Counted from the stretch's first letter, positions 1-64,000 are shown. The stretch: DNA of 64,000 nt from Dehalococcoidia bacterium (GCA_965249315.1 OZ252225.1:1065951-1129950), one strand, 5' to 3'. Numbers and translations are program-made. Notes: generated by a model from the letters alone, not told the origin.

Positions 1-1
1 T

Positions 2-77
2 TTTGGAACTGGGGGCACATCCCCCAGAGCGGCTCGCCGCCCCAGAAAGAGGGGAAACCCCTCTGGACTCCCCCCCT
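2..77 (+). repeat. Dispersed intergenic repeat, type-1 unit, copy A
   Basis: Roughly 80% identical over ~75 nt to 27245-27318 (TTTGG.AACT.GGGG.ACATCCCCCAGAGCGGCTC.CCGCCCCA...). It lies in non-coding DNA upstream of ispH. Confidence 0.65.
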
Positions 78-235
78 GTCAGGGGGACCCGCAGGCGGCA
101 GAGCTACTCTAGTCGACGGCGTCAGATGCGATGCGCCGCTGGAGGCAGGGGAACGTCGAGGAGCACTTGCGGGGGTTGGGAGGTTGAGGGTCGGCTTCGC
201 CGTGGTGTACCATCTCGGCGGAGGCATACCCCATC

Positions 236-1141
236 ATGGAAGTCTTACTCGGCTCGCCCCGAGGGTTCTGCGCCGGCGTGGTGCGGGCCATCGAAATCGT
301 GGAGCTTGCGCTGGAGCGATTCGGCAAGCCCGTCTACGTGCGTCACGAGATCGTGCACAACCCGTTCGTCGTGGAGGACCTGCGACAGAAGGGGGCCATC
401 TTCGTCGACGAGATCGCGGAGGTGCCCGACGACCAGCTGGTCATCTTCAGCGCCCACGGCGTTTCGCCCACGGTGCGTCAGCAGGCGGAAAACCGGGGAC
501 TGCAGGTCATCGACGCGACATGCCCGTTGGTGACCAAGGTCCACCTGGAGGCGCTGAAGTACAGCCGGGAAGGGTACACCATCATCCTGGTTGGTCACCG
601 GGACCACCCGGAGACCATCGGGACGTCCGGCGAAGTGCCCGATCGCACGATTGTGGTGGAGACGGCGGAGGAGGCGGCAGCCGTCGAGGTCCCGGACCCG
701 GACCGGGTGGCGGTGCTTACGCAAACGACCCTCAGCATGGACGACACGAAAGAGGTGGTGGATGCGCTGCGCAAGCGCTTCCCCAACTTGCTGGCCCGCA
801 ACGACATCTGCTACGCAACGACGAACCGGCAGCTTGCGGCCAAGGCCCTGGCGACGGAGGTTGACGTGGTGCTGGTCATCGGCGCCCGCAACAGCTCGAA
901 CTGCAACCGGCTGCGGGAGGTGGTACAGGCCGCAGGCGTGGACGCCTACCTGGTCAACGGGCCGGAGGAGGTCACCCCGCAGCAGGTGGACGGCGCGGGG
1001 CGCATCGGCATAGTCTCCGGCGCGTCCACGCCCGAGTCGCTGGTGGAGGCGGTTATCGCCAAGCTGCGCCCGGACCAGGTGGTGCCCGTGGAGGTGGTGG
1101 AGGAAGACGTCACGTTCGTCCTTCCCCGGGAGCTGCGGTAG
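236..1141 (+). CDS. ispH: 4-hydroxy-3-methylbut-2-enyl diphosphate reductase (IspH/LytB)
   Basis: 301-aa ORF. Motifs GFCAGVVRAIEIV, FSAHGVSP, ATCPLVTKVH and NSSNCNRL are typical of the 4Fe-4S LytB family along the full length. Confidence 0.9.
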   Translation: MEVLLGSPRGFCAGVVRAIEIVELALERFGKPVYVRHEIVHNPFVVEDLRQKGAIFVDEIAEVPDDQLVIFSAHGVSPTVRQQAENRGLQVIDATCPLVTKVHLEALKYSREGYTIILVGHRDHPETIGTSGEVPDRTIVVETAEEAAAVEVPDPDRVAVLTQTTLSMDDTKEVVDALRKRFPNLLARNDICYATTNRQLAAKALATEVDVVLVIGARNSSNCNRLREVVQAAGVDAYLVNGPEEVTPQQVDGAGRIGIVSGASTPESLVEAVIAKLRPDQVVPVEVVEEDVTFVLPRELR

Positions 1142-1193
1142 GGGAGGTCCGGCGTGGCGGCGACTCGTTCGAAATACGAGGGGGGAAGTTGAC

Positions 1194-1589
1194 GTGCTGA
1201 CGAAGGACTGGCAACCGCTTACGGATCTCTATCCTGCCTTACGAGAACCACAAAGCTACGAATTCCAATTTCCCGACGGAACACTCCACCGACCCAGGAA
1301 GTGGAAATACCTCATGAGGGACGTTGTGAAATGGCTGTGCGACAATGACCACCTATGGGAACGTCATTGTCCTATCCAGTGGCCCAACGCTCACTTCAGA
1401 TACTTAGTACACTTCGAACCGTACCACTCCAACGGTGAGCGTTTCAGTGACTGCGAGGAAGCTGGGCCGGCCTATATTGAGACGAAGGATACCAACGGTC
1501 GATTAGTGGACAACACACGATTCATAATCGAGGAAAGGGCTCCCCATCTACTCAACAGTTTCAAGTTCAGAAAGCAGCGTGGGATCTAG
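1194..1589 (+). CDS. Orphan hypothetical protein in a low-GC patch (possibly a 3' fragment of a larger foreign gene)
   Basis: 131-aa ORF with a GTG start preceded by GAGGGGGGAAG. Its GC content is clearly lower than the flanks. I recognise no family motif. Confidence 0.4.
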   Translation: MLTKDWQPLTDLYPALREPQSYEFQFPDGTLHRPRKWKYLMRDVVKWLCDNDHLWERHCPIQWPNAHFRYLVHFEPYHSNGERFSDCEEAGPAYIETKDTNGRLVDNTRFIIEERAPHLLNSFKFRKQRGI

Positions 1590-1773
1590 CTAGCAAATCT
1601 GATCCAAGGGCAAGAAGGTGCCTCTTGGCCCTCCATTATCTTCTGTAGCGCGGAGAACGGAGGCGCCGGCATGACGACGCCAGCCAGCTGCGTGGAGCTT
1701 AACGCTTGGATTCAACCTAGAGAGGCTCGGCGCCAAATCAGAACGGGGCTGGACTTGAAAGGAGCACGGAAGC

Positions 1774-1975
1774 ATATCGGCATTTGTCATAGTCGATGTA
1801 GAGATAACGGATGCGAGTCTCTATGGACAGTTCTTCGCGGGAGTGACGAGTCCTGTCGAGGCTCACGGCGGCAAGTTCGTGGCGCGCGGCGGCACTCTGG
1901 AGATCATACTGGGTGACTGGACGCCCAAGCGCATCGCCATTCTTGAATTCGACAACCTCCAGCAGATACGGCTGC
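1774..1975 (+). pseudogene. DUF1330-like gene remnant (ATA at the start-codon position, 3' end lost)
   Basis: The translation SAFVIVDVEITDASLYGQFFAGVTSPVEAHGGKFVARGGTLEIILGDWTPKRIAILEFDNLQQ resembles DUF1330 proteins. The SD AAGGAG (1756-1761) is followed by ATA (1774-1776) instead of ATG. The similarity ends around 1960-2000. Confidence 0.5.
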
Positions 1976-2255
1976 GCTGCTGGACCGTTCCGGGGGGGTC
2001 ATCGCCAGCCCATACGTCCATCGCACGGCCAGTGGGTATGCCAGCCTTGACCTCGCCGCGCCCGCCTACAACATCGAGGCGCAGGACTGGTTCGCCGCGC
2101 CCCTCGCCGAGAACGGGAGCATCTGGACGGAGCCGTACTTCGATGAAGGGGGCGGCGATATCTGGATGGTCACACGCTCGGTGCTTGTGCGCGATGCGGA
2201 GGGCGTTTTCGCCATCGTAACCACCGACCTGGCCGTGGACGCCCCAACCCCGTAG
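1976..2255 (+). pseudogene. Cache-type extracellular sensor domain fragment (no start codon)
   Basis: A different frame, open 1947-2255 and ending at TAG 2253-2255, encodes ...NIEAQDWFAAPLAENGSIWTEPYFDEGGGDIWMVTRSVLVRDAEGVFAIVTTDLAVD. This matches the WY...PY.D..G..m.T...Pv....G...GV...D pattern of Cache domains. No N-terminal part or output domain is present. Confidence 0.5.
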
Positions 2256-2344
2256 CAGCAGCGCCGTCCGGGTGGGCGCCGGAACAGCGATGTAGGCTGG
2301 GCTCTTCCCATTGGGCGGACACGCCGGTATTCTGGGCGCAACCC

Positions 2345-5269
2345 GTGATCGGGGGCATCCACGTGACGAGCAGCCGGCTACACCAGGACTTGGCCCAGGA
2401 GTTGCGACGCCTCACGAGGGGCGAAGTCCGCTTCGACGCGTACAGCCGCGCCCTCTACAACACAGACGCCTCGCTGTACCAGATGGAGCCCATCGGCGTG
2501 GTGGCGCCCCTGGACGCCGAGGACGTAGCCGCGACGGTCCGGCTGGCACACTACGCAGGGACGCCGGTGCTCCCGCGCGGTGGCGGCACGTCCCTGGCGG
2601 GCCAGACGGTGAACCACGCCGTTGTGCTTGACACTTCCAAGTACATGCGGGAGCTCTGGGAGGTGAACGCGGAGGAGGAATGGGCCTGGGTTGGGCCGGG
2701 CCTGGTACTGGACGAGCTCAACCACCTGGTTGCGCCCCACGGCCTGAAGTTCGCTCCGGACCCTTCGACGGTCAACCGGGCCACCGTGGGCGGGGCCATC
2801 GGGAACAACTCGTGCGGAGCCCGCTCCATCCGCTACGGGAAGACGCTGGACCATGTTCTGGAGCTGGAGGTTGTGCTCTCGGACGGCACCAGGACGATGC
2901 TGGGCCCAGCGGACCCGGAGAGGCCCGACGTCCGGGTGGGGGCGTCCGGGCTGGACATCGCGATCCATCGCGGGGCGCCGGAGATCGCCGCTGCGCACCG
3001 GGAGGAGATCGCTCGGCGCTTCCCTCGAATCGAACGCCGGGTGTCCGGGTACAACCTGGACGAGCTGCTGAATGAGCCACTGGACCTCTCCCGGGTGATC
3101 GTGGGCTCGGAGGGGACGCTGGCGGTGGTGACGGCGGCCAAGGTGCGGCTGGTGCCCCAGCCCAAGGCAGCGGCCCTGGCAGTGCTCCACTTCTCGTCGG
3201 TGGTGGAGGCGATGGAGGCCACGGTGGCGCTGCTGGAGGCGGACGTCTCCGCCGTGGAGCTGGTGGACAAGAACATCCTGGATGCGGCGCGAGGCCACCT
3301 GGAATTGGCGCGTCGCATGGGGTTCGTGGAGGGGGACCCGGCCGCGGTGCTGCTGGTGGAGGCCACGGGCGATTCGCCCGAGGAGGCGCGGGCCGCCCTG
3401 ACCCGGGCGCGGGAGCTGGTGAAACGCCGAGGCGGCGGGGGGGCGGTTGTGACCGTCGAGGCGGGCGCTGCGCAGGCCGACGTGTGGGCCGTCCGGCGCT
3501 CTGGGCTGGGGCTGCTGATGGGCGTGCGGGGCGACGCCAAGCCACTGCCGTTCGTGGAGGACACGGCGGTCTCGCCGGAGAAGCTGCCGGAGTACGTGCG
3601 CCGCTTCGAGGAAATCGTCCAAGCCAACGGGACGACTGCCGCCTACTACGGCCATGCCGCGGCGGGTTGCCTGCACATCCGCCCGCTGGTGAACGTGAAG
3701 GAGGCGGCGGGAGTCGAGCGGATGGTGCGCATTGCGGAGGAGGTGGCGGACCTGGTGTTGGAGTTCGGGGGCGCGCTGTCCGGCGAGCACGGGGACGGCA
3801 TTGTGCGCGGGGGCTTCACAGAGAAGATGTTCGGGCCGGAGCTGTACCAGGCCTTCCGCGATCTGAAGCGTCTGTTCGACCCGCGGGGCATCCTCAACCC
3901 CGGCAAGATCGTGGACTCTCCGCCGATGACCGAGAACCTGCGCATCGGCCCGGCGTACCGGCCCCTAGAGGTGGAGACGACGCTGGACTTCTCCCGGGAG
4001 CTGGGCTTCGCCGCTGCGGTGGAACAGTGCAACGGGCAGGGGGCGTGCCGCAAGACACAGGGGGGCGCCATGTGTCCGTCCTACATGGCGACACGGGAGG
4101 AGGAGCACTCGACGCGGGGCAGGGCCAACGCGCTGCGGGCCGTGCTCTCCGGCGTGCTGCCGGCCTCGGAGTTCACGAGCCGCCGCATGCACGACGTGCT
4201 GGACCTGTGCCTGGAGTGCAAGGCGTGCAAGGCGGAGTGCCCCTCGGGCGTGGACATGGCCAAGATCAAGTACGAGTTCCTGGGCCACTACTATCGCAAC
4301 CGACGGCCGCCGCTGCGCGCCCGCCTGTTCGCCAACGTGGCCCGGCTGAACCGCATCGGGTGCCGCCTCGCGCCGCTGTCGAACTGGGCGATGGCCTCGC
4401 CGCCGGCGCGCTGGGTCCTGTCCCGGCTGGGAGTGCACCCGAAGCGACGACTCCCTGCCTTCGCTCGCAAGACGTTCTCCTCCTGGTTCAAGAAGCATAC
4501 CCCCCACGACCGGGCAGGGACGCGGGGGATGGTCCTCCTCTTCCACGACACCTATACGGAGGGCAACTACCCCGGCGTGGGCGCGGCCGCGACTCGGCTG
4601 CTGGAACAGGCCGGGTTCGAGGTGACCCTGGCCCCGCGCTGGTGCTGCGGCAGGCCCATGGTGTCCAAGGGCCTGCTGGAGCAGGCGCGGGAGCACGCCC
4701 GCCACAACGTGGAGCTCCTGCACTCCTTCGTCGCCGTGGGGACGCCCATCGTGGGTATCGAGCCATCCTGCCTGCTGACGCTTCGGGACGAGTACCCGGA
4801 CCTGCTGCCGGGGAACCAGGAGGCCCAGGCCGTGGCAGCCAACAGCTTCCTGCTGGACGAGTTCCTCTCGAAGACGGTGGAGGAGGGAAACCTGGACCTG
4901 GAGCTGCAGCCTCGCCCCGGCAGAGTGCTGCTCCACGGCCACTGCCACCAGAAGGCTATGACGGGGCTTGGACCCGCCCTCCGGCTGCTGCGGCAGGTGC
5001 CGGAGGCGGAGGTGGAGGCGCTGGACGCGGGCTGCTGCGGCATGGCCGGGGCCTTTGGCTTCGAGCGGGAGCACTACGAGGTGTCGATGCAGATCGGAGA
5101 GCGTGCCCTCTTCCCGGCGGTGCGCCGCAGCCCCGATGCAACGGTGGTCGTCACAGGGGTCTCCTGCCGACAGCAGGTGGAGCACGGCACCGGCGTTCGG
5201 CCGCTGCACCTTGCGGAGTTCCTGGCAAGTGCGCTGCCCGCCGGGGAGGCACACCCACCCACCCGATAA
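2345..5269 (+). CDS. FAD-linked oxidase fused to an Fe-S/CCG-domain oxidoreductase (GlcD-GlcF-like)
   Basis: 974 aa. The N-terminus has a FAD-binding PCMH domain (PRGGGTSLAGQ). The middle has two ferredoxin-like Cys clusters (CNGQGACRKTQGGAMCP; CLECKACKAECP). The C-terminus has Cys-rich CCG-type repeats (WCCGRP, AGCCGMAG). Confidence 0.85.
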   Translation: MIGGIHVTSSRLHQDLAQELRRLTRGEVRFDAYSRALYNTDASLYQMEPIGVVAPLDAEDVAATVRLAHYAGTPVLPRGGGTSLAGQTVNHAVVLDTSKYMRELWEVNAEEEWAWVGPGLVLDELNHLVAPHGLKFAPDPSTVNRATVGGAIGNNSCGARSIRYGKTLDHVLELEVVLSDGTRTMLGPADPERPDVRVGASGLDIAIHRGAPEIAAAHREEIARRFPRIERRVSGYNLDELLNEPLDLSRVIVGSEGTLAVVTAAKVRLVPQPKAAALAVLHFSSVVEAMEATVALLEADVSAVELVDKNILDAARGHLELARRMGFVEGDPAAVLLVEATGDSPEEARAALTRARELVKRRGGGGAVVTVEAGAAQADVWAVRRSGLGLLMGVRGDAKPLPFVEDTAVSPEKLPEYVRRFEEIVQANGTTAAYYGHAAAGCLHIRPLVNVKEAAGVERMVRIAEEVADLVLEFGGALSGEHGDGIVRGGFTEKMFGPELYQAFRDLKRLFDPRGILNPGKIVDSPPMTENLRIGPAYRPLEVETTLDFSRELGFAAAVEQCNGQGACRKTQGGAMCPSYMATREEEHSTRGRANALRAVLSGVLPASEFTSRRMHDVLDLCLECKACKAECPSGVDMAKIKYEFLGHYYRNRRPPLRARLFANVARLNRIGCRLAPLSNWAMASPPARWVLSRLGVHPKRRLPAFARKTFSSWFKKHTPHDRAGTRGMVLLFHDTYTEGNYPGVGAAATRLLEQAGFEVTLAPRWCCGRPMVSKGLLEQAREHARHNVELLHSFVAVGTPIVGIEPSCLLTLRDEYPDLLPGNQEAQAVAANSFLLDEFLSKTVEEGNLDLELQPRPGRVLLHGHCHQKAMTGLGPALRLLRQVPEAEVEALDAGCCGMAGAFGFEREHYEVSMQIGERALFPAVRRSPDATVVVTGVSCRQQVEHGTGVRPLHLAEFLASALPAGEAHPPTR

Positions 5270-5322
5270 CTCTCTCCGGGGGGCTCGTCCCTCCCCCGCC
5301 GGAGACTGGCCCCATTCACCCC

Positions 5323-5350
5323 TTGCCACGGAAGCCGGAAGGTTTACAAT
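5323..5350 (+). promoter_or_regulatory. Sigma-70-like promoter upstream of the FtsX/ABC module
   Basis: TTGCCA (5323-5328), a 16-nt spacer, then TACAAT (5345-5350), about 90 nt upstream of the GTG start at 5443. Confidence 0.4.
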
Positions 5351-5442
5351 ACCGGACAGCCCCGAAGCGCGTTCGTAGGGTAACCCTGCGGGTTGAACCA
5401 GCGCGCCCAGAGCAACTTGTACGAGGAGATGAGTAGAGCCCC

Positions 5443-8400
5443 GTGAAATCCTTCCGTCTGATGGCTTGGCTGGCGGTCCGGCGGCTCCGGGTGTCGCCGG
5501 GACTTCTCCTGGCCTCAAGCCTCGGGGTGCTGCTGGCCGTGACCATGGTTGCGGCCACGGTGATCCACTCGAACACCATAGCGCAGGCCGGGCTGAGCTA
5601 CGCCCTGGGCCGCAACATATCCCAGGATGCGCTGAACTTCCACATCCTCGTTCCCGAACGGCCCTTGGGTGCGGCGGACTATGCGCGCCTGAACACGTCC
5701 GTCAGCGGCTCGATTGAGAGTCACCTGGGCTGGTTGCAGGAGTCCGGGCACCGCCTGGGCCGCTCGCCCGTCTTCTCGTCGACGCCAGGCCCGGAGGGCA
5801 GCGGGCCGATGCTCGTGGGCGCGGACGGCTATATCTACTTCCAGGAGGCGTTCCAGGAGCACGCCCGCCTGGTGGACGGCCGTTGGCCTGAGGGGGTGGC
5901 TTCGGAAGACGCCGAGGGCGCCCTGCACGTCGAGGCCGTCGTGGGGCTAGACGTTGCGTCCCGGGGACTGAGGCTCGGGACGGGAAGCAAGGCGTTCCTC
6001 GCTCCGTTGGGACCGGGCGCAGACGACAGGATCGTGGTGGAGGTCGTGGGGGTGGTGGAGCCGTCGAACCCGGAGGACCACTACTGGTTCGGGGACTTGT
6101 CGCGGTTCCGAGTGGAGACGGACGGCGTCAGCGTGTTCGTCCCGTTCTACGTATCCGAGCAGGCCTTCTTCGAGGGCGCCGGCAGGCGGTATCCCATGCT
6201 GCTGGGCTCCTACAGCTGGTACGTCGACCTGGACCTGGGGGCGCTGCGCCCCGAGTCCATCGGGCGGATCGAGCGAGCCCGCGAGGCGCTGGAGTCGGAG
6301 CTCAACCAGACGTTCCCCCGCACCCTGGCGCTGAGCGCCCTGGGCGGAGTCATCGAGGACTACCAGCGAGACCTGGCCTTTGCCCGAGTGCCCCTGTTCC
6401 TGTTCGCCACGCTGGTGGCGGGAGTAGTCCTCTACTACCTGGTGCTGGTTGTCCACTTCCTGGCCCAGAGCCGGGGGCCTGAGATTGGCCTGCTTCGCGG
6501 CCGGGGCGCCAGCAGGCTCCAGATCGGCGCGCTGCTGGGGCTGGCGGAGGGGCTGCTGGTGGCGCTCCCAGGCGCCGTGGGCGGTCCCCTTCTGGGGTGG
6601 GCCATAGCGCGAATTCTGCCCGCGGGAGACCCGGGGCTGGTCACCGTCTCCGTGCCGCTCACGGCAACGCCCTTCATCGTGGGCGCGGTCGGCGCCCTGG
6701 TGACCGCCGTGCTGTTCCTGGTCTTCAACTCTTGGACCAGCGGGCAGAAGATCATCAGCCTCCTGTGGGAGCGGGGGCGATCCGCTGAGGGAGAGGGCCG
6801 CCTCCGGTACGCCATCGACCTGATGGTGCTGAGCGCCGTTGGACTGGTGTGGTGGCAGATCCAGGGTCGCGGCGGGTTCCTGGCGGAGGAGCTCCTCGGT
6901 GAGGGGCTGGAAATCGACCTCTCGCTTCTCCTAGGACCAGTCCTGGCCCTGGTGGCGGCAGGTATCATCCTCGTCCGAGTACTGCCCATCATCCTACGAC
7001 TCTTGGGAGCGGCCCTGGGCATGCTCCACTGGCCGTGGCTGGGCCACGCTCTGACCCGCCTGGCCCGCAACGCTCTGTCGTGGAGCGCGCTGGCCGTGCT
7101 CCTTGCGGTGGCCACCGCCCTGGCCATCTTCGGGGCCACCCTGAACACGAGCCTGGCCGATAGCCGGGCGAGCCAGGCCCGCTACGCTGTAGGGGGCGAC
7201 GTGGTGGTGGCCAACTGGAAGTCCCTGGGCATTCCCCTTTCGCCGGAGGAGCAGCGGGAGCTACTCATAGAGGCCCCAGGGGTGGAGGAGTTGACGCCGG
7301 TTCTCCGAGGGTCGATGGCCCTGGGAGGCCCGTCCGGCAACGTCGACGTCTCTCTCGTGGCCATGGACCCTGATGCGGCACAGCAAGCCATGTGGTTCCG
7401 CGAGGACTTTGCGGACACCACCCTCGACGAGCTGTTTCGGCCCCTGCGCGGCCCGGCCCGGCCCCAGGAAGGGGTCGCCCTGCCGGCGGCGGCCCAGTCC
7501 GTGGGCGTGTGGGTCAACCTGCCGGAGGGCATCCCCTTCCACAACCTGTGGGCCACGGTGCGAGACACAAAGGGGCTCACGGAGAACGTCCAGCTAGGAG
7601 AGCTCCACGCTTCGGGCTGGTCCTACCTGGAGGGGCCCGTTCCAGTGAAGGCCCACCTGACGCCTCCCTACAGTCTGCATGCGATCTTCATCAGCGGGCC
7701 GCAGTTCTCTTCCACGGCCTTCAGCGCGGGCACCATGGCGCTGGACGACGTGACGGTGCGGGTGGGGGAGGAGCTCCGGGTGGTGGAGAGCTTCGACAAC
7801 GACCTGGGCGCGTGGAGGCCCATGCCGCACTTGGACGACGTGCCGGACGTGGTGTCCCTCTCTCCCGACGCTGCGCACTCGGGCACCCTGGGAGCTCTCT
7901 TCATTTGGGAGCGCGCCATAGGGGGAGAGCTTCGGGGGATCTTTGCGGCGCCCGGGCCGCTCCCACTGCCTGCAGTGGGCAGCTCCGCCTTCACGCCGGG
8001 CCAGGTGCTCGTGGGGCAGGTGGCCGGCGGCTCGGTGCCGGTGGTTGTCCGCTCCACCTTCACCCACTTCCCCACCCTCTATCCCGGGGACGGGCCTTTC
8101 CTCATCGTCAACGAAGACCACCTCCGCGAATACCGGAGGAGCCTGCCGCAAGGAGCGCCCCTGGAAGCGGAGGAGTTCTGGCTGGCCTTGGGGCCTGGAG
8201 CGGACCGCGCAGGCACCGTGGCAGCCCTGGAGGAGAGCACGAGAGGCCTGGCCAGGGTGCGAGACCAGGAGGCGGAGGCCCGGCTTGCCCTGGGGAACCC
8301 CCTGTCGGGTGCAGGCCTGGGAGGGGTGGCCTGGCTGGCCCTGGGCACATTGAGCGGGGTAGCCGTGCTGGGCCTTCTCCTGTATGCTGGCCTAGCGGCC

Positions 8401-8736
8401 CGGCGCTCGCGCATGGAGATGGGGCTTCTGTGGGCCTTGGGGCTGTCCCGCAGGCAGGTGGGAGTTGTGCTGGCGTTGGAGGAGCTCCTCCTCGCGGTGG
8501 TGGGGCTCGCAGTTGGCGCTGCGCTGGGGACCGCATTGGGAGGCTGGAGCCTGCAATACCTGGACGTCACGAGCGGAGGCCAGACGCTGACGCCTCCGAT
8601 AGACGTCATCGTGGACAAGGTAGTGGCGACCCTGGCTTACGCGGGCGTGGCAGCGGCGGCGGTCCTAGCTACCCTACTGGTCCTCCTTCTGTTCAGGCGA
8701 ACCCACATCCACGAGGCCCTACGAGCGGAGGAGTAG
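5443..8736 (+). CDS. Giant ABC transporter permease with two FtsX-type modules (MacB/YbbP-like), paralog 1
   Basis: 1097 aa with about 10 hydrophobic helices. These form two 4-TM FtsX-like units, each preceded by a large non-hydrophobic (extracytoplasmic) domain, plus a central helix pair. It is paralogous to the next ORF. Confidence 0.8.
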   Translation: MKSFRLMAWLAVRRLRVSPGLLLASSLGVLLAVTMVAATVIHSNTIAQAGLSYALGRNISQDALNFHILVPERPLGAADYARLNTSVSGSIESHLGWLQESGHRLGRSPVFSSTPGPEGSGPMLVGADGYIYFQEAFQEHARLVDGRWPEGVASEDAEGALHVEAVVGLDVASRGLRLGTGSKAFLAPLGPGADDRIVVEVVGVVEPSNPEDHYWFGDLSRFRVETDGVSVFVPFYVSEQAFFEGAGRRYPMLLGSYSWYVDLDLGALRPESIGRIERAREALESELNQTFPRTLALSALGGVIEDYQRDLAFARVPLFLFATLVAGVVLYYLVLVVHFLAQSRGPEIGLLRGRGASRLQIGALLGLAEGLLVALPGAVGGPLLGWAIARILPAGDPGLVTVSVPLTATPFIVGAVGALVTAVLFLVFNSWTSGQKIISLLWERGRSAEGEGRLRYAIDLMVLSAVGLVWWQIQGRGGFLAEELLGEGLEIDLSLLLGPVLALVAAGIILVRVLPIILRLLGAALGMLHWPWLGHALTRLARNALSWSALAVLLAVATALAIFGATLNTSLADSRASQARYAVGGDVVVANWKSLGIPLSPEEQRELLIEAPGVEELTPVLRGSMALGGPSGNVDVSLVAMDPDAAQQAMWFREDFADTTLDELFRPLRGPARPQEGVALPAAAQSVGVWVNLPEGIPFHNLWATVRDTKGLTENVQLGELHASGWSYLEGPVPVKAHLTPPYSLHAIFISGPQFSSTAFSAGTMALDDVTVRVGEELRVVESFDNDLGAWRPMPHLDDVPDVVSLSPDAAHSGTLGALFIWERAIGGELRGIFAAPGPLPLPAVGSSAFTPGQVLVGQVAGGSVPVVVRSTFTHFPTLYPGDGPFLIVNEDHLREYRRSLPQGAPLEAEEFWLALGPGADRAGTVAALEESTRGLARVRDQEAEARLALGNPLSGAGLGGVAWLALGTLSGVAVLGLLLYAGLAARRSRMEMGLLWALGLSRRQVGVVLALEELLLAVVGLAVGAALGTALGGWSLQYLDVTSGGQTLTPPIDVIVDKVVATLAYAGVAAAAVLATLLVLLLFRRTHIHEALRAEE

Positions 8737-8740
8737 CGCG

Positions 8741-11700
8741 GTGAAGCTGGCAGCCCTGGCGCGCATGGGAGCGCTCATAGCCGTGCGAAGGACGGCCGCC
8801 GATTGGCGGCTGCAACTCGCCGCGGTCTTCGGCATGGTGCTGGCTGTAGCGCTGATGTCGGCCGCCGTCATCTACTCCAACGCGCTTCGGGAAACGGCGC
8901 TGCGGTATGCGTTGCGCAACGCGGACGACAAAACGCTGCACATGATCGTGGGGGAGTCCCACGCCCTGGACCCGGCCCTGTTCCTGGCGACGCGAGACGT
9001 GGTGGAACGCGGCATTCACGGGCCACTGCGGCCCTACATCGACGGGTCTTCCCTCCAGATCGAAACGTCGACGCTGCTGTACGGCGGCCTGCCGCAGTTC
9101 AACCTACCCGACTCGCAGCGGCACCGAGGCCCGGTCTACTCGCTGACGGACGTCCAGGAACACTTCCAGGTGGTGGCGGGGAGGTTACCCCAGCCCGCCG
9201 GCGGAGACTTGGAGGTCGTCATCGACCAGGCTGGCGCGTCCGCGCTGGACCTCGCCATCGGCGACCGCTTCAACGGGCTTCCGGCCGTCTCGGAGGGCAG
9301 ACCGGCGCTCCCCATCCACGTGGTGGGAATCGTGGAGCCGCTGGACCCGGACAACCGAGTCTGGCAGCTGGGCTTCGCCAGCCGATTCACGCGAAGCTCG
9401 GGAGGGTGGACCACGTTGCCGCTCTACGCAGACGCTAGGGCCCTCTTCGACACGGTGTCCAACGCCTTCCCCGGCCTCTACACCAACTACCGCTGGTCCT
9501 TTTACGTGGACCGGGAGAACCTGCGGGCAGGGGACGCGCAGAACCTGCGGACTCTGCTTCCCCAGGTTCGGCGCAACGTCTTTGGACTGCTCGCCATCCC
9601 CTCCTGGAGGACGGAGTTGGAAGGGGTGCTAGACCGCTTCGTCTTCCTGCTCACCCTGGCCCGCATCCCGCTCTTCCTCCTAGTGTTCCTGGCGATCGGT
9701 GTGTTGCTCTACTACCTGTTCCTCATAGCGGGCCTCATGGGAAGAGTGCGGGCCTCGGAGGTGGCCGTGTTCCGCAGCCGGGGCGCGTCCACACCGCAGG
9801 TGGGGCTCCTGATCCTCCTGGAGGGCCTGCTGCTGGCTGTGCCCGCCGTGGTGGTTGGGCCGTTTCTGGCCCAGGGCCTGGTCATCCTAACCGGACGCGT
9901 CCTTACTTCGGCCGGCGAAAACACGGACCTGGCCTTTGTGACGCTCACGCCCGAAGTGTTCCTGCTGGGCGGCGTGGGCGCGCTGATGGCCGTGGTCGTG
10001 CTGACCGCGACAACGTTGGGCTCATCCCGAAAGGGTGTGGTGGAGTTCGGCCGGATGGAGGCCCGCCCGCCGGACCAGCTCTTCCTGCACCGCTACTACC
10101 TGGACGTGGCACTCATTGGCCTGATGGGGCTGCTGTGGTGGCAGCTAAAGACCCGCGACTCAGTGCTCATCCAACCCCTGGCGGCCTCCGACGTGCAGAT
10201 CGACATCACGCTGCTGCTGGGGCCCGTTCTGGGAACCCTGGCCGCAGGCCTGTTGCTTCTGCGCTTCTTCCCGCTAGCGATGCGGGCCGTGGCGTGGCTG
10301 GCAGAGCCGTGGAGCCCGGTGTGGCTGGTGCAGGGGATCCGCCGCGTTGCACGGGACCCCGTGCCCGCAGGCTCCCTGCTGGTGCTGCTGGCCCTGGCCA
10401 CGTCGCTGGGGGTGCTGAGTTCGGCCTTCATCACGACGCTGGAGAGGAGCCAAGAGGAACGCGCGCTGTACGAGGCCGGGGCCGACTTCCGCGTGAACCA
10501 TGACCTGGGTGCGGAGCTAGCGAGTGGGCGGAGCCCCGCAGAAGAGCTGGTGGCCAGCAGCCCACCGGGCGTGGCCGCCGCGGACGTGATGCGACTCTCA
10601 GTTGGGGCAATGACGGCGGGATTCGGCCGAGGCGCAACGCTGCTGGCCGTGGACGGGGAGAAGATCGGCACGGTGGCCTGGTCCCGTCCCGACTTCGCCG
10701 GAGAACCGCTGTCCGTGGCACTCACCGTCCTGGAACCCGAGAGCGTCCCCATAGGCCTGCCACTACCGGAGGACGCCGTGGGGCTGGAGATCTGGGCGGC
10801 CCCGGGGATGCTCCCGAACAACACGGTGCTCCGGGCCCGGCTCCAGGACAGCAAGGGAACGTTCTTCAACGCCACCTTCGCGGCGCTGGGCGAGTACGAG
10901 GACTATCGCGAGGCGGTGACGCGCTCCCTGTCCGGCAATGGGTGGCGCTTCCTGGAGGCCCAGATTCCGCTACATCCCTACTCGACACGCCGAGGCCCCC
11001 AACCGCCGCTGCTGGAGGGGCCGTTCACGCTCCACACGCTCTGGGTCAACACCCCCCAGGGGGACACCAGCGGCGCGATCTTCCTAGACGATCTCAAGGC
11101 GCAGCGGCACGCGGGGGCGGTGGAGGTGGCCTCGTTCCAGGAGCTGGGCGACTGGCACCCCCTGGAGAACCCTGCAGCTCCAGGCCTGGCAGCGCTGGAG
11201 GTGAGCGAGACGGTTGGCCGCGCCGGACGCAAGAGCGTAGCCTACACCTGGGGCGTCGGCAGGGCCCCCCTGCGCGGCATCCAGGTGGGACCGGCGGGCG
11301 ACCCCGTCCCGGCCCTCGCCAGCTCCTCCTTCCTGGAGGCCAACGAGGTCCAGGTGGGTGACGTCGTAACCTTCTCCGTGGAGTCGACCGCGGTGGCCGT
11401 GGAACTGATTGGGGACGTGGGGTTCTTCCCCACCGTGGACCCACGCACGACGGAGTTCCTGGTGGCGGACCTGGACTCGCTGCTGCTGCACGCGAACCTC
11501 CAGACGCTGCGCCGTCTCCGTCCCCCGGCGGAGCTCTGGGTCCGCGACGGCAGCGGGACCCTGACGGTGAGCTCCCTAGAGCGAGAGATCACGTACCTTG
11601 GCGGTGAGGTTTCCAACGTCCATGACGCCGCGGAGATGGTGGCTACCCGAACGTCGGACCCGCTGCTGACCGCAGGATGGGCCGGACTGCTGGCGCTCTC

Positions 11701-12100
11701 TTTCCTGACCGTGGTGCTTGCCAGCTCCTCGGGGTTGCTGCTCTATAGCTACATCGACGCGCGGGAGCGACAGGGAGAGTTCGCGATGCTTCGCAGCCTG
11801 GGCTTCTCGCGGCTGCAGGTCAACGGCGTGGTCTGGTTCAACCTGATCCTGGTGGTGACGTTGGGCCTTGCCGTTGGAACCTGGGGCGGGCAGTGGCTGG
11901 GCGCCACGCTCCTCCCGCTGCTGGAGGTGGCGGAGGGAGGCACGCGCGTGACGCCGCCCATGGTACTCGAAACGAACTGGTCGACGCTGGTATTGGCCTA
12001 CGCCATCCTGGCCGCCGCCACCGCCGCTACGGTAGTCGCCCTGGCCTGGGCTATCTCGAGGCTGGACATACAGCGGCTGCTGCGCGTAGAGGGAGGATAA
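8741..12100 (+). CDS. Giant ABC transporter permease with two FtsX-type modules, paralog 2
   Basis: 1119 aa with the same architecture and recognisable N-terminal similarity to 5443-8736. It starts 4 nt after the upstream stop, and its stop overlaps the next start (TAATG). Confidence 0.8.
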   Translation: MKLAALARMGALIAVRRTAADWRLQLAAVFGMVLAVALMSAAVIYSNALRETALRYALRNADDKTLHMIVGESHALDPALFLATRDVVERGIHGPLRPYIDGSSLQIETSTLLYGGLPQFNLPDSQRHRGPVYSLTDVQEHFQVVAGRLPQPAGGDLEVVIDQAGASALDLAIGDRFNGLPAVSEGRPALPIHVVGIVEPLDPDNRVWQLGFASRFTRSSGGWTTLPLYADARALFDTVSNAFPGLYTNYRWSFYVDRENLRAGDAQNLRTLLPQVRRNVFGLLAIPSWRTELEGVLDRFVFLLTLARIPLFLLVFLAIGVLLYYLFLIAGLMGRVRASEVAVFRSRGASTPQVGLLILLEGLLLAVPAVVVGPFLAQGLVILTGRVLTSAGENTDLAFVTLTPEVFLLGGVGALMAVVVLTATTLGSSRKGVVEFGRMEARPPDQLFLHRYYLDVALIGLMGLLWWQLKTRDSVLIQPLAASDVQIDITLLLGPVLGTLAAGLLLLRFFPLAMRAVAWLAEPWSPVWLVQGIRRVARDPVPAGSLLVLLALATSLGVLSSAFITTLERSQEERALYEAGADFRVNHDLGAELASGRSPAEELVASSPPGVAAADVMRLSVGAMTAGFGRGATLLAVDGEKIGTVAWSRPDFAGEPLSVALTVLEPESVPIGLPLPEDAVGLEIWAAPGMLPNNTVLRARLQDSKGTFFNATFAALGEYEDYREAVTRSLSGNGWRFLEAQIPLHPYSTRRGPQPPLLEGPFTLHTLWVNTPQGDTSGAIFLDDLKAQRHAGAVEVASFQELGDWHPLENPAAPGLAALEVSETVGRAGRKSVAYTWGVGRAPLRGIQVGPAGDPVPALASSSFLEANEVQVGDVVTFSVESTAVAVELIGDVGFFPTVDPRTTEFLVADLDSLLLHANLQTLRRLRPPAELWVRDGSGTLTVSSLEREITYLGGEVSNVHDAAEMVATRTSDPLLTAGWAGLLALSFLTVVLASSSGLLLYSYIDARERQGEFAMLRSLGFSRLQVNGVVWFNLILVVTLGLAVGTWGGQWLGATLLPLLEVAEGGTRVTPPMVLETNWSTLVLAYAILAAATAATVVALAWAISRLDIQRLLRVEGG

Positions 12101-12987
12101 TGGTAAGCGTACCCCAGGATGGCCCGGCGCTCATCGAATGCCTGGACGTGTTCAAGTTCTACCAGCGGGCCGGGATGGAGGTGGTGGCCCTGCGAGGCCT
12201 GGACCTGGAGGTCCGGCGCGGGGAGTTCATGGCCATCATCGGGGCCAGCGGGTCGGGAAAGAGCACGTTGATGAACATCCTCTCCGGCCTGGACAGGCCC
12301 TCTGCGGGCAGCGTTCGGGTGGGAGACCGCGACCTTGCAGAGCTGAACGAGCGGGACCAGGTGGAGTACCGTCGCACCGAGGTGGGTTTCATCTGGCAGG
12401 CGACGTCCCGGAACCTGCTGACCTACCTGACGGCCCGAGACAACATCGAGCTTCCCATGGCCATTACCGGGCTGCCAGGAGAGGAGCGCCGCGAGCGCGC
12501 CATGGAGCTGCTGGTCACCGTGGGACTGGAAGACAAGGCCGAACGCTTCCCCTACCAACTCTCGGGAGGGGAGCAGCAGCGGGTGGCCCTCGGGGTGGCC
12601 CTTGCGAACAAGCCGCCGCTGCTGCTGGCCGACGAGCCAACGGGCGAGCTGGACACCCGAACCGCGGAGGAGGTCCTGCTGGCCATGCAGTCCCTCTGCC
12701 GTACGCAGGGGGTCACCATCGTAATGGTCACCCACTACAGGGGCGTGACACCCTTCGTCAACCGCGTCGTCCTGATCCGGGACGGTCGCATTGCCGCCGA
12801 GACGGTGCTGGAGCCGACGTTCCGACGCCCAGGCGAGATCGTGCAGGAGGACTACGTGGTGGTGGACCGGGCCGGACGCCTACAGCTGCCGCGAGACGCG
12901 GTGGAGCACCTACAGCTTCGAGGCAGGGCGCGGGTGCTGCCACAGGACGAGGGCGCGCTCATCACGCGCCCCAGGAGGCAGGCGTGA
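12100..12987 (+). CDS. ABC transporter ATP-binding protein (MacB/LolD-type) with a ~70-aa C-terminal extension
   Basis: The ATG at 12100 overlaps the upstream TAA. It has Walker A GASGSGKST, signature LSGGEQQR and Walker B LLLADEPTGELD. The longer track ORF from 11893 would lie inside the permease gene. Confidence 0.85.
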   Translation: MVSVPQDGPALIECLDVFKFYQRAGMEVVALRGLDLEVRRGEFMAIIGASGSGKSTLMNILSGLDRPSAGSVRVGDRDLAELNERDQVEYRRTEVGFIWQATSRNLLTYLTARDNIELPMAITGLPGEERRERAMELLVTVGLEDKAERFPYQLSGGEQQRVALGVALANKPPLLLADEPTGELDTRTAEEVLLAMQSLCRTQGVTIVMVTHYRGVTPFVNRVVLIRDGRIAAETVLEPTFRRPGEIVQEDYVVVDRAGRLQLPRDAVEHLQLRGRARVLPQDEGALITRPRRQA

Positions 12988-13691
12988 CGGACGCAGCACC
13001 CATCATCAGCGCCCGTGAGTTGGTGCGCGTCTTCGAGTCCGGAGCGGCCGACGTGCCCGCGCTCAGGGGAGTAAGCGTCGACGTCAAACGCGGGGAGTTC
13101 CTGGCGCTCATGGGCCGCTCCGGCTCCGGGAAGACCACGCTGCTCAACCTCCTGGGAGGCCTGGACCGCCCCACGAGCGGAACGGTGCTCTTCGACGGTC
13201 TGGAACTGACGCAGGCGTCGGACCGGGCGCTGACGGAGCTGCGCCGCTACAAGGTGGGATTCGTGTTCCAGATGTACGGCCTGCTTCCCATCCTCTCGGC
13301 GTATGAGAACGTGGAGCTGTCCCTGCGCATCAACGGGATGCCCCGGGGGCAGCGGCGGCAGCGGGCCATGGAGGCCCTGGAACTGACGGGACTGGGCGCC
13401 CGGGGGCGACACCGCCCCTACGAGCTCTCCGGCGGCGAGCAGCGCCGGGTTGCCATTGCCCGGGCACTGGCCGTGGAGCCGCCCGTCCTCCTGGCCGACG
13501 AGCCGACGGGGGACCTGGACTCGACGACGGGCGCCGGCATCATATCCGTGCTCCGCGACGTGGTCCAGCAACAGGGCATCACAATCGTGGCCTCGACGCA
13601 CGAGCCAGCCCTGGCCGAGGCCGCCGATCGGGTGCTCTACATGGCCGACGGCGGGTTCGTCGAGGAGCCCGCTCCGGCCAGGTCCGGCTAG
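12984..13691 (+). CDS. ABC transporter ATP-binding protein (MacB/LolD-type), second copy
   Basis: The GTG at 12984 overlaps the upstream TGA (GTGA). It has Walker A GRSGSGKTT, signature LSGGEQRR and Walker B VLLADEPTGDLD. Confidence 0.85.
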   Translation: MTDAAPIISARELVRVFESGAADVPALRGVSVDVKRGEFLALMGRSGSGKTTLLNLLGGLDRPTSGTVLFDGLELTQASDRALTELRRYKVGFVFQMYGLLPILSAYENVELSLRINGMPRGQRRQRAMEALELTGLGARGRHRPYELSGGEQRRVAIARALAVEPPVLLADEPTGDLDSTTGAGIISVLRDVVQQQGITIVASTHEPALAEAADRVLYMADGGFVEEPAPARSG

Positions 13692-13708
13692 GACCCAGCG
13701 GACCGGTA

Positions 13709-13742
13709 CGGGCCTCCCCCGCGCACGGGATGCGGAGGCCCG
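13709..13742 (+). terminator. GC-rich hairpin after the ABC module (possible terminator, no U-tract)
   Basis: CGGGCCTCC (13709-13717) pairs with GGAGGCCCG (13734-13742) across a 16-nt loop. Confidence 0.3.
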
Positions 13743-13774
13743 ACAACACTGTCAATGGAGCCCTGGACGCCCCC

Positions 13775-14629
13775 ATGGGTCGACTGGAAGGAAAGGTAGC
13801 TGTCGTCACCGGCGCAAGCCGGGGCATCGGCGAGGAGATTGCCCGGCTGTTCGCCACCGAGGGGGCCCGGGTGGTGTGCACGGCCCGCACCCTTCGGGAG
13901 GGCGAACACCGCCTGGAAGGCTCGTTGGAGACGACCGTGGCGTCCATCCGAGCCGACGGGGGTGAGGCGATACCCGTCGCAGCCAACCTTGCCCTGCCGG
14001 AGGAGTGCCGACGGGTGGTCGAGGAGACCCACGCGGCCTACGGGCCCATCGACGTGCTGGTAAACAATGCAGCGCTGGCCTACTTCCAGCCGATCGCTTC
14101 GTACCCGCTGAACCGCTGGCTGCGCACGTGGGACGTGAACGTGCATGCGGCCTTCGTCCTCAGCCAGCTTGCGCTGGAAGACATGGTCCCCCGCCGCAGT
14201 GGGAGCATCGTCACCATCTCCTCGGCGGCTGCCGTGGGGCCGGGACGAGGGCCCTACAAAGCCGCTCCCGAGTTTCGGAATAGCACCGCCTACGGGGCCC
14301 AGAAGGCGGCATTGGAGCGCTTCACGCAGGGCCTGGCCCAGGAGGTCTTCCAGTATGGGGTCTCGGTGACGTGCGTGGCCCCCTCCCAGGTGGTGCCGAC
14401 GCCGGGGACGGTCTACCATGGCCTGGTGACCGGCAGGGACGACCCCACGGGAGAGCCGCCGGAGCTGATGGCGCAGGCCGTGCTGCTGCTGGCCACGGAA
14501 CCGCCGGAGAAGGTGACAGGCAGGGTAGTCTACAGCCAGCAACTTCTGAGAGAATACGGCTCAATTACGGAGGCCCGCGGGACGGGCGTCGATCCGTCCC
14601 GTCCGGGCACCGGGTACAGCAGCGCCTAG
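13775..14629 (+). CDS. Short-chain dehydrogenase/reductase (SDR) family oxidoreductase
   Basis: The N-terminus MGRLEGKVAVVTGASRGIGEEIA carries the classic TGxxxGIG fold, with NNA and a YxxxK-type region downstream. The alternative upstream ATG at 13730 falls inside the preceding hairpin. Confidence 0.85.
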   Translation: MGRLEGKVAVVTGASRGIGEEIARLFATEGARVVCTARTLREGEHRLEGSLETTVASIRADGGEAIPVAANLALPEECRRVVEETHAAYGPIDVLVNNAALAYFQPIASYPLNRWLRTWDVNVHAAFVLSQLALEDMVPRRSGSIVTISSAAAVGPGRGPYKAAPEFRNSTAYGAQKAALERFTQGLAQEVFQYGVSVTCVAPSQVVPTPGTVYHGLVTGRDDPTGEPPELMAQAVLLLATEPPEKVTGRVVYSQQLLREYGSITEARGTGVDPSRPGTGYSSA

Positions 14630-14641
14630 TAGGAGAAGGCT

Positions 14642-15130
14642 ATGTCGAGTGAACCACTGCCGGTGGTCGTTGGACAACTCGCGCCGGACTTTACTCTTCC
14701 AGGCGTGGACGGGGAGTCGATCACCCTGAGCAGCTACCGCGACCGGTGCTGCCTCATCCTGGTCTTTCTGCGAGGCTTCTTCTGACCCTTCTGCCGTCGC
14801 AATCTCCGCCAGTTGGCGGAGCAGCATGCCGACTTTCAGGGCCTGTGCGTGGAGACGCTGGCCGTGGCGCCGACCACCGTACAGGCGGCCCAGGCCTACT
14901 TCCGAAACGATCCGGTCCCGTACGCCTCCGTCGCCGACCCTGAGCGGGAGGTCTTCGAGCAGTACGGCGTGGCGCGCCGGCCCCTATCCCTCGGCCAGCG
15001 CCCGGGCCTCTTCATCATCGACCGAAAGGGAGTGGTCCGCTTCGCGCACGTGGGCCGACAGCAGTGGAACATCCCCTCCATGGACCAGGTCCTGGAGGTG
15101 TGCCGCACCCTCAAGTGCGGGCCTGACTAG
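14642..15130 (+). CDS. Peroxiredoxin-like (AhpC/TSA, thioredoxin-fold) protein with in-frame TGA: probable UxxC selenoprotein
   Basis: ATG 14642 is in the same frame as track ORF 14813..15130. The only interruption is TGA 14783-14785, in the context LVFLRGFF-TGA-PFCRRNL. This is exactly where homologs carry the first Cys of the F/YRG.WCP.C motif. A hairpin follows 18 nt downstream. Confidence 0.7.
14804..14821 (+). promoter_or_regulatory. Candidate bacterial SECIS hairpin
   Basis: Perfect 7-bp stem CTCCGCC/GGCGGAG with apical loop AGTT, which contains G-U. The stem starts 18 nt after the TGA at 14783-14785. Confidence 0.55.
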
Positions 15131-15150
15131 CCCTCAGCGTCAGAACAGGG

Positions 15151-15807
15151 CTAGCGACCGCGCCAGGTCTGGCGGTCCTTGGTGACGTCGGCAAAGGAGC
15201 GCCCGTTGGCGATCTGGGCGATGGCCCAGACCTCCCACTGACCCAGCTCGATGCAGGCTTCCAGCTGCGCCTGCGCGTCCTGGGGGGAGGCGACGATGAC
15301 GCCATTCTCGTCCCCCAGGATCAGGTCGCCGGGGTTGACGGTGACGCTGCCCACGACCACTGGGACGTTGACGCCGCCTGCCTCTGGGCCCTGGCCCTTC
15401 GGAAGCATGGCGGCCACGCCGCGGCTGAAGATGGGGAAGTCCAGCCGCTCCAGGCCGTCTCGGTCCGTCACCAGCCCGTCGACGACCATGCCGACGATGC
15501 CGTTCTGGATCCAGCCGTGAACACCGAAGTCGCCCATGACAGCGTGGCGCATCTCGCCAGCGCGGTCCACCACGAGGACGTCGCCAGGCTGGGCCATCTC
15601 AACGGCCTTGCGAATGCCGGCGGTGTTGTCCTGGGTGGTCTGGACGGTAATGGCTGTGCCGATGAGCTTAATGGGCCGGTACAGGGGCTGAATGCCGGGG
15701 TCCATGGCGGTGTCGAGGAAGTGGCCCAGGTTGGCCGCGGGGATCTTTCTGTAGGCCTCGATAAGCTCTTGGGCCACCATCGGGGCGTGGGCGTTGACGG
15801 TAAGCAT
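15151..15807 (-). CDS. RraA-family protein (RraA / 4-hydroxy-4-methyl-2-oxoglutarate aldolase-like) with C-terminal extension
   Basis: The translation runs MLTVNAHAPMV...IPAANLGHFLD...GDVLVVD...VMGDF...GMVVDGLVTD...VNPGDLILGDENGVIV. ATG 15807 is preceded by AGGAGAGG. The longer track start at 15858 would overlap the predicted promoter. Confidence 0.8.
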   Translation of the reverse strand: MLTVNAHAPMVAQELIEAYRKIPAANLGHFLDTAMDPGIQPLYRPIKLIGTAITVQTTQDNTAGIRKAVEMAQPGDVLVVDRAGEMRHAVMGDFGVHGWIQNGIVGMVVDGLVTDRDGLERLDFPIFSRGVAAMLPKGQGPEAGGVNVPVVVGSVTVNPGDLILGDENGVIVASPQDAQAQLEACIELGQWEVWAIAQIANGRSFADVTKDRQTWRGR

Positions 15808-15844
15808 GCGTACCTCTCCTGCTAAAGAGTCCGTGGATACGCAG

Positions 15845-15874
15845 ACCTTACGCGGCATGCGCCAAGGCTGTCAA
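15845..15874 (-). promoter_or_regulatory. Sigma-70-like promoter for the RraA-like gene
   Basis: On the minus strand: TTGACA (15874-15869), an 18-nt spacer, then TAAGGT (15850-15845). Confidence 0.35.
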
Positions 15875-15925
15875 GGGAGGCGGCAATACCGCTCTTGCTT
15901 GCCCTGCCTCCCCGCCCTTCCGCCG

Positions 15926-16006
15926 CATTTCCCACTCGCCCACCCTGTGATTCTTTCTTCCTAGGGGTCTAGCGCCCCAAGCCCCCGCTTGCGGGATGCC
16001 CGGCGG
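15926..16006 (+). repeat. Dispersed intergenic repeat, type-2 unit, copy C
   Basis: CATTTCCCACTCGCCCACCCTGTGATTCTTTCTTCCTAGGGG...CCCCGCTTGCGGGATGCCCGGCGG aligns with 27331-27410 (CATTTCCCACCCGCCGGCCCTGGGATTTCTTCTTGGGAGC...CCCCGCTCTGAGGTGCGGGCGG). Confidence 0.6.
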
Positions 16007-16292
16007 CCACAGGCCCCTGTCACTCCCGGTGTAAAGACCGGAGAGAGGGGAGCGGCAGAGCCACCTTTCCATCCGGTGGCGGTATGAGGCGAGTCTTGGA
16101 CCTTCGTAGAGACGATGGCGAGTGGTGGGAGCGATTCGGGGGTACCCCTGTGGTAGACCTTAGATGGGATGCAAACCCCTGGCCCGGTAAGGGGCCGGAG
16201 GCGGCAGGCAGCTTTGAATTTTGCCTGCGGGTGGAGTAACATTGAGATGAAAGCCCATTCTCCCAGTTGAGGACGGGTGTGCGGAGGACGGC

Positions 16293-18260
16293 TTGAACCC
16301 TCGACTTCTACGCAGCGGGATCATCTACCTGCTCATCATAGGCGCGGTGCTTGCCATCTTCTTCATCTACTTCCAGCCGGGCTACGGCTCCCAGAACATC
16401 CCCATCACCGAGGTGGTGGAGATGGCCAACAGAGGGGAGATCCGCAGCATCGAGGTGGAGGGGGACAAGCTCACCATCAGGACCACGGACGCCCGGAGCC
16501 TCACCTCCCGCAAAGAGACAGGCTCCAGCCTTGTGGAGATCCTGGAGAGGGCGGGCGTCAACACGGCGGCCATTCCCATCACCGTCAAAGGCGGTGGCGG
16601 GGTGGGCAGCCTCTTCGGCATTCTGCTGAGCTTCCTGCCGCTGATCTTCATCGGAGCGCTGCTCCTCTTCATGATGCGCCAGGCCCAAGGGTCCAACAGC
16701 CAGACGATGCAGTTTGGCCGCACCCGGGCCCGGGTGATCCTGGGCAACCGGCCGACAGTGACCTTCGGTGACGTGGCGGGTGCGGAGGAGGCCAAGCAGG
16801 AGCTCCAGGAGATCGTGGAGTTTCTGCGCTACCCGGAGCGCTTCGCAGCGCTGGGGGCCAGGGTGCCCCGGGGCGTGCTGCTGATGGGCCCTCCGGGCAC
16901 GGGCAAGACCCTCCTCTCCCGAGCCGTTGCCGGCGAGGCAGGTGTGCCTTTCTTCTCCATCAGCGGCTCCGAGTTCGTGGAGATGTTCGTAGGCGTGGGC
17001 GCTTCCCGCGTCCGGGACCTGTTCGACCAGGCGAAGCGCAGCGCTCCGTGCATCGTCTTCATCGACGAGATCGACGCGGTGGGACGCCATCGGGGCGCGG
17101 GTCTGGGCGGCGGCCACGACGAGCGGGAGCAGACCCTCAACCAGATCCTAGTGGAGATGGACGGGTTCGACACGAGCACCAACGTCATCATCGTCGCCGC
17201 CACCAACCGCCCGGACATCCTGGACCCGGCATTGCTGCGCCCGGGCCGCTTCGACCGACGCGTGGTGCTGGACCTGCCGGACGTGGCAGGGCGCAAGGCG
17301 ATCCTGGGCGTGCACACCAAGGGTAAGCCCGTTGAGGAGAGCGTGAGTGCGGAAACCGTGGCGAGGCAGACCGTGGGATTCAGCGGCGCGGACCTGGCCA
17401 ACCTGGTCAACGAGTCGGCCATTCTGGCCGCGCGGCGCAACAAGAAGAGCGTGGGACAGGACGAGTTCGGCGAAGCCATCGACCGGGTTATCGCCGGGCC
17501 GGAGCGGAAGAGCCGCGTGATCTCCAAGCACGAGAAGGATCTGACCGCCTTCCACGAGGCCGGGCACGCCCTGGTGGCCCGCAAGATGCCCCAGGCCGAT
17601 CCTACCCACAAGATCTCCATTGTGGCCCGGGGCGCCATGGGCGGCTACACGCGCTTTCTTCCCGTCGAGGAGCGCCACCTGCAGAGCAAGAAGCAGTTTG
17701 AGGCCATGCTGGCGGTGGCCATGGGCGGCCGCATGGCGGAAGAGGTCAGCTTCGGCGAGGTCACCACGGGAGCGAGCAACGACTTCGAGCAGGCCACGCG
17801 CCTGGCCCGCAACATGGTGACCCGCTTCGGTATGAGCGAGAAGCTGGGCCCCCGGACGTTCGGGCGCCGGGAGGAGCTGGTCTTCCTGGGCCGGGAGATA
17901 TCCGAGCAGCGGGACTACAGCGACCGCATAGCAGAGGAGATCGACGGCGAGGTCCACACGCTCCTGGAGACGGCCCACGATGCGGCCCGACAGATTCTCA
18001 CGGAGAACCGGGCGAAGCTGGACCAGATGGCCCAGTTCCTCGTCCAGTTCGAGTCCATCGAAGGGGAGGAGCTGGAGCGGCTGTTCACCATAGACCCGTC
18101 AGCGTCTGCAGAAGAGGTGGCCCGGACCGTTCGGGTGCCTGCGCCGACGCCGCCAGCCCCGGCGCCCCCGACGGTGGAGCCGGAGGCTGTCCCTTCGTCA
18201 CCGCCCACGGCACAGGACCAGAAGAAGGGCCCCGGCCCGGCGCCAGCGCCCGCCTCCTAG
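16293..18260 (+). CDS. ftsH: ATP-dependent zinc metalloprotease FtsH
   Basis: 655 aa with a TTG start and two N-terminal TM helices. It has an AAA+ Walker A GPPGTGKT, an SRH region and the zinc motif HEAGHAL, followed by a Pro/Ala-rich C-terminal tail. Confidence 0.92.
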
Positions 18261-18266
18261 TCCCGG

Positions 18267-19076
18267 CTACCCCGTCCCCTCCGGCTTGCGCGCCACGACT
18301 ATCAGCTCCCCCGGATACGTCGCGCCCATCGGGCTGCCGTCAAAGTCGCTATAGACCGCCTCGACCGTGAAGCCTGCGCGGGCCAGCAGATGCTCCAACT
18401 CGTAGCGGAAGAAGTAACGGTAGGGGAAGGCGTGGACCAGGCGCTCCTTGCGCCCGTCGGGATGCGTGACGGCGTAGATTATCTCGGCGTTCAGGACCTG
18501 GCGATGGAGGTCCACGGAGGCGTCCCGGAAGCGACGGGTCACACTGCGACCATCGTCCAAGAGGAAGGGAGGCTCGTGCGGACCTTCCTGCCCCATTCGC
18601 GGGTCCGTGAGGGCGCGGATGTCCGGGTTGAAGACGTCCAGGGCCAGGCGCCCTCCCGGCTGCAGGTGGCGGTGGGCGCAGGTCAGGCATGCCAACTGCT
18701 CCTCGACCGTAAGCAGGTGCATGAAGGTGAGGAAGGGGATGGTCACCAGTCGGAAGGCGTGCGGCAGCGAGAAGTCTCGCATGTCCCCGTGGACGAGCTG
18801 CACACGCGACTGGACGTCGCCGGCTTCCTGGGCAAGCCTGGCGCGGCACTGCTCCAGCATGGACTCGGAGAGGTCAAGGCCGGTGGTGGATGCGCCGGTG
18901 CGGGCCATGGGGATGAGGAGCCGGCCGGTGCCGCACCCGAGCTCCAGGACGGGGCCTCCGGCGGCCCTGGCAAGGCCACGGTAGAAGACCTCGCTCAGGG
19001 GGTCATGGTAGGCCTGGATGTGGTCGTAGAACTCGGACACAAAGGGGAGGGCTCGGTATCCGCCGCAGTCGTCCAT
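18267..19076 (-). CDS. Class I SAM-dependent methyltransferase
   Basis: 269 aa with motif [17 protein letters not shown], followed by GLDLSESML and the acidic post-I/II pattern. Confidence 0.8.
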
Positions 19077-19148
19077 AGCCGCCTGGAAGAGTCGTATCCG
19101 GTACAGGGGATTCTACCACGCCGACCGGTCGTCGCAGGAGGCGCGGCG

Positions 19149-19178
19149 TTGCTCGCCGTTCGTAGGGTGTGCTATACT
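19149..19178 (+). promoter_or_regulatory. Sigma-70-like promoter with extended -10 upstream of rpsB
   Basis: TTGCTC (19149-19154), an 18-nt spacer containing TGc, then TATACT (19173-19178), 60 nt upstream of the rpsB ATG. Confidence 0.4.
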
Positions 19179-19238
19179 CCGCCACGTCAAATCAGCTACG
19201 AAGAGGTGGGGAGTTCGCTTCGGCGGAAGGCAGGGTGC

Positions 19239-20129
19239 ATGGAGCAGACGACGACAGTGGTGCGGGAACAGGAGCAGCCAAGGGTCCGAGAGCCCCTGAG
19301 CATGAAGGCCCTGCTGGAGGCTGGGGTCCACTTCGGGCATCAGACCCGGCGCTGGCAGCCCCGCATGAAGCGGTACATCTTCACGCAGCGCAATGGCATC
19401 CACATCATCGACCTGCAGCAGACGCTGACCCGCCTGGAGCGGGCGGCGCAGTACCTGGCGGAGCTGGTGGCCAACGGCGGCACCGTGCTCTTCGTGGGCA
19501 CCAAGAAGCAGGCCCAAGAGACGATCGAGACGGAGGCGCGGCGCTGCGAGATGTTCTACGTCAACCAGCGGTGGCTGGGGGGTACGCTGACCAACTGGCA
19601 GACGATCAAGCCCCGCATCGACCGGCTGGACAGCCTGGAACAACACTACCAGCGGGACGAGTTCAGGGGCCTTCCCAAGAAGGACGCCCTGCGCCTGGAG
19701 GACGAGCTCAATCGCCTGCGCAAGTACCTGCGAGGCATGCAGGGATTGTCGACGCTGCCGAACGTCATCTTCATCATCGACCTGGGACGGGAGAACATCG
19801 CCGTGGCAGAGGCCCGGAAGTTGCGCATCCCCACCGTGGCCCTGGTGGACACGGACTGCGACCCCTCCACCGTGATCCACGCCATCCCAGGGAACGACGA
19901 CGCCATCCGCTCGATTCGCCTGGTGACCACCCGCCTGGCAGATGCGGTCATTGCGGGCCGGGAGCTGCGCAAGGCCCGGGAGGCGGAGGCCCGGGAGGCG
20001 GAGGCCCTGCAGGCGGCCCTGGAAGAGCAGCAGCTGGACGAGAAGGTGGTGGCGGAGTTCGACATTTCTCCCGACGACGAGGCAATGCTTCCCGAGTCAG
20101 AGGAACAGGCGCCGGTCCAAGAGGCCTAG
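19239..20129 (+). CDS. rpsB: 30S ribosomal protein S2
   Basis: The internal ATG 19239 of the long track ORF gives MEQTT...[41 protein letters not shown], the canonical S2 N-terminus. The C-terminal tail is acidic. Confidence 0.9.
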
Positions 20130-20152
20130 ACGCCTGCAGGCACTCACTCCCC

Positions 20153-20173
20153 AGCCCGCGGGTTGGGCGGGCT
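20153..20173 (+). terminator. Hairpin between rpsB and tsf (possible attenuator)
   Basis: AGCCCGC (20153-20159) pairs with GCGGGCT (20167-20173) across a 7-nt loop and is followed by TTCC. Confidence 0.3.
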
Positions 20174-20180
20174 TTCCAGG

Positions 20181-20729
20181 ATGGAGAGGGCAGTGAGCAC
20201 GAACGCGCAAGGAGAGCGGACATTGGGCATCACGGTTGACGCAATCAAGGCCCTTCGGGACCTCACCGGCGCCGGGGTCATGGACTGCCGGAGAGCGCTG
20301 GAGGAGGCGGAGGGGGACCTGGACAGGGCCCAGGAGGTGCTGCGGGAGAAGGGCGTGGCGGCGGCGGTCAAACGATCCGACCGGGCTACCAATGAGGGCG
20401 TCATCGAGTCCTACATCCACAGCGGCAACCGCCTGGGCGCCATAGTGGAGCTCAACTGCGAGACGGACTTCGTCGCGCGGACGGAGGAGTTCCACTCACT
20501 GGCCCACGACCTGGCGATGCAGGTGGCAGCCATGGGCCCCCGCTACCTGTCCCCGGAGGACCTCCCACAAGACGAATCCCTAGCCCCCGAGCAGGACTGC
20601 CTGCTCTGCCAGCCGTTCATCAAGGACCCCGGCCGCACGGTGCAGGACCTGATCAACGAGGTTCGAGGCAGAACGGGAGAGAACATCCAGGTGAGGCGGT
20701 TCGTCCGCTACACACTTGGCCAGGAGTAG
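20181..20729 (+). CDS. tsf: Elongation factor Ts (short form)
   Basis: ITVDAIKALRDLTGAGVMDCRRALEEAEGDLDRAQEVLREKG is the UBA-like EF-Ts N-terminus, with ETDFVART downstream. The start is uncertain. Candidates are ATG 20181 and TTG 20223, which sits 6 nt after GGAGAG. The track start at 20163 lies in the preceding hairpin. Confidence 0.85.
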   Translation: MERAVSTNAQGERTLGITVDAIKALRDLTGAGVMDCRRALEEAEGDLDRAQEVLREKGVAAAVKRSDRATNEGVIESYIHSGNRLGAIVELNCETDFVARTEEFHSLAHDLAMQVAAMGPRYLSPEDLPQDESLAPEQDCLLCQPFIKDPGRTVQDLINEVRGRTGENIQVRRFVRYTLGQE

Positions 20730-22051
<1,322 letters not shown>

Positions 22052-22067
22052 ACCCGGACAGCGACGG

Positions 22068-22817
22068 ATGCAGGTCAGACTCCAACCCGCCGACACCTCC
22101 CCACATCCCGCGTACCCCGCGCCCCAACATGTCGCGATCATCATGGACGGCAACGGGCGGTGGGCCAGACGACGGGACCTGCCCAGGCAGGAAGGCCACC
22201 GCGCGGGCACGGAGAACATCCGGGCCGTAGCGCGCTGCATGTCCGACCGGGGCGTCAGTTACCTGACGCTGTACGCGTTCTCCACGGAGAACTGGCGCCG
22301 CCCCCAGGGTGAAGTCGAGGGGCTGCTGGGCATCTTCAGCGACGCACTCAGCCGAGAGGTAGCGGCCCTGCACAGGGACGGCGTGCGCCTCCGGCACGTG
22401 GGGCGTCTGGACCGCCTGTCCCCGGGCCTCCGGCAGGCCATCGAGGGGGCGCAGGCCCTGACGCACGACAACCCCGGACTGACGCTCAGCGTGGCCTTCG
22501 ACTACGGGAGTCGAGACGAGATCCTCGGGGCCATGCGCAGGATGCTGGCCGACGGGGTAGCCCCGGAGCAGGTGGACGACTCCCTGCTGGCCCGGTACCT
22601 GTACACGGCGGATCTTCCCGACCCGGACCTGATTATCCGCACCGGGGGCGAGAGGCGTCTGAGCAACTTCCTCCTCTGGCAGGCTGCCTACAGCGAGTAC
22701 TACTTCACACCCGTGCTCTGGCCGGACTTCGACGAGGCGGAGGCGGCCCGGGCGCTGGAGGAGTACGGCCTGCGTCACCGCAGATACGGGGGTCTGGCGC
22801 CCGACGAGGAGTGCTAG
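22068..22817 (+). CDS. uppS: Isoprenyl transferase (undecaprenyl diphosphate synthase)
   Basis: HVAIIMDGNGRWA, GHRAG, LTLYAFSTENWRRP, RTGGERRLSNFLLWQAAYSEYYF. Confidence 0.9.
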   Translation: MQVRLQPADTSPHPAYPAPQHVAIIMDGNGRWARRRDLPRQEGHRAGTENIRAVARCMSDRGVSYLTLYAFSTENWRRPQGEVEGLLGIFSDALSREVAALHRDGVRLRHVGRLDRLSPGLRQAIEGAQALTHDNPGLTLSVAFDYGSRDEILGAMRRMLADGVAPEQVDDSLLARYLYTADLPDPDLIIRTGGERRLSNFLLWQAAYSEYYFTPVLWPDFDEAEAARALEEYGLRHRRYGGLAPDEEC

Positions 22818-22824
22818 CGCGCCC

Positions 22825-23610
22825 ATGCGTGCTCGAGTCGCCTCAGCCGCCGTTGGTCTCCCCCTCGTCCTACTCGCCGTCTACGCCGGGTCGCCCTGGC
22901 TGGCCGTCCTTGCAGGGCTGGCGGGCCTGTGGGCCCTCTGGGAGCTGCACTCCATGCTGCTCCGGCCCCTGGACGTCCCGCTCCTCGTCCTGAGCTGGGC
23001 GTGGATGGCCGGACTGCTGGCGAACGGGGAGCTCGAAGGGTCGCACACTCTAGCCGCGGTCACTGCGGGCCTCATGGCAACCTTGGCATGGGTGCTGCTG
23101 CGCGGCCGTCGAGAGGCGGCCCTACCCGCGCTGGCCGCGGGAGTCGTCGGCCCGCTGTACATTGGCCTCCCTCTCTCCTTCGCCCTGATGCTGCGGGCCA
23201 AGGAGCAGGGATGGGAGTGGCTGCTCCTGGGACTGCTGACGACCTTCGCCATAGACTCGGCGGCCTTCTTCACGGGCAAGGCGGTGGGCAAGCGGCCGCT
23301 TGCGCCGACCATCAGCCCGGGCAAGACCTGGGAGGGCGGCATTGCAGGGCTCGTGGGAGGGGCAGCGGCAGCCACGGCCCTGGACGCTCTGCTCTCGCTA
23401 CCCCTGCAGCCGTGGGAGGCAGTGCTGGCCGGGCTGGCCCTGGGGGTTGTGGCCCAAGCGGGAGACCTGGTGGAGTCGGCGCTGAAGCGAGCGGCGGCGG
23501 TCAAGGAGGCCGGCTGGCTCATCCCCGGCCACGGGGGGATACTGGACCGGATGGACTCCGTTGTGTTCGTTCTGGCGCCCCTGTATTATCTAGCTATATG
23601 GGTAGATTAG
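22825..23610 (+). CDS. cdsA: Phosphatidate cytidylyltransferase
   Basis: 261-aa polytopic membrane protein with the CdsA signature region SPGKTWEGGIAG...GDLVESALKRAAAVKEAGWLIPGHGGILDRMDS. Confidence 0.88.
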   Translation: MRARVASAAVGLPLVLLAVYAGSPWLAVLAGLAGLWALWELHSMLLRPLDVPLLVLSWAWMAGLLANGELEGSHTLAAVTAGLMATLAWVLLRGRREAALPALAAGVVGPLYIGLPLSFALMLRAKEQGWEWLLLGLLTTFAIDSAAFFTGKAVGKRPLAPTISPGKTWEGGIAGLVGGAAAATALDALLSLPLQPWEAVLAGLALGVVAQAGDLVESALKRAAAVKEAGWLIPGHGGILDRMDSVVFVLAPLYYLAIWVD

Positions 23611-23638
23611 ACGCCCATCCCCTCCGGCGTGGCGAACC

Positions 23639-24778
23639 ATGAAACGAATAGTCGTCCTGGGCTCCACAGGCTCCATCGGCACCCAGACTCTGGACGTGGT
23701 GCGCACGTTCCCGGAGGAGTTCGAGGTGCTGGGCCTCTCCGCCTGGAACAACCGGGACCTGCTGCAGCAGCAGGCGTGGGAGTTCCGGCCGCAGATGCTC
23801 TTCCACCGGGACGACGGCGCTGCCCTAGAGCTTCCCCCCGAATGCCGTCGCGTCTCCAGCCTGGAGGAGATGGCCTCGCACAGCGACGTGGAGCTGGTGG
23901 TGCAGGGGATGGTGGGCAACGCAGGCCTCCTTCCCACGCTGGCCGCTCTGCAGGCCGGGAAGCAGGTGGCCCTGGCGAACAAGGAACCCATCGTCGTTGC
24001 GGGGGAGCTGCTGACGGATGAGGCCCGGCGCTGCGGAGGGGAGATCCTGCCCGTGGACAGCGAGCCGAGCGCCATCTGGCAGTGCCTCCGCGGAGAGGCG
24101 CCGGACCGGGAGGTTCGGCGGCTCTTCATCACCGCCTCGGGCGGGCCCTTCCGCAAACGGCCGCTGGAGGAGCTGGCGGACGTGACCCCCGAAGAGGCTC
24201 TGCGGCACCCCACCTGGCACATGGGAAACAAGATCACCATCGACTCGGCGACGCTGATGAACAAGGGGTTCGAGGTCATAGAGGCGCACTGGCTCTTCCG
24301 GGTGTCGTGGGAGCAGCTGGAGGTGGTGGTCCATCCCCAGAGCATCATCCACTCCATGGTGGAGTTCAACGACGGCTCGGTGAAGGCGCAACTGGGCTGG
24401 CCGGACATGCGGGTGCCCATCCAGTACGCCATGTTCTACCCCCGACGGCCGCACAACCCGCGGGTGGAGGCCTTCGACCCGGTGCGGTCGGGTCCGCTGA
24501 CCTTTGAGCCGCTCGACGAGGCCCGGTACCCGTGCTTCACGCTGGCGCTGGAGGCCGGACGAAAGGGCGGCACCTACCCAGCGGCCCTGAGCGCCGCGGA
24601 CGAGGTGGCGGTGAAACGCTTCCTACGAGGCGAGATCGGCTTTTCGTCCATCTACGGGGTCGTTGCGAGCGTCCTGGACCGCCATCAGACGTCCCCGAAC
24701 CCAACGACTGAACAGCTCCTTGTAGCCGACGCCTGGGCACGCCAGGCGGCCGAGGAGGAGGTCGTGGGGGTGGCGTGA
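23639..24778 (+). CDS. dxr: 1-deoxy-D-xylulose 5-phosphate reductoisomerase
   Basis: MKRIVVLGSTGSIGTQTLDV, LANKE, DSEPSAIWQC, ITASGGPFR, HPTWHMGNKITIDSATLMNKGFEVIEA. Confidence 0.92.
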   Translation: MKRIVVLGSTGSIGTQTLDVVRTFPEEFEVLGLSAWNNRDLLQQQAWEFRPQMLFHRDDGAALELPPECRRVSSLEEMASHSDVELVVQGMVGNAGLLPTLAALQAGKQVALANKEPIVVAGELLTDEARRCGGEILPVDSEPSAIWQCLRGEAPDREVRRLFITASGGPFRKRPLEELADVTPEEALRHPTWHMGNKITIDSATLMNKGFEVIEAHWLFRVSWEQLEVVVHPQSIIHSMVEFNDGSVKAQLGWPDMRVPIQYAMFYPRRPHNPRVEAFDPVRSGPLTFEPLDEARYPCFTLALEAGRKGGTYPAALSAADEVAVKRFLRGEIGFSSIYGVVASVLDRHQTSPNPTTEQLLVADAWARQAAEEEVVGVA

Positions 24779-25920
24779 CCACGTACGTTGATCTGCTCCA
24801 AAGCGTCCTGCCCTTCGTCGGTGTCCTGGTTGTCCTCATCCTGGTCCACGAGCTGGGGCACTTCCTCGCTGCTCGGGCCTACGGCATCAAGGTCCTGGAG
24901 TTCGGCGTGGGCTTTCCGCCGCGCCTCCTCTCGATTCGTCGGGGGGAGACCGTCTACTCGGTGAACCTCATCCCGCTGGGGGGCTTCGTGAAGCTCCTGG
25001 GCGAAGAGGACCCCACCGAGCCGGGCAGCCTAGCGCGCCGAGGGGTGTTCACGCGCTTCGTGGTGCTGAGCGCAGGGGCCGTCATGAACGTCCTCCTGCC
25101 ACTGCTGATTTTCACGGTGCTCTTCATGGTCCCGCAGAAGACCGTGGAGGGCCGCGTGCAGCTCCAGGCGGTGGCGCCCAACTCGCCTGCCGAGCAGGCA
25201 GGGCTGCGGCCCGGGGACTTCGTGGAGCGGGTGGACGGCCACCGCATCGCCAACACGGCGGACCTGTCATACCGCATCCACCTCAAGCTGGGCAACGAGA
25301 CAAAATGGGAGGTCCTCCGGGAGAAGCCGCGCATCACCGCTCCCCTGGGGGTGGGAGGCGACCCGGGGCTGACGGCCGACCTGCCTCCCGCGGAGTCCAC
25401 GCCGTTCACGTTCCACCTGGTGCCGCGGTGGAAGCCGCCGCCTGGGGAGGGCAACGTGGGAGTCGTCATCGCCACCACGTCGCCGGCGGTCGTCAGCCGC
25501 TCGGAGCCCGTCTGGGAAGCAGTGCCCCACGCCTTCCGGCGCATGGGCGAGATCCTGCTGCTCGTCCGCAACGAGATCTTCGGCCTCTTCATCGGGGACC
25601 GGAACCCGCAGGTCGCGGGGCCCGTGGGAATTGCCCAGATCAGCGGGGAGGTAGCAAAGGCGGGCTGGGTGCCCCTGATGGAGCTGGGGGCGCTTCTGAG
25701 CCTGAACCTCGCCATCCTCAACATCCTTCCCATCCCCGCGCTGGACGGCGGGCGCCTGGTCTTCGTCTTCCTGGAGTGGGTGCGGAGGGGCAAGCGGATC
25801 CGGCCGGAACGGGAAGGACTTGTTCACCTGGTGGGCTTTGTGGTCCTGATCAGCTTCATCGTCGTCGTCAGCTACTTCGACATACTGCGCATCATCCGCG
25901 GCGAGAGCCTGCTTCGGTAG
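24775..25920 (+). CDS. rseP: RIP site-2 metalloprotease (M50, RseP-like)
   Basis: The GTG overlaps the dxr stop (GTGA). It has HELGHFLAAR (HExxH) in TM1, a central PDZ-like region, and a C-terminal NILPIPALDGG motif. Confidence 0.88.
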   Translation: MTTYVDLLQSVLPFVGVLVVLILVHELGHFLAARAYGIKVLEFGVGFPPRLLSIRRGETVYSVNLIPLGGFVKLLGEEDPTEPGSLARRGVFTRFVVLSAGAVMNVLLPLLIFTVLFMVPQKTVEGRVQLQAVAPNSPAEQAGLRPGDFVERVDGHRIANTADLSYRIHLKLGNETKWEVLREKPRITAPLGVGGDPGLTADLPPAESTPFTFHLVPRWKPPPGEGNVGVVIATTSPAVVSRSEPVWEAVPHAFRRMGEILLLVRNEIFGLFIGDRNPQVAGPVGIAQISGEVAKAGWVPLMELGALLSLNLAILNILPIPALDGGRLVFVFLEWVRRGKRIRPEREGLVHLVGFVVLISFIVVVSYFDILRIIRGESLLR

Positions 25921-25977
25921 ACGCACAGGCGGCCCTGTGGTACAAAGGAGACGCATAGCGGACGTTCTACGACCGCG

Positions 25978-27147
25978 ATGGGAGTGAGGAGCTACGTGGC
26001 AAAACGCCGAGTCACCAAGCCAGTCTACGTGGGAGACGTCAAAGTAGGCGGCGGAGCGGACATCTCCGTCCAGTCCATGACCAAGACCGACACCCGCGAC
26101 GTGGACGCGACAGTGGAGCAGATTCTGGGGCTGGAAGAGGTGGGGTGCGAGATCATCCGCTGTGCCGTGCCCGACATGGAGGCGGCCCAGGCGCTGGGGG
26201 CGATCAAGAAGCGCATCCACATCCCCCTGGTGGCAGACATCCACTTCCACTACCGGCTGGCCCTGGAGGCGGTGCGCCAAGGGGTGGACTGCCTGCGCCT
26301 CAACCCAGGCAACCTGCGCAACACCGAGCAGGTCCGGGAGGTGGTGGCCGCGGCCAAGGAGCGGAGCATTCCCATCCGCATCGGCGTCAACTTCGGGAGC
26401 CTGCCCCCGGTGGGCGGCATCGGGCAGACAGGCGGCTTCTCTCGCTTGTACGACATGGTCAACCGGCTGCCCAAGGAGGGAGAGGCCGAAGCGGGCGAGT
26501 ACAGCATCGTGGACCACATGGTGGCGACGGCGCTGTGGGAGATCGCGATCCTGGAGGAGATGGACTTCGACCTCATCAAGGTCTCCCTGAAAGCCTTCGA
26601 CGTGCCGACGACGGTGGAGGCCTACCGCCGACTGGCCGGGATGGTTCCCTACCCGCTCCACCTGGGCATCACCGAGTCGGGGACGGTGCAGTCAGGCTCC
26701 GTGCGAAGCGCCGTGGGGCTGGGCTACATGCTGTACGAGGGTATCGGCGACACGATTCGGGTCTCGCTGAGCGGCGACTCCCAAGACGAGGTGCGGGCCG
26801 GCTACGATATCCTGAAGTCGCTCAACCTGCGGGAGAAGGGAGCGACCCTGGTGGCCTGCCCCTCCTGCGGCCGCGCGGACGTGGACGTCATCAAGCTGGC
26901 GAACGAGGTGGACGCGCTCATCAAGGGCATGGACGCCCCGGTGAAGGTGGCCGTGATGGGGTGCGAGGTCAACGGCCCCGGCGAGGCCAAGGACGCCGAC
27001 GTGGGCATTGCCGCCGGCGCGGGCCGGGCCATCATCTTCCGCAAAGGGCAGAAGGCCCGAGTGGTGCTTGCCGCGGACATGCTGACTGCGCTCATGGAGG
27101 AGGTGGAGCAGGTGGCGGCGGAGAAGCAATCGGTGGCGGCGGACTAG
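25978..27147 (+). CDS. ispG: (E)-4-hydroxy-3-methylbut-2-enyl-diphosphate synthase (IspG/GcpE)
   Basis: VQSMTKTDTRDV, IIRCAVPD, ADIHFHYRLAL, RLNPGN, the C-terminal cluster CPSCGR...MGCEVNGPGE. Confidence 0.92.
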   Translation: MGVRSYVAKRRVTKPVYVGDVKVGGGADISVQSMTKTDTRDVDATVEQILGLEEVGCEIIRCAVPDMEAAQALGAIKKRIHIPLVADIHFHYRLALEAVRQGVDCLRLNPGNLRNTEQVREVVAAAKERSIPIRIGVNFGSLPPVGGIGQTGGFSRLYDMVNRLPKEGEAEAGEYSIVDHMVATALWEIAILEEMDFDLIKVSLKAFDVPTTVEAYRRLAGMVPYPLHLGITESGTVQSGSVRSAVGLGYMLYEGIGDTIRVSLSGDSQDEVRAGYDILKSLNLREKGATLVACPSCGRADVDVIKLANEVDALIKGMDAPVKVAVMGCEVNGPGEAKDADVGIAAGAGRAIIFRKGQKARVVLAADMLTALMEEVEQVAAEKQSVAAD

Positions 27148-27222
27148 GCGGCGCCCCGCCCCAACCCTCTCCCAAGGAGAGAGGGAGATTTCGGGGGTAT
27201 TCCTACGGTACACCTTGGTCTG

Positions 27223-27420
27223 CCCACCCGCCCACCCTCGGGTGTTTGGTAACTAGGGGTACATCCCCCAGAGCGGCTCACCGCCCCAAAGCGAAGGGAG
27301 ACCCCCCTGGGCTTCCCCGCACCACCGTCGCATTTCCCACCCGCCGGCCCTGGGATTTCTTCTTGGGAGCTGCGCCCCCCAGACCCCCGCTCTGAGGTGC
27401 GGGCGGTTCGCGAACCGCCC
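27223..27420 (+). repeat. Cluster of dispersed intergenic repeat units (type-2 partial, type-1, type-2) ending in a perfect 20-nt palindrome
   Basis: 27245-27318 matches 2-77, and 27331-27410 matches 15926-16006. 27223-27249 repeats the CCCACCCGCCCACCCT.G.G head of the type-2 unit. GGGCGGTTCGCGAACCGCCC (27401-27420) is self-complementary. Confidence 0.65.
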
Positions 27421-27483
27421 TACGGGGAATCGCCCTGCCTCACCCCTGGGTCCCGGCCTTCGCCGGGACGACGATGGCTGGTT

Positions 27484-28200
27484 TCAGGCTTCCCCCACGT
27501 GGATGGTCACGGTGCCCAGGGCGAGCCTGCGGAACCGGACGTTCGTCAGGCCTGCGCCCTCCATGCGCTCCGCGAGTTCCGTGGCGGAGAGGAAGGCGTC
27601 GATGGACGAGGGGAGGTACGTGTAGGCCTCTCGGTCCCGGGCGACGAGGGCGCCCAGCAGAGGCATCACCCCGTGGAAGTAGAGGCGGAGCAGCGGCGAG
27701 AGAGGACCTCCCCGCCAGGGCGTGATCTCCAGGGAGACGACGCTCCCTCCGGGCCGGGTCACGCGCCGCATCTCCGCCAAGGCGATCGAGACGTCCGAGA
27801 CGTTGCGCAGGGTGAAGGCGGTGACGGCGCAGTCGAAGGTGTCGTCGGGGAAGGGCAGTCGGAGAGCGTGGCCGAGGCCCAGATGGACCCGCTTCGCCGA
27901 ACCCTGCCGGGCCACCTTGCAAAGCCCACGCTCCACCATGGAGGGAGCCAAGTCGACGCCCACAACCCGTCGTAGGGGATGGCGGGCCAGCTCCAGGGAT
28001 AGGTCGCCGGTGCCACATCCCACGTCGAGGGCCGTGCCGTCCCTCGGAGGCGCCGCTAGCTTCACGGCCAGGCGACGCCAGGCGTGGTGCCGCCCTCCGC
28101 TCATGAGGCTGTTGAGAAGGTCGTAGCGGGGAGCTATGCGCTCGAAGAGGGCCCGAACGCGGCCAGTCCTGGGGTCCGGCTCCGGGGTCGTCCGGGCCAC
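27484..28200 (-). CDS. menG: Demethylmenaquinone/ubiquinone methyltransferase (UbiE/MenG)
   Basis: 238 aa: FERIAPRYDLLNSLMSGGRHHAWRR, LDVGCGTGDL, RVTRPGG, TIHVGE tail. Confidence 0.85.
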   Translation of the reverse strand: MARTTPEPDPRTGRVRALFERIAPRYDLLNSLMSGGRHHAWRRLAVKLAAPPRDGTALDVGCGTGDLSLELARHPLRRVVGVDLAPSMVERGLCKVARQGSAKRVHLGLGHALRLPFPDDTFDCAVTAFTLRNVSDVSIALAEMRRVTRPGGSVVSLEITPWRGGPLSPLLRLYFHGVMPLLGALVARDREAYTYLPSSIDAFLSATELAERMEGAGLTNVRFRRLALGTVTIHVGEA

Positions 28201-28289
28201 CTACGACTCCGCGGCCGGCTGCCGGTCCGGCGGGCCCATCGGGTGCGTTAGCAGGTCTGCCACTGACATCTCCTTCGCGCCGGCCCGGC

Positions 28290-28955
28290 TCACCCTCCCA
28301 GAGGGAAGACCAGGAACACCAGCACCCCCCACAAGGCGTGGGATACCACCAGCGGAAGGAGCCGCCCCTGCCAGGCGTAGAGCGCTCCCCAGGCGCCTCC
28401 CGCCACGGCGGCGGCGATGAAGAGCATGGGGTTGCCCGTCAGCAGGTGGACTCCGCCGTAAGCCGCCGTGCCCGCCAGCCACCCTCGCTGCACACCCCAC
28501 CGGCCCTGGAACGTCGATTGTACCAGACCCCGCCAGTACAGCTCCTCGGCCGGGCTGATGACCAGGACCTGCAGAGCTCCGACGAGGAGGGGGCTCTGGC
28601 CTGTCTTGAACTCGTACACATCGTCCACGCCTTCGGAGGCGAAGGGAAGGATGACGTCGGCCAAGTGCCCGCCAGCCCAGAAGACGACCCAGAGGGCCAG
28701 CGCAGACCCGACGCCCAGGAGCAGGTCGCTGGCCCGAATACCCTGTCGTAGGAGCAGAGGGCCCTGCAGGAGCAGGGCGATGACGGCCAGAGCACCCGTG
28801 GCCATGGCCATGAGCGGGAAGAAGGCAACAGGCCTCCACTGGAAGACCAGGAGCCAGAGCAGGGCCGCCACGGGAAGGGTCAGGAGCGCAGGCGATAGCC
28901 CATCGCTGTGCTCGGAGCGGAGGCGAACCCACGCCCGGAGCCGCCGCGCTAGCAC
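28290..28955 (-). CDS. CPBP-family (CAAX/Abi) intramembrane glutamic protease
   Basis: 221-aa polytopic protein with EELYWRGL (EExxxR), a second motif around YGGVH, and SHALWG near the C-terminus. Its GTG start overlaps the upstream stop (GTGCTAG). Confidence 0.8.
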   Translation of the reverse strand: MLARRLRAWVRLRSEHSDGLSPALLTLPVAALLWLLVFQWRPVAFFPLMAMATGALAVIALLLQGPLLLRQGIRASDLLLGVGSALALWVVFWAGGHLADVILPFASEGVDDVYEFKTGQSPLLVGALQVLVISPAEELYWRGLVQSTFQGRWGVQRGWLAGTAAYGGVHLLTGNPMLFIAAAVAGGAWGALYAWQGRLLPLVVSHALWGVLVFLVFPLGG

Positions 28956-29521
28956 CGCAGGCCCACCGTTCCGGCGAGCCCACGGCGACGCAGCAGGGCC
29001 GCCGCCTTGGAGGCGGAGAACCAGACCATTCGCCCGCTGATCTCCTCCGGTGCGTGGAGGTGGAGCTCGATGAAGAACTTGAGGAAGTAGAGCCCAGCCT
29101 CGCGAGGCGTGAGGGGAGACGTCGGAGCCAGGACGAACGGGGCCAGGCTCGACGATGCCTGCAGGACCTCCCGGCCCAGGTCCGGACCGTGGTCATTCCA
29201 GCTGCACAGGGCGACGAGCATGGGGGGCAGCCCGTCCTGGGCCTGAAACCATTCCCAGCATTCTCGAAGTCCGCTCTCCGGGGCAGACGGTCCCGCATGG
29301 CCCGCCAGCAGGAGGCAGTTGACGGGTGGACTGCCCTCGAGGCGGGCCCGGAGGTTCTCCATGCGATCGGGGGCAGGGGCCGCGGCGACGCTCAGGCCGC
29401 GGCGGCCCAGCGAGCCAGCCAGTCTTCGGCAGAAGTCGGCCTCCCACCCCTCTCGGCCTCCCGACGCATCGACGACCAAAAGGGCTGGGGGTCCTGGGAT
29501 GCTGGCGGCGCTCCAGACCAT
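28949..29521 (-). CDS. Hypothetical protein; possible minimal CHAT/caspase-like fold (ordered His...Cys after hydrophobic strands)
   Basis: A start at ATG 29521 (MVWSAAS...) avoids overlap with the divergent lhgO. The pattern is ALLVVDASG ... VNCLLLAGHAG ... PMLVALCSWNDHG ... APFVLAP..LT.REAGLYFLKFF. The assignment is motif-level only. The gene is translationally coupled to the CPBP gene. Confidence 0.55.
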   Translation of the reverse strand: MVWSAASIPGPPALLVVDASGGREGWEADFCRRLAGSLGRRGLSVAAAPAPDRMENLRARLEGSPPVNCLLLAGHAGPSAPESGLRECWEWFQAQDGLPPMLVALCSWNDHGPDLGREVLQASSSLAPFVLAPTSPLTPREAGLYFLKFFIELHLHAPEEISGRMVWFSASKAAALLRRRGLAGTVGLRC

Positions 29522-29588
29522 AGCGGGCCTCCGGTGACCTGAGTATGATACATCCTGGCAGTCCCGTCCTGGCAACGCGTGGGGGAGC

Positions 29589-30806
29589 ATGAGCGACGCC
29601 ACCTCGGACATCGCGATCGTCGGCGGAGGCATCCTGGGCATGGCAACCGCCCTGGAACTCTCCCGCCGCCTGCCCCGCCATCGCGTCCTGGTGCTGGAGA
29701 AGGAAGGTGCGCTGGCGGCCCATCAGACAGGCAACAACAGCGGTGTCATCCACTCGGGCATCTACTATCGACCAGGCTCGCTGAAGGCCCGCAACTGCGT
29801 GGCCGGGGCTCGGGCGCTGATGGAGTTCTGCCAGGAGAACGACGTCGGCTACGAGTTGTGCGGGAAGGTCATCGTCGCAACGGAGGAGCGGGAGATGCCC
29901 GCCCTCCACGAGCTGCACCGCCGGGGGACGGCGAACGGCGTGCCGGGGCTGGAGATAGTCGGGCCTGAGCGGCTGCGGGAGCTGGAGCCCCACACACGGG
30001 GCGTCCAGGCGCTCTGGTCTCCCAACACGGGCATCGTCGACTACCGACAGGTGACGGAGGCCTATGCGCGGAGGTTCCGGGAGAACGGAGGCGAGGTGTG
30101 GACGGGCGCCCGCGTCCTTCGCATTCGGGCGACGAGGGACGGGCACGTGCTGAGGACCAGGCGCGGCGACGTCCAGGCCCGCTACGTCATCAACTGTGCG
30201 GGCCTCTACGCAGACACCGTGGCCCGAATGCTGGGGGTGCGCCTCCCGGTCCGCATCATCCCCTTCCGGGGCGAGTACTACTTCCTGACGCCGGAGGCCC
30301 AGTCCCTGGTGCGAGGGCTCATCTACCCGGTGCCCGATCCCCGGTTCCCCTTCTTGGGCGTCCACTTCACCCGCACTGTCCACGGCCAAGTGGAAGCGGG
30401 GCCCAATGCGGTGCTGGCCTTCGCCCGCGAGGGCTACCGCATGGGCCGGGTCCACCCGGGGGAGCTGTGGGGGACGCTGACGTACCGCGGCTTCTGGGCC
30501 ATGTCCCGCCACCACTGGCGCACGGGTCTCATGGAAGTGCGCCGGTCGCTGAGCAAGGCCGCGTTCACGCGGTCCCTGCAGCGCCTGGTGCCGGAGGTGG
30601 AAGGCGGGCATCTGGAGCGCGGCGGCGCGGGCGTTCGGGCGCAGGCGGTGGACCGGGACGGCGCCCTGGCCGACGACTTCCGCATCAGCGAGACGCAGAA
30701 CGCGATCCACGTGCTCAACGCCCCCTCGCCCGGAGCGACAGCTTCGCTGTCCATCGCGAAGGGCATCGTCGACATGGCAGCGAACTCGTTCGAGCTCTCG
30801 GCGTGA
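29589..30806 (+). CDS. lhgO: L-2-hydroxyglutarate oxidase/dehydrogenase (FAD-dependent)
   Basis: 405 aa: DIAIVGGGILGMATALEL, HQTGNNSGVIHSGIYYRPGSLKA, the C-terminal NAPSPGATASL. Confidence 0.85.
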   Translation: MSDATSDIAIVGGGILGMATALELSRRLPRHRVLVLEKEGALAAHQTGNNSGVIHSGIYYRPGSLKARNCVAGARALMEFCQENDVGYELCGKVIVATEEREMPALHELHRRGTANGVPGLEIVGPERLRELEPHTRGVQALWSPNTGIVDYRQVTEAYARRFRENGGEVWTGARVLRIRATRDGHVLRTRRGDVQARYVINCAGLYADTVARMLGVRLPVRIIPFRGEYYFLTPEAQSLVRGLIYPVPDPRFPFLGVHFTRTVHGQVEAGPNAVLAFAREGYRMGRVHPGELWGTLTYRGFWAMSRHHWRTGLMEVRRSLSKAAFTRSLQRLVPEVEGGHLERGGAGVRAQAVDRDGALADDFRISETQNAIHVLNAPSPGATASLSIAKGIVDMAANSFELSA

Positions 30807-30970
30807 GGACGCGCCACAGGTCGCGAGCGCGGGCAGGGGCGTACGCCGTCGTAGGGCGTCGTCGACAGGCTGCGTGGTGCTAACAGATAGACCTGACAGG
30901 CGTTTCCAAGCGTAGGCCCCATAGCAGGCCGATGCAGGCACGTTCCGGCCATGCGAGAGAAGGAGGACGG

Positions 30971-31768
30971 GTGATCACAAAGAGCATAGCGATTGCCGGA
31001 CTTGTGGCGCTGCTTGCCGCCTTCTCAGCGTGCGGCGGCGGAGGTGAAGAGGCGGCATCCACCGCCTCGACAGCAGCCACACCCGCCGCAGCGGCCCCCA
31101 CTCCGACTGAGGCGGCCCCTGCGACGCAGACCCCCGCCACCCCCACTCCCGCACCCACGGCGGCCGCTCCCACGCCTCCCCCCGCGCCGACCGCTCCCGC
31201 GGCCTCCACTCCTGAGTACGACGAGGACAGGGAAATCGGCGATGTGGAGGGCGTCACCTTCGTTGTCGCCGAGGGGTCCGAGGTGACATTCACGGTGGAG
31301 GAGCAGCTCACGCGCCTGCCGCTGCCCATCGAGGCCGTGATGCGGACCACGGCCGTGTCCGGCGAGTTCCAAGTGGACGGCAGTCCCGTCACCATCACCG
31401 TCGACCTCCACAGCCTTCGTAGCGACCAGGACCGGAGAGACCAGTACGTTCGCCAGCGGATGTTCCCGGACCACCCGACGGCGACCTTCACCGTGGACGG
31501 CGACCGCGCCTTCCCCGAGGGCTTCACCAACGGCGAGGAGGTGATGACCCAGGTCGAGGGGACGCTGAGCATCCGCGGCATGGAGTTCCCGCTGACCTTC
31601 GACATCACAGCCCGGGACGACGGGCACGTGGTCCACCTGCTGGGTGAGACGACGTTCACCTGGGCCGATTTGGGCATGGACGAGCCGAGGGCCGGGATTG
31701 TGGTGTGGGTGGCGGAGGAGGTGAGGGTGAACGTGCTGCTGGCCCTCAAGCCGCTCCGGACGTCGTAG
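30971..31768 (+). CDS. YceI-family lipoprotein with a long Ala/Pro/Thr-rich tether
   Basis: GTG 30971 follows AAGGAGG. It has a lipobox LAAFSAC, then a ~60-aa APT-rich linker. The YceI-like domain reads VTFTVEE...VSGEFQVDG...VDLHSLRSDQDRRDQYVRQ. Confidence 0.75.
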   Translation: MITKSIAIAGLVALLAAFSACGGGGEEAASTASTAATPAAAAPTPTEAAPATQTPATPTPAPTAAAPTPPPAPTAPAASTPEYDEDREIGDVEGVTFVVAEGSEVTFTVEEQLTRLPLPIEAVMRTTAVSGEFQVDGSPVTITVDLHSLRSDQDRRDQYVRQRMFPDHPTATFTVDGDRAFPEGFTNGEEVMTQVEGTLSIRGMEFPLTFDITARDDGHVVHLLGETTFTWADLGMDEPRAGIVVWVAEEVRVNVLLALKPLRTS

Positions 31769-31773
31769 CGGGG

Positions 31774-32259
31774 ATGGAGACCGCGACAGTCCGAGCGGGC
31801 CTGGCATCCGGCGCTCTGGCGGCGGTGGCGGCCGCGCTGATCCAGCTTCCGCTGCACTCCCCCGCGGACGTCCTCTTCAACGCCGGCACGGTGACGCTGG
31901 GCGCCCTAGCGACGGGCGGGCTTGCCGGCATCCTCCTGGACCGGGTCCAGCGACGCCCAGGGGGACTCCGCCTCTTCTACGGGGCCTGGGCCGGGGCCTT
32001 CGCGGCGCTAGTGCTGGTCGCGGTGATTGGAGAGAGCCAGCTCGACCGCACCGTCTCCTACGTTGTGCCGCTGGGGGCCATCGTGCTGGGGACGACCGGG
32101 GCACTCACGCCGTGGCTCGCGGGGTCGGGGAGCGTGCGGAGCTGGCGGCTCGTCCTGGCAGTCGTAGTCGTGGCGATGGCCGTCGGCGTGGGGCTGGCGG
32201 GGGAGGGAGACCAGGCCAGCGGCACGCTGGAGCTGCCGCCCCGGGAGGCCAGCCGATAG
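31774..32259 (+). CDS. Hypothetical integral membrane protein (about 4 TM)
   Basis: 161 aa from ATG 31774, five nt after the upstream stop. It contains several Ala/Gly/Leu-rich hydrophobic helices and no recognised motif. Confidence 0.55.
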   Translation: METATVRAGLASGALAAVAAALIQLPLHSPADVLFNAGTVTLGALATGGLAGILLDRVQRRPGGLRLFYGAWAGAFAALVLVAVIGESQLDRTVSYVVPLGAIVLGTTGALTPWLAGSGSVRSWRLVLAVVVVAMAVGVGLAGEGDQASGTLELPPREASR

Positions 32260-32273
32260 GGGGACATTCGTCC

Positions 32274-32744
32274 GTGCATGACGCTCGTGAGGGGCGCAGC
32301 ATCGGCGTGCGGGCGGTCGCCTGTGCGGTCGCCATCGTCTTCGCCGCACTCGTGCTCTCAGGCTGCGCCCCCTCCGGCGAGGAGGTCTACGCTGCGGACT
32401 GCGCCGCGTGCCATGGCCCTGGCGGCGAGGGACAGCCGGAGTGGCACGTGGTGAAGGCGGACGGGACGCTGCCTGCGCCGCCGCTGAACGGCGACGGGCA
32501 TACCTGGCACCATGCGGGCGGCGAGCTGTACCGCGTGGTCAGCGAGGGAGGGCAGATCCTGGAGGACCCGGGGCTGGATTTCAAGAGCGCCATGCCGGCA
32601 TTCGGCGAGCAGCTCAGCCACTCGGAGATCGTGGCGGTGCTCACGTACCTCAAGAGCCTGTGGGGGGACAAGACAAGCAGGGGGCTGTCCATCCGGGAGT
32701 CGCAGTCGCTGGTCAGCGAAAAGGACCCCTTCCCGAGGGAGTAG
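32274..32744 (+). CDS. c-type monoheme cytochrome, lipoprotein-anchored
   Basis: Signal/lipobox ...FAALVLSGC, heme motif CAACH, distal MPAF (Met ligand region). The start could be GTG 32274 or GTG 32307. Confidence 0.75.
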
Positions 32745-33306
32745 GGGGGGGCCTGCCGCGGAGAGTGGCAGCGCGGCCCATCGGTCCTTCGTGGGCCCGC
32801 TCGTACGGTTCGTCAGCAGGAAGGCCTGATTGAGATGCAGCTCTAGTCGCCAATTGGTCGCATCGCTCATTCTCAGGATGGCCAGAGTGGCCCTTGACCC
32901 AATGGCACTTCACTTCATGGCTGGCGCAGAGCTCAAGCAATCGTTCCCACAGATCAGGATTGATGGCTCGCTCATTCTTGTTCCGCATCCATCCATTCGC
33001 GCGCCACCTCTTCGCCCAGCCTTTTGCAATGGCATCCACAACGTACCTAGAGTCACTGAAGACGGAGATTTTGCATCGTTCCTTCAGAGCTTCCAGCCCT
33101 TTGATCACCGACATGAGCTCCATCCGGTTGTTCGTTGTCCGCTTGTACCCTCCGGAAATCTCCTTCCGCTGGGTGCCGTAAACGAGCACGACTCCATAGC
33201 CGCCCGGCCCCGGGTTGCCGGTGCAAGCGCCGTCTGTGTAGAGGCTGACTTCCTTCAACACGAGAGCGTTATGGTGCTGGTCACGCAGGCTACCCTCCCC
33301 ATACAA
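32713..33306 (-). CDS. rnhA: Ribonuclease HI
   Basis: [53 protein letters not shown] is markedly lower than the flanks between about 32830 and 33300. The N-terminal start is uncertain (GTG 33261 is possible). The C-terminal ~25 aa read into high-GC DNA antisense to the cytochrome gene. Confidence 0.85.
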
Positions 33307-33436
33307 GCACTATAACGAGGCCTCTCTCGGGGGCGCAACGGAGGGTGGCAGTTGCGCGGGGCGCTGCCTTGCAGGGCGGTTGGGGGCGGCGTAGACTCTG
33401 CGGCAGACCATCCTCGCCTGGGGAAGCCGCCTCGCG

Positions 33437-33646
33437 ATGCCATTCTCCGCCAAGACGGGCCTCCGCCTGCTGCTGTTCTTCGTCGGGTTCACGCTGGTGT
33501 GGGCCGGGGCGGCGGTGCGGGGGCAGGATGATTTGACCACGGGCACACGGCTCTATATTGCGGGTGGCACACTCATCGTGGTGGACCTGCTCTGGCTCCT
33601 GGTGTCGGCGGTGCGAGGGCGCTGGGAACGGTCGGGAACGCCGTAG
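33437..33646 (+). CDS. Possible small two-TM membrane protein
   Basis: 69-aa ORF with two hydrophobic segments (LRLLLFFVGFTLVWAGAAV; LYIAGGTLIVVDLLWLLVSAV). The SD is weak. It could be a chance ORF in high-GC DNA. Confidence 0.3.
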   Translation: MPFSAKTGLRLLLFFVGFTLVWAGAAVRGQDDLTTGTRLYIAGGTLIVVDLLWLLVSAVRGRWERSGTP

Positions 33647-33687
33647 TGTGTCGCCCTTCGACAAGCTCAGGGTGACCGTGTAGGCGG

Positions 33688-34254
33688 CTAGGGGGCGTCC
33701 GCGCTGCCCTTCACCACCACGGGCAGGCCAGCGACCATGAAGTAGACGTCGTCGGCCTGGGCGGCGAAGAGCTGGTTCACGCGGCCCAGGGCGTCCTCGA
33801 AGGCGCGGCCCAGGGGCGTGGGCGGGATGACGCCGAGGCCGGTCTCGTTGCTGACGACCACCCACGCGGCGTCGCTGCGGGCCTGGAGGGCGAGGAGCGC
33901 CTGGGCGCCCGCGACGGCGTCGTCGCGGGCGGTCCACGGGTCGTCCGCCCGCAGCAGGAGGTTGCTAACCCACAGCGTGAGACAGTCGAGGAGGACTGTG
34001 TCGTAGCGGTGCAGCACCGGTGCGAGGACGGCCGAGAGGTCGAGGGGCTCTTCGAGCGTGTCCCAGTCCTTCGGGCGACTCTCGCGATGGGCGCTGATGC
34101 GCTCGGCCATTTCCCGGTCGCCCGCCTCGGCGGTGGCGACGACGAGGACGCTGCGGCCGTCGGCGGCGAGCCGCTGCGCGTAGCTGCTCTTCCCGGCGCG
34201 TACGCCGCCCAGGACCAGGGTCAGCCTCTTTCGCACGTCGCCGCCGCCTACCAT
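33688..34254 (-). CDS. cobU: Adenosylcobinamide kinase / adenosylcobinamide-phosphate guanylyltransferase (CobU/CobP)
   Basis: 188 aa from ATG 34254 (ATGGTAG overlap with the upstream stop). It has P-loop LVLGGVRAGKSSYA, DCLTLWVSN and VSNETGLGVIP. The 480-aa track ORF is an antisense-extended artefact. Confidence 0.88.
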   Translation of the reverse strand: MVGGGDVRKRLTLVLGGVRAGKSSYAQRLAADGRSVLVVATAEAGDREMAERISAHRESRPKDWDTLEEPLDLSAVLAPVLHRYDTVLLDCLTLWVSNLLLRADDPWTARDDAVAGAQALLALQARSDAAWVVVSNETGLGVIPPTPLGRAFEDALGRVNQLFAAQADDVYFMVAGLPVVVKGSADAP

Positions 34255-35987
34255 AGCGGCGCCTCGAAGAGGCTGCGGAGCGGGGACAGCAGTGCAATCG
34301 CCAGCAACAGCACCGTAACTTCGGCAATCTCGTTCACAGCGCCGTAGGCGTCGCCGGTCATTCCGCCCAGCAGCCGTGTGACCCACCAGCCCACGCCAAG
34401 GGCAACGGCGATGGCCGCGCCGAGCAGGAGCAGTCCGGCGAGGCCCAGGAGCAGCGCGCCCGCCGCGGCGGCGGTGGCGAGTCCGAACACCACCTGCCGC
34501 CAGTGTGCGCCGGCCTGAAACGCCGTGCCGGCCCCGCTCTCCCGGACGTAGGTGAAGGCGGCCATGGTGGTGACCATGCCGAAGCGGGAGAGGCTGGGGA
34601 ACAGGGCGAGCAGGGCGGCCCGGACCTCGTTGGGGACGCCGGTGAGCAGCGACCACTTCAGCAGCAGCAACGCAGCGCCGCCGGCCACGGCGAACGCGCC
34701 GACGTGGGGGTCCCGGAGGACCTGCAGCCGCCGCTCGGGGGTGTGTGCGCCCAGGAGGCCGTCGCAGCAGTCCAGGAACCCCTCCGTGTGTATCGCCCGG
34801 GTCAGTATCAGCAGCGCCGCGACGAGGAGCGCGCCGACGACGTAGGGCGGCAGGACCTGGCCCGCCGCGAAGTCGAGGCCTGCGAGGACGCCGCCGATGC
34901 CCAGGCCGACGAGGGGGAAGTAGGCCCGCGCCGGCCCCATCCGCGCCACTGCACCCGGCGAGACGGGAAGCACGGTGAGGAACCCGATGGCCAGCACCGC
35001 GCCGGTGCCTTCGCCCAGCCGCATGTCGAGGTCGAGGAGGGGCCGCAACCTCAGGTGCGACAGGACGGCCCGGTGCCCGGCCTCCGCCGAGACGTGGGCG
35101 GCGACGAGGTAGTCCCGCACCGTGGGGCACAGGCTGTGGGCGACGAGGGCCGCCGCGCCGGAGATGAAGCCGTCGAGGACGACGACGCGGTGGGCAAGGG
35201 CGCCGCCCAGAACGACGCCGGCCAGCACGCCGATCTCGAAACCGCCGACCCTGGCCAGCACGTCGAGGCCGTCGGCCGGGTCGGGGCGGTTCACGGCCAG
35301 CGCGCGCTCGACAACGGCGACCTTGTGCTCCAGATCCCGTTCGTTGCGTCCCGTGCCGCGGCCCGTGGTCTCTTTGGGCGGTCTGCCGGTCAGGGCGACG
35401 GCTACGGCGCTCGACGCCGTGGTGTTGCCGATGCCCATGTCGCCGGTGCCTATGAGGTCAGCGCCGCTCTCGGCGGCCTCCAGGGCGAGCGCGACGCCTG
35501 CGGTCACGCACGCCTCGGCCTGCCCTCGCGTCATGGCCGGGCCCTGCGTTATGTCGGCTGTGCCGCGCCCCGCACCCACCACTCGGAGGTCGGGGTGGTC
35601 GGGGAGCTGCGCGGCCACGCCTGCGTCGACGACGACCAGGCCGACGCCCGCCATCCTCGCCATGACGCTGATTGCGGCGCCGCCCGCGAGGATGTTCCGC
35701 ACCATCTGCGCCGTGACCTCCTGGGGGTAGGCGGTGACGCCCTGGGCCACTACCCCGTGGTCTCCGGCGGCAACGACGACCGTCTTACCGCGCAGTCTGG
35801 GCCGTGCGGTCCCGAATACTCCCGCCAGCTGGACGGACAACTCTTCCAACCGGCCCAGGCTGCCCGGCGGCTTCGTGAGACGTCCCTGCCGACGCGCGGC
35901 TGCGTTCGATGCCTCGCGGTCAGCGCGGGCAATGCGGCGGACCACGTCCTCAACGCTGTGCGGGGTGAGGGGCGGTCGCTGCGACAT
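34248..35987 (-). CDS. cobT-cobS: Fused nicotinate-nucleotide--DMB phosphoribosyltransferase (CobT) and cobalamin-5'-phosphate synthase (CobS)
   Basis: The N-terminal ~350 aa carry LTKPPGSLGRLEEL, GDHGV, GDMGIGNTT and MRLGEGTGAVLA (CobT). The ORF then continues directly into IGFLTVLPV...YFPLVGLGIGG...HTEGFLDCCDG...GMTGDAYGA (CobS, polytopic). ATG 35987 follows AGGAGG. The track start at 36023 overlaps the upstream gene. Confidence 0.85.
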   Translation of the reverse strand: MSQRPPLTPHSVEDVVRRIARADREASNAAARRQGRLTKPPGSLGRLEELSVQLAGVFGTARPRLRGKTVVVAAGDHGVVAQGVTAYPQEVTAQMVRNILAGGAAISVMARMAGVGLVVVDAGVAAQLPDHPDLRVVGAGRGTADITQGPAMTRGQAEACVTAGVALALEAAESGADLIGTGDMGIGNTTASSAVAVALTGRPPKETTGRGTGRNERDLEHKVAVVERALAVNRPDPADGLDVLARVGGFEIGVLAGVVLGGALAHRVVVLDGFISGAAALVAHSLCPTVRDYLVAAHVSAEAGHRAVLSHLRLRPLLDLDMRLGEGTGAVLAIGFLTVLPVSPGAVARMGPARAYFPLVGLGIGGVLAGLDFAAGQVLPPYVVGALLVAALLILTRAIHTEGFLDCCDGLLGAHTPERRLQVLRDPHVGAFAVAGGAALLLLKWSLLTGVPNEVRAALLALFPSLSRFGMVTTMAAFTYVRESGAGTAFQAGAHWRQVVFGLATAAAAGALLLGLAGLLLLGAAIAVALGVGWWVTRLLGGMTGDAYGAVNEIAEVTVLLLAIALLSPLRSLFEAPLW

Positions 35988-36012
35988 CGAGCCTCCTGAC
36001 GGGCCGCCGTGG

Positions 36013-36882
36013 CTAGAACTCAATGCCCGGCTGGGCCCTGATGCCGCTGTCCTCGAAGAGACGCTTGATCATGTCCGACGCCGGCTCGTCCGCCGGGCCG
36101 ATGAGGCTAACGGCTAGCGAGCCGGTCACCGGGTCTCGGTGGATGGCAGCCCTCACGCCGAAGGCGGACTCCATGGTCTCAGGCGATAGGACCTGCTCGG
36201 GCGGCCCCTCTGCGAGCACTCGCCCGCCGCTGAGCAGCACCAGTCGATCGCAGTAGCGCGCCGCCATGTTGAGATCGTGGATGGCCGCGATGGCCGTCAG
36301 ACCATCGTCCACCAGCCGCCGCACCACGTTCAGCACCTTGAGCTGGTGCAGGACGTCCAGGTTCGTCGTTGGCTCATCCAGCAGGAGGACGCGGGGCTGC
36401 TGGGTCAAGGCGCGGGCAATGAACACCCGCTGACGTTCGCCCCCGGACAGGGTGTCGAGCGTTCTGTCGGCGAACTGCTCCGTCTCCGTGAGCCGCATGG
36501 CGTCCCGGGCGATGCGGTTGTCCTCCCTGCCCTCGATCTGGAAGCGCCCGAGGTGGGGGTACCGGCCCATGAGCACGAGCTCGATGACGTTGAAGCCGTG
36601 CGTGTAGGGCGCAATCTGCGGGACGAGGGCGACGCTCGCGGCGAGCGCCCTGGACGACTGGTGTTCGACGTCCACGCCGTCAAACCGGACGACGCCCTCC
36701 TGGCAGCGGAGGATGCCGGACAAGGCCCGGAGGAGCGTAGTCTTGCCTGCGCCGTTGGGGCCTACAAGGCCAACGAGCTGACCCCGGTCGGCGTGCAGGC
36801 TCACGCCCTGCAGCAGCCTCTTGTCATCCACCTCGTAGGTGAGGCCCTGCGCGCTGATCGTGGGGGGTCTGTTACCGTTCAT
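36013..36882 (-). CDS. ABC transporter ATP-binding protein (FecE/BtuD-type)
   Basis: 289 aa: Walker A GPNGAGKTT, signature LSGGERQRV, Walker B LLLDEPTTNLD, H-loop AIHDLN. Confidence 0.88.
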   Translation of the reverse strand: MNGNRPPTISAQGLTYEVDDKRLLQGVSLHADRGQLVGLVGPNGAGKTTLLRALSGILRCQEGVVRFDGVDVEHQSSRALAASVALVPQIAPYTHGFNVIELVLMGRYPHLGRFQIEGREDNRIARDAMRLTETEQFADRTLDTLSGGERQRVFIARALTQQPRVLLLDEPTTNLDVLHQLKVLNVVRRLVDDGLTAIAAIHDLNMAARYCDRLVLLSGGRVLAEGPPEQVLSPETMESAFGVRAAIHRDPVTGSLAVSLIGPADEPASDMIKRLFEDSGIRAQPGIEF

Positions 36883-36889
36883 CGCTCCG

Positions 36890-38041
36890 TCACTCCGCCA
36901 GGCTGAAGGCTTCGGGGGCCGGGTCGGGGAAGGCGTCCGGCCAGAGCAGTCGGGCCAAGTGCTCAGCGCCTCGGATGTTCCAGTAGGAGAGGGTGGTGTA
37001 GTACCTGCTTTCGACGACGTGGACCCGCCCGTTCATAATCGCCGGGACCTCGGCCAGAGCCTCGTTGTCGAGCAGGCTCTGGCGGAACTCCTCTGCGCCG
37101 AAGGCCACCGGCTGCGGGATGACTATCACATCAGGGGCCATGGCGATGACCCCTTCCAGGCTGGTGATCTGGTTGCTGTCGACGCCTGCGTCCGCGGCGG
37201 CGTTGATTCCGCCGGCTGCCACGATGACGCCGCCCTCGGTTGAGCCGCCGCCCGCGACCCATAGCTGGTCCGAGTAGCTGGTGACCGCAAGCACCCGAGG
37301 TGGAGGCTCCTGCTTCTGGGTCACCGACACAATGGCGTCGTACCGGTCGCTCACCTCCGCCGCGAACTCAAGGGCGCGCTCCTCCTCGCCGAAGATGTAG
37401 CCCATGAGCAGAATGCCGTTTATTCGCGCCTCCGGGTCATGCTTGAGCTCCGTCTGGATGACGGGAATGCCGGTCGTCGCCAGGACTGCGATGGCCTCCG
37501 CCGGGAAGAATGGGCTGGTGACGACAACGTCCGGCGCCTGGGCGATGATGGTCTCCGGGTCCCGGGTGACCTCCGGCTTGTCCTGCAGCAGTGGGGCGAT
37601 GTTCGAGAAGGTGGTGTCCTTGGAGACGGCGCCAACGCCCACAAGGCGCTCCACAGGCACGAGCGCAACGGTCATTTCGTCATGTCCTATGGAGGCGGTG
37701 ACGATGCGCTGCGGCTTGGACGGGATGCTCACCAAGCCGTTCAGCCCCTCCACCTGGCGGGGCCAGCCGAAGTTGGTGGGGTCCACAATGCCACGCACGT
37801 CTTCGAACGCGCTCGCCAGGGGCTCCGGGGTCGCCGTGGGAGCGGCGGTGGGGGCAATCGTGGGCGCCGCGGTGGGCGCGGGCGCTACAGTCGGAGCGAC
37901 GGCGGGCGCAGCAGTCGCTGCGGTGGGGACGGCGGTGGGCGCAGCGGCCGGCGTGTCGGGGTCCGACGAACAGGCCGCTAACGCCAGCCCAAGAAGGACT
38001 GCCAGAGCAATGGCGAGGGGACGAAGGTGTGAAATGGACAC
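36890..38041 (-). CDS. ABC transporter substrate-binding lipoprotein (cluster-A BtuF/FecB-like) with APT-rich tether
   Basis: Lipobox LALAACS, a ~55-aa Ala/Pro/Thr linker, then a periplasmic-binding-protein type-2 pattern (PQRIVTAS..., APDVVVTS, PDVIVIPQ). Confidence 0.8.
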   Translation of the reverse strand: MSISHLRPLAIALAVLLGLALAACSSDPDTPAAAPTAVPTAATAAPAVAPTVAPAPTAAPTIAPTAAPTATPEPLASAFEDVRGIVDPTNFGWPRQVEGLNGLVSIPSKPQRIVTASIGHDEMTVALVPVERLVGVGAVSKDTTFSNIAPLLQDKPEVTRDPETIIAQAPDVVVTSPFFPAEAIAVLATTGIPVIQTELKHDPEARINGILLMGYIFGEEERALEFAAEVSDRYDAIVSVTQKQEPPPRVLAVTSYSDQLWVAGGGSTEGGVIVAAGGINAAADAGVDSNQITSLEGVIAMAPDVIVIPQPVAFGAEEFRQSLLDNEALAEVPAIMNGRVHVVESRYYTTLSYWNIRGAEHLARLLWPDAFPDPAPEAFSLAE

Positions 38042-38066
38042 GCTGACTCCTTTCAGTGCTGCGGTC

Positions 38067-39146
38067 TCACAGTGAGTAGGCCTGACGTTTGTTCCTTATG
38101 AGCAGAAGGATGAAGAAAGGACCACCGACGAGGGCGGTGAGGATGCCGACCCGAAACTCGGCGGGCTGGATGATGGTCCTCGCGACGGTGTCGGCGGCGA
38201 TGACGAGGACCGCGCCCCCCAAGGCGCTCATTGGGATGAGCACCCGATGGTCAGGCCCAAGCATCAGCCGAAGGACGTGGGGCATGACCAGACCCACGAA
38301 AGCGATGATGCCGCTCACTGCCACCGAGGCGCCGGTGGCCAGCGCCGCGGCCGCCAGCAGGATGATGCGCGCCAGACCCACCCGGACACCCATGGACCGC
38401 GCCTCGTCATCGCCGAGCATCATGAGGTTCAGGTCGCGGGCCATCAGCATCATCACGGCCGCGCCGCCGGCAATGAGGGGCGTGGCTATCTGGACGTGCT
38501 CCCAGGATCGGGAGTCCAGCCCTCCCGCCAGCCAGAACAGGACTCCTCGGAGCGCCGCGTTGTCGGGCAGGGTGATGATGATTGCGGAGATGACCGCGCC
38601 GAGGAAGGCGTTGACGGCAACGCCCGCAAGGAGGAGCGTGGCCATGGAGAAGCGGCCGCCCACGGCGGCGATGCCGTAGACCAGCAGGGAGGAAGCCAGC
38701 GCACCCGCAAAGGCAAAGGTCGGCAAGGCGAGGAAGAAGAGGCCGGTCAGCCCCATGGCGATTGCCACGACCGCGCCCAGCGCGCCGCCGGCCGAGACGC
38801 CAATGATCCCGGGATCGGCCATGGGGTTGCGGAACAGGCCCTGTAGGGTGGCTCCGGCGACGCCCAGAGCAGCGCCCACGGACGCTCCCACGATGATCCT
38901 GGGCAGCCTGATCTGCTCGATGACCAGCTGCTCGGTGCGCCCAAAACTACCGACGTCGAACCCGAAGAAGGCCAGGACGATGGAAGCGACGCGGCCAACC
39001 GGGATGTTGACGGGGCCGACGCTGAGGGAGGTCAGGGCCACGGCCAGGATGAGGAGAGTAAGGACGGAGGCGCCCACCGCGAGGCGAGCGGTCACGCCCG
39101 ATTGGCGATAGCTCCCAAGGGAGCGCAGCCCCACGACACCCAACAA
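38067..39146 (-). CDS. FecCD-family ABC transporter permease (BtuC-like)
   Basis: 359-aa polytopic protein with typical FecCD motifs: LPRIIVGASVGAALGVAGATLQGLFRNPMADPGIIGVS, then LGDDEARSMGV. The TTG start is 6 nt after GGAGG. Confidence 0.88.
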   Translation of the reverse strand: MLGVVGLRSLGSYRQSGVTARLAVGASVLTLLILAVALTSLSVGPVNIPVGRVASIVLAFFGFDVGSFGRTEQLVIEQIRLPRIIVGASVGAALGVAGATLQGLFRNPMADPGIIGVSAGGALGAVVAIAMGLTGLFFLALPTFAFAGALASSLLVYGIAAVGGRFSMATLLLAGVAVNAFLGAVISAIIITLPDNAALRGVLFWLAGGLDSRSWEHVQIATPLIAGGAAVMMLMARDLNLMMLGDDEARSMGVRVGLARIILLAAAALATGASVAVSGIIAFVGLVMPHVLRLMLGPDHRVLIPMSALGGAVLVIAADTVARTIIQPAEFRVGILTALVGGPFFILLLIRNKRQAYSL

Positions 39147-39178
39147 AAAAGACCTCCGACGGCTCTCCGCGGGAGGTC
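39145..39178 (-). terminator. Intrinsic terminator / SD-sequestering hairpin of the riboswitch expression platform
   Basis: The minus strand reads GACCTCC-CGCGGAGAGCCGTC-GGAGGTC-TTTTTT. The 3' arm GGAGG is also the SD of the permease gene, and the T-run runs into its TTG start. Confidence 0.7.
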
Positions 39179-39428
39179 ATTCCTTGGCTCTGCCCGGGAC
39201 TGCTACCCGAGAACCGAGGGACCCTCTCTGGTGCGGAGAGTAGTCACCCTCCGTTCAGGCAGGTCTCCTGGCTCGCGGGTGGATTTCCCCTGCCGGGCCC
39301 TTCCCATCAGCTCGCTGACAGTGGGCTCCGGCTCCAAAACCCCGCTCACAGTGGCGCTACCGCGGCGGAATCTCACCGCCTTCCCTATTCTCCCTGGGTG
39401 GGCACCTGAACGGACAGCTCTATATTTG
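39179..39428 (-). promoter_or_regulatory. Cobalamin (B12) riboswitch
   Basis: The minus strand reads GAATAGGGAAGGCGGTGAGATTCCGCCGCGGTAGCGCCACTGTGAGCGGGG...GGGAAGGGCCCGGCAGGGGAAATCCACCCGCGAGCCAGGAGACCTGCC. The last part, GCCAGGAGACCTGCC (39273-39258), is the B12 box. It sits upstream of a B12 uptake/salvage operon. Confidence 0.88.
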
Positions 39429-39434
39429 CGGCGG

Positions 39435-39463
39435 AGACTACCATGCCGTCGGCAGGCTGTCAA
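39435..39463 (-). promoter_or_regulatory. Sigma-70-like promoter of the riboswitch-controlled operon
   Basis: On the minus strand: TTGACA (39463-39458), a 17-nt spacer, then TAGTCT (39440-39435). Confidence 0.45.
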
Positions 39464-39500
39464 CGACGCAGCGACGGACGGCGGCTACGCCCGCGCAACG

Positions 39501-39528
39501 GTTGCGCGCTAACAGGGCGTGGCTATAC
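39501..39528 (+). promoter_or_regulatory. Sigma-70-like promoter upstream of the MMPL gene
   Basis: TTGCGC (39501-39506), a 16-nt spacer, then TATACT (39523-39528), about 60 nt upstream of the start at 39591. Confidence 0.4.
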
Positions 39529-39590
39529 TAGGTGCGATGGCGCAGCCTATATTCAGCGGCGGGCATCCGTGAACGCCGGTAGGAGTTGCC

Positions 39591-41801
39591 TTGACTGAGT
39601 GGTTGGCCCGGTTCAGCACGCGAAAGCCTTGGGCAACCATCGGGATATGGCTCGTACTGGTCCTGGTTGCTCTCGTCATCACCGGCCAGCTGCTTCCCAC
39701 TGCCACCACCACAGAGCTGCGCTTGATTGCAAGGTTTGGCGAGATCGAGTCGGTTACAGCCAACGAACTGCTGGAAGGCAGCCCCATCAAGCCTCCGCCC
39801 GCTGAGATCGTCATCGTCCAGTCAGAAACGCTGACGGTGGACGACACTGCGTTTCGGGCGAAAGTCGAAGAGGTCACGAGTGAACTCCGCGCACTAGGCC
39901 CGAACATTGTGAAGGGCGGAGTGAACTACTACGACGTGTATGACAGCGCTCCGTTGGATTCTCTCGCACTGGTTTCGACAGATCGTAGAAGCGCCATAGT
40001 GGCCCTCCAGCTTACCGGCTCGATCGGGGAGGCGCTCGAGAACGTGGAGGAAGTCATCCACGTCGTTCAGGAGGCGGACGACCGGGACGGTTTCCGCGTG
40101 CTGATCGTGGGCGATGCGAGCAGCCGGTACGAGCAGGCGGAACTGTCGGCGATGGACCTGGAGCAGGGTGAGCGAATCGGCATTCCCGTCGCGCTCCTCA
40201 TCCTGTTGGTGCTCTTCGGCGCGGTGGTGGCTGCATTGATACCGATAGGCCTGGCCATCGTTTCGATCCTGATCACGCTGGCGATCGTGGCAGTCATAGG
40301 CAACATCTTCGGAGAGCTGGTCTTCTTCGTGTTGCTGTGGATAACGATGATCGGTCTTGCGGTGGGAATAGACTACTGCCTCTTCGTGGTGTCCCGCTTC
40401 CGCGAGGAGCTGGCGCGGGGGTTGAGCACGCAGGAGGCAGTCATCAAAGCAGGGGCGACAGCCAGCCGTACGGTGTTCTTCAGCGGCATGACAGTGGTTA
40501 TTGCGCTCTTCGGCGTGTTCATCGTTCCGAACACGTTGTTCTTCGCAACGGCCCTCGGTGCAATCGCGGTGGTCCTTGTTTCGGTTACAGCGACGCTCAC
40601 GCTGCTGCCTGCCGTACTGATGGTGCTTGGGCCGCGTGTAGACCGCTTCCGGCTTCCATTCCTTCGAAGAGCAACAGCCGGAGCTTCCGCGAGGCAGAGC
40701 GAAGGTTACTGGGAGCTCATCACGCGGAAGACGATGCGGTACCCTGTGCTCAGCATCCTCGTGGTTGGCGGGCTGATGGTGTGGGCTTCGGTGTACTACT
40801 TCGACATCAACACCGGCTTCAACAGCGTCGAGACGTTCCCGGAGGACTCGCATACCCGTGAGGCTTTCGCCGCACTGGAAGAGAATTTCCTCCTCGGGTA
40901 CGGTTCTGCCAACCCTGCCAGGGTTGTTATCGATGGAGACATCAGCGATCCGGCGGGGGCTAGAGCCCTCCAGGAGTTCAATCAGTCCATAGCCAACGAC
41001 CCGGCGCTGGTTGCCCTTCCGCCGGTTACTCATGGCAACCTAACTGTCGTCTCTGTGCCAATACCCGGCGCCCCGAGCGGCGAGGACGCCTTCAACCTGA
41101 TAAGCCGGCTACGAAACGACTACGTTCCCGCAGCGTTCTCCAGCGTTCCGGTAGAAGTGTACGTGGGTGGCATCTCGGCTGACTACATGGACTTCAACGA
41201 GGGGCTCACGACCTATCTCCCCATCATCTTCGCGTTCATTCTTGGCGTCAGTTTTGTCCTGCTGCTGATCGTCTTCCGCTCCATCATCATCCCCATCAAG
41301 GCGATCATCATGAACCTGCTGTCGGTCGGCGCCGCCTACGGGCTGATGGTGCTCGTCTTCCAGAAGGGGATCGGCGCGGACATCTTCGGGTTCCAGCAGG
41401 TCGAGACGATAGAGGCGTGGCTGCCCCTGGTGCTCTTTGCCATTCTCTTCGGGCTGTCGATGGACTACCACGTCTTCATGCTCAGCCGCATCCGTGAGCG
41501 TTACGACCAGACGCACGACAATGCGGAGTCCGTGGCATACGGTCTCCGCTCCACCTCCAGCCTTATCACCGGCGCCGCTCTCATCATGGTGGCGGTGTTC
41601 AGCGGGTTCGCCTCAGGCGATATGGTTATAAACCAACAGGCGGGGTTCGGGCTTGCTGTGGCCGTGTTGCTGGACGCAACCCTGGTACGCAGCATCCTTG
41701 TCCCTGCCAGCATGCAGCTGCTCGGCGCGCGGAACTGGTACCTGCCGTCGTGGCTGAACTGGCTTCCGGACCTGCGAGTAGAGCCGCAAGAGCAAACCTG
41801 A
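39591..41801 (+). CDS. MMPL-family (RND superfamily) membrane transporter
   Basis: 736 aa with two 6-TM bundles, each following a soluble loop. The pattern is MMPL-like (GIDYCLFVVSRFREE; GLSMDYHVFMLSRIRE). GC is visibly lower (about 52-56% in sampled lines) than in neighbouring genes. Confidence 0.85.
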   Translation: MTEWLARFSTRKPWATIGIWLVLVLVALVITGQLLPTATTTELRLIARFGEIESVTANELLEGSPIKPPPAEIVIVQSETLTVDDTAFRAKVEEVTSELRALGPNIVKGGVNYYDVYDSAPLDSLALVSTDRRSAIVALQLTGSIGEALENVEEVIHVVQEADDRDGFRVLIVGDASSRYEQAELSAMDLEQGERIGIPVALLILLVLFGAVVAALIPIGLAIVSILITLAIVAVIGNIFGELVFFVLLWITMIGLAVGIDYCLFVVSRFREELARGLSTQEAVIKAGATASRTVFFSGMTVVIALFGVFIVPNTLFFATALGAIAVVLVSVTATLTLLPAVLMVLGPRVDRFRLPFLRRATAGASARQSEGYWELITRKTMRYPVLSILVVGGLMVWASVYYFDINTGFNSVETFPEDSHTREAFAALEENFLLGYGSANPARVVIDGDISDPAGARALQEFNQSIANDPALVALPPVTHGNLTVVSVPIPGAPSGEDAFNLISRLRNDYVPAAFSSVPVEVYVGGISADYMDFNEGLTTYLPIIFAFILGVSFVLLLIVFRSIIIPIKAIIMNLLSVGAAYGLMVLVFQKGIGADIFGFQQVETIEAWLPLVLFAILFGLSMDYHVFMLSRIRERYDQTHDNAESVAYGLRSTSSLITGAALIMVAVFSGFASGDMVINQQAGFGLAVAVLLDATLVRSILVPASMQLLGARNWYLPSWLNWLPDLRVEPQEQT

Positions 41802-41820
41802 CGCAAGGGGGCGGAGGGCA

Positions 41821-42880
41821 ATGAGCGTAAGTGCACTGAGCATACCCACCGACTACACACTGGGCTATGAAAAGGCCCGCGCGGTCGCGCCCGACATCGC
41901 GGCCAACTACATTGCGCACACACACATTGGAGACTCGCTGGGCGAAGCGATGATGGAAGACCTCACGGAGTTTAGTCCCCAAGAGTCAGGGCGACTCATC
42001 CAAGCAGCAATGAATCAGGAGGGTGAGGAGGCGCTGAAGAACGCGCCAGCCTCGCTGCGAGAATTCTTCAGGGACGCGGAAACTCCGCCGGAATGGCTCG
42101 ACTATACAGCATTTGCTCCAGGCGTCCGCATGTTTCACAGAAACTCGCAGGTCGTCTTGGCAGCATTCGTCGCGGGCGTCCTGATAGAAGGATTCACAAC
42201 GAACATAGCAAAGTCCTTCTTCATCACCGGGCGAGTGCGTGACCAGGGTATCAGGCGTTTGGGACTGGGACACTGCGGCCTGGGGTGAGCCGATCAGCGC
42301 GGCGCACTTGGGTTACGCCATTTCCGCTTTCTCGGCAAGGCTGCTGAAGCACACGAAAACTCTGGGCGCCCAGTACAATGACGAGGAGTACACGAGCTTC
42401 ATGGCAGTTTGGCGCTACTCCGGTCACTTGATGGGCATTCCTGAGACCATCCTGTTCCGCGATGCCGATGAAGCCCTGAAACTGTATGATATCGGCCTCA
42501 TGTGCGAGCCCGATGCTCCGCTGGAATCGGTGGTGATGGCGCACTCCCTGGTCAACTCGGCCCCGTTGATTGCCGGGATGGTCGATCCGAGCGACCGTCG
42601 AAGCTTAGCGAGGTATGTATACCGTGTTTCCCGAGGGCTCATCGGAAGAGAAGCTGCCGAGTCACTGATGTATCCACCGCTTTCCCAATTTGGAGCTGTC
42701 TGGTGGTTCAGGATGCAACATCGTTATGGCAATGTCCTGGGCAAGCTGTTGCCGGGGAGTCGCGAGGACAGCAACTTTGCCAGATTCACGGGCCTGCTCG
42801 ACGCCTCGCTGTTCGACGAAGAGGGAATCCGCTACACGTTGCCAGACCACGTCTACGCAGAAGAGTCCGCCAAGTGGTAG
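41821..42880 (+). pseudogene. DUF2236 (MpaB-type oxygenase-like) gene broken by a frameshift or internal deletion
   Basis: Two overlapping ORFs in different frames (41821-42288 and 42239-42880) together resemble one DUF2236 protein. The break is at ...ITGRVRDQGIRRL | WDWDTAAWGEPISAAHLGY. The segment that normally lies between these motifs appears to be missing. Confidence 0.55.
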
Positions 42881-42927
42881 GACCAGTGAACGGAAGCGGC
42901 CCAGCTGGGGCAGTCCCCCTCGTCTGA

Positions 42928-43150
42928 TTAGGTGCGGCAGCGAGCACTCCAACATTCGGGCCATTCGCATCGGGGCAGACGATCATCAGCCAGCAGGTGG
43001 GGTTCGGCCTGTCCGTGGCCATCCTGCTGGACGCCACGCTGGTGCGATCGGTGCTGGTGCCGGCCAGCATGGAGTTCCTGGGCAAACGGAACTGGTACCT
43101 GCCATCCTGGCTGCGCTGGCTGCCGGACCTGCGGGTGGAAGCGGAGGAAG
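42928..43150 (+). pseudogene. 3'-terminal remnant of a second (older, high-GC) MMPL gene
   Basis: It encodes ...FASGQTIISQQVGFGLSVAILLDATLVRSVLVPASMEFLGKRNWYLPSWLRWLPDLRVE. The intact gene's C-terminus reads FASGDMVINQQAGFGLAVAVLLDATLVRSILVPASMQLLGARNWYLPSWLNWLPDLRVE. There is no upstream body, and a stop lies at 42925-42927. Confidence 0.8.
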
Positions 43151-43218
43151 ACGAGCCCCACGCCGCCGCCGCTTCATCCCAACTCCCTCCCGTCGAGGGA
43201 AGAAGGACCGGATCGGTC

Positions 43219-44373
43219 CTAGCCGATGAGCCTGGGCCCGTAGAGCTTCACGGCGTTGTCCCAGAGGACCTTCTTCTTGGCCTCCTCCGAGATGGGGTGC
43301 GCATCGAAGTCCGGCAGCGCCGTCTCGGGGTTCGGGGCGTCCGGGTGGGGGTAGTCCGTGTTCCACACGATGTGCTCCCCGCCATTCGTCGCATGCACCG
43401 CGTACTGCAACGCCCGCTCGTCTCCGTCGCAGGCCACGTAGATCTGGCGGTAGTAGTACTCCGTCGGCGTCATGGACAGTGGGTCGGCGTTGAAGAACAT
43501 GCTGTTGCGCCCGTGGGCGTGGTCGTCCATGCGGCCGAGCCAGAAGGGCAGCCACCCGGCGTTGGACTCGAGGACGGCTAGGCGGAGCGTTGGGAAGCGC
43601 TCCAGGATGCCGGCGAAGATGAAGTGGCCCATGGTGGTCATGTTGTCCAGCGGGAAGCCCAGGGCGTGGTCCAGCCCCGCCAGAGCTCCCGGTATGCCGT
43701 GGTCGTGCCCCAGGCCCTGGAAGGGCTGATTGCGACGGTGGCGGTACTCACCGTGGGCGGAGATGGGAAAGTCCAGGTCCACCGCCAGCTGCCACAGCGC
43801 ATCGTACTCCGGGTCGTGAATCCACTTGCCTTCCGGCAGCAGCGGGTTCCGGACCGAGACCGCCCCAAGCTCTTCCACCGATCGGCGCGCCTCCGTCACG
43901 ATGTCCTCGATGTTGGCGCCCGGCAGGACCGCGGTGAACTTGAGCCGCTTGGGGTCTTCCGAGCAGTAGTCCCGACACCAGTTGTGATACGCCCGGGACA
44001 TGGCGGCGCCAATGCCCGCGTCCTTCAACGCCGCTCGCATGACGAAGTTGCCGTTGTTGCCCGTGGGCAGGCACACCTGGATGTCCCAGCCGAACTTGTC
44101 CATGTCCTGCAGGCGGATATTGGGCCCCCACCACTGGCGAAAGGCCTCACCGTACTTCTCCTCCAAGCCCGCCCAGATGTGCGGTGACGGAGGTTCTGAA
44201 AGCTTGCCCTTGGGCAGCACCACGCCATCCGGCTCATAGACCATGTTGATGCCGTCCATGAAGGCGACCTTGGGGACCCTGTCCTGGTACGCGGGCTCGA
44301 CGTAGCGCTCCCAGAGGTACTCCGGCTCGTGCATGTGTGCGTCAGCGTCAATGACCTTCATGCCCTTCCACAT
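43219..44373 (-). CDS. Amidohydrolase-2 family metal-dependent hydrolase/decarboxylase (ACMSD-like TIM barrel)
   Basis: 384 aa from ATG 44373, preceded by GGAGGAGGAG. The N-terminus carries VIDADAHMHEP (the HxH metal motif), and there is a C-terminal WNTDYPHPD motif. Confidence 0.8.
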   Translation of the reverse strand: MWKGMKVIDADAHMHEPEYLWERYVEPAYQDRVPKVAFMDGINMVYEPDGVVLPKGKLSEPPSPHIWAGLEEKYGEAFRQWWGPNIRLQDMDKFGWDIQVCLPTGNNGNFVMRAALKDAGIGAAMSRAYHNWCRDYCSEDPKRLKFTAVLPGANIEDIVTEARRSVEELGAVSVRNPLLPEGKWIHDPEYDALWQLAVDLDFPISAHGEYRHRRNQPFQGLGHDHGIPGALAGLDHALGFPLDNMTTMGHFIFAGILERFPTLRLAVLESNAGWLPFWLGRMDDHAHGRNSMFFNADPLSMTPTEYYYRQIYVACDGDERALQYAVHATNGGEHIVWNTDYPHPDAPNPETALPDFDAHPISEEAKKKVLWDNAVKLYGPRLIG

Positions 44374-44594
44374 GGCTCCTCCTCCTGCGACGAAGACATA
44401 CCCTGATCCTGCTTCCTGCCTGTGCCTGTAATACCCCGCCACGAGGGCGTTGTCAAGGGCAGGTAGCGATGCGCTCCGCGAGCACCGCGCGGCGCAAGGA
44501 GGCTTGTCGTGCGAGGATGATCTGAGACGCCCCGCGCCAACTAGACGTTGCAACGCGAGGGCGGCATAATGGGCGCCAAATCCCAACGAGGTTG

Positions 44595-45980
44595 ATGCCT
44601 GTGTTTATGAGTCGCAGACGCACCACCGTTGTGGCAGTCGCAGCGTTTCTAACAGCCGGGTTCCTCCTTGCTCGGCCGTCCATCGCCTACGCTCAGGGGG
44701 TCGGCGAGGAGACGCAGTTCGTCCTCAACACCTTTGCGTTTCTCGTCTGGGGCGTCCTGATCATGTGGATGTGCGCCGGGTTTACGATGCTGGAGTCCGG
44801 CTCGGTCCGCACCAAGAACGCCTCCATGATCTGCCTGAAGAACATCGGGCTCTACTCCATTGCCGGGCTCGCCTACTTCTTCTTCGGCTACACCATCATG
44901 TACGGCGACAGCCTTGGGGGCGTCATCGGCAAGCCGGGGTTCATGCACGGGTCTTCGACCGATGAGCTGGCCCTGGTGGAGGGCGTGACGAGCGCGGCGG
45001 CCGGCGTGGTGGAGCTGGGACGCTCCACGATGTCCGACTGGTTCTTCCAGATGGTCTTCGTCGCGACGACCGCCTCCATCGTGTCCGGCGCCATCGCCGA
45101 GCGCGTCAAGCTCTGGGTGTTCTTTTTGTTCACGTTGGCGCTGACGGCGATTATCTACCCCGTGGTAGGCGCGTGGACATGGGCCGACGGCGGCTGGCTG
45201 AAGGAGCTGGGGTTCCAGGACTTTGCCGGCTCCACCATTGTCCACAGCACCGGAGGCTGGGCAGCGCTGGCGGGCCTGGTGGTGGTTGGGCCCAGGCTGG
45301 GCAAGTACCGGCGCGACGGCAGCGTGCGGCCAACGCCTCCATCCAACGTGCTGGTGGTGACGCTAGGCGTGTTCATCCTGTGGATGGGCTGGTTCGGCTT
45401 CAACGGCGGCTCGCAGCTGGCCCTTGGGAGCGCCTTCGACGCCGTGGCCATGAGCCACGTGCTGGTGAACACCAACCTGGCAGCGGCGGCAGGCGTCATG
45501 ACCGCCCTGGCCGTCTCCCGGCCCATCCTTGGACGCATGGACCTCTTCGCCGGTCTGAATGGCGCCATAGCCGGACTGGTCGCCATCACCGCTGGCCCCG
45601 ACATCGTCGATCACTACTGGGCGGTCATCATCGGCGCCATCGGCGGTCTTGTCTGCACGGCCGGGCTCAGGCTCCTAGAACGGGTCAAGGTGGACGACGT
45701 CGTCGGCGCCGTTCCCGCTCACCTCTTCGCCGGCATCTGGGGGACGCTGGCAGTCTGCATCGCCGCGGGCGGTCAGTTCCACATCCAGCTGCTGGGCGTA
45801 GTGTCCGTTGGGGCCTTCGTGTTCGGGACAGCTTGGCTGCTCTGGTGGGGCCTGGACAGGATGCTGGGCACGCGGGTGCCGCCGGACGTGGAGCGCCTGG
45901 GTCAGGACGTCACGGAGCTGAAACTCGAGGCGTACCCCGAGTTCGTGCTGATGCCGGAAGAGTTCGACGACGAGGACTAG
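44595..45980 (+). CDS. amt: Ammonium transporter (Amt family)
   Basis: About 461 aa with a signal-like N-terminus. Motifs: GFTMLESGSVRTKN, DFAGSTIVHSTGGWAAL, FGFNGGS, VPAHLFAGIWGTL. The start could be TTG 44592, ATG 44595 or ATG 44607. Confidence 0.9.
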   Translation: MPVFMSRRRTTVVAVAAFLTAGFLLARPSIAYAQGVGEETQFVLNTFAFLVWGVLIMWMCAGFTMLESGSVRTKNASMICLKNIGLYSIAGLAYFFFGYTIMYGDSLGGVIGKPGFMHGSSTDELALVEGVTSAAAGVVELGRSTMSDWFFQMVFVATTASIVSGAIAERVKLWVFFLFTLALTAIIYPVVGAWTWADGGWLKELGFQDFAGSTIVHSTGGWAALAGLVVVGPRLGKYRRDGSVRPTPPSNVLVVTLGVFILWMGWFGFNGGSQLALGSAFDAVAMSHVLVNTNLAAAAGVMTALAVSRPILGRMDLFAGLNGAIAGLVAITAGPDIVDHYWAVIIGAIGGLVCTAGLRLLERVKVDDVVGAVPAHLFAGIWGTLAVCIAAGGQFHIQLLGVVSVGAFVFGTAWLLWWGLDRMLGTRVPPDVERLGQDVTELKLEAYPEFVLMPEEFDDED

Positions 45981-46020
45981 CCGGCACGCCCGAGAGGCTC
46001 ACGAGCGGAACAAGCCGCGG

Positions 46021-46719
46021 CTAGGTCAGGCTGAACGGCGGATACCGGTCGGTCCATCCGATGAGCCACGCGTTGGTCCGGTAGGACCAGCGTTGGATGC
46101 CGACCACCAGATCGAATAGCCCACGGGGATACCTGCCGGTTATCAGCACAGCCCAGTAGCCGATGTAGACAACCGCGAGGGAAACCATGCCCAGTAGGGA
46201 CAGGATAATCATGTGGGGGAGCAGCAGAAGACCCTTGATGAAAACCACTCCCAGCAGGGCCAGCAGCCGAGACGGGGCATCCGGATAGTCCACGCCGAGC
46301 CTGACAGGGTATTCTTCCGTCCCTAGAGAGAAGGGGGGATATCTGTCGGTCACACCGTTCATCCACGAGTCCGTTCTTGTGGACCATCGCTGGACGCCAA
46401 CGGTGAAGGCGAACAGTCCTCGAGGATAGCTGCCCGTTACGAGCACCACCACGTACGCCACGTAGAAGGCGACGAAGGAGAGAATAGCCAGAACGAGCAG
46501 ACAGAGGATGTGCGGGAGGAGCAGCAGTCCCTTGAGCCAGAAGAGGGCCCCCAATAGCGCCAGCAACCTGGACGGGGACTCCGGATATTCAGCATCGAAC
46601 CGCACAGGGTAATCGCCCACTGTGGTCCCTCCTTGCTCATCGTCGCCCCGCTGGAAACGCCCGTTCCGGGGAAGCGCACGATTAGACAGGCGCGGCGTTC
46701 GCTCCCGGCTGTCGCGCAT
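46021..46719 (-). CDS. DUF4389-like membrane protein with two tandem copies of the domain
   Basis: There are two ~95-aa repeats: YPVRFDAEYPESPSRLLALLGALFWLKGLLLLPHI...GSYPRGLFAFTVGVQRWSTRT..W....TDRYPPFSL and YPVRLGVDYPDAPSRLLALLGVVFIKGLLLLPHM...GRYPRGLFDLVVGIQRWSYRTNAW....TDRYPPFSL. The start codon is uncertain. Confidence 0.7.
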   Translation of the reverse strand: MRDSRERTPRLSNRALPRNGRFQRGDDEQGGTTVGDYPVRFDAEYPESPSRLLALLGALFWLKGLLLLPHILCLLVLAILSFVAFYVAYVVVLVTGSYPRGLFAFTVGVQRWSTRTDSWMNGVTDRYPPFSLGTEEYPVRLGVDYPDAPSRLLALLGVVFIKGLLLLPHMIILSLLGMVSLAVVYIGYWAVLITGRYPRGLFDLVVGIQRWSYRTNAWLIGWTDRYPPFSLT

Positions 46720-46748
46720 TGTACCGGTGAAAGTCTACCACCGAACAG

Positions 46749-46777
46749 TTGCGCCGCGGCGCGCACAGGGATAGAAT
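46749..46777 (+). promoter_or_regulatory. Sigma-70-like promoter upstream of the amino-acid binding protein gene
   Basis: TTGCGC (46749-46754), a 17-nt spacer, then TAGAAT (46772-46777). Confidence 0.45.
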
Positions 46778-46853
46778 ACCCGCGTTTGCAAGGCACGACG
46801 CCTCGCACGCGAGAGCGCCGCGTAAGCGGAATGGAAGGATGAAGGAGTTGGGA

Positions 46854-47933
46854 ATGAAGCAACTCCAGTGGGTCCTGATGACGGTCTTCTTGGCGATCAG
46901 CGCATTGGCGCTGGTCGGCTGTGGGGACGATGGCGAGGAGAGCGAGACGAGTTCTCGACTTGACACCGTGAAGGAGCGGGGCACGGTCATCTGCGCCAGC
47001 CGGAACGACGTTCCCGGCTACGGCTCCCTGGACGCGAACGGCAACAACGTCGGGTTCGACATTGATCTGTGCCGCGCCCTCGCGGCCGCTGTCCTGGGCA
47101 ACCCCAACTCCATCGAGATCCGCCTCATCAGTGCTGCCGAGCGGGGACCGACCGTCCAGTCCGGCGAGGTGGACATGCTGGTCCGCACGGTCACCTGGAC
47201 CACCTCCAGGGACGCCCAGTGGGGCAACTACGCCCAGACCATGTTCTATGACGGTCAGGGCTTCATGGTGCGGAAGGACCTGGGGATCACCAGCGCCCTG
47301 GAACTGCAAGACGCCAGCGTCTGCGTGACCCAGGGCACTACGACGGAGCTGAACCTGCAGGACTTCTCGAACCAGAACAACCTGAACATCGCCCCGCTGA
47401 CCTTTGAGGACACCGACGCGGTGGTTGCCGCCTATGAGAGCGGGCAGTGCGACGCCTTCACCAACGACCGATCCCAGCTTGCAGCGCTCGGCACCGCACT
47501 GCAGAACCGCGACGACCACGCGATCCTGCCTGAAACCATCTCCGAGGAGCCCCTGGGCCCCGTGGTGCCTCATGGCGACGACCAGTGGTTCGACATCGTC
47601 AAGACGGTGATGGGCATCCTGATCTACTCCGAGGCGTACAGCGTGGGCCAGGCCAATGTGCCGACGTCACTGACCGGCGACACAAAGGTGGACCGGCTCT
47701 TCGGTCTTGAAGGCTTTGAGGGCGCCTTTGGCCAGGAGACTTTGGGCCTGAGTGACACCGTTGCGCAGGACGTAATCAGGGGCGTGGGCAACTACGGCGA
47801 GATCTACAACCGCAACCTGGGCCCGGGCGGAATCAACCTGCCGCGAGAGAACGGCCGAAACGCCCTCTGGGATTCCGCAACCTGCACGGACTGCCCCAAG
47901 GGCGGCCAGATCTATTCGGCGCCCCTGCGGTAA
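46854..47933 (+). CDS. General L-amino acid ABC transporter substrate-binding lipoprotein (AapJ/BztA-like)
   Basis: ATG 46854 is 8 nt after AAGGAG. It has a lipobox LALVGCG and family-3 SBP motifs: GTVICASRNDVPGYG, GFDIDLCRALAAAV, DMLVRTVTWT. Confidence 0.85.
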   Translation: MKQLQWVLMTVFLAISALALVGCGDDGEESETSSRLDTVKERGTVICASRNDVPGYGSLDANGNNVGFDIDLCRALAAAVLGNPNSIEIRLISAAERGPTVQSGEVDMLVRTVTWTTSRDAQWGNYAQTMFYDGQGFMVRKDLGITSALELQDASVCVTQGTTTELNLQDFSNQNNLNIAPLTFEDTDAVVAAYESGQCDAFTNDRSQLAALGTALQNRDDHAILPETISEEPLGPVVPHGDDQWFDIVKTVMGILIYSEAYSVGQANVPTSLTGDTKVDRLFGLEGFEGAFGQETLGLSDTVAQDVIRGVGNYGEIYNRNLGPGGINLPRENGRNALWDSATCTDCPKGGQIYSAPLR

Positions 47934-47954
47934 CGCCCCGCTAACACTGAAGCT

Positions 47955-47998
47955 ACAAAAGGGAACGGCCGGCTCGGAAGCTGGCCGTTCCCTTTTGT
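47955..47998. terminator. Strong (bidirectional) intrinsic terminator hairpin
   Basis: ACAAAAGGGAACGGCCGG / CTGGCCGTTCCCTTTTGT form a ~17-bp stem with A-run and T-run flanks. Confidence 0.75.
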
Positions 47999-48099
47999 AT
48001 GTCGGAACGTGCGCACAATAGGGCCTCCTGCCTGCGGGCACACTGCACGTGGATTAGTGATAGAATCTGGCCGCGCGCGGAGGCGAAGCCCAAGTAGCC

Positions 48100-49302
48100 A
48101 TGTTCAGAACTCTGGCCAGCAACCTCACCTATCAGGGCATTCCGGTCTGGCGACACGTCCAGGTCCTTCAATGGACCTCGCAGATTGTGTCTGCCATTGT
48201 GGTGGTGGTCCTGGTCCTCTGGTTCTTCGCCAACATCGGAAGTGCCATCCAGGACCGGGACATCCCCTACGGCTTCGATTTCCTCACCCGCGCCTACCAG
48301 ACGCCTATCGGCCAGCACTTCCTCCCCTACGAGTCCTCAGACACGTTTCGCTACGCTCTGGTTGTTGCAGCCGCCAACACCTTGATCGTCGCCGTCGTCG
48401 GCATCATCCTGGCGATCGCGCTGGGCATTGTTGTCGGCGTTGGCCGGCTGTCCCGCAACTGGCTAGTGGCGAGGATTGCCACGGTCTACGTCGAGTTCTT
48501 TCGCAACGTTCCCCTGCTGGTCCAGCTCTTCTTCTGGTTCTACATCTTTCTGGCCCTCCCGACGGTACGGGAGAGCTATGTCTTTGCCGATAGCATCTAT
48601 GTAAACAACGGCGGAGTCTCACTGCCCTGGCCGACTGCGACCGGAGGAGGCGCAGGACTGTGGCTGGCACTGGCAGCCCTGGGAGCTGTGATGGGCGTCA
48701 TCGTCCACCGCGGGCGCAGCCGCCGAGAGGCCGCGACAGGGCAAACTTCCTCGCCCCTGCTCTACGGCATCGGCGCGTTCGCGTTGGTGGCCCTCGTCGG
48801 GTGGGGTGTGACGTGGGTTGCCTTCGGCGATTCGCCCCTGAGCATATCGCAGCCCGCCCCGGAGGGGGCCTTCAGCCGCATTTCCGGCGGCTTCACCGCC
48901 AGCGCGGGCCTGCTGGCACTGTTGGTGGGCCTGGTCATCTATACCTCTTCCTTTATCGCCGAGATCGTGCGCGCCGGGATCCAGTCCGTGGGACGGGGCC
49001 AGACGGAGGCGGGTCACGCCCTTGGCCTCTCATCCATGAGCGTGCTGCGCCAAGTAACTTTTCCCCAAGCCCTGCGCGTCATCATCCCCCCCCTGATCAG
49101 TCAATGCCTCAATCTGACCAAGAACAGCAGCCTCGCAGGCGCCATCGGCTATTCCGACTTGACCAACGTTGCGAAGACCATGACGCAGACAGCTCCAGCG
49201 GTCTCCATCTTCATCATCATCATGGTGGTCTATCTTGCGATGAGCCTCACCTGGTCGCTCATTGGCAATCTCTACAACCGCCGCATCCGGTTCGAGGGCT
49301 AG
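48100..49302 (+). CDS. Amino acid ABC transporter permease (AapQ/BztB-like)
   Basis: 400-aa polytopic protein with the His/Glu/Gln/Arg-type permease EAA region: GQTEAGHALGLSSMSVLRQVTFPQALRVIIPPL. Confidence 0.85.
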   Translation: MFRTLASNLTYQGIPVWRHVQVLQWTSQIVSAIVVVVLVLWFFANIGSAIQDRDIPYGFDFLTRAYQTPIGQHFLPYESSDTFRYALVVAAANTLIVAVVGIILAIALGIVVGVGRLSRNWLVARIATVYVEFFRNVPLLVQLFFWFYIFLALPTVRESYVFADSIYVNNGGVSLPWPTATGGGAGLWLALAALGAVMGVIVHRGRSRREAATGQTSSPLLYGIGAFALVALVGWGVTWVAFGDSPLSISQPAPEGAFSRISGGFTASAGLLALLVGLVIYTSSFIAEIVRAGIQSVGRGQTEAGHALGLSSMSVLRQVTFPQALRVIIPPLISQCLNLTKNSSLAGAIGYSDLTNVAKTMTQTAPAVSIFIIIMVVYLAMSLTWSLIGNLYNRRIRFEG

Positions 49303-49305
49303 ACG

Positions 49306-50553
49306 ATGGCAACTGAGCCCCACACGGCCCCCGCGCCCCTCCCACCGCCGCGCTCCGAGGTGGGCCTGGTAGGCTGGGCCTACGCCAACCTCTTCAGCTC
49401 CTGGCAGAACAGCCTGCTCACCCTCGCTACCGGGGCAGCTCTTGTGCTGGGGCTGTGGTTTGGCCTGCGGTGGGTCTTCCTGAGCGCCGACTGGACCATC
49501 ATCTCCCGAATCGGGGGCTTCTTCTTCATCGGCCAGTACAACACCGACGGCGCCTGTCCGGGCAACGACTGTTTCTGGAGGCCGCAGGCAGCCCTGCTGA
49601 TGGTCACCACGCTGCTTGGGATGGCCTGGATGGTCGCCGGAGGAGGCGTCGCCAAGCGAATCGCTCTCGCGGTCGCGATCGTTTCCGCAGCCCTCGCCTT
49701 CCTCCCTTACGACATGGAGCGGATGGGGCTGGACGTGCGACTGCTGCTTCTTGCCAACCCGCCGGCTTTGGCCTTGGGGTGGGCGCTGGCCCGCTACACG
49801 TCCCTGGGGACTGCACGCAACGTCGCCATCCTGGGGATCCTCGCCTTCCTACTCACACTTCTGCTGCTGAGAGGGCTGGAAGGGGTCCCGGGCTTGCAGC
49901 CCGTGGCCGTCACGGACTGGGGCGGCCTGATGCTCAATCTGCTGTTGGCTATCAGCGGCATCACCCTCAGCCTGCCCATCGGCATTGCGCTGGCGCTAGG
50001 ACGCCGGAGCCACCTCCCGGTGGTAAAAGTCCTGTGCGTGGTGTTCATCGAGGTGTTCCGGGGCGTGCCGCTGATCACCCTGCTATTCATGTCCCAGGTG
50101 CTTGTGCCACTAGCCTTCCCAGAGGACTTCCCGCTGAACTCCGTGCTCCGCGCCGCAATCGTCATCACCTTGTTCAGCTCCGCTTACATGGCGGAGAACA
50201 TCCGCGGGGGACTCCAGGCGCTGCACCCCGGCCAGGCGGAGGCTGCACGCGCGCTAGGGCTTCCCAGCTGGCAGACCACCCTGCTCATCTCCCTGCCGCA
50301 GGCCATCCGCAACGTGATTCCCGCCATAGTGGGCCAGTTCATCTCACTCTTTAAAGACACCAGCCTCGTCTACATCATCGGCATGCTGGACATCATCGAG
50401 TTCAGCCGGGCGTTCATCCAGGGGAACCCCGAGTACCTGGCCCGCGCCAAGGAGGTCTTCATCTTCCTAGCGCTGGTCTTCTGGATCTTCTGCTTCGGCA
50501 TGTCTTACGTCAGCAGACAGGTGGAGAAGCACTTGGGGGTCGGTCGTCGATAA
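49306..50553 (+). CDS. Amino acid ABC transporter permease (AapM/BztC-like)
   Basis: 415-aa polytopic protein with the EAA region [33 protein letters not shown]. Confidence 0.85.
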
Positions 50554-50603
50554 CGGCAGCTATAATGCCAGCAAGTGCCGGTAGGAGGCATGAGGGGGAA
50601 CGT

Positions 50604-51365
<762 letters not shown>

Positions 51366-51472
51366 ATGCGAGCCTTCGTCAGCGTTGAGGGCCCCGACCG
51401 AGCGTCGTGACCGGGCCGCGCGGACGTGGTGGAACCTCCAGGGGCCCGTGGGCACAAGCAGTTCCCAATCGC

Positions 51473-51501
51473 TTGACGGAGAATCGGCGCGGGTATAGAA
51501 T
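51473..51501 (+). promoter_or_regulatory. Sigma-70-like promoter of the 23S rRNA transcription unit
   Basis: TTGACG (51473-51478), a 17-nt spacer, then TAGAAT (51496-51501), about 140 nt upstream of the mature 23S 5' end. Confidence 0.5.
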
Positions 51502-51640
51502 ATCCCTCTGCATCTATGAACATGCCGTGAACAGAGCAGCGCGGAACAACCCGGCGAGGCGGTCCGGGCTTCCGGGCCGCCTCGGTGCATTCTAGAGGCA
51601 GCGCACCTTAACAGGAGAAGAAGGAGCACTAGGTCCTGTA

Positions 51641-54640
<3,000 letters not shown>

Positions 54641-54671
54641 GGACCTATGGCTCCTTCTTTCCTGACACCGA

Positions 54672-54746
<75 letters not shown>

Positions 54747-54755
54747 GAAACCAAT

Positions 54756-54785
54756 GAAGACACCCCCGAATGCGGGGGTGTCTTC
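54756..54785. terminator. Perfect hairpin terminator shared by the rRNA/tRNA unit and the convergent RraA-like gene
   Basis: GAAGACACCCCCG-AAT-GCGGGGGTGTCTTC, a 13-bp perfect stem. Confidence 0.7.
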
Positions 54786-54814
54786 GCGTCCGGTGTTATG
54801 TCACGCGTTGGGCC

Positions 54815-55513
54815 TCAACGGCCCTGCGGGCGGCGGAAGACGGAGAGGGGCGTGCCAGCGGCGTCCATCTCGCGCCGGACCTCGGAGAGCCTTCGGCCGG
54901 CAGCAAGCTGGCTTCGGGCGTAGTCCTCCCCCTCCTCCATCGCCTGGCACGTGGCCAGGTACGCGCGCGCCTCATCCGGCGTGGCGATGAGCACACCGTC
55001 GTCGTCCGCCAGGACCAGGTCGCCGGGGTTGACCCGGACGCCGCCGACTTCGACCGGCACGTTCAACGCCCCCTGGGGCTCTCTGCTCTGCCGCGGGACG
55101 GCGCTCAGGAGGGCCGGAGAGGAACCCCAGCAGAAGACCGGGAACCCCATCGACTCCAACGCTCGGGCGTCGGCCATGAGCGCGTCGACCACCATGCCGA
55201 CGATGCCGTACTCCTGGGCGTTGCGCAGGGTGAACTCGCCTGTGATGGCGTGGCGGGGGTCTCTGCCTGTGGCCACCACCAACACATCCCCCGGCAGTGC
55301 GATGGCCACGGCCTCGTTCACGGCGGCGTACAGGTCCCTGGCCGTCTCGATCGTGAGAGCAGGGCCTATCAGCTTCACCGGCCACCACAGGGCGCGGATG
55401 CTCGGGTCCATGGCCGTCTCCAACGCGTGGCCGAGGGTGGCCGGGGCGATGGAGCGGTAGGCCTCGACGATACTGCGACTCAGCGTGTCAGGCCGCGGAT
55501 GTACGGTGATCAC
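54815..55513 (-). CDS. RraA-family protein, second paralog, with C-terminal extension
   Basis: 232 aa and colinear with 15151-15807: APATLGHALE, GDVLVVATG, ITGEF, GMVVDALMAD, VNPGDLVLADDDGVLI. Confidence 0.8.
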   Translation of the reverse strand: MITVHPRPDTLSRSIVEAYRSIAPATLGHALETAMDPSIRALWWPVKLIGPALTIETARDLYAAVNEAVAIALPGDVLVVATGRDPRHAITGEFTLRNAQEYGIVGMVVDALMADARALESMGFPVFCWGSSPALLSAVPRQSREPQGALNVPVEVGGVRVNPGDLVLADDDGVLIATPDEARAYLATCQAMEEGEDYARSQLAAGRRLSEVRREMDAAGTPLSVFRRPQGR

Positions 55514-55670
55514 GGCATCCTCCGAAGAAAGCGTTGCTGCCCCTGGAGTCTAGGGAGGCGGCTGGTCCGCTGTCAAAGCTGATGCACGTGCCCCGGCTCC
55601 CGCTTCCCTTGACAGGGACGGGCGTCTTCCCCAAGCTTGTGGCACGTTCGCAGCGAAGGAGCAGAACACA

Positions 55671-56435
55671 ATGTACAAGACCGATATGTACGAAGGCATG
55701 CTGGCGGAGACGGTCAGCGTACAGGGGCACAACGGCGACGACGTCTACGCCTACTTCGCCCGACCCCTCGGCGCCGGCCCCTTCCCCGGCGTGGTGCTGG
55801 TGCACCACATGCCCGGCTGGGACGAGTGGTACCGGGAGGCCACTCGCCGCTTCGCCCATCACGGCTACCTGGCCATCTGCCCCAACCTGTACCAGCGGGT
55901 GGGGCACGGCGCCCCCGAGGACGTGGCCGCGCGGGTGCGCTCCCAGGGCGGCGTCCCGGACGACGCGGTCGTGGCGGACCTGGAGGCGGGGATGCGCTAC
56001 CTCCGAGCACTGCCCAACCTCAACGGCAAGGTGGGGATCTTCGGCACCTGCTCCGGCGGACGGCACGGCTACCTGGCCGCCTGCCGCGTTGAAGGATTCG
56101 ACGCTTTGGTGGACTGCTGGGGAGGGCGCGTGGTCATGTCCCAGGAGGAGCTCAGCGACAATCAGCCCGTGGCCCCCATCGACTACACGGCGGACCTGCC
56201 GTGCCCCATCCTGGGCCTCTTCGGCGAGGAGGACCAGAGCCCAACGCCGGCCCAGGTGGCCACCCACGAGCAGGAGCTCAGGAAGCACGGCAAGGAGTAC
56301 GAGTTCCACATGTATCCCAAAGCGGGCCACGGCTTCTTCTACTACGACCGGTCCGCCTACCGCCAGGAGCAGGCCGTGGACGGCTGGAAAAAGCTCTTCG
56401 CGTTCCTGGAGAAGCACCTAAGCAGCGCCGGGTAG
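55671..56435 (+). CDS. Dienelactone hydrolase family protein
   Basis: 254 aa. The ATG is 9 nt after AAGGAG. Motifs: GVVLVHHMPGWDEW, a nucleophile-elbow-like GIFGTCSGG, and a C-terminal GHGFF. Confidence 0.8.
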   Translation: MYKTDMYEGMLAETVSVQGHNGDDVYAYFARPLGAGPFPGVVLVHHMPGWDEWYREATRRFAHHGYLAICPNLYQRVGHGAPEDVAARVRSQGGVPDDAVVADLEAGMRYLRALPNLNGKVGIFGTCSGGRHGYLAACRVEGFDALVDCWGGRVVMSQEELSDNQPVAPIDYTADLPCPILGLFGEEDQSPTPAQVATHEQELRKHGKEYEFHMYPKAGHGFFYYDRSAYRQEQAVDGWKKLFAFLEKHLSSAG

Positions 56436-56465
56436 CCAACGCCACCATCGAGAGGAGATTCAGCT

Positions 56466-56729
56466 ATGTGCACGATGATCGTCGAGCAGGCGCTGGTGGC
56501 GGGAAGTGGCAAGGGCCGCGACGGCTGGTTCCCCCTCCAGAAGGCTACGGTCTCCTACGACCACCCCTTCCACGCGCCCTTGGACCACGCCATCAACATC
56601 GACTTCGTCAATGAGGCGGAGGGGATGGACGCCAGGGTGGCGGTGGAGCTCACGCCGGAGTCGGCGCGGGCGCTGGTCCAGGCCATCACGGACGCCCTGG
56701 AGCGCGGCGACAAGAGCGGAGTGAGGTAG
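56466..56729 (+). CDS. Small conserved hypothetical protein
   Basis: 87-aa ORF. The ATG is 8 nt after GAGGAG. I recognise no family motif with confidence. Confidence 0.5.
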   Translation: MCTMIVEQALVAGSGKGRDGWFPLQKATVSYDHPFHAPLDHAINIDFVNEAEGMDARVAVELTPESARALVQAITDALERGDKSGVR

Positions 56730-56731
56730 CG

Positions 56732-57889
56732 TCACTCCAGGGCGTTGTGGCCGGTGATGTCCCGTCCCAGGATGAGGGTGTGGATGTCGTAGGTGCCCTC
56801 GTAGGTGTCCACAGTCTCCAGGTTCAGCATGTGGCGAATGGCGGCGAACTCCACAGTGATGCCGCTCGCCCCCAGGATGTCCCGGGCCGACCGGGCGCCC
56901 TTCAGTGCGGCCCGAACGTTCTCCCGCTTGGCTACGGACACGTGGAGGTGGCTCATGTTCCCCTGGTCCTTGAGCTTGCCCAACCGCCACGCCATGAGGA
57001 GCCCCTTGGTGTGGTCCGCGAGCATGTCCACGAGCTTGGCCTGGACCAACTGCCGGGCGGCGATGGGCTTGCCGAAGGTGGTGCGGTGCTGGGCGAAGTC
57101 CAAGGCCTCCTCGTAGACGGCCTCCAGAGCCCCCAGGGCGCCCCAGGCGATGCCGTAACGGGCCTGGGTGAGGCATGACAGGGGGGCGCGCAGTCCCTGG
57201 GCCTTGGGAAGGACCTGGGTCATTGGGACCCGGGCATCGTCCAGCACCAGCTCGCTGGTCACAGAGGCCCGCAGGCTCATCTTGTGCTTGATCTCGTTGG
57301 CCTGGAAGCCCGGAGTGTCGGTGGGGACCAGCACCCCGCGAACGACGTCCTCGTCATCCTTCGCCCAGACCAGGGCCACGTCCGCGTTGTTGCCGTTGCT
57401 GATCCACATCTTGGTGCCGGAGAGGACACAGGAGTCGCCGTCGCGACGCATCCTTGTCCGCATGGCCATGGGATCGGAGCCGCCCTCGTGCTCGGTGAGG
57501 CCGAAGCAGCCCACCATCTCCCCCGACGCCAGCTTGGGGAGGTAGTGGCGCTTCTGCTCCTCGGAGCCGTACTCGAAGATGGGGTACATGACCAGGCCGC
57601 TCTGAACGCTCGACAAGCTTCGTAGGCCCGAGTCGGCCCGTTCCAACTCGTACATGAGCAGACCGTAGGCGACGCTGCTGACGCCGCCGCCGCCGTACTC
57701 CGTGGGCAGCGTGGCGCCGAAGAAGCCCATCTGGCCAAAGGTGGGCACCAGGAAGCTGGGCACCACTCCCTCCTCCCACCAGGCCCCGATGTTGGGGTGC
57801 ACCTCCGCTTCCAGGAACTCGCGGGCCACCCTCTGGGTCTGTCGCTCCTCCTCCGTTAACAGCTCGGAGACGAGATACCTATCCAGCAT
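56732..57889 (-). CDS. Acyl-CoA dehydrogenase (glutaryl-CoA dehydrogenase-like)
   Basis: 385 aa: GCFGLTEHEGGSDP, KMWISNG, the C-terminal ...TYEGTYDIHTLILGRDITG, typical of the GcdH subgroup. Confidence 0.85.
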   Translation of the reverse strand: MLDRYLVSELLTEEERQTQRVAREFLEAEVHPNIGAWWEEGVVPSFLVPTFGQMGFFGATLPTEYGGGGVSSVAYGLLMYELERADSGLRSLSSVQSGLVMYPIFEYGSEEQKRHYLPKLASGEMVGCFGLTEHEGGSDPMAMRTRMRRDGDSCVLSGTKMWISNGNNADVALVWAKDDEDVVRGVLVPTDTPGFQANEIKHKMSLRASVTSELVLDDARVPMTQVLPKAQGLRAPLSCLTQARYGIAWGALGALEAVYEEALDFAQHRTTFGKPIAARQLVQAKLVDMLADHTKGLLMAWRLGKLKDQGNMSHLHVSVAKRENVRAALKGARSARDILGASGITVEFAAIRHMLNLETVDTYEGTYDIHTLILGRDITGHNALE

Positions 57890-57963
57890 GAGACCTCCTC
57901 GCGGGGTGACCTTCGTGGTTGTAGCGGCGGGCCGTGCTCATAGGACGACGGCCGAAATCCACC

Positions 57964-58791
57964 TCAGGCGGACTGCGGCGCAAAGAGCTGGTGCCCCTTG
58001 GAGTGCAGGTAGTGGGAGGCGATGAAGCGCAGGGGCTTGGTCGCGGTGGTGAAGTTCTCGCCCAGGAGCCCCAGGACTCCGGTGAGCTCCAGCGCCCGAG
58101 CCGCGGGGTGCTCGGCCGCGAGCTCGTAGAAGCGCTGGCCCTCCTGCACGTACTCCTCCAGGCTCCGTCGCGCCCGGGCCGCCGGAGTGGGGCCGAGCTT
58201 GCCGGGCAGGCGGCTACTGGCGGAGTGCGGGAAGAGACCGGAGACGAAGAGACAGACGTCGGCGATGCGCTTATAGAAGGCAAAGCGCTGCTCCGGCTCC
58301 GCCGCGCTGCACAGGCGGACCAGGGAATCGATGTCCATGTCGCTTGTGCGGACCCTTCGCCAGATGCCGCGCCGTACCCGCACGGCCGTCACCGAGACGC
58401 GTATGCGAGTGAAGGAGGAGAGCATGTCCGCAAGGTAGCCCACCACGCCGCGGCGGGCAAGCAACTCCACCACAGCGGAGGTGTCGAACACGGGGATGGT
58501 CCCGGCCCGGTCGTACTCCAGGGTGTAGACGGCCTGCTCCAGGTCCACCAGGGCCCGACGCAGGAGGACTTCGAAGTAGAGGGCCGGCGAGATGCGCAGG
58601 AAGACCTCTTCGTCGGTCATGACCCGTACAAAGACCCGCTCGTCGCCCACCAGCGCCCTGCGGAACGCCTCGTCCTCGCGGATGAGGCGCTTCAGGTGCT
58701 CGGTGTCGGCCGCGTCCGGCGCCGCTTCGCGGACCACGAAGTCCAAGTCCGCCTCTGAAAGTCCAACGCGCTGGGATCCGTGGTCCAACAT
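57964..58791 (-). CDS. Hypothetical protein (no recognised domain)
   Basis: 275 aa from ATG 58791, with GGAGGAG 10 nt upstream. The longer track start at 58917 would cover the divergent pntAA start. The protein is predicted soluble and helical-looking. Confidence 0.55.
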   Translation of the reverse strand: MLDHGSQRVGLSEADLDFVVREAAPDAADTEHLKRLIREDEAFRRALVGDERVFVRVMTDEEVFLRISPALYFEVLLRRALVDLEQAVYTLEYDRAGTIPVFDTSAVVELLARRGVVGYLADMLSSFTRIRVSVTAVRVRRGIWRRVRTSDMDIDSLVRLCSAAEPEQRFAFYKRIADVCLFVSGLFPHSASSRLPGKLGPTPAARARRSLEEYVQEGQRFYELAAEHPAARALELTGVLGLLGENFTTATKPLRFIASHYLHSKGHQLFAPQSA

Positions 58792-58925
58792 CGCTCTTGC
58801 GCTCCTCCACGGGCCGTACTCCACTGTAGCATCAAACGGCCTATCGGGTGTAGAGGATAGGGGATGTGTGATAGAGTTAGAGAGATGCAGGGACCCAGAC
58901 ATTCCCCGTGGGGACACGCGTGAGC

Positions 58926-60074
58926 ATGAAGGTCGGCGTCCCCAAAGAGATCCTACCCGGAGAGCGGCGCGTCGCGCTGGTGCCGGCGACGGTTGCCTCC
59001 CTCCTCAAAGCTGGCGTAGAGGTCCTTGTCGAGAGGGACGCCGGCGCCTCTGCCTTCATCCCAGACGACGCGTACCGTGACGCAGGCGCGTCCGTTGTCG
59101 AGAATGCAGCCAGCCTCTGGGGACAGGCGGACGTGGTCCTCAAGGTGCAGAAGCCTGCCGGCGCGGGGGACCATTCGGCGGACGAGACGGAGCATTTGCG
59201 CTCCGGCGCCACGGTCATCGGCCTGCTCCAGCCGCTGACGAGCCCCGACCTGGTGAAGACGTTGGCGGAGCGCGGGGTGACCAGCTTCAGCATGGACGCA
59301 ATCCCCCGCATCGCGCGGGCGCAGAAGATGGACGCCCTGACCTCCATGGCCACCATCGCCGGGTACAAGGCGGTCCTCATCGCGTCCGGCTCCCTGGGAA
59401 AGCTCTTCCCGATGATGATGACCGCCGCCCAGACCATTCCGCCGGCCAAGGGGGTGGTACTGGGGGCGGGGGTTGCCGGCCTCCAGGCCATTGCCACCGC
59501 ACGCCGCTTGGGCGCCACCATGCAGGCCTTCGACGTCCGCCCGGCGGTGAAGGAGCAGGTGGAGAGCCTGGGCGCCGCCTTCGTGGGCGCTGAGGCCCAG
59601 GACGAGGCCGCGGAGGACGCTCGAGGCTACGCCAAGGAGCTCTCGGAGCAGGCCAAAGATCGGGGGCAGGCCGTGGTCCACAACCTGGTCCGGGACGTGG
59701 ACTTCGTCATCACGACGGCGCTGATTCCGGGCAGGCCCGCTCCGCTCCTCATCCCCGAGGAGATGGTGCAGGACATGCGGCCAGGGTCGGTCATCGTGGA
59801 CATCGCTGCGGAGACCGGAGGCAACTGTGCCCTGACCGTCCCCGGGGAGACGGTGGAGCGGCACGGCGTCACGATCCACGGTCCCCTGAACCTTCCCAGC
59901 TCCATGCCCATTCACGCAAGCCAGATGTACGCCCGGAACATATGCAGCCTGATCCTCCACCTGCTGGAGGGGGGCCAGCTTCACCTGGACTTTGAAGACG
60001 TGATCACCAGAGACTGCTGCATCACGCACGAAGGACAGATTGTCCACGGTCCGACGAAGGCGCTGGTGGCGTAG
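58926..60074 (+). CDS. pntAA: NAD(P) transhydrogenase subunit alpha part 1
   Basis: MKVGVPKEILPGERRVALVP, an alanine-dehydrogenase/PNT fold, and the Rossmann motif VLGAGVAGLQAIATARRLGA. Confidence 0.9.
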   Translation: MKVGVPKEILPGERRVALVPATVASLLKAGVEVLVERDAGASAFIPDDAYRDAGASVVENAASLWGQADVVLKVQKPAGAGDHSADETEHLRSGATVIGLLQPLTSPDLVKTLAERGVTSFSMDAIPRIARAQKMDALTSMATIAGYKAVLIASGSLGKLFPMMMTAAQTIPPAKGVVLGAGVAGLQAIATARRLGATMQAFDVRPAVKEQVESLGAAFVGAEAQDEAAEDARGYAKELSEQAKDRGQAVVHNLVRDVDFVITTALIPGRPAPLLIPEEMVQDMRPGSVIVDIAAETGGNCALTVPGETVERHGVTIHGPLNLPSSMPIHASQMYARNICSLILHLLEGGQLHLDFEDVITRDCCITHEGQIVHGPTKALVA

Positions 60075-60116
60075 CCCAGCCGTGCGGGTGCAACGCGCAG
60101 GGGAGGAGGCCTGACG

Positions 60117-60416
60117 ATGGTAGAGGGAACCATCATTGTGGCTCTCTACGTGCTCGTACTTTCGATCTTTGTGGGGTTCGAGGTTATCACCAAGGTCCCA
60201 CCCATCCTGCATACGCCGCTCATGTCCGGCGCCAATGCCATCTCCGGCATCACCCTCATCGGCGCGCTGGCGGTAGCCGGCCCTGAGAATATCGCTTTGA
60301 GCTCCGTGCTGGGGCTGGTGGCGGTGGTGCTGGCGACGATCAACGTGGTGGGCGGGTTCATGGTCACCGACCGCATGCTTCGACTGTTCCGGCGCGGGCC
60401 GGAGGGACCGAGATAA
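60117..60416 (+). CDS. pntAB: NAD(P) transhydrogenase subunit alpha part 2 (membrane)
   Basis: 99 aa with three TM helices: VPPILHTPLMSGANAISGITLIGAL. Confidence 0.88.
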   Translation: MVEGTIIVALYVLVLSIFVGFEVITKVPPILHTPLMSGANAISGITLIGALAVAGPENIALSSVLGLVAVVLATINVVGGFMVTDRMLRLFRRGPEGPR

Positions 60417-61816
60417 TGGAGTCAGGCCTCGACCTTGCGATTCGCTACTTCTACCTAGTAGCCGCGGCCCTTCTCATCCTGGGCCTCAAGCGGCTCAGCT
60501 CACCCGCCACGGCCCGCTCGGGGAACCTGCTGGCCTCGCTGGGGATGCTCATCGCCGTGGTCGTGACGCTGCTTGACCGAGACATCGTGCGCTACGAGCT
60601 CATTCTGGTGGGGATCGCCCTGGGGGCGCTGATAGGGGCCGTGCTCGCGCAGACCATCCGTATGACGGCCATGCCCCAGATGGTCGCCATCTTCAACGGG
60701 CTGGGCGGAGGCGCGTCGGCCCTCATCGCCGTCTCCGAGTTCGTCCGGCTAACCAGGGACGGAGGAGCGATCTCCACGGACCTCTCGCTCACCATCGCCC
60801 TTGGGACCCTCATAGGCCTGGTCACCCTGTCCGGGAGCGTGGTGGCCTTCGGCAAGCTCCAGGACCTCATCGCGAGCAGGCCGGTCACCTTCCCCCTCCA
60901 GCGGAGCCTGAGCTTGGTCCTCTTCCTGGGCCTCCTGGCCATGGTGGTCTACCTTGTGGCCTTCTCCGCCAGCATGGAGGTCTACATTGCCCTGGGTGGC
61001 GTCTCGCTGCTGCTGGGGGTCCTTCTGGTGGTCCGCATCGGTGGAGCGGACATGCCCGTGGTCATCTCCCTGTTGAACTCCTACTCCGGCGTGGCCGCCG
61101 CGGCGGCCGGCTTCGTGCTGGACAACCTCATGCTCATCATCGGTGGGTCCTTCGTCGGCGCGGCGGGGCTGATCCTGACCCAGATCATGACCAAGGCGAT
61201 GAACCGCTCCCTGGCCAACGTCGTCTTCGGCGCGTTCGGGGCCATGGCAGGCGCCGGAGGGGTCCAGACGGGCGACGACGACCGCGCCGTGCGGGACGTC
61301 ACCGCGGAGGATGCCGCCGTGCTGCTGGCCTACTCCAGGTCCGTCATCTTCGTCCCGGGCTATGGACTGGCGGTAGCCCAGGCCCAGCACCAAGTGCGGG
61401 AGCTTGCGGACCTGCTGGAGGCCCGAGGCGTCACCGTTCGATACGCCATCCACCCCGTGGCGGGCCGGATGCCAGGCCACATGAACGTGCTTCTGGCCGA
61501 GGCCAATGTGTCCTACGACAAGCTGTACGATCTGGACGAGATCAACGATGAGTTCCAGCGGGCGGACGTGGCCGTGGTCATCGGCGCCAACGATGTGGTC
61601 AACCCTGCGGCCCGCAGCGTGCAGGACAGCCCCATCTACGGCATGCCCATTCTCAACGCCGACCGCGCCCAGCACGTCCTGGTGTTGAAGCGGAGCATGA
61701 ACCCGGGGTTCGCCGGCATAGAGAACGACCTCTTCTACACTGAGAACACCCGGATGCTCTTCGGCGATGCGCGAGCCTCGGTGGCCCGCCTCGTGGAGGA
61801 AGTCAAGGCAGTCTGA
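60416..61816 (+). CDS. pntB: NAD(P) transhydrogenase subunit beta
   Basis: 466 aa. The start overlaps the upstream stop (TAATG). It has an N-terminal polytopic domain and a C-terminal dIII domain: VPGYGLAVAQAQH, IHPVAGRMPGHMNVLLAEA, IGANDVVNPAA. Confidence 0.9.
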   Translation: MESGLDLAIRYFYLVAAALLILGLKRLSSPATARSGNLLASLGMLIAVVVTLLDRDIVRYELILVGIALGALIGAVLAQTIRMTAMPQMVAIFNGLGGGASALIAVSEFVRLTRDGGAISTDLSLTIALGTLIGLVTLSGSVVAFGKLQDLIASRPVTFPLQRSLSLVLFLGLLAMVVYLVAFSASMEVYIALGGVSLLLGVLLVVRIGGADMPVVISLLNSYSGVAAAAAGFVLDNLMLIIGGSFVGAAGLILTQIMTKAMNRSLANVVFGAFGAMAGAGGVQTGDDDRAVRDVTAEDAAVLLAYSRSVIFVPGYGLAVAQAQHQVRELADLLEARGVTVRYAIHPVAGRMPGHMNVLLAEANVSYDKLYDLDEINDEFQRADVAVVIGANDVVNPAARSVQDSPIYGMPILNADRAQHVLVLKRSMNPGFAGIENDLFYTENTRMLFGDARASVARLVEEVKAV

Positions 61817-62201
61817 GGAGGCAATGCCGCCCTTCCTATGGATCGAGGTTGCCGATTCGTGGGCAACCACACAAGCCTACCGGCACAGGCGTTTCTTCTG
61901 TGGTCTTCCCATACGGACTCCGCATGGCAGTCACCCTGCATACGCGCTCGGCCGTTGAGTCGAGGCTTCAGCCGGTCTACCCCTGTTCCGCAGAGGTCTC
62001 CAAAAGAGGCCGCCCAGGCTTCTCGCCGCTACTCTCCGCTTTGCCGTCGCCCCTCCTCCAGTGATACGTGGAGACGGACCCTCCTTCTGATGCCTCTCCC
62101 CTCACGGGCAGAGGGCGGACAGTACCGACGGAGACGGCGGACGCGACAGCGCCCCCGGCATGCGGGGGCGCTGCAAGTTTCGTAGTTGTGCGGCTACGCG
62201 G

Positions 62202-63125
62202 CTAGGTGCGAATGCCGGCAGCCCGGCTTCCCCGCAGTCTGGGGTCCAGGACGTCCCGGAGGCCGTCGCCCAGCATGTTGAACCCATAGACGCACAGGGC
62301 CAAGCCCGCTGAGGGCGGCAGGGGCAGCCACCAGCCGGTGAGGAAGAGGTTCTTGGTGCTGGTCTGCACCATGTTGCCCCAGGTGGGGTTCTCCGGGCTC
62401 ACTCCCAGACCCAGGAAGGACAGAGAGGACTCGACCAGGATGGCCCCGCCCACGCTGAGGCTGATGATCACGATGTACAGCGCCGTGATGTTGGGGAGGA
62501 TGTGGCGGAGCAGGATACGGGGCGCGCTCGCGCCGATGGCCCGGGCCGACTCCACGTACGTGGTCTCCTTGATGGAAAGGACGCGCGAACGAATGACGCG
62601 AATGGACCCTGGAATGAGCCCGATAGTTATAGCAAAGGTGACAGTCTGGATCCCCGGTTCGAAGATGGCCACCCAGAAGAGGGCGATAATCAGGCCCGGG
62701 AATGCGATGAGTGCATCCACAAGGCGTTGGGTGATGAGGTCGAAGGGTCCGCCAAAGTAGGCGCTCATCATCCCCACGACCAGGGCGATGGTCTTGCCAA
62801 GCAGCACCGCCACCACGCCAATGCGCATGGAGTTGCGCGTAGCCCAGAGGGTCCGGCTCATCACGTCCCGTCCGAGTTCGTCGGTGCCAACGAAGAAATC
62901 GCTGCCGGGCTTGGCGTGGGGCAGGCCGGCAAACTCGAGGGGGTCATAGGGGGCAATGAGGTGGGGGAACACGGCCAGAAAAGTCATGAAGATGATGATG
63001 AAGCCGCCCATAGCCCCGAGAGGCTTGGTCTGGATAAACTTCAGGAGGTTTTGCGCGACATGACGGACCCGGAAATGCCACCGGGGCGGAGTGAAAAGTT
63101 CGCCAGCGCGGTCTGTTGCTGCCAC
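62202..63125 (-). CDS. Peptide/nickel-type ABC transporter permease (DppC/OppC-like)
   Basis: 307-aa polytopic protein with the EAA region YVESARAIGASAPRILLRHILPN. Confidence 0.85.
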   Translation of the reverse strand: MAATDRAGELFTPPRWHFRVRHVAQNLLKFIQTKPLGAMGGFIIIFMTFLAVFPHLIAPYDPLEFAGLPHAKPGSDFFVGTDELGRDVMSRTLWATRNSMRIGVVAVLLGKTIALVVGMMSAYFGGPFDLITQRLVDALIAFPGLIIALFWVAIFEPGIQTVTFAITIGLIPGSIRVIRSRVLSIKETTYVESARAIGASAPRILLRHILPNITALYIVIISLSVGGAILVESSLSFLGLGVSPENPTWGNMVQTSTKNLFLTGWWLPLPPSAGLALCVYGFNMLGDGLRDVLDPRLRGSRAAGIRT

Positions 63126-63152
63126 AGACTTTCCTTCTCTCTCTACCTTGAC

Positions 63153-64000
63153 CTACGAGTAGCGAATCCGCGGGTCGATCCAGCCGTAGGCGATGTCCGT
63201 CAGGAGGTTGATGACCATGACGGCTGCGCCAATGGTGATGACCATGCTCTGGAGCATGGCGTAGTCCCGGGAGGAGGCTGCCTCCCGAACGGTCCGCCCC
63301 AGGCCCGGCACCTCGAAGACCGACTCGGTGATGACGGTGCCGGAGATGAGGTTGGCAACGCTCAGGCCGGTGATGGTGATGATCGGCAGAAGGGCGTTGC
63401 GCAAAGCGTGGCGGAAGATGACGATGCGCTCCCGCAGTCCCTTGGAGCGGGCGGTCCGGATGTAGTCTTCTCGGATTACCTCAAGCATCTCCGAGCGGAC
63501 CAAGCGCATGTAGGGCGCCGACGCGGCGATGATGAGAACAAGGGCCGGCCACATCATCTTTTTCATGTTGCGGACGGGGTCTTCGACGAAGGGGACATAC
63601 TCCACCTCCGGCATCCAGCCAAAGGCCCCCACCAGGAAGATGAGGAAGAGCGCAGCGACCACGAAGACAGGGAGGGTGATGCCCGTAATGGCCATCATCC
63701 TCAGGCCGTAGTCTACCCTGGTGTCCTGTTTGTAGGCGGAAAAGACCCCCAGCGGCACGCCTACGACGAAGCCACCTATGCCGGCCATGAGCATGAGCTG
63801 GAAGGAGGGCACCCACCGCTCTTTGAGCACTTGCACAACAGGCTTGTTGTAGCGGAAGGAGCGGCCCAGGTCACCCCGGACCAGGTGCCACATCCAGTCG
63901 GCGTACTGCACGTAGATGGGGCGAGTAAGCCCCAACTCCACGCGCAGCTGCTGGGCCCTCGCCACCTGCAGTGTGCTGGCCATGTCCTCAGCGAAGATGG
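63153..64000 (-). CDS. Peptide/nickel-type ABC transporter permease (DppB/OppB-like), 5' end outside the window
   Basis: The frame stays open to the window edge. It reads ...LGLTRPIYVQYADWMWHLVRGDLGRSF... with the EAA region YIRTARSKGLRERIVIFRHALRNAL. Confidence 0.8.
   Translation of the reverse strand, partial: IFAEDMASTLQVARAQQLRVELGLTRPIYVQYADWMWHLVRGDLGRSFRYNKPVVQVLKERWVPSFQLMLMAGIGGFVVGVPLGVFSAYKQDTRVDYGLRMMAITGITLPVFVVAALFLIFLVGAFGWMPEVEYVPFVEDPVRNMKKMMWPALVLIIAASAPYMRLVRSEMLEVIREDYIRTARSKGLRERIVIFRHALRNALLPIITITGLSVANLISGTVITESVFEVPGLGRTVREAASSRDYAMLQSMVITIGAAVMVINLLTDIAYGWIDPRIRYS

Follow-up and report, generated by a model that had tools for sequence, protein, structure and literature searches.

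A probable selenoprotein gene of peroxiredoxin-like fold, with a SECIS-like hairpin inside its coding sequence, in a Dehalococcoidia bacterium

The window that we have analysed is a stretch of 64,000 nucleotides from a Dehalococcoidia bacterium (GCA_965249315.1, OZ252225.1:1065951-1129950), and all positions given here are counted from its first letter. On the + strand, positions 14642-15130 form one frame of 162 codons, Sec48 included, which starts at ATG 14642, has two in-frame TAG codons upstream and closes at TAG 15128-15130. The sole in-frame interruption is TGA 14783-14785, codon 48, lying in the sequence LVFLRGFF-TGA-PFCRRNL; the single frame with a lone TGA that the initial annotation had described was thus recovered in every element and at the same coordinates. 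Upstream lies an SDR gene (13730-14629), whose counterpart in the syntenic loci L001 and L002 was recognised as adh_short; a Shine-Dalgarno-like AGGAG comes immediately 3' of its TAG stop, and this close adjoining suggests that the selenoprotein gene is co-transcribed with the SDR gene. The features of the locus are the following.

14631-14635, + strand: Shine-Dalgarno-like AGGAG, read from the sequence, with a 6-nt spacer to the ATG
14642-15130, + strand: full putative selenoprotein gene, Prx-like with AhpC/TSA fold, defined by the single frame, Pfam, conservation on both sides of the TGA and the AF2 model of the homolog P0008
14783-14785, + strand: in-frame TGA, putative Sec codon (residue 48) and first residue of U-P-F-C, TGA in 100 of 100 family members
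14792-14794, + strand: TGC codon of Cys51, second redox residue of UxxC, placed by alignments at the peroxidatic position of canonical Prx enzymes
14804-14821, + strand: SECIS-like hairpin, recognised by folding energy, covariation, a synonymous-site test, loop codons and bSECIS criteria
14999-15001, + strand: codon of Arg120 in the motif SLGQRPGLF, placed by HMMER alignment to Arg116 of Mtb AhpE
15101-15118, + strand: C-terminal C-x4-C tail, Cys154-Cys159, present in part of the family

In the mechanical ORF list the locus is split into a piece of 47 aa (14642-14785) and another of 105 aa, starting from TTG 14813. The truncation by gene callers that had been anticipated is therefore real, and public annotations of the relatives likewise carry fragments; the 3' piece is listed at 14813-15130, as the initial annotation had it, except that its start codon is TTG and not an internal Met. 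When the window was searched for other genes with a read-through TGA, only the Prx gene passed, the two other candidates being antisense to real + strand genes.

Once joined, with Cys in place of the stop, the protein matches the Pfam family PF00578 (AhpC-TSA) with 95.3 bits (cutoff 26, E = 3e-27), its residues 10-134 aligning with profile positions 1-123 of 124. Taken separately, the 47-aa piece covers positions 1-34 of the profile and the 105-aa one positions 48-123; since both fit the same profile, the TGA must fall inside a single peroxiredoxin-fold domain, at its redox motif. The first 47 codons, whose resemblance to Prx proteins the initial annotation had regarded as critical, are indeed Prx-like, besides being under purifying selection (see below). 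Our structural model is an AF2 prediction for the family member P0008, which is a 44%-identical homolog and not the window protein itself (pLDDT 90.1, pTM 0.87); its top PDB folds are those of BCP/PrxQ and AhpE, with TM scores of 0.85-0.87 (3drn, 5enu, 1xvw, 4x0x). The same model predicts that residue 48 lies directly N-terminal of a long helix, 49-67.

In alignments with AhpE and BCP, Cys51 coincides with the Cys that is peroxidatic in canonical Prx enzymes, Sec48 with the conserved Thr of their PxxxTxxC motif and Arg44 with its Pro, so that neither the canonical Pro nor the Thr is retained in the window protein, which reads RxxxUxxC. In the thioredoxin-family structure 3hdc, the best PDB sequence match to the window protein (E = 6.6e-14), the counterpart of Sec48 is the first Cys of WCPYC. 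The initial claim that the TGA sits exactly at the first Cys of the redox motif consequently holds for the thioredoxin-type CxxC, but not for the canonical Prx motif, in which the peroxidatic Cys corresponds to Cys51 and Sec replaces the Thr. Arg120, matched by HMMER to the catalytic residue Arg116 in Mtb AhpE, is invariant in our alignment A2. At the position of Cys51 a Cys is found in 99 of 100 members, the exception being the Ser of L003 (UPFS); given that the second Cys is missing also in the distant homolog L023 (CPFS), the first position of the motif is the essential one. The C-terminal C-x4-C tail (Cys154-Cys159) is restricted to 23 of the 98 members with the 3' end on the contig and may serve as a resolving or relay dithiol.

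The TGA occupies codon 48 in all 100 family members that we have recovered, and the base following it is always C. Over all instances of the motif the proportion is 100 of 102, the two exceptions being the most distant homologs, L023 (TGT, CPFS, 32% identity) and L025 (TGC, CPYC, 24% identity); P0043 represents a further Cys form (CPFC). Among the relatives recovered there is no Cys-form ortholog above about 35% identity, and TGA members extend down to about 41% identity, with locus GC of 40-72% and unrelated gene neighbourhoods. The family ranges over Dehalococcoidia, Anaerolineae, Caldilineae, Acidimicrobiia and Thermoanaerobaculia (Chloroflexota, Acidimicrobiia and Acidobacteriota). A scan of GTDB species representatives found it in MAGs labelled Dehalococcoidia, Anaerolineales, Caldilineae, Acidimicrobiia/Actinomycetes and Thermoanaerobaculia, including one Dehalococcoidia MAG with a 93% identical and syntenic copy, which probably represents the species group of the window, and a metagenome scan, in which tblastn confirmed at least 379 relatives, contributed a further 80 loci. 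Protein searches returned mostly C-terminal fragments of 101-106 aa (42-93% identity), and the NCBI-sourced relatives among them were all fragments, of 92-121 aa, one of which is named "thioredoxin peroxidase"; the short C-terminal fragments present throughout the databases indicate that the locus is split in the same way everywhere. As to the gene neighbourhood, no redox partner is common to the family, the recurrent neighbours reflecting one abundant metagenome lineage or antisense-frame artefacts, and the link with the SDR and ABC-transporter genes is confined to close relatives, being absent in L003.

Both halves of the gene are under purifying selection. Before the TGA the median dN/dS is 0.38 and after it 0.31, and entropy peaks, in either half, at third codon positions; in the upstream part, the window gene and L001 differ by 0.33 synonymous vs 0.04 non-synonymous changes per site.

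The hairpin that follows the TGA is CTCCGCC-AGTT-GGCGGAG, with its 5' arm at 14804-14810, the loop AGTT at 14811-14814 and the 3' arm at 14815-14821, forming a perfect 7-bp stem that begins 18 nt past the TGA. Folded alone it reaches -13.3 kcal/mol, a value that 200 dinucleotide shuffles never equalled (z = -5.1). The same TGA with the same hairpin is present in 100 of 100 family members, a combined feature that is far beyond chance; the pattern that the initial annotation had associated with a decayed gene, namely relatives carrying TGC and no hairpin, is not seen among them. The perfect 7-bp stem reported earlier exists in this gene at 14804-14821, but what is kept across the family is a core of 6 bp, 14805-14810 with 14815-14820. 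In the column numbering that we have adopted for the hairpin, in which the U of UGA is 1, the outermost, seventh pair, 22-39, is paired in only about a third of the members and is lineage-specific.

RNAalifold, applied to 22 sequences, predicted as the only stem columns 23-28 with 33-38, with compensatory changes in four of the six pairs. For the 7-bp stem, 92.5% of cells are paired in the 22 sequences (64.2% when shuffled) and 88.7% in 87 distinct sequences (68.5% when shuffled), slid-register controls giving 31-64%. The covariation score for the 87 sequences is 0.48 vs 0.11, a value reached by none of 500 shuffles, and compensatory changes affect five of the seven stem pairs. Part of this covariation could in principle derive from coupling at the protein level, through an Arg/Ala swap at codons +8 and +11. 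Because the stem is located inside the coding sequence, synonymous sites could be tested directly: in all 64 sequences that have an Arg CGN codon at +11, the last base of this codon pairs with the first one of codon +8, and CGC is found opposite U in none of 46 cases, even if it makes up 42% of the CGN codons in the genome. These synonymous-site results argue against protein-level coupling as the source of the covariation. The residues at +8 and +11 swap in step with the pairing (R..A, R..T, A..R, T..R, S..R), and the loop codons are nearly fixed, with CAG in 97 and TTG in 98 of 100 members, TTG accounting for 6% of Leu codons in the genome. The hairpin is under selection at the RNA level. L023, the sole Cys form examined for the hairpin, has a small one too, with its register shifted. 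An extended lower SECIS stem that appears in the single-sequence fold was discarded, having no RNAalifold support.

Published criteria for bSECIS elements specify a loop of 3-9 nt, an upper stem of 4-16 bp, an MFE of -7.5 kcal/mol or lower, a G within the two initial positions of the loop, as a rule with G or U after it, and a distance of 16-37 nt from UGA to the loop (PMC13188914). The window hairpin has an apical loop AGUU of 4 nt, an upper stem of 6-7 bp, its MFE of -13.3 kcal/mol, a G as the second base of the loop, with a U after it, and 25 nt between UGA and loop; the initial description of a SECIS-type hairpin with G-U in its apical loop agrees with these criteria in all respects. An Rfam scan of the gene region returned no family covering the hairpin.

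How can a gene with a stop codon in the middle of its active site be maintained across several phyla? The most likely explanation is that it constitutes a bona fide selenoprotein gene, encoding a small cytoplasmic redox enzyme of Prx fold with Sec at residue 48, a reading to which we assign a probability of about 0.88 on sequence grounds. The U-x-x-C centre that had been proposed for this protein is supported by the TGA in 100 of 100 members, the Cys present at the same place in distant homologs and the covariation of the hairpin. According to this explanation, the UGA at 14783 would be recoded in translation instead of being read as a stop, and the residue inserted would be Sec. The mRNA hairpin located 18-19 nt downstream (6-7 bp, AGUU, its exposed G and U being 26-27 nt past the UGA) would bind and recruit SelB, which would bring Sec-tRNA(Sec) to the ribosome. 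In the protein, the selenolate of Sec48, predicted to cap the long active-site helix at its N-terminus, would attack the substrate, which we infer to be a peroxide or a disulfide, and Arg120, the conserved catalytic Arg of Prx, would probably activate that substrate. The oxidised selenium would then be resolved by Cys51, forming a selenenylsulfide within U-P-F-C that a thioredoxin-type donor would presumably reduce.

Instead of being a peroxidase, the selenoprotein could act as a general thiol:disulfide oxidoreductase of the thioredoxin, TlpA or ResA-like kind, or as a redox sensor. A UxxC motif with Sec at a helix N-cap is the arrangement of thioredoxins, the best PDB sequence match is the thioredoxin-family 3hdc with its WCPYC, the top NCBIfam match is a 'SelL-related redox protein' and the canonical Pro and Thr of Prx are lost. 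Conversely, the nearest folds are those of the peroxidases BCP/PrxQ and AhpE, the catalytic Arg of Prx and a Cys at the peroxidatic position are kept, the UxxS and CxxS variants would suit the chemistry of a one-residue peroxidase or of a selenenic acid, and the signal peptide of TlpA and ResA is missing from the window protein. On this sequence evidence the two activities look roughly balanced, the oxidoreductase or sensor role being a serious candidate to which we give somewhat less than an even chance.

Most of the probability left beside the selenoprotein explanation goes to a different recoding of the same UGA, either by read-through with a near-cognate tRNA (Trp or Cys) that the hairpin would stimulate, or by lineage-wide reassignment of TGA as in codes 4 and 25. 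This alternative draws on the fact that Sec machinery was not observed near the gene: tblastn with E. coli SelA, SelB and SelD as queries found no selA, selB or selD within the window or in what flanks the gene in related loci, and ARAGORN and Rfam found no tRNA-Sec in the window or locus flanks. These negatives say little, coming from 64 kb of sequence and from phyla in which a non-canonical 8/4 tRNA-Sec has been reported (Chloroflexi and Actinobacteria; PMC5389517). The only tblastn matches, to the GTPase domain of selB in L016 and L025, were set aside as probably other translational GTPases. Moreover, a Cys at position 48 would yield a functional CxxC protein, and some database entries give W for this codon. 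The latter, however, are gene-caller artefacts: the "full-length" proteins P0005-P0008 derive from short contigs translated with code 4, the underlying codon is TGA and translation with table 11 does not reproduce the database protein. Global reassignment is excluded, since TGA closes 9 of the window's 30 confident long ORFs, as well as 38 of the 98 family genes with the 3' end on the contig, and must be a normal stop codon for these organisms. Had Cys or Trp been intended, TGC, TGT or TGG should have surfaced somewhere among 100 lineages, and none was seen; the loop composition and spacing of the hairpin are those of a bacterial SECIS, and the phyla concerned include known users of Sec, its decoding having been documented in Chloroflexi, Actinobacteria and Acidobacteria (PMC1794560; PMC5389517). 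Altogether, we regard non-Sec recoding as improbable.

Less probable still is that the locus contains two genes, for a 47-aa peptide and an independent 105-aa protein starting from TTG 14813, with the hairpin working as an attenuator or in translational coupling. Automatic annotation presents the locus in this way in every public assembly examined, yet neither piece amounts to a complete fold, the first stopping exactly at the active site and the second being devoid of beta1-beta3 and of the redox motif. The two pieces are always in a common frame, the 27 nt from TGA to TTG encode the conserved in-frame PFCRR(N/H)L, and TTG 14813 is the Leu codon of the hairpin loop, kept for RNA reasons.

A nonsense pseudogene, in which a TGC or TGT to TGA change disabled a Cys-containing Prx-like gene, would account for a lone in-frame stop at a Cys-equivalent codon by one point mutation and for the two fragments reported by gene callers, but is hardly credible for a TGA shared at the same codon by 100 of 100 members from several phyla, too many for an assembly artefact to be plausible in about 100 independent assemblies, with purifying selection on both halves, a conserved and covarying hairpin and no other disabling lesion in the window copy, real decay in relatives looking different (a frameshift in L022, an internal deletion in L024). 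The conserved TGA, the purifying selection, the role of TGA as a normal stop and the covarying hairpin lead us to exclude together the pseudogene, two-gene and code-reassignment readings.

The selenoprotein reading has practical consequences. In public assemblies the present gene and at least several hundred relatives, of which one metagenome scan with tblastn confirmed at least 379, appear either as two fragments or under the name "thioredoxin peroxidase/peroxiredoxin" with 101-106 aa, and on some short contigs as a full-length protein with a spurious Trp, records that recognition of the family would correct. Such recognition would, besides, point to Sec decoding in lineages whose selenium use is poorly charted, namely the uncultured Dehalococcoidia, Anaerolineae and Acidimicrobiia. 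The hairpin itself is an unusually clean natural case of selection on RNA structure overriding codon preference within a coding region and, with an Arg codon whose third base follows its partner in the stem in all 64 sequences, it would be a good case for training and testing predictors of bacterial SECIS elements. In terms of enzymology, Sec in place of the catalytic Thr, with Cys at the peroxidatic position of a Prx fold, represents an interesting variant of Prx chemistry within a known class.

In comparison with known systems, the hairpin resembles the E. coli fdhF-type SECIS and the bSECISearch consensus in being an intragenic stem-loop just 3' of the UGA, with a small loop carrying G then U and a spacing of 16-37 nt. 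It differs from the fdhF-type element in that no bulged U is evident and the conserved stem has 6 bp only. We take its loop G-U to be 7 nt farther from the UGA than G23/U24 of fdhF, in fdhF numbering.

At the protein level, bacterial Prx-like UxxC selenoproteins were reportedly described by Kryukov and Gladyshev in 2004. The class has been catalogued as 'Prx-like thiol:disulfide oxidoreductase' (PMC1794560, Zhang et al. 2006; PMC13188914), and the GOS survey includes 225 sequences of 'Prx-like 1' (PMC2398784). With its PF00578 domain and U-P-F-C motif, the window protein falls under the catalogue definition of these selenoproteins, PF00578 with UxxC or UxxU (PMC2398784, PMC13188914), and the gene is a further member of these known selenoproteins, sharing with them the PF00578 fold, Sec as the first residue of UxxC, Cys-containing distant homologs, an intragenic SECIS and prediction by comparative genomics. 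The initial annotation was correct in considering the class known and this instance unannotated, the relatives being listed as fragments and not as selenoproteins. Compared by description, the catalogued members come mainly from Deltaproteobacteria and marine metagenomes, whereas the clade of the window belongs to Chloroflexota, Acidimicrobiia and Acidobacteriota, and it has signatures of its own, LVFLRGF-U-PFCRRHL, SLGQRPGLF and QQWEIP.

Among curated families the best match is NCBIfam NF040769, SelL-related redox protein, with 88.2 bits (E = 4.8e-25), below its cutoff of 120 and covering only profile positions 2-102 of 173. These relatives of eukaryotic selenoprotein L are Prx-like too and have the redox motif at the same place, but the motif of selenoprotein L is UxxU and that of the window protein UxxC. 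The PrxU family NF040737 scores 40.6 bits, its cutoff of 270 not being reached. PrxU of Eubacterium acidaminophilum (TxxU) has the same Pfam family, fold, use of Sec and catalytic Arg, but carries its Sec at the position of the peroxidatic Cys, whereas in the window protein Sec lies three residues earlier, at the Thr, and Cys is kept at the peroxidatic position. BCP/PrxQ and the 1-Cys Prx AhpE, which are the nearest solved folds, have a similar length of about 155-160 aa and the same monomer architecture; they differ by using PxxxTxxC without Sec, while the window protein has RxxxUxxC and 22-29% identity to them. That the clade forms a distinct and uncatalogued subfamily, with its own signatures, a 6-bp SECIS with AGUU loop, maybe an obligate use of Sec and the redox residue moved to the Thr position, is a tentative reading that we consider rather unlikely; the scores below every curated NCBIfam cutoff and the truncation in every public annotation examined are the further points that accompany it.

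The following features bear on the predicted selenoprotein and its homologs.

L003 2971-2982 (homologous locus, ENA ERZ25067160 contig_4): U-P-F-S in place of U-P-F-C
Window 15101-15118: C-x4-C tail (EVCRTLKCGPD, Cys154 and Cys159), C-terminus of the predicted selenoprotein
L023 10122-10143 (distant homolog of Cys form, TGT, CPFS): 5-bp hairpin with a GUU triloop
L004 758-760 and L005 758-760 (homologous loci): TGA codon, read from the DNA, behind a database Trp
L022 ~10001-10479 (Dehalococcoidia MAG CBDAOG010000008.1): copy with frame loss
L024 ~6123-6269 (Armatimonadota MAG JBBIIQ010000053.1): gene remnant
Window 8741-14629, syntenic in the close relatives L001 and L002: genes for an FtsX-family permease, two ABC ATPases and an SDR (adh_short), preceding the selenoprotein gene

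One variant of the active site is that of L003, which is without the Cys at position +3 and yet retains both the TGA and the hairpin, the latter with G-U wobbles; judged from its sequence, this combination implies that the predicted Sec alone can carry the chemistry. Additional thiols lie at the C-terminus. Among the 98 members of the family having their 3' end on the contig, 23 carry the C-x4-C tail, mainly those in a branch of Dehalococcoidia plus Thermoanaerobaculia; the tail may constitute a resolving or relay dithiol, or else a metal site. The hairpin of the Cys-form L023 is shifted in register relative to the family SECIS, and could be either a chance CGCG palindrome or the relic of a former SECIS.

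Public protein databases contain 'full-length' entries of the family (P0005-P0008) that present Trp at the Sec position. Since the DNA has TGA where these entries have Trp, the gene caller evidently applied genetic code 4 to their short contigs, an artefact that could misguide homology-based checks of Sec versus Cys. Two other copies look damaged. The N-terminal region of L022 is intact, as are its TGA and its hairpin, but the frame breaks after ...YEVKSSL; this points either to a recent frameshift that made the copy a pseudogene, or to an assembly indel. In L024, the N-terminal segment (..FVPVGSGAP) is fused directly to ..SVGQRPGLFIVD, with deletion of the entire active-site region, TGA included; real decay of the gene takes this form.

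Within the species group of the window, the selenoprotein gene lies directly downstream of the permease, ATPase and SDR genes, and is followed in the window, L001 and L002 by a convergent RraA-like gene and then FtsH; linkage to these neighbours is not kept in more distant family members. Elsewhere the window contains:

51643-54636: complete 23S rRNA gene
54672-54746: tRNA-Met (CAT), 36 nt downstream of the 23S rRNA gene
39241-39424 (-): cobalamin riboswitch (Rfam RF00174, 108 bits)

No 16S or 5S rRNA gene adjoins the 23S rRNA gene, which looks like an unlinked rRNA arrangement. Downstream of the riboswitch comes a series of genes on the minus strand (about 34248-39176). Among the 30 confident long ORFs of the window, TAG is the commonest stop codon (17, against 9 TGA and 4 TAA). 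Because TGA is usually the dominant stop in high-GC bacteria, such TAG-first usage looks unusual for a window of 66.5% GC.
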